A DNA stretch of 52,432 nucleotides, taken from assembly GCF_003334315.1 (NCBI RefSeq), contig NZ_QOWR01000029.1, one strand, 5' to 3'. Of this stretch, positions 1 to 52,432 are shown one piece after another. This DNA comes from Escherichia coli. Its GTDB lineage: Bacteria; Pseudomonadota; Gammaproteobacteria; Enterobacterales; Enterobacteriaceae. Both the position numbers and the translations under genes were made by a program. Below the pieces are notes generated by a model that worked only from the letters and a program-made list of their open reading frames with translations, was not told where the DNA came from and did not search any database. How positions within the stretch are numbered: position 1 is the first letter of the stretch; each line of letters opens with the position of its first letter.

Positions 1-10923: not shown

Positions 10924-11220
10924 ATGAAAATAAACCAGCCCGCCGTTGCAGGCACCCTTGAGTCTGGGGATGTGATGATACGCATCGCCCCACTCGATAC
11001 GCAGGATATCGACCTGCAAATCAATAGCAGCGTTGAGAAACAGTTTGGCGATGCAATTCGCACCACCATTCTGGACGTTCTCGCCCGCTACAACGTGCGC
11101 GGCGTACAGCTGAATGTCGATGACAAAGGCGCACTGGACTGCATTTTACGTGCACGACTGGAAGCCCTGCTGGCACGCGCCAGCGGTATCCCGGCTCTGC
11201 CATGGGAGGATTGCCAATGA
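10924..11220 (+). CDS. citD: citrate lyase acyl carrier protein (gamma subunit)
   Basis: 98-aa [28 protein letters not shown]... recognised as CitD. Confidence 0.93.
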
Positions 11221-12125
11221 TTTCCGCTTCGCTGCAACAACGTAAAACTCGCACCCGCCGCAGCATGTTGTTTGTGCCTGGTGCCAATGCCGCGATGGTC
11301 AGCAACTCCTTCATCTACCCGGCTGATGCCCTGATGTTTGACCTCGAAGACTCCGTAGCATTGCGTGAAAAAGACACCGCCCGCCGCATGGTTTACCACG
11401 CGCTGCAACATCCGCTGTATCGCGATATTGAAACCATTGTGCGTGTCAACGCGCTGGATTCCGAATGGGGTGTTAACGACCTGGAAGCCGTCGTTCGCGG
11501 TGGTGCGGACGTTGTGCGTCTGCCAAAAACCGATACCGCTCAGGATGTTCTGGATATTGAAAAAGAGATCCTGCGTATCGAAAAAGCCTGTGGTCGTGAA
11601 CCCGGCAGCACCGGCCTGCTGGCGGCGATTGAATCTCCGCTGGGGATTACCCGCGCAGTGGAAATCGCTCACGCTTCCGAGCGTTTGATCGGTATCGCCC
11701 TCGGTGCAGAAGACTATGTGCGCAACCTGCGTACAGAACGCTCCCCGGAAGGAACTGAACTGCTGTTCGCACGCTGTTCCATTTTGCAGGCCGCGCGCTC
11801 TGCGGGTATTCAGGCGTTCGATACCGTCTATTCCGACGCTAACAACGAAGCCGGATTTCTGCAAGAAGCCGCCCACATCAAACAGCTGGGCTTTGACGGC
11901 AAATCGCTGATCAACCCGCGTCAGATTGATCTGCTGCACAACCTCTACGCACCGACCCAGAAAGAAGTGGATCACGCCCGCCGCGTCGTAGAAGCCGCTG
12001 AAGCCGCCGCTCGCGAAGGCCTCGGCGTGGTTTCCCTGAACGGCAAGATGGTGGACGGTCCGGTTATCGATCGCGCCCGTCTGGTGCTCTCCCGTGCAGA
12101 ACTTTCCGGCATCCGCGAAGAATAA
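11217..12125 (+). CDS. citE: citrate lyase beta subunit (citryl-ACP lyase)
   Basis: 302-aa product [28 protein letters not shown]...; start overlaps the citD stop (ATGA). Confidence 0.93.
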
Positions 12126-12135
12126 GGCAATCAAA

Positions 12136-13668
12136 ATGACGCAGAAAATTGAACAATCTCAACGACAAGAACGGGTAGCGGCCTGGAATCGTCGCGCTGA
12201 ATGCGATCTTGCCGCTTTCCAGAACTCGCCAAAGCAAACCTACCAGGCTGAAAAAGCGCGCGATCGCAAACTGTGCGCCAACCTGGAAGAAGCGATTCGT
12301 CGCTCTGGTTTACAGGACGGCATGACGGTTTCCTTCCATCACGCTTTCCGTGGCGGTGACCTGACCGTCAATATGGTGATGGACGTCATCGCGAAGATGG
12401 GCTTTAAAAACCTGACCCTGGCGTCCAGCTCCCTGAGTGATTGCCATGCGCCGCTGGTAGAACACATTCGCCAGGGCGTGGTTACCCGCATTTATACCTC
12501 CGGCCTGCGTGGTCCACTGGCGGAAGAGATCTCCCGTGGTCTGCTGGCAGAACCGGTGCAGATCCACTCTCACGGCGGTCGTGTGCATCTGGTACAGAGC
12601 GGCGAACTGAATATCGACGTGACTTTCCTCGGCGTCCCGTCCTGTGATGAATTCGGTAATGCCAACGGCTACACCGGTAAAGCCTGCTGCGGCTCCCTCG
12701 GCTATGCAATGGTTGATGCCGACAACGCAAAACAGGTCGTGATGCTTACCGAAGAACTGCTGCCTTATCCGCATAATCCGGCAAGCATTGAGCAAGATCA
12801 GGTTGATTTGATCGTCAAAGTTGACCGCGTTGGCGATGCTGCAAAAATCGGCGCTGGCGCGACCCGTATGACCACTAACCCGCGCGAACTGCTTATTGCC
12901 CGTAGCGCTGCGGATGTGATTGTCAACTCTGGCTACTTCAAAGAAGGTTTCTCCATGCAAACCGGCACCGGCGGCGCATCGCTGGCGGTAACCCGTTTCC
13001 TGGAAGACAAAATGCGTAGCCGCGATATTCGCGCCGACTTCGCCCTTGGCGGTATTACCGCGACGATGGTTGACCTGCACGAAAAAGGTCTGATCCGCAA
13101 ACTGCTGGATGTGCAGAGCTTTGACAGCCATGCTGCGCAATCGCTGGCCCGTAACCCCAATCACATCGAAATCAGCGCCAACCAGTACGCTAACTGGGGT
13201 TCGAAAGGCGCATCGGTTGATCGTCTCGACGTGGTGGTACTGAGCGCGCTGGAAATTGACACCCAGTTCAACGTTAACGTGCTGACCGGCTCTGACGGCG
13301 TACTGCGTGGTGCTTCCGGTGGTCACTGCGATACCGCAATTGCCTCTGCGCTTTCCATCATCGTCGCGCCGCTGGTACGCGGTCGTATTCCGACTCTGGT
13401 GGATAACGTGCTGACCTGCATCACCCCGGGCTCCAGTGTCGATATTCTGGTCACAGACCACGGTATCGCAGTTAACCCGGCACGTCCGGAACTGGCAGAA
13501 CGTCTGCAGGAAGCGGGCATTAAAGTGGTTTCCATTGAGTGGCTGCGCGAACGTGCGCGTCTGCTGACCGGTGAACCACAGCCGATTGAATTCACCGACC
13601 GCGTCGTTGCCGTTGTGCGTTACCGCGATGGCTCGGTGATCGATGTTGTGCATCAGGTGAAGGAATAA
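12136..13668 (+). CDS. citF: citrate lyase alpha subunit (citrate CoA-transferase)
   Basis: 510-aa product starting MTQKIEQSQRQERVAAWNRR...; recognised as CitF. Confidence 0.93.
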   Translation: MTQKIEQSQRQERVAAWNRRAECDLAAFQNSPKQTYQAEKARDRKLCANLEEAIRRSGLQDGMTVSFHHAFRGGDLTVNMVMDVIAKMGFKNLTLASSSLSDCHAPLVEHIRQGVVTRIYTSGLRGPLAEEISRGLLAEPVQIHSHGGRVHLVQSGELNIDVTFLGVPSCDEFGNANGYTGKACCGSLGYAMVDADNAKQVVMLTEELLPYPHNPASIEQDQVDLIVKVDRVGDAAKIGAGATRMTTNPRELLIARSAADVIVNSGYFKEGFSMQTGTGGASLAVTRFLEDKMRSRDIRADFALGGITATMVDLHEKGLIRKLLDVQSFDSHAAQSLARNPNHIEISANQYANWGSKGASVDRLDVVVLSALEIDTQFNVNVLTGSDGVLRGASGGHCDTAIASALSIIVAPLVRGRIPTLVDNVLTCITPGSSVDILVTDHGIAVNPARPELAERLQEAGIKVVSIEWLRERARLLTGEPQPIEFTDRVVAVVRYRDGSVIDVVHQVKE

Positions 13669-13671
13669 GCC

Positions 13672-15076
<1,405 letters not shown>

Positions 15077-15126
15077 TTATTTAAGCACTTGATAAATTTG
15101 GAAATATTAATTTTCGGAGAACCCGT

Positions 15127-16590
15127 ATGTCTTTAGCAAAAGATAATATATGGAAACTATTGGCCCCACTGGTGGTGATGGGTGTCATGTTTCTTATCCC
15201 TGTCCCCGACGGTATGCCGCCGCAGGCATGGCATTACTTCGCTGTGTTTGTGGCAATGATTGTCGGCATGATCCTCGAGCCAATTCCGGCAACAGCGATC
15301 AGTTTTATTGCGGTTACTATTTGCGTTATTGGCAGTAATTACCTGCTCTTTGATGCCAAAGAATTAGCTGACCCAGCGTTTAATGCGCAAAAACAGGCGC
15401 TGAAATGGGGCCTGGCTGGTTTTTCCAGCACCACGGTATGGCTGGTATTTGGCGCATTTATTTTTGCATTAGGGTATGAAGTTTCCGGGTTAGGTCGTCG
15501 CATTGCACTTTTCCTGGTGAAATTCATGGGCAAACGCACGCTGACGTTGGGTTATGCGATTGTCATTATCGACATTCTGCTGGCACCGTTTACACCTTCC
15601 AACACCGCGCGTACCGGGGGTACGGTTTTTCCGGTCATTAAAAACCTGCCGCCGTTGTTTAAATCATTCCCGAACGATCCGTCCGCGCGTCGTATTGGCG
15701 GCTATTTGATGTGGATGATGGTCATTAGTACCAGTCTGAGTTCGTCCATGTTTGTCACCGGTGCGGCACCAAACGTGCTGGGTCTGGAGTTCGTCAGCAA
15801 AATTGCCGGTATCCAGATTAGCTGGTTGCAGTGGTTCCTCTGCTTCCTGCCGGTTGGGGTTATCTTGCTTATCATTGCGCCGTGGCTTTCCTACGTGCTG
15901 TACAAACCGGAAATCACACACAGTGAAGAAGTGGCAACCTGGGCGGGTGATGAACTGAAAACCATGGGTGCGCTGACACGCAGAGAGTGGACACTGATTG
16001 GCCTTGTATTGCTCAGCTTAGGTTTGTGGGTATTTGGCAGTGAAGTCATTAATGCTACTGCGGTTGGTCTGCTGGCAGTTTCGCTAATGCTGGCCCTGCA
16101 CGTTGTGCCTTGGAAAGACATTACCCGCTATAACAGCGCATGGAACACACTGGTCAACCTGGCAACTCTGGTTGTGATGGCTAACGGCCTGACTCGTTCT
16201 GGTTTTATTGACTGGTTCGCCGGTACCATGAGTACGCACCTGGAAGGATTCTCACCAAACGCAACGGTGATTGTACTGGTTCTGGTGTTCTACTTTGCAC
16301 ACTACCTGTTTGCCAGCCTGTCTGCGCACACCGCAACCATGCTGCCGGTTATTCTGGCCGTCGGTAAAGGTATTCCGGGCGTACCAATGGAACAACTGTG
16401 TATCCTGCTGGTGCTGTCTATCGGTATCATGGGCTGTCTGACGCCGTATGCAACCGGTCCTGGGGTGATTATTTACGGCTGTGGCTATGTGAAATCAAAA
16501 GATTACTGGCGTCTTGGCGCAATCTTCGGGGTGATTTACATCTCTATGTTGCTGTTGGTTGGCTGGCCGATTCTCGCCATGTGGAACTAA
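15127..16590 (+). CDS. citT: citrate:succinate antiporter
   Basis: 487-aa polytopic membrane protein recognised as CitT (DASS family). Confidence 0.92.
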   Translation: MSLAKDNIWKLLAPLVVMGVMFLIPVPDGMPPQAWHYFAVFVAMIVGMILEPIPATAISFIAVTICVIGSNYLLFDAKELADPAFNAQKQALKWGLAGFSSTTVWLVFGAFIFALGYEVSGLGRRIALFLVKFMGKRTLTLGYAIVIIDILLAPFTPSNTARTGGTVFPVIKNLPPLFKSFPNDPSARRIGGYLMWMMVISTSLSSSMFVTGAAPNVLGLEFVSKIAGIQISWLQWFLCFLPVGVILLIIAPWLSYVLYKPEITHSEEVATWAGDELKTMGALTRREWTLIGLVLLSLGLWVFGSEVINATAVGLLAVSLMLALHVVPWKDITRYNSAWNTLVNLATLVVMANGLTRSGFIDWFAGTMSTHLEGFSPNATVIVLVLVFYFAHYLFASLSAHTATMLPVILAVGKGIPGVPMEQLCILLVLSIGIMGCLTPYATGPGVIIYGCGYVKSKDYWRLGAIFGVIYISMLLLVGWPILAMWN

Positions 16591-16620
16591 TACGTTCGCC
16601 AAACGCTGAATAAATCATCA

Positions 16621-16657
16621 CGCCCGCCAGGTAAGCCCACCTGGCGGGCTTTTTTAT
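16621..16657 (+). terminator. rho-independent terminator downstream of citT
   Basis: cgcccgccaggtaagcccacctggcgggcttttttat: perfect GC-rich hairpin plus T-run. Coordinates approximate. Confidence 0.8.
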
Positions 16658-16703
16658 GATTTAATAGATAGTATTCAGTGTATGTATGAGTTCCACACCC
16701 ATT

Positions 16704-17510
16704 ATGAAAGCATTCTGGCGTAACGCCGCGTTGCTCGCGGTTTCTCTGCTTCCCTTCTCTTCTGCCAACGCCTTAGCGTTGCAGGCAAAACAGTATGGCG
16801 ATTTTGATCGCTATGTCCTGGCCCTCTCCTGGCAAACCGGATTTTGCCAGAGTCAACACGATCGAAATCGTAACGAACGAGATGAATGTCGCCTGCAAAC
16901 CGAAACGACCAACAAAGCTGATTTTCTGACCGTACATGGTCTGTGGCCAGGATTGCCTAAATCGGTTGCTGCCCGTGGTGTTGATGAACGCCGCTGGATG
17001 CGCTTCGGTTGCGCTACTCGCCCAATCCCGAATCTACCAGAAGCGCGCGCCAGCCGAATGTGTTCATCGCCGGAAACCGGATTATCACTGGAAACGGCCG
17101 CTAAACTAAGTGAAGTCATGCCAGGAGCTGGCGGACGTTCCTGCCTGGAACGCTACGAATATGCCAAACACGGTGCCTGCTTTGGTTTTGATCCGGACGC
17201 ATACTTCGGTACGATGGTACGCCTGAATCAAGAAATTAAAGAGAGCGAAGCCGGAAAATTCCTTGCGGATAATTACGGTAAAACAGTGAGCCGCCGTGAC
17301 TTTGACGCCGCCTTTGCCAAAAGCTGGGGAAAAGAGAACGTGAAAGCAGTTAAGCTAACGTGCCAGGGTAACCCTGCGTATTTGACTGAAATTCAGATCT
17401 CGATCAAAGCTGACGCCATCAACGCTCCGCTTTCTGCAAACTCATTCTTGCCACAACCTCACCCAGGTAACTGTGGCAAAACCTTTGTGATTGATAAAGC
17501 GGGTTATTAA
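16704..17510 (+). CDS. rna: periplasmic ribonuclease I (RNase T2 family)
   Basis: 268-aa product starting MKAFWRNAALLAVSLLPFSSANA (signal peptide); recognised as RNase I. Confidence 0.93.
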   Translation: MKAFWRNAALLAVSLLPFSSANALALQAKQYGDFDRYVLALSWQTGFCQSQHDRNRNERDECRLQTETTNKADFLTVHGLWPGLPKSVAARGVDERRWMRFGCATRPIPNLPEARASRMCSSPETGLSLETAAKLSEVMPGAGGRSCLERYEYAKHGACFGFDPDAYFGTMVRLNQEIKESEAGKFLADNYGKTVSRRDFDAAFAKSWGKENVKAVKLTCQGNPAYLTEIQISIKADAINAPLSANSFLPQPHPGNCGKTFVIDKAGY

Positions 17511-17656
17511 TCATCTGATTTACAAAACACGCTAATTCGTCTTCCATAAACCAAGGCGATTAAGATTTATACATAATGCGCTGCATTGAGGAATTCCCTG
17601 AATGTGACGCAAATCACTTCAAAGAGTGAGCAACAGTCAGTATCATCATGTGAGTT

Positions 17657-17693
17657 AAACCCTCGCCGCCTGACGGTGAGGGTTTTCTTTTGG
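17657..17693 (+). terminator. rho-independent terminator / possible attenuator between rna and rnk
   Basis: aaaccctcgccgcctgacggtgagggttttcttttggg hairpin plus T-run about 45 bp upstream of the rnk start. Coordinates approximate. Confidence 0.65.
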
Positions 17694-17739
17694 GTATGTT
17701 TATCTGCGACACTCGCAGCACCGACGACATGGAGTAAAA

Positions 17740-18150
17740 ATGTCCAGACCAACTATCATCATTAACGACCTGGATGCCGAACGCATCGATATTCTGCTGG
17801 AGCAACCCGCCTATGCTGGTTTGCCAATCGCCGACGCGTTAAACGCAGAGTTGGATCGCGCCCAAATGTGTTCGCCAGAAGAGATGCCACACGACGTGGT
17901 GACAATGAACAGCCGGGTTAAATTCCGCAATCTTAGCGATGGCGAAGTGCGTGTGCGCACGCTGGTGTATCCGGCAAAAATGACCGATAGCAATACTCAG
18001 CTTTCCGTTATGGCTCCGGTAGGTGCCGCACTGCTGGGGCTGCGCGTTGGCGATTCCATTCACTGGGAACTTCCGGGCGGCGTTGCAACCCACCTTGAAG
18101 TGCTGGAACTCGAATACCAGCCAGAAGCTGCTGGCGACTACCTGCTTTAA
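17740..18150 (+). CDS. rnk: regulator of nucleoside diphosphate kinase (GreA/GreB-like fold)
   Basis: 136-aa [30 protein letters not shown]... recognised as Rnk. Confidence 0.92.
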
Positions 18151-18380
18151 TCCCATCTGCACAAGCGATAACTCGCTTTGCCCAGAGGATGCACTCGCAT
18201 CCTCTTTACGCAAAATCAGCAATTTTTCCTGGTTCTCACTGTTCACTTTTGCTGCAAAATTATTCCGTTTCGTTTGTGGGAATAACCATGGCAGAAGCAT
18301 TTTACATCCTGATAGGATTTCTGATTATGGCGGCGATTATCGTCATGGCTGTCCTTTACCTCGAAAACCACTCCTGACGA

Positions 18381-19619
18381 TCATATTGTTCCCCCCGGCA
18401 TCGCATTCACTAGACCTGAAACCGCCTTCTGCGCCGCCTCTGCGCTTTGTGCACCGGGTACCAGAATCACCTTACGGCACTCCTCTTCACGTTTTTCGAA
18501 AATCTCATATCCCCGGGCGGCCTCTTCAAACGGCATATAGTGGGTAACAATTTCTTCTGGTTTCAGTAATCCTTTCTCAATTAACGGTAATAATTCTCCC
18601 AGCCATGCGTGAACGTGGGTCTGTCCCATTTTAAACGACAACCCTTTATCAAAGGCGTCGCCAAACAGGAAACCGTGAATAAATCCAGCGTAGACGCCCG
18701 GTACGCTAACAATGCCGCCACGCCTGACCGCCGCAATACACTGACGCAACGCTTTACCGCTGCTGCCCTCCAGTTTCAGGTTAGTCAGCACCGTTTCCGT
18801 GGTGCTGCCTTTCGCTTCAAAACCGACGGCGTCTATTACTGCATCCACGCCCCGGTGACCTGCCGTTTGTTCAATAATTGACTGTGCCGGATCGCTGTCT
18901 TCATCAAAATTAATCGGGATCGCGCCGTAGCGGTCGGCGGCGAAATGCAAGCGGTAGGGATGATGATCAACAACAAAAATCTGTTCCGCACCGAGCAACC
19001 GTGCACAGGCGATTGTCAACAATCCCACAGGACCAGCACCATAGACTGCAACGCTTGAACCTTGTTGGATCTGCGCATTTTTTGCTGCCTGCCATGCCGT
19101 TGGCAGAATATCAGAAAGGAAAAGCGCTTTATCATCTGAAAGCAAAGGCGGTACTTTAAACGGCCCCACATTCCCTTTAGGGACGCGGACATATTCCGCC
19201 TGCCCACCAGGAACGCCGCCATACAGGTGACTATAACCAAACAATGCCGCGGGAGCTGGTATCTGTTTTTTATTGAGCGCAGCGCCTTTACCCGCATTGG
19301 TATTTTCGCAGGCGGCATATTGCTGTAATCGACAGAAAAAACAGTCGCCACAAGCAATGACAAACGGAATTACCACCCGGTCGCCTTTTTGCAAATTTTT
19401 TACGTCCTTTCCGGTTTCAACGACTTCCCCCATAAATTCATGACCAAAAATATCGCCATGTTTAACCTGGGGTATTTTGCCTCGATAAAGATGGAGGTCA
19501 GAGCCACAGATCGCCGTTGCCGTAATACGCAGAATAATATCATCTGCCTGTTCAATGCCCGGATCGGGAACATTTTCTACCTGAACGTGATGTGGGCCGT
19601 GATAAGTCAATGCTTTCAT
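18381..19619 (-). CDS. ybdR: zinc-dependent alcohol dehydrogenase-family oxidoreductase
   Basis: 412-aa ORF with MDR-family motifs ([20 protein letters not shown] Rossmann motif); recognised as YbdR. Confidence 0.9.
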
Positions 19620-19839
19620 GCAACCTCCAGAGACAGTTCAAAAAAGAGTCAGTCTTTAAGGGTAGCTATCACAGCGGGAAAACGGGCGGTACCGCAGGTT
19701 TTGGGAGAATTCCTGGTGTTCAGTGAGAATATATTAATCACAGAAACCGTTCGTAAGGAAAAAGAACCAGACAAATATCAGGGATAAATATTATAATCAT
19801 GGCGAATGATTTGTTCATGATTAACAGGGAGAAAGGGTT

Positions 19840-20268
19840 ATGTATAAGACAATCATTATGCCAGTTGATGTATTTGAAATGGAATTGAGCGACAAAGCTG
19901 TTCGCCACGCTGAATTCCTCGCCCAGGATGACGGAGTTATTCATCTACTTCACGTACTACCCGGGTCAGCCAGCCTGAGCCTGCACCGTTTTGCCGCTGA
20001 TGTGCGTCGTTTTGAAGAGCATCTGCAACATGAAGCACAAGAACGTCTGCAAACGATGGTCAGCCACTTCACCATCGATCCTTCCCGCATTAAACAACAT
20101 GTCCGTTTTGGTAGCGTACGGGATGAAGTCAATGAGTTGGCAGAAGAACTGGGGGCTGATGTTGTAGTTATTGGTTCTCGCAACCCATCGATTTCGACCC
20201 ATCTGTTAGGTTCTAACGCCTCGAGCGTGATCCGCCACGCCAATCTGCCGGTGCTGGTTGTGCGTTAA
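19840..20268 (+). CDS. uspG: universal stress protein G
   Basis: 142-aa UspA-family ORF recognised as UspG (YbdQ). Confidence 0.92.
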
Positions 20269-20284
20269 TTGCCAGAATAAGTAT

Positions 20285-20320
20285 CCCGCCCTGCCCGGAG
20301 CCATCCCGGCGGGGCTTTTT
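20285..20320 (+). terminator. rho-independent terminator of uspG
   Basis: cccgccctgcccggagccatcccggcggggcttttt. Coordinates approximate. Confidence 0.65.
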
Positions 20321-20326
20321 AATGCC

Positions 20327-20362
20327 ATAAAAAAGCCGCCAGGTTTGACCCCGGCGGCTAAG
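20327..20362 (-). terminator. rho-independent terminator of ahpF (minus strand)
   Basis: Minus-strand reading gives gccgccggggtcaaacctggcggc hairpin followed by ttttttat. Coordinates approximate. Confidence 0.65.
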
Positions 20363-20388
20363 CAATTGCAGGTGAATCTTACTTCTTC

Positions 20389-21954
20389 TTATGCAGTTTT
20401 GGTGCGAATCAGGTAGTCAAAAGCACTCAGAGAGGCTTTGGCACCTTCGCCAGTGGCGATGATGATCTGCTTGTACGGAACCGTCGTACAGTCACCCGCT
20501 GCGAACACGCCTTTCACGTTGGTTTCGCATTTCGCATCAATGATAATCTCGCCCATGCGGTTACGTTCGACTGCGCCTTCGAGCCAGTTGGTGTTCGGCA
20601 GCAGACCAATCTGGACGAAAATACCGGCCAGTTCGATGTTGTGAATATCGCCGCTGACACGATCTCGATATTCCAGACCAACGACTTTGCTGCCGTCGCC
20701 TTTCACTTCCGTGGTTTGCGCATTCAGAATAATGTCGACGTTTTTCAGGCTGCGCAGTTTGTCCTGCAGAACCTGGTCGGCTTTCATTTCTGGCGCAAAT
20801 TCCAGCAGCGTTACGTGCTCAACGATACCCGCCAGGTCAATTGCCGCTTCCACGCCGGAGTTACCGCCGCCGATAACCGCTACGCGTTTACCTTTAAACA
20901 GCGGGCCGTCGCAGTGCGGGCAGTAGGTCACGCCTTTGGTGCGATACTGATCTTCGCCCGGAACGTTCATGTTGCGCCATTTTGCACCGGTCGCCACGAT
21001 AATGCTGCGTGCTTTCAGTACCGCGCCAGAAGCTGTTTCAATCTGATGCAGACCACCTTCAACTGCTGCTGGGATCAGTTTGCTGGCGCTCTGGCTGTCG
21101 ATCACATCAACGTCGTATTCATCAACGTGAACTTTCAGTGCGCCTGCCAGCTTCTGCCCTTCAGTCTTCGGTACAGAAATGTAGTTTTCGATATCAACGG
21201 TATCGAGGATCTGACCACCAAAACGTTCGCCCATCAGACCGGTACGGATGCCTTTACGTGCGGAGTAAATTGCTGCCGCTGCACCCGCCGGGCCGGAACC
21301 GACGATTAATACGTCATAAGCATCACGCTTGTTCAGCTCTTCTGCCGCACGTTTTTCCGCGCCAGTATCAATTTTGGCAACGATTTCAGTCAACGTCATG
21401 CGGCCCTGACCAAACTCTTTCCCGTTTACGAACACTGCCGGAACGCCCATCACGTTGCGATCGGTGATTTCGTTCTGGAAGGTGCCGCCGTCAATTGCAG
21501 TGTGCTTGATGCGCGGGTTCAGTACGCTCATCAGGTTCAGCGCCTGCACCACGTCCGGGCAGTTGTGGCAAGAGAGCGAGTAATAGGTTTCGAATTCAAA
21601 ATCACCGTCAATATGGCGAATCTGCTCCAGCAGAGACTGCGCTTCTTTCGACGGATGACCACCGGTCCACAGCAACGCCAGTACCAGCGAGGTGAACTCG
21701 TGGCCCAGCGGGGAGCCTGCAAAACGTGGCCCCTGGTTGGAACCTGGGTTGGTGATCAGGAAAGACGGCTTACGCACCGGCAAGCTGTTATCTTCTTTAA
21801 AGGTGACTTTGTCTGACAGTTCTGCGATTTCAGCCAACAGTTCCTTGATTTCTGCCGATTTAGCGCTGTCATCCAGCGTGGCAATTAACTCAACAGGCTT
21901 GGTCAATTTCTCAAGGTAAGCCTTGAGTTGAGTTTTCATATTTGTGTCGAGCAT
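20389..21954 (-). CDS. ahpF: alkyl hydroperoxide reductase subunit F (NADH-dependent peroxiredoxin reductase)
   Basis: 521-aa product beginning [17 protein letters not shown]... with CxxC and FAD/NAD-binding motifs; track ORF trimmed by 10 codons. Confidence 0.95.
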
Positions 21955-22112
21955 GTTTATCTCCTGGGCTTTAAACATCATCATGCAAGCGGCCTCTGCG
22001 GCTACCTGGATGCAGCTTGCATCATGGTGCGGGGAAGAAAATCGGGTGCCGCAGCACCCGAAGAATTAGGTGAATTTCCGAAGTATTTCGCGTCAGAGCA
22101 AGGCGGCTAGCC

Positions 22113-22195
22113 TGTGAATCCCCGGGAGCTTACACAAGTAAGTGACCGGGGTGAGCGGGCGACGCCAACGCCGCTATGGCGTGAAAGACGAAGGA
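22113..22195. repeat. ERIC/IRU (enterobacterial repetitive intergenic consensus) element, probably partial, in the ahpC-ahpF intergenic region
   Basis: gtgaatccccgggagcttacacaagtaagtgaccggggtgagcg matches the ERIC core I remember (GTGAATCCCCAGGAGCTTACATAAGTAAGTGACTGGGGTGAGCG). Extent approximate. Confidence 0.65.
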
Positions 22196-22198
22196 AAT

Positions 22199-22762
22199 TT
22201 AGATTTTACCAACCAGGTCCAGAGACGGAGCCAGAGTTGCTTCACCTTCTTTCCATTTAGCCGGGCAAACTTCACCTGGGTGAGAAGCTACGTACTGTGC
22301 TGCTTTGATTTTACGCAGCAGGTCAGACGCGTCACGGCCAATGCCTTCAGCGGTAACTTCGATTGCCTGGATGATACCCTGCGGGTCAACAACGAAGGTC
22401 GCACGGTCAGCCAGACCTTCATCTTCACGCATGTTGTCGAAGTTACGGGTCAGGGCGCCAGTCGGGTCGCCGATCATCGCATATTTGATTTTAGCGATGG
22501 TTTCAGAGCTGCTGTGCCATGCTTTGTGGGTGAAGTGAGTATCGGTAGATACTGCGTATACGTCTACGCCCAGTTTCTGCAGTTCTTCGTAGTGGTCAGC
22601 AACGTCACCCAGTTCGGTCGGGCATACGAAAGTAAAGTCAGCCGGGTAGAAGAAGAAGACGCTCCAGCGGCCTTCGGTATCTTTTTCGGTGATTTCGATG
22701 AATTCGCCGTTTTTGAATGCCTGGTTTTTAAAAGGTTTAATTTTGGTGTTAATCAAGGACAT
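22199..22762 (-). CDS. ahpC: alkyl hydroperoxide reductase subunit C (2-Cys peroxiredoxin)
   Basis: 187-aa [54 protein letters not shown]... recognised as AhpC. Confidence 0.97.
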
Positions 22763-23133
22763 CTATACTTCCTCCGTGTTTTCGATGAGATGTAAGGTAA
22801 CCAATTTTTGCCGATTCGGCTAATGCGTTTCCATTATCAAATCGATAAGTTTTACCTTACAACCTTCGTAAGACAACTTTGTGAACTTTGCACCGCCAGC
22901 GGCGATAAAAAGTAAAATGGCCCCCTTTCCAGGTGACCGTGTAATCTGAACTACCCTTTGGTATCTTCAGTGCCTGCCTGCAGGCTGAGGTGTTGCCCTT
23001 ACAAATGCAACAACGACATGGATTACAACACCCTCATAAACAAAGGGCAATCACCTGATCTAAGCTCTTACCTATGACAGTGATAGGTTATGCCTTTTAC
23101 TCGACTTTTGCACTGACTGAAAAGGACAAATTA
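22763..23133. promoter_or_regulatory. divergent ahpC / dsbG promoter region (OxyR-regulated in E. coli)
   Basis: Intergenic region between divergent starts; contains an imperfect palindrome cctatgacagtgatagg resembling OxyR half-sites. The regulatory assignment comes from established knowledge of ahpC and dsbG, not from a clear motif match. Confidence 0.4.
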
Positions 23134-34025: not shown

Positions 34026-35636
34026 TCAGGCTGATGCGCGTGACGCCAGCCACTGACGTAATTGTTTTTTATCGACTTTCCCGACCGCCGTCAGCGGAAG
34101 TGAATCCACACACTCCACGCGATCCGGTAATTTAAATTCGGCAATACCCTGTTCACGCAGGAAACGACGCACCTGCACCGCGCGCAGCGGCTCTTTTACC
34201 ACCAGATAAGCACAGCTTTTTTCGCCCATCAGCTCATCTTCCATGCTCACCAGTGCGGCATAGATCACCGCCGGATGGCGCAGCAGCAGGTTTTCGATCT
34301 CTTCGGCAGCGATCTTCTCGCCGCCACGGTTGATCTGATCTTTCTCGCGCCCCTGCACGGTGATGTAACCCTCTGGATCAATAGAGATCAGATCGCCGGA
34401 ACAGTAAAAACCGTTGGCATCAAAGGCACTGGCATTGTGCTGCGGACTTTTGTAATAACCGCGGAAGGTGTACGGCCCGCGCGTCATCAGGCGTCCAACT
34501 TCCCCTTGCGGCAGTGGATTTCCTTCAGCATCAGCAACCCATACTTCATCGTCCGGACACATTGGGTAACCCTGGGTATGGATAATTTTCTCCGCGCTAT
34601 CATCAAGTCGGGTGTAGTTCACCAGCCCTTCCGCCATGCCAAACACCTGCTGCAACAGGCAGCCAATCTCAGCGGGAATACGCGCCGCAAGGGTGGCTGA
34701 AAGACGTGCGCCGCCGACCTGTAACAGTTTCAGCGAGGCAAGCTGCGCCCGGCTTTCACCTTCGGTCAGCGCCTGCAACCACAGGCTGACTGCCGGTGGC
34801 ACCAGCGCGGTGACGTTCACCTGATGTTTTTCAATCAATGGGAAGCAAAGCGTGGCGCTGGGATCGGCCGCCAGAACAACCGTTCCTCCGGCAAGAAAGA
34901 CGCCCAGCGATCCCGGCGAACTCATGGCGTAGTTATGAGCCGCCGGGATCGCGCACAGGTAGCGTGTCTGTTGTGTGAACTGACAAATCTCGACGCTACG
35001 ACGCACGCTGTAGTAGTAGTCGTTATGAGTGCGCGGGATCAGTTTCGGTGTGCCGGTGGTGCCGCCGGAAAGCTGGAAATAGGCCACTTCATCAGCAGGT
35101 GATGGCGTGGCAGTAAAATCCTCAGCCGGATGGTTAATCGCATCCTGCAAGTTATGCTCACCGCTGTCGTTGTGCAGTTGCACCACGCGAATGGAGGAAT
35201 GTTCTGTGACGAAAGTATTGAGGAAATCATCCCCGCTAAACAGCGCATGTTGGCGATCGGCAATCAGCAATGCGGGTTCAATCTGGCTGGCATAGGCGTT
35301 CAGTTCACTACGCTGATGGCTGAACAGCGCCAGCACCGGCGCAACGCCCAGTTTCAGCAGCGCGAAAAAGGTAATATACAATTCAGCGACGTTACCCAGT
35401 TGTACCAGCGCGGTTTCACCAGGTTTAATGCCCTGACGGCGTAAACTACACGCGAGGTTATCCGCCGCCTGATTCAGCTCCCGGTAACTCAACTGTCGCT
35501 CGCCGTCGATAACCGCGATGCTGTCACTCGCAGCGTGGCGAGTCAGAATGTCGGTCAGCGGCAAATCCTGCCAGTAGCCTTTTTCCCGATAGCGACGGGC
35601 AAACTCTTCCGGCCAGCGGGTGAATGGAATGCTCAT
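34026..35636 (-). CDS. entE: 2,3-dihydroxybenzoate-AMP ligase
   Basis: 536-aa adenylate-forming enzyme recognised as EntE. Confidence 0.95.
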
Positions 35637-35645
35637 CCTCGCTCC

Positions 35646-36821
35646 TTAATGCAATCCAAAAACGTTCAACATGGTAGAAAGTTTGACGCCTGTTTCGCGC
35701 CACTCACCCAACGGTGACGACGCAGGCACAATCCCCGCTCCGGCAAACAGACGCACCTGATTTTCCCGCAGCTTCGCGCAGCGGATGGTCACCACCCATT
35801 CGCCGTTACCTTCGCTGTCACACCAACCCACAATGCCGCCAAACAGTTCGCGGTCGAATGGCTCCAGTTCAGCAATAACCTGGGTCGCGGCCTGATGCGG
35901 GAAACCGCTCAGCGCGGGGGTTGGATGCAGCAGACAGGCCAGAGTCAGTGCGTTTTCTTGCGAATTCGCTTTACCTTCAAAGGGAGTTGCGAGATGCCAC
36001 AGCGTCGGCGTGGTAATCAATTGTGGAGAGGAGGGAACGTGTAACTCACTACTGCGTTCGCGCAGTACCTCTTTCATCGCCTGAGTCACCAGTTCATGTT
36101 CATGGCGATCTTTTTCTGACGCCAGCAGACGATTACCCGCTTCGCGATCGAGCACTTCATCCGGCTGACGACGCGCGGAACCGGCTAACGGAATGGAGCT
36201 AAAACGCTCGCCGTCTTTACGTAGCAGCAGTTCCGGGCTGGCCCCCAGCAGGACGCCACCATCAGCCAGCGGAACATGGAAGTTGTAACTAACCGGGTTT
36301 TGCGCAATCAACCGTTCCAGCAATACGCCACTATCAATGGCGGCGTCAGTGGTGATATCAATCAACCGTGACAACACCACTTTGTCGACCTGCGGCGTGG
36401 CGGTAAGTGCGGCGGCGCGGGCAACCATCTGTTCAAACGTGGTTTGCTCCGGAATTGCCTGGCGTTCCACCACATTCAGCGACTGGCTGCGGGTGAAACG
36501 GCGTGCGGAAGCTTGTTTTTCCTGACGGGAGAACGACTGCCAGGATTCAGGAATATACAGCGACGAAGGCTGACGTGGATCGAAGGGAATCGCCCCGACC
36601 ATCACCGGATTTTTGATGCCCTGCGCTTTGGCATCGGCAAACAGCGCGGCGAGTTTTTGCTGGAAGGGACTGTCGGGCGAATCCCCGTTCACAGCCGGTT
36701 CATCGAAGCGGGCGAAACATCCTGACGTCGTAAAACTGCGGTACGGCGACATAAAGAAAAAGCGATTGGGCGCAAGTGTTGCCATGGTCTGCTGTACTTC
36801 CTCAGCCAGTGACGTATCCAT
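35646..36821 (-). CDS. entC: isochorismate synthase
   Basis: 391-aa product starting [30 protein letters not shown]; track ORF trimmed by 4 codons. Confidence 0.95.
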
Positions 36822-36850
36822 ATCATCCTCCACAAAATGATAAAGGCTTT

Positions 36851-36869
36851 AATAATGATTATCATTTAT
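36851..36869. promoter_or_regulatory. Fur box in the entC / fepB divergent control region
   Basis: aataatgattatcatttat closely matches the Fur consensus GATAATGATAATCATTATC; located about 30 bp upstream of the entC start. Coordinates approximate. Confidence 0.7.
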
Positions 36870-37028
36870 ATTTTCGGTCGCTAACCTAAAAGCAAACGCG
36901 CACTATGTCAACTCTTGAGGTAACGCAATCTGCAACTCGGGGTTGCATCTGGTTGTGGTTACAATGAAAATGAGAAGCATTATTGATGGATTCGCATAAG
37001 CGCAATGTGATGTCCTGCGCCGTTCTGC

Positions 37029-37130
37029 CCCCTCTCCCTTCCAGGGTGAGGGCTGGGGTGAGGGTTAATGTTCGCACCAGTGCTGGCTGTTCCCCTCACC
37101 CTAACCCTCTCCCCAAAGGGGCGAGGGGAC
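37029..37130. repeat. GC-rich intergenic repeat (copy 2, composite): partial forward copy plus full inverted copy, in the fepB 5' region
   Basis: cccctcaccctaaccctctccccaaaggggcgaggggac (about 37092-37130) is the reverse complement of copy 1 with 2-3 mismatches; the preceding ggggtgagggtt block gives a long inverted repeat. Confidence 0.6.
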
Positions 37131-37195
37131 GGATTGTGCGCTTTGTCGAATTTGTCATTACGCCCTTAACCTTATTAATAACAGGAAGCTGATTT

Positions 37196-38152
37196 GTGAG
37201 ACTCGCCCCGCTCTACCGCGACGCCCTTCTATTAACAGGACTTTTGCTTTCAGGAATAGCCGCAGTTCAGGCCGCTGACTGGCCGCGTCAGATTACTGAC
37301 AGCCGTGGCACACATACACTGGAAAGCCAGCCGCAGCGTATTGTTTCCACCAGCGTCACCCTGACCGGCTCACTGCTGGCGATTGATGCTCCGGTGATCG
37401 CCAGCGGCGCGACCACGCCGAATAACCGCGTCGCGGATGACCAGGGCTTTTTACGCCAGTGGAGCAAGGTGGCGAAAGAACGCAAACTGCAACGGCTCTA
37501 TATCGGCGAACCGAGCGCCGAAGCCGTTGCCGCGCAAATGCCGGATCTGATTTTAATTAGCGCAACCGGCGGGGATTCGGCGCTGGCACTGTATGATCAG
37601 CTTTCCACCATCGCCCCGACATTAATCATCAATTACGACGACAAAAGCTGGCAGTCGCTGTTAACGCAACTTGGCGAAATTACCGGGCATGAGAAACAAG
37701 CGGCAGAGCGGATTGCGCAGTTTGATAAGCAACTGGCGGCGGCGAAAGAGCAAATCAAATTACCGCCGCAGCCGGTCACTGCCATTGTCTATACTGCCGC
37801 TGCACACAGTGCCAATCTCTGGACGCCAGAATCAGCACAAGGGCAGATGCTGGAACAACTCGGCTTTACGCTGGCGAAGTTACCCGCAGGGTTAAATGCC
37901 AGCCAAAGTCAGGGTAAACGCCATGACATCATTCAGCTTGGTGGGGAAAATCTGGCTGCAGGGTTAAATGGCGAGTCACTATTCCTGTTCGCCGGTGATC
38001 AGAAAGATGCCGATGCTATTTATGCTAATCCGCTGCTCGCGCACCTGCCTGCAGTACAAAACAAGCAGGTTTATGCGCTGGGAACCGAGACGTTCCGTCT
38101 GGATTACTACAGCGCCATGCAAGTGCAGGATAGGCTTAAGGCGCTGTTTTAA
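37196..38152 (+). CDS. fepB: periplasmic ferric-enterobactin binding protein
   Basis: 318-aa [29 protein letters not shown]... recognised as FepB. Confidence 0.95.
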
Positions 38153-38155
38153 GCA

Positions 38156-39406
38156 TTAACTGTCGGACGCTGTCACCTGCGGCGGCGTCTGGCGAAAATG
38201 TCGCAACTCCACCAGCACCAGCAATAACAACACGCCGATAATCAACAAACCAAAACCGCTCGCGCTTGCGGAAGCAACCGGTGTCATCATCGCGCCCAAA
38301 CCACCCAGCAGCGCCGCGCCTATGGCATCGCCCGTCACGTTCTGCGCCGTCCACAAACCGTTAATCCGCCCTAACATCGCTTCCGGGGTTTGCGTTTGCA
38401 GCATTGTGTATTGCAGCAACGAGCTGACCGCACTCAACCAGCCGAACAGCGCCAGACAAACCACGCCTAAAATCCACATCGGCATCAGGCCAAACAGACC
38501 AATGGCGAGGAACGATCCCAGCGTGGAGAGCAGCATCAATAACCCTGGTCGCGCACTATGTGCCAGCTTCCCGCTGGTTAACGCACCAATAGCCGCGCCG
38601 AGCGGGATCGCCGCGTAGAGAAAACCAATCTGTGCCGCTGACATCTGCCAGTTGTCAGCCAGCGCCGGATACAGTACCCGCACCGCGCTCGCCATCGTCA
38701 ATAAACCACCCAGCAGCGCAATCCCGCCCACCAGCGGGCTGGCAAGCAGAAAACGAAATCCTGCCAGTAATGATTTCAACGGATGCTCACGCGGCTGCGG
38801 TGGCGGTGGCAACGCCGGAAGGCTTAACAACGGTAGCAAGGTAATAAACGTGCCCGCCGCCGCCAGCCCGTAGTTCCAGGCTACGCCACCGGTCGCCAGC
38901 AATAAACCGCCAATCATGGGCGAAATCACCGACCCCAGACGCACGGTCAACATGGTGATCGCCCCGGCCTGCATTAAGTTTTCACGCCCTACCAGTGCTG
39001 GTGTCGCCGCCAATAGCGCCGTAACGCCAAGCGATGCGAAAAAACCATCCCATAAACCAAGTAAATAGATTGCCAGCAATGACGGCTCCGGCAGCAGTGC
39101 ATTAAGGCACAGTCCAATGAAGCCAATGCCACAGGTGCCGCGCGCCAGCAAAATCACTTTTTTGCGCTCATAGCGATCCGCCAGCACACCGCCGACCATC
39201 AGGCCAACAAACATCGCGCCGCCGGTCAGCGTCACCGAAAGCCCCACCTGCCAGGTGGAATGTGTCATCATCTGGATCTGCACCGGCACCGCGACGCCGA
39301 GCAAACCCAGAGACACAATTGAGATGAAACGAGCGAGGAATACTGCGCGAAACGCCGGGTGCGTTTTCAACAGGCTGAGGTTAAGCAGCCAGGATTGTTT
39401 ATTCAT
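38156..39406 (-). CDS. entS: enterobactin exporter (MFS)
   Basis: 416-aa MFS transporter ORF recognised as EntS (YbdA). Confidence 0.93.
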
Positions 39407-39477
39407 TACAATGCCTTGCCATCAAATATTTTAAATACCTATTCTTAGGCTGCACATGCTAACATATCCAAATAAGA

Positions 39478-39504
39478 TCGATAACGATAATTAATTTCAT
39501 TATC
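39478..39504. promoter_or_regulatory. Fur box in the entS / fepD divergent control region
   Basis: gataacgataattaatttcattatc contains tandem GATAAT-like hexamers. Coordinates approximate. Confidence 0.6.
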
Positions 39505-39516
39505 ATGGAAGTTCGT

Positions 39517-40521
39517 ATGTCTGGTTCTGTTGCCGTGACACGCGCCATTGCCGTGCCCGGATTGCTGTTATTACTGATTATCGCGACGGCATTAAGCCTG
39601 CTCATTGGGGCAAAATCACTCCCCGCTTCCGTAGTGCTGGAGGCCTTCTCCGGCACCTGCCAGAGCGCCGACTGCACCATCGTGCTCGACGCGCGGCTGC
39701 CGCGTACCCTTGCCGGTTTACTGGCAGGCGGCGCGCTTGGCCTTGCCGGGGCGTTAATGCAAACCCTCACCCGAAACCCACTTGCCGACCCCGGCTTGCT
39801 TGGCGTGAACGCCGGAGCCAGCTTTGCCATTGTGCTGGGTGCGGCGCTGTTTGGTTACTCTTCCGCGCAGGAACAACTGGCGATGGCCTTCGCCGGGGCG
39901 CTGGTGGCCTCATTGATTGTTGCCTTTACCGGCAGTCAGGGCGGCGGGCAGTTAAGTCCGGTGCGTTTAACCCTGGCGGGCGTGGCGCTGGCGGCGGTGC
40001 TGGAAGGACTGACCAGCGGCATCGCCCTGCTTAATCCTGACGTCTACGATCAGTTGCGTTTCTGGCAAGCCGGTTCGCTGGATATTCGCAATCTACATAC
40101 CTTAAAAGTGGTGCTGATCCCGGTGCTGATCGCCGGAGCAACTGCGCTATTACTGAGTCGCGCGCTGAACAGTTTGAGCCTCGGCAGCGACACCGCGACG
40201 GCGCTGGGCAGTCGCGTGGCGCGCACACAGTTGATTGGTCTGCTGGCGATTACCGTGCTTTGTGGTAGTGCGACGGCAATAGTTGGCCCGATTGCCTTTA
40301 TTGGCCTGATGATGCCGCATATGGCGCGTTGGCTGGTGGGTGCCGATCATCGCTGGTCGCTGCCCGTCACGCTACTTGCTACCCCTGCCCTGCTGCTGTT
40401 TGCCGATATCATCGGGCGGGTGATTGTGCCCGGCGAACTGCGCGTTTCTGTGGTCAGTGCGTTTATTGGTGCACCGGTGCTGATCTTCCTCGTGCGACGT
40501 AAAACGCGAGGTGGTGCATGA
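39517..40521 (+). CDS. fepD: ferric-enterobactin ABC transporter permease
   Basis: 334-aa product starting MSGSVAVTRAIAVPGLLLLL...; track ORF trimmed by 4 codons. Confidence 0.93.
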   Translation: MSGSVAVTRAIAVPGLLLLLIIATALSLLIGAKSLPASVVLEAFSGTCQSADCTIVLDARLPRTLAGLLAGGALGLAGALMQTLTRNPLADPGLLGVNAGASFAIVLGAALFGYSSAQEQLAMAFAGALVASLIVAFTGSQGGGQLSPVRLTLAGVALAAVLEGLTSGIALLNPDVYDQLRFWQAGSLDIRNLHTLKVVLIPVLIAGATALLLSRALNSLSLGSDTATALGSRVARTQLIGLLAITVLCGSATAIVGPIAFIGLMMPHMARWLVGADHRWSLPVTLLATPALLLFADIIGRVIVPGELRVSVVSAFIGAPVLIFLVRRKTRGGA

Positions 40522-41510
40522 TTTACGTCTCTCGCCGATTACTCATCACCTGTTTGCTGCTGGTTTCCGCCTGTGTGGTTGCAGGTATCTGGGGATTACG
40601 CAGCGGTGCCGTCACGCTGGAAACCTCGCAGGTATTCGCCGCGCTGATGGGCGATGCGCCGCGCAGTATGACGATGGTGGTCACCGAATGGCGTTTACCA
40701 CGCGTGCTGATGGCGCTGTTGATTGGCGCAGCACTGGGCGTCAGTGGCGCGATTTTTCAGTCGCTGATGCGTAACCCGCTCGGCAGCCCTGACGTAATGG
40801 GCTTTAACACCGGGGCGTGGAGCGGCGTGCTGGTGGCGATGGTGCTGTTTGGTCAGGACCTGACGGCTATCGCGCTGTCAGCAATGGTGGGCGGCATTGT
40901 CACTTCGCTGCTGGTCTGGCTGCTCGCCTGGCGCAACGGCATCGACACCTTTCGGTTGATTATTATCGGTATCGGCGTTCGCGCCATGCTGGTGGCCTTT
41001 AATACCTGGCTGTTGCTGAAAGCGTCTTTAGAAACGGCGCTAACAGCAGGTTTGTGGAATGCCGGATCGCTCAACGGCCTGACGTGGGCAAAAACCTCGC
41101 CTTCCGCACCCATCATTATATTGATGCTCATTGCCGCCGCCTTACTGGTACGCCGGATGCGCTTGCTGGAAATGGGCGATGATACCGCGTGTGCGCTGGG
41201 CGTCAGCGTCGAACGTTCGCGTCTGTTAATGATGCTGGTTGCAGTGGTGCTTACCGCTGCGGCAACAGCGCTTGCCGGGCCGATTTCCTTTATTGCTTTA
41301 GTCGCACCGCACATTGCCCGACGCATTAGCGGCACCGCTCGCTGGGGGCTAACCCAGGCGGCGCTATGCGGGGCGCTGTTACTGCTGGCGGCCGATCTCT
41401 GCGCCCAACAACTGTTTATGCCGTATCAACTTCCGGTTGGCGTCGTTACCGTCAGCCTCGGCGGTATTTACCTTATCGTCTTGTTAATTCAGGAGTCTCG
41501 CAAAAAATGA
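40518..41510 (+). CDS. fepG: ferric-enterobactin ABC transporter permease
   Basis: 330-aa FecCD-family permease; start overlaps the fepD stop (ATGA). Confidence 0.93.
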   Translation: MIYVSRRLLITCLLLVSACVVAGIWGLRSGAVTLETSQVFAALMGDAPRSMTMVVTEWRLPRVLMALLIGAALGVSGAIFQSLMRNPLGSPDVMGFNTGAWSGVLVAMVLFGQDLTAIALSAMVGGIVTSLLVWLLAWRNGIDTFRLIIIGIGVRAMLVAFNTWLLLKASLETALTAGLWNAGSLNGLTWAKTSPSAPIIILMLIAAALLVRRMRLLEMGDDTACALGVSVERSRLLMMLVAVVLTAAATALAGPISFIALVAPHIARRISGTARWGLTQAALCGALLLLAADLCAQQLFMPYQLPVGVVTVSLGGIYLIVLLIQESRKK

Positions 41511-42322
41511 CCGAATCAGTAGCCCGTTTGCGCGGCGAACAGTTAACCCTGGGATATGGCAAATATACCGTTGCGGAAAATCTGACTGTAGAAATACCTG
41601 ATGGTCACTTCACGGCAATTATCGGGCCAAATGGCTGCGGTAAATCCACGTTACTGCGTACCTTAAGCCGCCTGATGACGCCTGCTCATGGGCATGTCTG
41701 GCTGGATGGCGAGCACATTCAACATTACGCCAGTAAAGAGGTTGCACGCCGGATTGGTCTGTTGGCGCAAAATGCTACCACGCCGGGCGATATCACCGTG
41801 CAGGAGCTGGTGGCGCGTGGACGTTATCCGCATCAACCGCTGTTTACCCGCTGGCGCAAAGAGGATGAAGAAGCGGTAACGAAAGCAATGCAGGCCACGG
41901 GAATAACTCATCTGGCAGATCAAAGCGTGGATACCCTTTCTGGCGGACAACGCCAGCGAGCGTGGATCGCGATGGTGCTGGCCCAGGAAACGGCAATTAT
42001 GCTGCTCGACGAACCCACGACCTGGCTGGATATCAGTCATCAGATTGATTTGCTGGAGTTGTTAAGCGAACTGAACCGCGAAAAAGGCTATACCCTGGCG
42101 GCGGTGCTGCACGATCTTAATCAGGCCTGTCGTTACGCCAGCCATTTGATTGCATTGCGGGAAGGGAAAATTGTTGCTCAGGGAGCGCCGAAGGAGATTG
42201 TCACTGCTGAACTGATTGAGCGCATTTATGGTCTGCGCTGCATGATCATTGACGATCCAGTTGCCGGAACGCCGCTTGTGGTGCCGCTCGGACGAACGGC
42301 ACCTTCAACCGCAAATAGTTAA
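41507..42322 (+). CDS. fepC: ferric-enterobactin ABC transporter ATP-binding protein
   Basis: 271-aa product starting MTESVARLRGEQLTLGYGK with Walker A GPNGCGKST; track ORF has a 47-codon upstream extension overlapping fepG, which I trimmed. Confidence 0.93.
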   Translation: MTESVARLRGEQLTLGYGKYTVAENLTVEIPDGHFTAIIGPNGCGKSTLLRTLSRLMTPAHGHVWLDGEHIQHYASKEVARRIGLLAQNATTPGDITVQELVARGRYPHQPLFTRWRKEDEEAVTKAMQATGITHLADQSVDTLSGGQRQRAWIAMVLAQETAIMLLDEPTTWLDISHQIDLLELLSELNREKGYTLAAVLHDLNQACRYASHLIALREGKIVAQGAPKEIVTAELIERIYGLRCMIIDDPVAGTPLVVPLGRTAPSTANS

Positions 42323-43452
42323 ACTAAGTGGTCTGCCATCATGGCATCCTGTTTTCTGGATGCCATCGCATAGCGCAACAGCACGCCACCACAAGCCACC
42401 ATCCCGCCGATCAACGCGGAAAGGATCACAATAATCGCCTTACCCGGACCGTCTTTTTTCACTGGCAATGACGGGCTTAACTGATATTTAAACGGCGTAA
42501 AATTCACATCGTTGACATGTGCTTTTGTTAATTGCTCGACAAGATACTGCCGATTACGTAATTCACCGTTCAGTTCCGCAACGTCAGTGACCGCTTTTTC
42601 TATTTCCAGTTTGCGTTCAATACCGTCTGCACCGAGAGAAATAGAAAAATCGAGGTCATCTTTAACGGCCTGACCATTACTGTAAACGGGCTTTTTAATT
42701 CCTGCCGCGTTGGCAATGTCGAGTGAATAATTGAGGCGCTGAATGTTTGCATCAAGTTGATTTTTCGTTTTAATGCGATCCTGAGCCAGTTTTTCTTTTT
42801 CAAACTGGGTTTTGATCTCCAGTTTATTACGGACGTTTTCTAGCGACTCTTTCACCACCAACGTAGAGATATAATCGATATACCCGCTCAAAACGGTCTG
42901 CGCCTCTTCACTGGTTGGCGCGGTAAAACTTAGCGTCCAGGAGGTATACAGTGACGGTTCATCTTTTTTCTTACTGGCATTGTCATCAACCGCTTTCATT
43001 TTTTCGCTCAATGCGACAATTGCGCGATGCAAATCCAGTTCGTCGATTTTCGCCTCTTTTAATTGGTCCATCACATAAGGTGATGAACGCAGGTACTCTT
43101 CCAGCAAGCTAACCGACTGAAACTTCTTGATAAACAGGTTAAATGCTTCTGTACGATCAATTTTGATATCCAGATCCAGCACACGAAGCTTAGTGAATGA
43201 TTTCTCCAACTCTTGCCACTGAACAGGTTCTGGAGGCGTGACAACCGCCGCGCTGGTCCATTTTTGCGGCAGGATGAAAGAGATCAGCAAGCCTGCGCAG
43301 GCAAACGCAAAAACGACCGCCATGACCGTTTTTTTGGCCCGCCATAAAACTGAGATTAGATTAAGTAAATCAATTTCATTATTACTGGGCGACGCCAGAG
43401 GATAATCGGGAAAATGAGCGTCACTTCCCTGTTTAATATTCAGTGATGACAT
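42319..43452 (-). CDS. fepE: polysaccharide co-polymerase (Wzz-family) FepE
   Basis: 377-aa ORF with N- and C-terminal transmembrane segments and a coiled-coil periplasmic domain; recognised as FepE. Confidence 0.9.
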   Translation of the reverse strand: MSSLNIKQGSDAHFPDYPLASPSNNEIDLLNLISVLWRAKKTVMAVVFAFACAGLLISFILPQKWTSAAVVTPPEPVQWQELEKSFTKLRVLDLDIKIDRTEAFNLFIKKFQSVSLLEEYLRSSPYVMDQLKEAKIDELDLHRAIVALSEKMKAVDDNASKKKDEPSLYTSWTLSFTAPTSEEAQTVLSGYIDYISTLVVKESLENVRNKLEIKTQFEKEKLAQDRIKTKNQLDANIQRLNYSLDIANAAGIKKPVYSNGQAVKDDLDFSISLGADGIERKLEIEKAVTDVAELNGELRNRQYLVEQLTKAHVNDVNFTPFKYQLSPSLPVKKDGPGKAIIVILSALIGGMVACGGVLLRYAMASRKQDAMMADHLV

Positions 43453-43609
43453 GGGGTATAACCTGAAAATGAGTCCAATAGGGGGAAATCTCCACGGCGC
43501 TCACTTTACCAGTTGGTGATAATTATCCGAAGCTGAAGTTTGTAAATTCCTTCCACTGAATGCAACATTCACTCTATTTAAGAGAAATATTCATCAAACC
43601 TATAAATCA

Positions 43610-43652
43610 AACAAATAAAAAACCCATAATTATTTTCTGTAATTATGGGTTT
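43610..43652 (-). terminator. rho-independent terminator downstream of entF (minus strand), before fepE
   Basis: Minus-strand reading gives acccataattacagaaaataattatgggt hairpin followed by tttttatttg. Coordinates approximate. Confidence 0.65.
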
Positions 43653-43667
43653 ATAAATAATATTAAT

Positions 43668-46600
43668 TTACCTGTTTAGCGTTGCGCGAATAATCGGCCC
43701 AATTTTTTCAAACGTCCCTGGAGAGATAATATCCACATGCGCACAATCCTGACGATAGATATCCAGCTCCGCTATCCACGGCGACCAGGCGCGTTCGGGA
43801 CTCATACCTTCCTGAAGTGTGCGTTCAGCAACAAACAGCGTCGCTTTACCGTCAAACGGTACGCTATGAGCAGTCGTCAGCAGGCGCACAGCATCAGCGT
43901 AGTTGCCTTCAATGGTGGTAAACAACTCCGTTGAAGTACTTCCCTGCTGTGCTGCCAGGAAGGCCTCGCGTTCGCGGTTAATCTCCGCCAGCACTTCCGG
44001 GTCCAGACCATTAGCTTCTTTTTCCTGCCAGTTTTGCGTTTCTGGCGGCCAGGTATCCAGCAAGCCAAGAAATGCCACCTGTTCGCCACGGGCACGCAGT
44101 CGCGCCGCAATACCCTGCGCCAGCGTACCGCCAAGGGAATACCCCAGCAGGTAATAAGGGCCATGCGGTTGTTGTTCAAGTAACGTTGCCAGATGCGCTT
44201 CGCAGACTTCATCCAGGTTTGCCGCCGTCTGCATGGGGCCATTGGGGCGCGGTGACTGAATGCCGATAATCGACCATTGTGGATCGAGATAACGCGAGAG
44301 CACGCTGAACTGCCAGGCAAAACCGGACGCAGGATGGAAACAAAACAGCGTCGGGCCATTACCTTCACGCAACAGCAGAATGGTTTCGAATCCCATACGC
44401 CGGGTGCTGTCTTCTTCAGCATCAATAATCGTTGCCAGTTTGGCGACAGTTGACGCGACCATCACTTGCCCCGGCGTCACCTGGCGGGCAACCTGCCGAC
44501 TTAACTGCGCTGCCAGTTTCATTGCCAGTAGCGAATGACCGCCAAGCGCGAAGAAATCAGCATCGGCATCCTGCACGTCACACCCCAGCAACGACGAGAA
44601 TGCCGCGGCGATAATCGTTTCACTGCCCGCTTTCGGCGCACGCCCTGGCGCTTGTGCCTTCAGTTCAGGCAACGGTAAGGCTTTGCGATCCAGCTTGCCG
44701 TTGGCGCTAAGTGGTAACTGTGGAAGTTGCAGCAGAACCACCGGTACCATATGTGGTGGCAATGTTTCACGAAGCTGCGCCTGCAATGCGCTGGTATCCA
44801 ACGGCAGGCCCGATTGCGACACCAGATAGCCCACCAATTGACGCGCATCACCACCGGTGGCAGCCGCCTGGTTAATCACACAGGCGTGGGTAACGGCTTG
44901 TTCGACATCCGGCAGCGCCTGCATCACGCGATCGATTTCGCCCAGTTCGATACGCTGCCCGCGAATTTTTAGCTGATCATCACTGCGCCCGAGGTACTCC
45001 ACCGCGCCGTTATCCAGCCAGCGGGCAACGTCTCCGGTACGGTACATCCGTTCACCTGGGGCAAAAGGATCGGCAATAAAGCGGCTGGCGGTCAGATCGG
45101 GGCGTCCGAGATAGCCCTGCGCCAGTTGAATGCCAGTGAGATAGAGATCACCCGCCACACCCGGCGGCACCGGATGCATCATCGCATCAAGAATACGCAG
45201 ACCCGTATTCCATACCGGATAACCAATCGGCACACTGCTGCCGCGCACCTGTGCCAGTTCCTCGCCAAAAGCCGGATACCAGCTGACATCTACCGCCGCT
45301 TCCGTCGGGCCATATAGATTATGCAACGGCGCGCCAGTTAACTGTTGCCATTCGCGGCATAAATCAGCCGGTAAGGCCTCACCACTACAGAAAACCTGTT
45401 TCAACGTCGCGCAACTCTGGCGAGCGGTTTGCGGCGTCAGCGAGGCAACAAATGCCGCCAGCATCGACGGCACAAAGTGCGTGGTCGTTACGCCATATTC
45501 GGCAAAGAATTGCTGCATAGCGAGCGGGTCGCGGTGCGCTTCCGGTTCAGCCATCACCAGTTTTGCCCCTGCGATAAACGGCCAGAAAAACTCCCACACC
45601 GAGACATCAAAACTGCACGGCGTTTTTTGGGCAACGACATCTTCGCCTGTAAGCGGATAATGATTTTGCATCCAAAGCAGGCGGTTGACGATAGCCGTCT
45701 GCCCGACCATTACCCCTTTCGGCCTGCCGGTGGAGCCAGAGGTAAAGATGATATAAGCCGTGTGATGCGGTTGTGAAAGTTGCAGCGGCGCACTGCCCTG
45801 CGGTGTAAGCGGGGCGTTATAGCAAAGGCTTGTTAAATTGGGAACATCGCTAAAGCGCGGCAGTTGATCGTCGGTGGTAATTAACAGCGACGGACGCGCA
45901 TCTTCCAGCATCATTTTCAGGCGATCGTCCGGATAGCCGGTATCCAGCGGTAGCCAGGCCGCTCCAGCTTCAACTATCGCATGGAGTGCCAGGGTCAAAA
46001 AGACCGAGCGCGGTAGTGCCACCGCCACGCTGTCCCCTGGTTTAACGCCGCGCTCACGCAGCAGATTCGCCAGCGCCACCACCTGCTCGCGCATTTCCCG
46101 ATAGCTGAACAGGTAACGCGCATCTGCCAGCGCCGGAGCATCCGGTGTTTTTGCCGCTTGTTCTGCCACCAGCGCGCTAAGCGTGGTTTCTGGAATCTCA
46201 ACCTGAGTGGCGTTGAGCTGCGCCAGCTGCGCATACTCACCTGGCAGCATAATATCGACATCGCCGCACAACAGCGCCGGATCCGCGGCGAACTGGGCAA
46301 TCAGCATTTTCAGGCGTTCAGCATGCTGGATTAACGTTGGCTCATCGTAACGCTGTTTATTGGCGAGGATCTCAATACTCAAATCACCGTGTACATCCGG
46401 GAACAGGGCCAGTTCAAGGTCATTAACCGGACCGGTTGCCAGGGTATGGGTTTGCGCCTGAACATCAGGAATATCCAGTTGGTAATCAAATACCTTGATA
46501 TTGAGTACCGGACCAAACAGCGGTTCATCACCTGCCGCTCGCCCGCTGTCACGGACAATTTGTTCGGCATCGTAACGTTGATGACGACGCATTTTTTTCA

Positions 46601-52432: not shown

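Follow-up and report, generated by a model that had tools for sequence, protein, structure and literature searches.

An intrinsic terminator in the rnk leader of Escherichia coli, preceded by a CRP site and a putative promoter

The window, by which we mean the whole stretch of 52,432 nucleotides of Escherichia coli DNA that was analyzed, carries the genes rna and rnk in tandem on the plus strand. Between positions 17400 and 17800 it is 100% identical to many RefSeq E. coli genomes in which both genes are annotated, and the 229-nt intergenic region that separates them (17511–17739) is identical to that of K-12 MG1655. The features discussed below are the following.

16704–17510, plus strand: coding sequence of rna (RNase I; RefSeq E. 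coli annotation), whose mRNA ends at the terminator hairpin
17561–17566, plus strand: TAAGAT, a weak candidate for a distal −10 hexamer
17586–17694, plus strand: match to Rfam family RF01771 (rnk_leader), 124.9 bits against a gathering score of 50, E 1.5e-24, model positions 1–109 of 109
17603–17618, no strand assigned, centered at 17610.5: CRP site TGTGACGCAAATCACT, a palindrome that is "helix 1" in the Rfam model
17618–17623, plus strand: −35-like TTCAAA from the promoter scan, overlapped by the CRP site
17641–17646, plus strand: putative −10 hexamer TATCAT, 22 nt after the CRP half-site TCACT
17653, plus strand: putative transcription start at an A, seven nucleotides past the −10 hexamer, as placed by promoter geometry
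17657–17685, plus strand: terminator stem-loop, with a 12-bp stem (AAACCCTCGCCG/CGGTGAGGGTTT) containing 7 G-C pairs and a CCTGA loop
17686–17694, plus strand: tail TCTTTTGGG, which with the last three stem bases forms the run TTTTCTTTT
17704–17718, plus strand: second small hairpin CTGCGA-CAC-TCGCAG, found in centroid folds between the terminator and the Shine-Dalgarno sequence
17731–17734, plus strand: Shine-Dalgarno sequence GGAG of rnk, within the invariant block GACATGGAGTA
17740–18150, plus strand: coding sequence of rnk (RefSeq annotation, literature), 136 aa, a Gre-family protein that binds the secondary channel of RNA polymerase

Upstream of rna, in the region 16622–16673 of the plus strand, lies the citT terminator, an 11-bp stem with 9 G-C pairs and a TTTTTT tail. 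The published rna transcription start site (TSS; MG1655 645034, window position 16673) falls within ~25 nt after it. The rna promoter is thus squeezed directly behind a strong terminator, a layout like the one that we propose below for rnk.

The initial annotation had pointed to a strong hairpin and T-run about 45 bp upstream of rnk and very close to its ribosome-binding site. This structure is present at 17657–17694 on the plus strand. The last T of its T-run (17691) lies 48 nt from the rnk ATG and ~40 nt from the GGAG sequence. Folded alone, the hairpin reaches −20.1 kcal/mol (z = −4.0), a stability that no sequence among 200 shuffles attains. Among 77 distinct enterobacterial sequences, 99.2% of the cells in the terminator helix are paired, with compensatory changes at three pairs and exchanges between G-C and G-U at six. 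Since the helix is kept throughout these 77 sequences, the hairpin is far more than a chance structure, and it is conserved at the RNA level. It has the hallmarks of an intrinsic terminator: a G+C-rich stem-loop followed by a U-tract, compensatory changes, and an in vivo RNA 3′ end within the U-tract. A repeated or mobile element was considered and rejected, since the hairpin sequence is unique within the window even when 3 mismatches are allowed.

The 3′ end comes from published SMRT-Cappable-seq data (Yan et al. 2018), in which a transcript runs from a TSS at 645034 to a "novel TTS" at 644017 and covers b0611 (rna) only. Position 644017 of NC_000913.3 corresponds to position 17690 of the window, which lies inside the T-run at the fifth nucleotide past the stem. 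This TTS appears for one condition only, M9, where the row 644017–645034 contains 37 reads at the TSS and 10 that end at the TTS; in the same row 4 reads end within 50 bp and 2 pass through, the counts of 10, 4, and 2 being small. For rna transcripts that do extend past 644017, the same tables give a median read-through of 470.5 nt, based on few reads, and both b0611 and b0611|b0610 are listed as operon variants. Read-through of ~470 nt from 17690 leads across rnk to the end of that gene. The hairpin is thus an efficient but leaky terminator of the rna mRNA in vivo in E. coli, on small numbers of reads. The Term-seq tables of Adams 2021 contain no 3′ end near 6440xx or rnk.

Beyond the rnk stop codon, two further hairpins occur at 18162–18207 on the plus strand, AAGCGA-TAAC-TCGCTT and GAGGATGC-ACTC-GCATCCTC, the latter followed by TTT. 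They probably form the rnk terminator region, since read-through from 17690, with its median of 470 nt, stops near this place. The next gene after these hairpins is yldA, which encodes a small membrane protein (18289–18378).

Comparison of rnk loci from 80 enterobacterial species shows to which gene the terminator belongs. In only 23 of the 80 is rna directly upstream of rnk; in 32 a gap of 850–1240 nt follows its end, and the remaining 25 have no rna within 1.5 kb. The hairpin and T-run nonetheless occur in essentially all 80 species. Even where the upstream neighbor of rnk is encoded divergently on the opposite strand, as in Enterobacter, Citrobacter, and Kluyvera, the module is kept. In many genera a divergent gene of this kind lies between rna and rnk, with a product of ~206 aa in Enterobacter and ~275–311 aa in Citrobacter and Kluyvera. 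Three such neighbors were placed in the locus comparison:

Locus L032, 618–1238, minus strand: divergent neighbor gene
Locus L005, 395–1330, minus strand: divergent neighbor gene
Locus L057, 436–1362, minus strand: divergent neighbor gene

Because the hairpin is kept with rnk where rna is absent or the neighbor is divergent, it is not merely the rna terminator; on comparison of the sequences, it travels with rnk rather than with rna. The suggestion that it might simply terminate rna therefore holds in one respect, namely, that rna transcripts end in the T-run at 17690, and fails in another, as the hairpin is kept before rnk in the 57 of 80 species without an adjacent rna.

The distance from the T-run to the rnk ATG varies between 27 and 54 nt among species and falls to 27–28 nt in Kluyvera and Kosakonia, which leaves too little room there for a promoter downstream of the hairpin. 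In E. coli, the promoter scan found no promoter-like site between the hairpin and the ATG (17695–17739). A promoter downstream of the hairpin was accordingly rejected as a candidate: no site appears in the scan, some genera lack the room, and no −10/−35 pair is conserved. The possibility, raised at the outset, of a short rnk leader that starts after the hairpin is not supported.

The short stretch between the terminator and the ATG has features of its own. In the second small hairpin, the CTGCG/CGCAG core is invariant, whereas the inner pair changes among A-U, U-A, and G-U across Escherichia, Salmonella, Citrobacter, and Enterobacter. This hairpin is absent from Kluyvera and from some Kosakonia species, where the UTR is only 27–28 nt long. 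A mini-ORF of two codons, ATG GAG TAA (17729–17737, plus strand), overlaps the GGAG sequence and stops 2 nt short of the rnk ATG. Its ATGGAGTA core is invariant in 43 of 43 aligned sequences and the last base of its stop codon is nearly so. The mini-ORF may be a coincidence of the conserved ribosome-binding site.

On its upstream side the hairpin is preceded by a set of elements in fixed order. The palindrome at 17603–17618, TGTGA-CGCAAA-TCACT, matches 9 of the 10 core bases of the CRP consensus TGTGA-N6-TCACA, and it is the only TGTGA-N6-TCAC in the window. CRP occupies this site in vivo: ChIP-seq in ETEC H10407 assigned to rnk a CRP site, AGTGATTTGCGTCACA, that is the reverse complement of TGTGACGCAAATCACT, and genomic SELEX also identified rnk as a CRP target. 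The promoter scan found TTCAAA-17-TATCAT at 17618–17646, with 9 of 12 matches, and no other promoter-like site before rnk. In the −35-like region of our alignment A1, T24, T25, and C26 never vary, and A27 and A29 hardly do.

The arrangement of these elements is more constant than their sequence. The module reads TGTGN-N6-TCACT, then exactly 22 nt, then TA(T)NAT, with the spacing constant in 79 of 79 matching sequences. By comparison, 37 different N6 sequences occur, and the 22-nt spacer is variable in sequence though fixed in length. The −10 hexamer is TATCAT in 59 cases, TATGAT in 14, and TATTAT in 6, and the hairpin begins 10–11 nt after it in 75 of the 79. A stretch between palindrome and hairpin that is fixed in length and variable in sequence is what a promoter spacer would look like. 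Further upstream the genera differ in sequence, and in Kosakonia just 33 nt separate the stop codon of rna from the palindrome. Two loci stand out. In Shimwellia (L081, 1333–1430) the module reads CGTGA-N6-TCACT with the 22-nt spacing, TATTAT, and the terminator kept; its leader scores under the Rfam threshold and its 5′ UTR is much longer. In Intestinirhabdus (L024, 1360–1459) the hairpin is kept and the TATCAT hexamer is lost.

We infer that the CRP site, the overlapping TTCAAA, and TATCAT together form a class II CRP-dependent promoter that would start transcription at about 17653. In most of the genera shown, an A stands at the seventh position after the −10 hexamer. For a start at A17653 the center of the CRP site would lie at −42.5, and only for a start at G17652 would it lie at −41.5. 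The layout resembles that of galP1-type class II CRP promoters, in which the CRP site covers the −35 region, the −10 hexamer follows about two helical turns downstream, and the half-sites are TGTGA and TCACT. The spacing from half-site to −10 is 21 nt at galP1, compared with 22 nt at rnk. A terminator that starts at +5, as the putative start would imply, is unusual for class II CRP promoters.

The same DNA has been described as an RNA element. The terminator hairpin is the 3′ half of RF01771, the "Enterobacteria rnk leader," which in 79 of the 80 species directly precedes rnk in the same orientation and scores above the gathering threshold in 11 of the 12 other genera tested. The family derives from Naville & Gautheret 2010 (Genome Biol 11:R97), where it was proposed as a putative attenuator. 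Those authors placed greA/rnk among the gene families most often found behind a premature terminator, reported "a clear antiterminator structure" for the rnk leader, and noted that the rna–rnk intergenic region coimmunoprecipitates with Hfq. The Rfam model takes the palindrome as an RNA helix and all 109 nt as transcribed leader, and in both respects it differs from our reading of this locus.

The 77 distinct sequences do not bear out an RNA structure in the 5′ part of the model. Of the seven pairs of helix 1, none shows a compensatory change and three are invariant, while the outer pair 6–26 and the inner pair 13–20 are broken in 23–24 of the 77 sequences. RNAalifold predicts only the terminator and an invariant GUG/CAC core from the 77 sequences, with no conserved antiterminator or sensor structure among its predictions; a conserved antiterminator was rejected on this basis. 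Folds of the E. coli leader always form the terminator, and the minimum free energy (MFE) structure of the long leader lacks helix 1. Helix 1 thus fails as a base-paired RNA element, which leaves the membership of the locus in RF01771 unaffected. Helix 1 lacks covariation and coincides with a bound CRP site whose spacing to the −10 hexamer is constant. About 60% of the RF01771 model, its initial ~67 nt, may therefore be promoter DNA rather than RNA structure. In E. coli RNA folds the right CRP half-site, UCACUU, can also pair with GAGUGA 4 nt downstream (17614–17629); as GAGTGA is not conserved outside Escherichia, this pairing is probably fortuitous. Because no alternative structure is conserved, the leader is not an attenuator of the sensor type. 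Of the two options raised initially, the one that puts the hairpin in the rnk 5′ leader, as an attenuator or stability element, is the better supported, and it agrees with what RF01771 and Naville & Gautheret 2010 had proposed.

Small RNAs have also been assigned to this region. Salmonella sRNA10 comes from the orthologous rna–rnk intergenic region, on the same strand (Sridhar et al. 2010; Levi-Meyrueis 2014; Colgan 2016). It is ~96–100 nt long, has a known 5′-RACE end, gives a Northern signal only in late stationary phase, depends on σS, and has been classed as a 3′-end sRNA with SPI2-like expression. Like the rnk terminator, it belongs to this intergenic region and strand, and it ends at the orthologous terminator. 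Its placement through the published identity of 74/96 to E. coli fits either a start near −171 or an RNA that ends at the T-run. The Salmonella loci L020 and L021 carry the same module of CRP site, −10 hexamer, and terminator. The 5′ end of sRNA10 lies upstream of the −10 hexamer and the palindrome, so a longer RNA that contains the palindrome must also exist, and sRNA10 cannot be made from the proximal CRP promoter. Such a long RNA could arise from a distal promoter or by processing of the rna 3′ UTR.

A weak candidate for a distal −10 hexamer, TAAGAT, aligns with TAAAAT in Salmonella (L020, ~1321–1326) and in Citrobacter (L005). Its distance from the CRP site varies between 16 and 49 nt, and it does not occur where the end of rna lies 33 nt upstream of that site. 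This variable distance indicates that CRP is positioned for the proximal rather than the distal −10 hexamer. The conserved block that contains TAAGAT/TAAAAT might, speculatively, be the distal promoter of an sRNA10-type RNA of ~100 nt; a candidate alternative is a control region of the gene that neighbors rnk divergently in other genera.

Taken together, we consider it probable that the hairpin and T-run act as a working intrinsic terminator of the rnk leader (RF01771), which in E. coli also ends the rna mRNA, and that rnk has a CRP-dependent promoter just upstream. According to this model, transcription would start at about A17653, four nucleotides before the hairpin, such that the terminator would occupy approximately +5 to +38 of rnk transcripts. 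The RNA would begin with AGUU and run at once into the terminator, and termination at 17690 would free an RNA of ~38 nt, a product that would escape size-selected datasets such as those used here. All routes to rnk, whether by read-through from rna, from the possible distal promoter, or from the CRP promoter, would lead through a strong terminator, at which a short RNA is set free. Transcripts that escape termination would carry a 5′-terminal stem-loop behind only four unpaired nucleotides, and this may slow their 5′-end-dependent decay. Since no RNA sensor or antiterminator is conserved, read-through, if modulated, would have to be controlled at RNA polymerase or at the hairpin as it forms, with no part for an alternative fold. 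One observation that stands against the proposal is the σS dependence of sRNA10, which the CRP model does not explain.

The model can be extended, more tentatively. It is possible that cAMP-CRP mainly makes the ~38-nt hairpin RNA, which would be the Hfq-associated "5′rnk," that rnk mRNA is produced by read-through only, and that factors acting on RNA polymerase, perhaps Rnk itself or the competing Gre/DksA secondary-channel proteins, set the level of read-through, closing an autoregulatory loop like that of greA and GraL; about 60% of RF01771 would then be promoter DNA. We regard this fuller scheme as a working idea rather than as the expected outcome.

Other explanations account for some of the same observations. 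A regulated cis-acting attenuator would call for a promoter upstream of 17586 and a leader of ~110 nt, in which an RNA hairpin (GAAUGUGA...UCACUUC) precedes the terminator and an antiterminator senses a signal. The full-length Rfam match and the antiterminator claimed by Naville & Gautheret 2010 agree with such a leader, and so do the ~100-nt sRNA10 of Salmonella, with its 5′-RACE end upstream of the palindrome, and the −10-like hexamer TAAAAT/TAAGAT further upstream. Its central structure, however, is the CRP site bound in vivo, a helix that shows no compensatory change among 77 sequences and has pairs broken in 23–24 of them. Moreover, the RNAalifold consensus contains no antiterminator, the E. 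coli MFE structure does not contain helix 1, and the region between palindrome and hairpin keeps its length and varies in sequence as a promoter spacer would. The upstream hexamer, at 16–49 nt from the site, is missing where only 33 nt separate the end of rna from it. We therefore judge the long-leader attenuator unlikely. Far less probable still, to the point that we give it very little weight, is that the hairpin serves rna alone and that rnk is transcribed from its own promoter into a short leader after the hairpin. It is true that the rna mRNA has 3′ ends in the T-run and that operon tables of the RegulonDB type list rna and rnk separately ("same" for b0611 alone). But the interval 17695–17739 holds no promoter-like site and is not conserved as a −10/−35 pair, the T-run is just 27–28 nt from the ATG in Kluyvera and Kosakonia, and species without rna in this place, or with a divergent gene before rnk, still have the hairpin.

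It is also conceivable, if doubtful, that the main product of the region is a trans-acting, Hfq-binding sRNA (sRNA10, "5′rnk") derived from the rna 3′ UTR or the rnk leader, for which the hairpin would act as Rho-independent terminator and Hfq module. This possibility is compatible with a working terminator behind a CRP promoter. The usual 3′ module for Hfq consists of a stable hairpin and a U-rich tail, as found here. In support, sRNA10 is seen on Northern blots in late stationary phase, is σS dependent, and has been classed among 3′-end sRNAs with SPI2-like expression; the intergenic region is recovered in Hfq coimmunoprecipitation; and PMC11979758 mentions E. coli RIL-seq chimeras of "5′rnk" with fepA. 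The gene fepA starts at 49212 in this window. A crude duplex prediction between the rnk leader and the fepA 5′ region did not, however, outperform shuffled sequences (z −0.3 and +0.9). Further against a trans-acting role, the most conserved parts of the region are the promoter elements and the terminator, with no obvious single-stranded seed.

It is useful to contrast the rnk terminator, as we read it, with two known leaders. The greA leader, which gives rise to GraL, resembles that of rnk in that a promoter-proximal intrinsic terminator precedes a Gre-family gene (Potrykus et al. 2010, NAR 38:1636), and greA is a paralogue of rnk. According to PMC2836576, two-thirds of greA transcripts terminate in the leader to give GraL RNAs of 40–60 nt, and the rest become mRNA. 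The predicted rnk RNA of ~38 nt would be of comparable length. The likeness does not extend to sequence or structure: an Rfam scan with E values up to 1 returned rnk_leader only, and Naville & Gautheret 2010 grouped the greA and rnk leaders together, yet saw "no common feature." Moreover, the greA promoters depend on σ70 and σE, whereas the putative rnk promoter is CRP-associated, and short RNAs and autoregulation are putative for rnk, unlike the GraL RNAs, which have been observed.

The second comparison concerns mRNA stability. The stem-loop in the ompA 5′ UTR reportedly stabilizes its mRNA, and a 5′-terminal stem-loop of this type protects against 5′-end-dependent attack by RNase E and RppH. 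If transcription starts at 17653, the read-through mRNA of rnk would have an ompA-like arrangement of 4 unpaired nucleotides followed by a 12-bp hairpin. Stabilizers of the ompA type are, to our knowledge, not terminators of transcription. In contrast to them, the rnk hairpin has a U-tract and demonstrably terminates transcription.

The element described here was already known: it has an Rfam entry, and published tables of terminators and of ChIP-seq sites contain its 3′ end and its CRP site, respectively. The only new point is that the 5′ part of RF01771 looks like a CRP-dependent promoter rather than an RNA structure. We expect this to bring little change for the field. It does suggest a caution about RF01771: built from sequences that precede a terminator, the family seems to have taken in, as RNA structure, a palindrome that binds a protein together with a −10 hexamer. 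If the start site proposed here is right, rnk would resemble greA, another Gre-family gene, in having a terminator stand guard within the first ~40 nt of its transcript. In that case, CRP and terminator read-through would together provide a handle on when Rnk, a protein still lacking a function, is made.

Follow-up and report, generated by a model that had tools for sequence, protein, structure and literature searches.

The window (the whole 52,432-nt stretch of Escherichia coli DNA analyzed here) carries rnk, encoding a nucleoside diphosphate kinase regulator, at 17740..18150 on the plus strand, identified by its ORF and by the RefSeq annotation of the identical region, and, in convergent orientation, ybdR, encoding a zinc-dependent alcohol dehydrogenase, at 18381..19619 on the minus strand (ORF and annotation). 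Upstream of rnk, Rfam placed the known cis-regulatory element rnk_leader (RF01771, 17586-17694, plus strand, 124.9 bits against a gathering score of 50), the 3′ hairpin of which, at 17657-17685, was also flagged as terminator-like. A plus-strand ORF of 62 amino acids (18189-18377) lies between rnk and ybdR, and its internal ATG at 18288 opens a frame of 29 codons plus TGA (18288..18377, plus strand) whose product, by translation, is MAEAFYILIGFLIMAAIIVMAVLYLENHS. The frame ends at 18377, leaving a gap of 3 nt to the minus-strand ybdR ORF, which runs from 18381. The first-pass annotation had proposed this internal start, this product and this distance from the ybdR stop, all of which are borne out by the ORF list, the translation and the coordinates.

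The 29-codon frame is almost certainly yldA, a real coding gene. In RefSeq, the MG1655 yldA product (WP_000796528.1) is the identical protein in the same rnk/ybdR setting, and the NCBIfam equivalog model NF041476 'small membrane protein YldA' matched it at 57.9 bits (E 7e-16; cutoff 45) from end to end, with YldA residues 1-29 aligned to profile positions 1-29; the UTI89-type allele described below scored 55.0 bits against the same model. UniRef names the exact sequence Protein YldA (YLDA_ECOLI, Swiss-Prot), present on at least 1000 contigs, and the sequence is that printed in Table 1 of VanOrsdel et al. 2018 (Proteomics 18:1700064, PMC6001520), a paper that, like RefSeq, places the start at 18288. 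The gene is therefore already known, being named, annotated by pipeline and supported experimentally. The only incorrect element of the first-pass annotation was its belief that no gene is annotated here, and its treatment of the ORF as speculative and new is not supported, because yldA is annotated and was detected by SPA tagging in 2018. Its description of a small single-pass membrane protein agrees with the RefSeq annotation of yldA, the NF041476 score and the YLDA_ECOLI entry; a reader given nothing but the sequence could thus identify a real gene of 29 codons by its hydrophobicity and context.

A megablast search with positions 18100-18500 matched 5,423 of 5,426 complete E. coli genomes. 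The gene is annotated, between rnk and ybdR, in all 20 sampled full-length rows of the K-12 type, and in 24 of 25 sampled rows of the UTI89 type; in the window, MG1655, UTI89 and 34 species it is placed on the rnk strand, 3′ of rnk and ahead of either ybdR or uspG. Some UTI89-type YldA records carry misleading names ('archaellin', 'DUF2921 family protein'), and some are N-terminally extended calls of 51 or 33 amino acids, the kind of annotation noise that very short genes typically attract. Over 401 nt compared, the sole difference between the window and MG1655 is at 18411 (T in the window, C in MG1655), inside the 3′ end of ybdR, and this base change is probably the cause of a one-amino-acid difference in YbdR (99.76% identity); strains 510016 and LF4-1 match the window exactly over the same length.

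Codon-level conservation and the two E. coli haplotypes

We searched 80 Rnk-centred loci, one genome per species, with a YldA profile and found yldA in 34 of them, always on the rnk strand and 130-311 nt past the rnk stop, in the genera Escherichia, Citrobacter, Enterobacter, Lelliottia, Leclercia, Pseudenterobacter, Kosakonia and Phytobacter. It was not found next to rnk in 46 of the 80 species, Salmonella and Kluyvera included, and is for this reason dispensable. The species loci together with the window gave 35 distinct nucleotide sequences, every one of which holds an ATG-initiated frame of 29 codons plus a stop with zero indels. Over these 35 sequences, column entropy at codon positions 1, 2 and 3 was 0.66, 0.48 and 1.17, and the mean pN/pS was 0.39. 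The yldA frame was open in 35 of 35, the other five frames in 3, 9, 22, 7 and 0. Between the E. coli and E. albertii representatives there are five substitutions, all third-position and all synonymous, and within Escherichia 30 of 33 pairwise differences fall at third positions. Mean ungapped identity was 0.61 over the first half of the ORF and 0.75 over the second, compared with 0.43-0.52 upstream and 0.31 downstream. The protein, with the consensus M.EIL.ITL.FLI..AIIV.AVLYLERHW, has invariant residues at M1, E3, A21, V22 and E26 and at least 90% conservation at I7, A16, V19, L23, Y24 and L25. These alignments indicate that the 29-codon frame is under purifying selection in at least seven enterobacterial genera, with or without ybdR.

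Conservation with synonymous-biased substitution, named by the first-pass annotation as a check on its candidate, is what the 35 indel-free orthologues display, their variation falling mostly at third codon positions. The related matter of frame-disrupting indels came out in two parts, as none occurs among the 35 distinct orthologues, whereas one of 45 sampled E. coli rows is broken. In that row, from E. coli HS-02 (NZ_CP172818.1; locus region 1599-1700), the yldA ORF is destroyed and nothing is annotated in its place; several insertions of 1-5 nt are accompanied by a 3′ deletion of ~50 nt between yldA and uspG. It is the only broken case sampled, and the disruption could be either real decay or an assembly indel error.

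In roughly a third of E. coli genomes, including UTI89 and CFT073, the match to the query stops at the rnk hairpin and ybdR is missing; 3,601 genomes are of the K-12 type and ~1,816 of the UTI89 type. The UTI89-type yldA is annotated as a 29-amino-acid protein, MSEALGITAFYIFIAAIIVAAVLYFEQRW (WP_001287360.1), which is 48% identical to K-12 YldA, and the gene, co-directional with uspG, ends ~125 nt short of it. The two haplotypes diverge over the whole rnk-uspG spacer, from ~18209, past the hairpin, to ~19835, before the uspG start; the region compared was 3109-3406 of locus L002. Between the two alleles pS is 0.81 and pN 0.37, synonymous sites being saturated, and the tails read ENHS in the K-12 type and EQRW in the B2/UTI89 type. 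The UTI89-type haplotype also occurs in E. albertii, in another Escherichia species and in the GTDB E. coli representative. The K-12 protein resembles the YldA of the Citrobacter amalonaticus/sedlakii type (MNETFSILLGFFIMAAIIVGAVLYLENHW). This pattern points either to import of the K-12 haplotype or to a polymorphism of long standing.

Presence and absence were scored at the 80 species loci (region 2911-3700 of each) and at the reference loci of MG1655 and UTI89. yldA occurs without ybdR in 22 loci, both genes occur in 13, ybdR alone in 10, among them Salmonella enterica subsp. arizonae and diarizonae, and neither in 34, among them Kluyvera, many Kosakonia and the Citrobacter freundii group. 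As all four combinations exist, yldA is not a by-product of the 3′ end of ybdR, and it is not a leader that uspG requires. Each of the two genes is gained and lost without regard to the other, and the content of the rnk-uspG gap varies as a mosaic among Enterobacteriaceae.

Expression signals, synthesis and predicted topology

The first-pass annotation had placed the ORF 3′ of a terminator-like hairpin of rnk, and RNAfold located this element at 18184..18205 on the plus strand, downstream of the rnk stop codon (18148-18150), as a 9-bp stem formed by AGAGGATGC (18184-18192) and GCATCCTCT (18197-18205) around the loop ACTC, followed by TTTAC. By pattern count, the exact stem GAGGATGC/GCATCCTC is present in 65 of the 80 rnk loci with 40 different loops, and most of the remaining loci have a G-U wobble variant of it; because 31 of the 65 are without yldA, the hairpin belongs to rnk and not to yldA. 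The stem of 8-9 bp is essentially invariant across genera, which is unusual sequence conservation for a terminator stem. With a T-run (TTTCCG or TTTAC) of only 3 nt, the hairpin drew no call from a terminator scanner; read-through into yldA is therefore plausible, and the rnk 3′ hairpin is probably leaky.

A weak Shine-Dalgarno-like GTGGGA lies at 18276..18281 on the plus strand, 6-7 nt 5′ of the ATG, and includes, at 18276-18280, the purine-rich gtggg that had been reported about 7 nt upstream. Most orthologous loci have a G-rich block (GGGGA, GGGA or GGAA) 6-8 nt before the ATG, and mean identity is 0.52 at positions −20 to −1 compared with 0.43 further upstream, consistent with GTGGGA being a putative ribosome-binding site. 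A promoter scan found no sigma-70-like promoter upstream of yldA, the nearest match lying inside the ORF and within chance expectation, and Rfam returned no RNA family in the rnk-ybdR spacer. Expression would probably come from read-through of the weak rnk hairpin or from a promoter in the 80-nt spacer, and in K-12-type genomes the yldA transcript overlaps the convergent ybdR transcript. As an excludon, ybdR-yldA is listed among 165 convergent pairs whose transcripts overlapped in at least 50% of RNA-seq samples (ExcludonFinder Table 1, NAR 2025, PMC12288877).

Loci of the Enterobacter/Lelliottia type carry, in the 40 nt 5′ of yldA, a direct repeat CTTAATC(C)...CTTAATC(T) spaced by about one helical turn and then GTTTTGGTGCCGCGGGGACGGTC-ATG (examples are L059, at 3011-3031, L047, L049 and L058), and the K-12 type has a single degenerate copy, AATTATTCCG, at 18258-18270 of the window. 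The repeat may serve as a promoter or be bound by a regulator. yldA also appears in a table of fluoride-affected genes, among the entries ahead of the heading 'Downregulated genes (Cluster 5)' (PMC10100675).

Synthesis of the protein has been reported. VanOrsdel et al. 2018 tagged 80 short ORFs of the MG1655 chromosome with SPA at their 3′ ends and detected 36 of the 80 by anti-FLAG immunoblot in LB at exponential and stationary phase; YldA is among the detected proteins (PMC6001520 Table 1, section 3.2), so the chromosomal epitope tagging put forward by the first-pass annotation had already been published with a positive result. The same study does not name YldA among the 13 proteins that a tetracycline ribosome-profiling screen had also picked up, mass spectrometry detected none of the new small proteins, and YldA was observed as an epitope-tagged fusion only (PMC6001520). 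On the published SPA-tag immunoblot of this tagged fusion, YldA accumulates in E. coli K-12 in LB, and the codon-level constraint described above lends indirect support to its synthesis.

The best 19-residue Kyte-Doolittle segment of YldA scores 2.97, predicting one transmembrane helix, and ranks first among the 312 ATG-to-stop peptides of 25-50 amino acids in the six frames of the window, most of the next-ranked peptides being fragments from the C-terminal part of long ORFs or out-of-frame overlaps. Residues ~4-25 form the predicted helix, and no fractionation data on YldA were found in the literature searched. We lean towards an N-out/C-in topology, in which the short acidic N-terminus (M-x-E3) would point towards the periplasm and the 4-residue tail (E26-R/Q/N-H/R-W), usually basic, towards the cytoplasm; the positive-inside argument is weak for the K-12 allele, because its tail, ENHS, is without Arg or Lys.

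Relationship to YoaI, rival readings and a possible role

Outside its own family, YldA resembles YoaI, a 34-amino-acid inner-membrane protein described by the equivalog model NF041475. The K-12 and UTI89 alleles scored 22.5 and 28.3 bits against this model (E 8.7e-5 and 1.4e-6), both below its cutoff of 45, and the reciprocal match of YoaI to the YldA model gave E 0.035. BLASTP of single YldA and YoaI sequences returned no alignment, the similarity being visible at profile level only. When our own YldA profile was run over six frames of ~0.5 Mb, K-12 yoaI, at 18.2 bits, was the only non-YldA match above 7.4 bits. With a profile of 36 YldA sequences YoaI scored 19.5 bits, a value reached by none of 5000 full shuffles (maximum 12.5) and by none of 5000 shuffles of the helix core with both glutamates fixed (maximum 18.1). 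Comparison of the YldA profile with an alignment of 17 YoaI family representatives by hhalign gave a probability of 96.7%, E 4e-10 and a score of about 39.3-39.5 over 27 columns, with YldA 2-28 on YoaI 7-33. Column permutation served as a control because transmembrane profiles can match by composition alone. Permuting all columns gave 8.8 ± 2.2 (maximum 15.5) and permuting the core only 13.2 ± 3.0 (maximum 22.5), with 0 of 300 reaching 39.3 in each case, and the reversed alignment scored 12.3. Since the controls fall far below the observed score, the similarity is position-specific, and on these profile comparisons the YldA and YoaI families are likely homologous.

Like YldA, YoaI has an acidic residue before a single transmembrane helix and a 4-residue tail that starts with an invariant Glu followed by Arg or Lys, and the two share the skeleton E.L.I[TS]..F.......V.[AS]VL.LE[RK]. 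The invariant residues among the 17 aligned YoaI sequences are M1, E8, L10, I12, F16, S26, V27 and E31. YoaI binds and activates the sensor kinase EnvZ, and its invariant residues are reported as Ser26, Val27 and Glu31 (Vellappan et al., PMC11429745); Glu31 sits in the 4-residue cytoplasmic tail, and neither the E31A nor the E31Q variant binds EnvZ or activates omrB (PMC11429745). The hhalign/HMM register sets A21, V22 and E26 of YldA, all three invariant in that family, on S26, V27 and E31 of YoaI, so that two of the three match and Ser is replaced by Ala. By contrast, YldA lies at a different locus, has an N-terminus shorter by five residues that is without MNDQMF, carries Ala21 in place of the invariant Ser26, and has conserved Tyr24 and Trp29 of its own. 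Because it scores below the cutoff, is without MNDQMF and has Ala for Ser26, YldA is not a YoaI orthologue, and the latter two differences mean that a shared partner is not implied.

Four other readings of the locus have to be weighed against a genuine membrane-protein gene. The frame might be a chance open hydrophobic stretch in the rnk/ybdR 3′ untranslated region, with the published band reflecting adventitious translation of the tagged construct. Short ORFs are indeed common (52 of at least 20 amino acids in 3 kb), the Shine-Dalgarno is weak, no promoter was found upstream, and the tetracycline Ribo-seq screen and mass spectrometry both missed YldA (PMC6001520). A chance stretch, however, would have to have remained at exactly 29 codons with zero indels in 35 of 35 orthologues, with its variation concentrated at third positions, with all five E. 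coli-E. albertii differences synonymous, with better conservation than either flank and with persistence where ybdR is absent, and it would also have to rank first in hydrophobicity among 312 peptides; we regard this reading as extremely improbable. Still less credible is that the real gene is another ORF, either the 62-amino-acid frame from ATG 18189 or a minus-strand 42-amino-acid GTG ORF (18243-18371), both of which are present in the window. ATG 18189 falls within the 5′ arm of the conserved rnk hairpin, which argues against the longer start, and the stretch 5′ of 18288 is poorly conserved (identity 0.43) and wholly different between the E. coli haplotypes; in the reverse direction the three frames are open in just 22, 7 and 0 of 35 sequences, compared with 35 of 35 for yldA, and both RefSeq and the 2018 paper (PMC6001520) start at 18288.

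The other two readings accept the frame and reassign its role. YldA is short and very hydrophobic, and the overlap reported for the convergent ybdR and yldA transcripts (PMC12288877) would fit a type I toxin-like, membrane-damaging peptide held in check by the antisense ybdR 3′ transcript. The type I toxins Hok, Ldr, Ibs, TisB and ShoB are likewise small, hydrophobic, single-helix peptides that are sometimes overlapped by antisense transcripts. Unlike them, yldA is single-copy and syntenic, not repeated, its tagged product accumulates in unstressed LB cultures (PMC6001520), and it usually has no convergent overlap, most yldA loci being without ybdR and hence without a convergent gene (22 versus 13). 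No known toxin family appears among the NCBIfam matches, no Rfam family overlaps the locus, and the closest relative, YoaI, is a signaling modulator (PMC11429745), which together make a toxin very unlikely. A cis-acting leader peptide or upstream ORF for uspG, with a functionless peptide, is comparably improbable. It draws on the co-directional order of rnk, yldA and uspG and on the 110-250 nt that separate yldA from uspG where ybdR is absent; against it, residues are conserved beyond what mere translation would call for (M1, E3, A21, V22 and E26 being invariant), yldA is intact in 13 species in which a 1.2-kb opposite-strand ybdR stands between it and uspG, and uspG directly follows rnk without yldA in 34 species. 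The best explanation overall, which we hold with high confidence, is that yldA is a genuine gene for a 29-residue single-pass inner-membrane protein.

For such an inner-membrane protein, the resemblance to YoaI suggests a mechanism, which we offer tentatively. YldA would be a shorter paralogue of YoaI that uses its helix and its invariant juxtamembrane Glu26 to dock onto a larger membrane protein and tune that partner's activity, a sensor histidine kinase being a plausible target. That YldA modulates a sensor kinase is possible, though we would not expect it; the more specific proposal, that it is a truncated YoaI paralogue using Glu26 (the counterpart of YoaI Glu31) to bind and tune EnvZ or another sensor histidine kinase, is somewhat more doubtful. 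Small peptides that bind histidine kinases directly include MgrB and SafA (PhoQ), SamT/YdgU (RstB) and MzrA (EnvZ) (PMC13425233). Like YldA they fall in the size class of 27-65 amino acids and have a single helix, but none shows sequence similarity to YldA in an NCBIfam scan; the parallel is thus a functional analogy only, and as such it makes the proposed mechanism plausible. SamT (NAR 2026) was also considered as a renamed YldA and rejected, SamT being YdgU. A PDB search returned no relative of YldA, and the searchable literature yielded no phenotype or partner for it and no paper linking it with YoaI. The paralogy, with the experiment it suggests, is the only possibly new point here.

The homology with YoaI, including the glutamate required for EnvZ binding, makes a role for YldA directly and cheaply testable, and the two divergent alleles, one found with ybdR and the other without it, provide a natural comparison across E. 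coli. If the proposed mechanism is true, the ENHS- and EQRW-tailed alleles might differ in signaling output between phylogroups, and YldA would be a second member of a family of small peptides wiring two-component systems together in Enterobacteriaceae.

Follow-up and report, generated by a model that had tools for sequence, protein, structure and literature searches.

The window, by which is meant the whole 52,432-nucleotide stretch of Escherichia coli DNA that was analysed, carries ahpC and ahpF in tandem on its minus strand, separated by a spacer (21955-22198) whose length of exactly 244 base pairs agrees with that given in a preliminary description of the locus. The annotation of strain MG1655, in which ahpC occupies positions 638945-639508 and ahpF positions 639753-641318, gives an equal spacer; the two spacer sequences are 100% identical, and RefSeq places no annotated feature inside the ahpC-ahpF spacer. 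On a larger scale, positions 454-49906 of the window are collinear with 611.8-661.3 kb of the MG1655 chromosome, a region extending from the fes/ent/fep cluster as far as lipA/ybeF. The alignment contains 235 mismatches and 2 gaps (99.52% identity), and because of that divergence the window is attributed to a strain closely related to K-12 and not to K-12 itself.

Read in the direction of transcription, the UA of the ahpC stop codon is followed by a 127-nucleotide ERIC (IRU) element, 11 further nucleotides, a terminator-like hairpin with UUUUCUUCCCC, and a second hairpin ('hairpin 2'), after which come UUUAAAGCCC, the AGGAG of the ahpF Shine-Dalgarno sequence (21965-21961), 6 nucleotides and the AUG (Table 1). 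The true start of ahpF (MLDTNMK...) lies at 21954 on the minus strand. A 531-residue ahpF reading frame in the mechanically derived list, longer by 10 codons (21955-21984) through upstream in-frame ATGs within hairpin 2, was set aside as an artefact of ORF calling; a small reading frame in the same hairpin (ATG ATG CAA...) was rejected together with those upstream ATGs, their frame and stops being unconserved among genera. The same list makes dsbG 20 codons too long (23074-23133) relative to MG1655, which is likewise an ORF-calling artefact.

Table 1. Features of the ahpC-ahpF region, in window coordinates
Feature	Position	Strand	Basis or remark
ahpF coding sequence, 521 codons and stop	20389-21954	-	ORF list, MG1655 annotation
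ahpF Shine-Dalgarno sequence, AGGAG	21961-21965	-	sequence
Processed 5'-monophosphate RNA ends of K-12 (639732, 639731)	21975, 21976	-	PMC7075262, coordinates converted
Hairpin 2, second inverted repeat (CACCAUGAUGCAAG...CUUGCAUGAUGAUG, 22029-21976; also CACCATGATGCAAG...CTTGCATGATGATG)	21976-22029	-	inverted-repeat search, fold, comparison
Intrinsic-terminator-like hairpin, UCGGGUGC-UGCG-GCACCCGA (22061-22042), then UUUUCUU (22041-22035)	22035-22061	-	scan, fold, covariation
ERIC/IRU element, 127 bp	22073-22199	+ (consensus orientation)	core match, inverted-repeat arms, alignment with other copies, covariation
ERIC terminal inverted repeat, ahpF-proximal, AATTTCC	22073-22079		GGAAAUU in the mRNA, unpaired should the basal stem open
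ERIC central core (ERIC1R/ERIC2 primer region)	22114-22157	+	41/44 identical to consensus
ERIC terminal inverted repeat, ahpC-proximal, GGAAATT	22193-22199		AAUUUCC in the mRNA, right after the UA of the stop codon
ahpC stop codon, TAA	22201-22199	-	ORF list
ahpC coding sequence	22199-22762	-	ORF list, same arrangement annotated in MG1655

The identity of the repeat was established from its core, its ends and its relatives. A 44-nucleotide query, which we take to be the consensus of the ERIC1R and ERIC2 primer sites, matched the spacer with 3 mismatches; none of 100 shuffled sequences gave a match, and the core scan found no second copy elsewhere in the window. Four independent E. coli ERIC copies reproduced the same core consensus. 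The 7-base-pair terminal inverted repeats match perfectly, and the 127 base pairs between their outer ends correspond to the canonical ERIC length. The element occupies the ahpC-proximal 52% of the spacer and overlaps the coding sequence by a single base, its last position (22199) doubling as the final base of that gene's stop codon; the range 21955-22198 that had been given for it is correct for the spacer and too wide for the repeat. The ahpCF messenger bears the reverse complement of the consensus orientation. On one side the element is flanked by TA (the first two bases of the TAA stop) and on the other by TG, and the flanking bases seen in other genera are no clearer. The ERIC match first noted in the spacer thus holds up in the core, in the length and in the terminal repeats, as well as in end-to-end alignment with other copies: the spacer does contain an ERIC of full length, which is a miniature inverted-repeat element and agrees with the family in every defining feature that could be checked, apart from the one-sided TA.

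The ahpCF copy shares with the ERIC/IRU/RU-1 family its length, its imperfectly palindromic form, its terminal repeats and conserved core, its dispersed relatives in each genome, its intergenic position within a transcription unit, and the existence of shorter variants produced by internal deletion; nothing sets it apart, although of the TA duplication only one side can be seen. E. coli copies were reportedly catalogued in 1990-91 (by Sharples and Lloyd in 1990, and by Hulton, Higgins and Sharp in 1991), and the original lists presumably included this ERIC or its Salmonella ortholog. Wilson and Sharp are said to have analysed the evolution of ERICs within species, short variants included, in 2006. 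Among the papers searched, none tied an ERIC to ahpC or ahpF. The element is already known in kind and almost certainly as an instance; as one of a few dozen long-catalogued E. coli copies, its re-identification changes little, and the allele frequencies, the orthology across genera, and the conserved terminator and hairpin 2 described below are to be regarded as useful context rather than as discoveries.

A blastn search with the ERIC located 36,901 places in the set of 5,426 complete E. coli genomes, counting those detectable at blastn sensitivity; the median genome had 7 and none had more than 15. Every other E. coli ERIC locus inspected was less than 83% identical to the ahpCF element, and in genomes without the full ahpCF copy the best match was 60-90% identical. 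The four independent copies that were aligned end to end with the ahpCF ERIC lie between rpsB and tsf, at the 3' end of ybiT, between ybhI and ybhJ, and in an integrative and conjugative element (ICE). This last copy, in E. coli EH01-18-04-A, is situated between mobH and ardC (L087), and 27 ERIC matches were found on plasmids; the ICE and the plasmids may be vehicles that carry ERICs from one genome to another.

Comparison of nine copies over 48 base pairs demonstrated that the palindromic structure of the element is kept up by compensatory changes: 87.3% of the cells were standard pairs and 21 of the 48 pairs showed compensatory substitutions, values reached by none of 500 shuffles, and pairing fell to 35-44% in slid controls. 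In the sense of the messenger, the ERIC RNA has a predicted energy of -46.1 kcal/mol (z -3.25) and can adopt a long hairpin, as the preliminary description had anticipated, whereas the opposite (plus) strand folds at -70.3 kcal/mol (z -9.1), and each of the nine copies folds 7-24 kcal/mol better in the orientation opposite to that of the ahpCF mRNA. This asymmetry in energy was relied upon in preference to the ratio of G-T to A-C appositions in the stem (30:6 in the eight other copies), which is biased because the structure was derived from the plus strand. A comparison of the window element with three further copies (L085, L086 and L088) indicated that the three ERICs overlapping a stop codon (those at ahpC, ybiT and ybhI) are oriented alike with respect to the gene concerned, its mRNA carrying the more weakly folding strand, and that the rpsB-tsf copy, which lies 18 nucleotides past the stop, has the other, more strongly folding orientation.

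The fold asymmetry raises the question of whether the element might be kept for something other than its effect on the messenger, such as a role at the level of DNA (as a cruciform or a binding site for protein) or an antisense RNA read from the plus strand. Besides the more stable plus-strand fold seen in 9 of 9 copies, such a function would be in keeping with one G-U pair that is invariant in the plus-strand orientation, with conservation (92-94.5%, see below) beyond what structure alone would need, and with an end-to-end alignment to the Rfam family V_AS5, a Vibrio antisense RNA, that lies far below threshold. The asymmetry, however, is family-wide and may come from the founder element, the G-T to A-C count carries the bias just described, and a scan revealed no promoter-like plus-strand site near the ERIC; we also know of no documented antisense transcript across it. 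We regard this explanation as very improbable. The Rfam search itself (evalue mode, 21700-22500) returned no match near a gathering score; the weak, sub-threshold matches were V_AS5 at 22.8 bits (gathering 96), aligned over its full length to 22074-22195, and CssrA, a Shigella small RNA, at 19.4 bits (gathering 93) over 22145-22244, both on the plus strand. These two families may themselves be built on ERIC-like repeats.

Across complete E. coli genomes the spacer proved not to be invariant. In a megablast search it matched 5,423 of 5,426 genomes, 1,763 of them over its full length, and 5,419 genomes could be typed to one of three length alleles: (i) a 244-base-pair allele with the full ERIC, in 1763 genomes (32.5%), among them K-12 and strain 042; (ii) a 170-base-pair allele with a 52-nucleotide short ERIC, in 2542 genomes (46.9%), including CFT073 and O111; and (iii) a 128-base-pair allele with no ERIC, in 1114 genomes (20.5%), including O157:H7 and O104:H4. 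In 67% of complete genomes, therefore, the site holds either a 52-nucleotide stub or no ERIC. The short ERIC retains both ends of the element, has lost the central ~74 nucleotides, and is predicted to fold at -19.8 kcal/mol (z -5.5). The 128-base-pair allele contains 14 nucleotides unlike both other alleles, so that it represents neither a clean empty site nor a clean excision; it is assumed to have been derived by deletion, and an origin of the 14 nucleotides from the ends of the ERIC was unconvincing when compared by eye. Counts for the two shorter alleles were obtained with ahpC-anchored probes; a 56-nucleotide junction probe undercounts the short allele (1510 genomes), since SNP variants break the 28-nucleotide megablast word. 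An apparent pair of alleles with query coverage of 1-144 and 1-138 was rejected as a strand-dependent artefact of extension, their sequences being identical.

The distribution of the element beyond E. coli was examined at 21 Enterobacterales loci, found by a scan for AhpC that took one genome per species, and at six Salmonella-type loci found with the S. Typhimurium protein (their AhpC is identical to AHPC_SALTY, but that protein is shared by several species). A full ERIC in the same orientation, directly past the ahpC stop codon, is present in the Salmonella-type loci, Superficieibacter, C. werkmanii, Enterobacter Bisph1 and a metagenome-assembled genome (loci labelled L090, for the Salmonella type, and L018, L008, L007 and L013). 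Internal deletion has also taken place independently elsewhere: short ERICs occur in E. albertii and in a soil metagenome-assembled genome, with different deletion end-points, and Citrobacter FP75 retains only a 15-nucleotide palindrome of the ERIC ends. In Enterobacter asburiae (L010), RIT691 (L012) and Leclercia (L015), the slot that separates the stop codon from the terminator is filled by REP-like, G+C-rich palindromes; it seems to receive repeats of more than one family.

The sequence of the ERIC is also better conserved among genera than its surroundings. Between the Salmonella-type loci and the window, the ERIC is 92.1% identical, the rest of the spacer 66%, and the third codon positions of ahpC and ahpF 78% and 67%, respectively; the corresponding values for Superficieibacter are 94.5%, 74%, 67% and 61%. 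The Citrobacter and Enterobacter ERICs form a second sequence type, ~78% identical to the window ERIC, for which independent insertion at one hot spot is possible. The simplest reading of these sequence comparisons is that a full ERIC already occupied the site before Escherichia and Salmonella split, and that it is being lost repeatedly by deletions inside the palindrome. Its far better conservation relative to neighbouring non-coding DNA argues that, wherever it persists, the element is under real constraint and so has some function. Such slow evolution would fit a constraint acting on the fold and possibly on the sequence too, and the presence of the element at an orthologous site across genera provides a clean example of unexplained constraint on an ERIC sequence.

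The term 'mobile repeat', under which the element had first been described, accords with a spacer that varies among enterobacteria; it is nonetheless misleading for this copy, a full ERIC being found at the same site and in the same orientation in four other genera. A rival explanation is a recent transposition of the ERIC into the spacer within E. coli, with the 128-base-pair allele as the ancestral empty site. The polymorphism for presence and absence inside the species would be expected from such an event, ERIC copies are present in an ICE and on plasmids, and the TA on the stop-codon side is as in the ERIC target described in one review (PMC2229807). The second flank, however, is TG rather than TA, and the 128-base-pair allele displays a 14-nucleotide replacement rather than a clean insertion site. 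The short form is common to E. coli and E. albertii, and the other E. coli loci inspected are too distant (below 83% identity, with best matches of 60-90% where the full copy is absent). Full ERICs of the same type lie at the same site and in the same orientation, 92-94.5% identical, in Salmonella-type loci and in Superficieibacter. Because of that shared position, and of the excess of this identity over the 66-74% of the remaining spacer, the element is better seen as an old resident lost by deletion; the recent-insertion reading is largely refuted, and we consider it scarcely credible.

Downstream of the ERIC, the terminator-like hairpin (-16.6 kcal/mol, z -5.96) has a stem of 8 base pairs, 6 of them G-C, and leads into a U-tract that is interrupted (UUUUCUUCCCC). 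None of the three E. coli alleles lacks it, and it recurs throughout the Enterobacterales loci as a stem of the CGGGUGC/GCACCCG type with a U-tract, and over 20 taxa 93.8% of its cells are paired, with compensatory changes at 5 of its 8 pairs (0 of 500 shuffles). The ~70-nucleotide spacers of Pantoea, Erwinia, Providencia and Brenneria share only this hairpin with the E. coli spacer, of which it is the ancestral core. The interruption of the U-tract suggests partial read-through, and this conserved, predicted intrinsic terminator between ahpC and ahpF is probably leaky. AhpC is far more abundant than AhpF. The arrangement thus resembles known intercistronic attenuators, in that a covarying hairpin and U-tract lie between two genes of which the first has a very abundant product and the second a scarcer one; it differs in that the candidate terminator (22035-22061) is separate from the ERIC. 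Among the entries covered from the supplementary tables of a study of E. coli 3' ends (PMC7815308), none fell in the spacer, and the only 3' end mentioned lay upstream of ahpC.

Hairpin 2 is located just upstream of the ahpF Shine-Dalgarno sequence and is found in Escherichia, Salmonella-type, Citrobacter, Enterobacter, Leclercia and Superficieibacter loci. Across 14 Enterobacteriaceae spacers the arms do not vary and no compensatory change was found, and the ~30-nucleotide loop is variable; the left arm holds a palindrome of its own, ATGCAAG(C/T)TGCAT, that makes alternative pairings possible. It could be a determinant of RNA processing or stability, or a site for a protein. In K-12, mapping of 5' ends by tagRNA-seq placed the starts of ahpCF transcription solely upstream of ahpC, all ends found in the spacer being processed ones; of six processing sites in the unit, two are intercistronic, at 639731 and 639732 of U00096.3 (PMC7075262). 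Those two ends (...GAUGAUG\UUUAAAGCCCAGGAG, with the backslash marking the break) fall at the 3' foot of hairpin 2, 21-22 nucleotides before the ahpF AUG and ~100 nucleotides downstream of the ERIC, and none of the six sites mapped in K-12 lies within the ERIC. Fragments that are short-lived escape the method, according to its authors (PMC7075262). A sigma-70 promoter for ahpF in the spacer was rejected, the promoter scan being negative and no mapped start lying there; the co-transcription of ahpC and ahpF that had been assumed at the outset is thereby borne out.

The preliminary description had further proposed that the transcribed ERIC might modulate the ratio of ahpC to ahpF expression or the stability of the messenger, and a precedent exists in Yersinia. 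According to two reviews (PMC2229807, PMC3184786), the effect there depends on orientation, an RNase E site being exposed when ribosomes prevent folding, and the upstream transcript is destabilised. By analogy, ribosomes at the ahpC stop codon would hold the basal stem open and expose the AU-rich distal repeat (GGAAAUUCA) to RNase E, and cleavage would part ahpC from ahpF, so that 3'-to-5' decay of the ahpC mRNA would lower ahpC relative to ahpF. As is reported for the Yersinia elements of De Gregorio et al. 2005, the ahpCF ERIC is co-transcribed, abuts and in fact overlaps the stop codon (by one base), perhaps in the corresponding orientation, and has a distal repeat that is AU-rich and would be single-stranded under these circumstances. 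The orientation shared by the three stop-overlapping copies, opposite to that of the rpsB-tsf copy, points in the same direction. Unlike the Yersinia case, no K-12 cleavage has been mapped in the ahpCF ERIC, the intercistronic sites being those ~100 nucleotides downstream (PMC7075262, with the proviso on unstable fragments given above). The element is also dispensable in most E. coli, two thirds of genomes being without an intact copy, which argues against a strong effect of this type. Furthermore, an outcome in which the upstream gene is lowered relative to the downstream one, as reported for Yersinia, conflicts with the generally known abundances of AhpC and AhpF. A Yersinia-type mechanism is accordingly judged quite unlikely at this locus.

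The opposite effect, in which the ERIC and terminator hairpins would together block 3' exonucleases, lengthen the life of a monocistronic ahpC mRNA, and so raise ahpC above ahpF, is somewhat easier to accept and still unlikely. REP/BIME palindromes are said to be intercistronic stabilisers of mRNA (by Higgins et al. in 1982 and Newbury et al. in 1987), and the ahpCF ERIC similarly is a repeated palindrome placed immediately past a very highly expressed first gene of an operon; it belongs to another family with another sequence, REP units being ~35 base pairs, and its role as a stabiliser is putative. A hairpin is predicted in the sense RNA of both the full and the short allele, and the sequence is strongly conserved where the ERIC is kept. 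The REP-like palindromes that fill the slot in E. asburiae, RIT691 and Leclercia suggest that any stable palindrome may be tolerated or useful there. Against such a function, the terminator hairpin already supplies a 3' barrier in every allele, and 20.5% of typed genomes, O157:H7 and O104:H4 among them, have no palindrome in the slot.

The account that we consider rather probable is that the full-length ERIC is an old resident of the spacer that is being deleted and has at most a modest effect on the messenger, and that the ratio of ahpC to ahpF arises mainly from the terminator and from processing. The ERIC would be transcribed within the 3' untranslated region of ahpC and the spacer as a long, mismatched hairpin, oriented so that the less stable fold is the one in the mRNA; ribosomes terminating on ahpC would open its basal stem; and its effect would amount at most to a modest modulation of stability at the 3' end of the ahpC mRNA, a limit that is set because of its dispensability. 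The excess of ahpC over ahpF would stem chiefly from two events, namely partial termination at 22035-22061 (hairpin and U-tract) and processing at 21975/21976, beside hairpin 2. A part for the ERIC in the ahpC:ahpF ratio, as originally proposed, is plausible in principle; it is probably not what sets that ratio, for which the terminator-like hairpin appears to be the better candidate.

When the RNA of the entire spacer is folded, both the minimum-free-energy and the centroid structures pair AUUUCCU of the stop-proximal ERIC repeat (22192-22198) with AGGAGAU (21959-21965) of the ahpF Shine-Dalgarno region, rather than with its own partner. This predicted pairing might connect the ERIC with translation of ahpF, or may be an artefact of equilibrium folding over 247 nucleotides.

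A bolder view, which we hold to be distinctly improbable, is that selection maintains the ahpCF ERIC as an RNA element and that it is no mere passenger, given its 92-94.5% identity among E. coli, Salmonella-type and Superficieibacter loci against 66-74% for adjoining non-coding DNA, and that an old polymorphism of three alleles tunes the stoichiometry of AhpC to AhpF, or the life of the ahpC mRNA, according to lineage. If this were true, the tuning would differ between K-12-like strains on the one hand and O157:H7/O104:H4 and CFT073 on the other, and the old polymorphism would be partly common to other species, the stub being shared with E. albertii and the full form with Salmonella. To our knowledge, an ERIC in a 3' untranslated region has so far been shown to affect mRNA stability in Yersinia alone. 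The ahpCF spacer constitutes a natural experiment, with three common alleles placed before ahpF in otherwise near-identical operons, and these alleles would allow a direct test of the effect of an ERIC on mRNA stability in E. coli. At a practical level, ERIC-PCR typing across ahpC-ahpF would be expected to yield strain-dependent bands.
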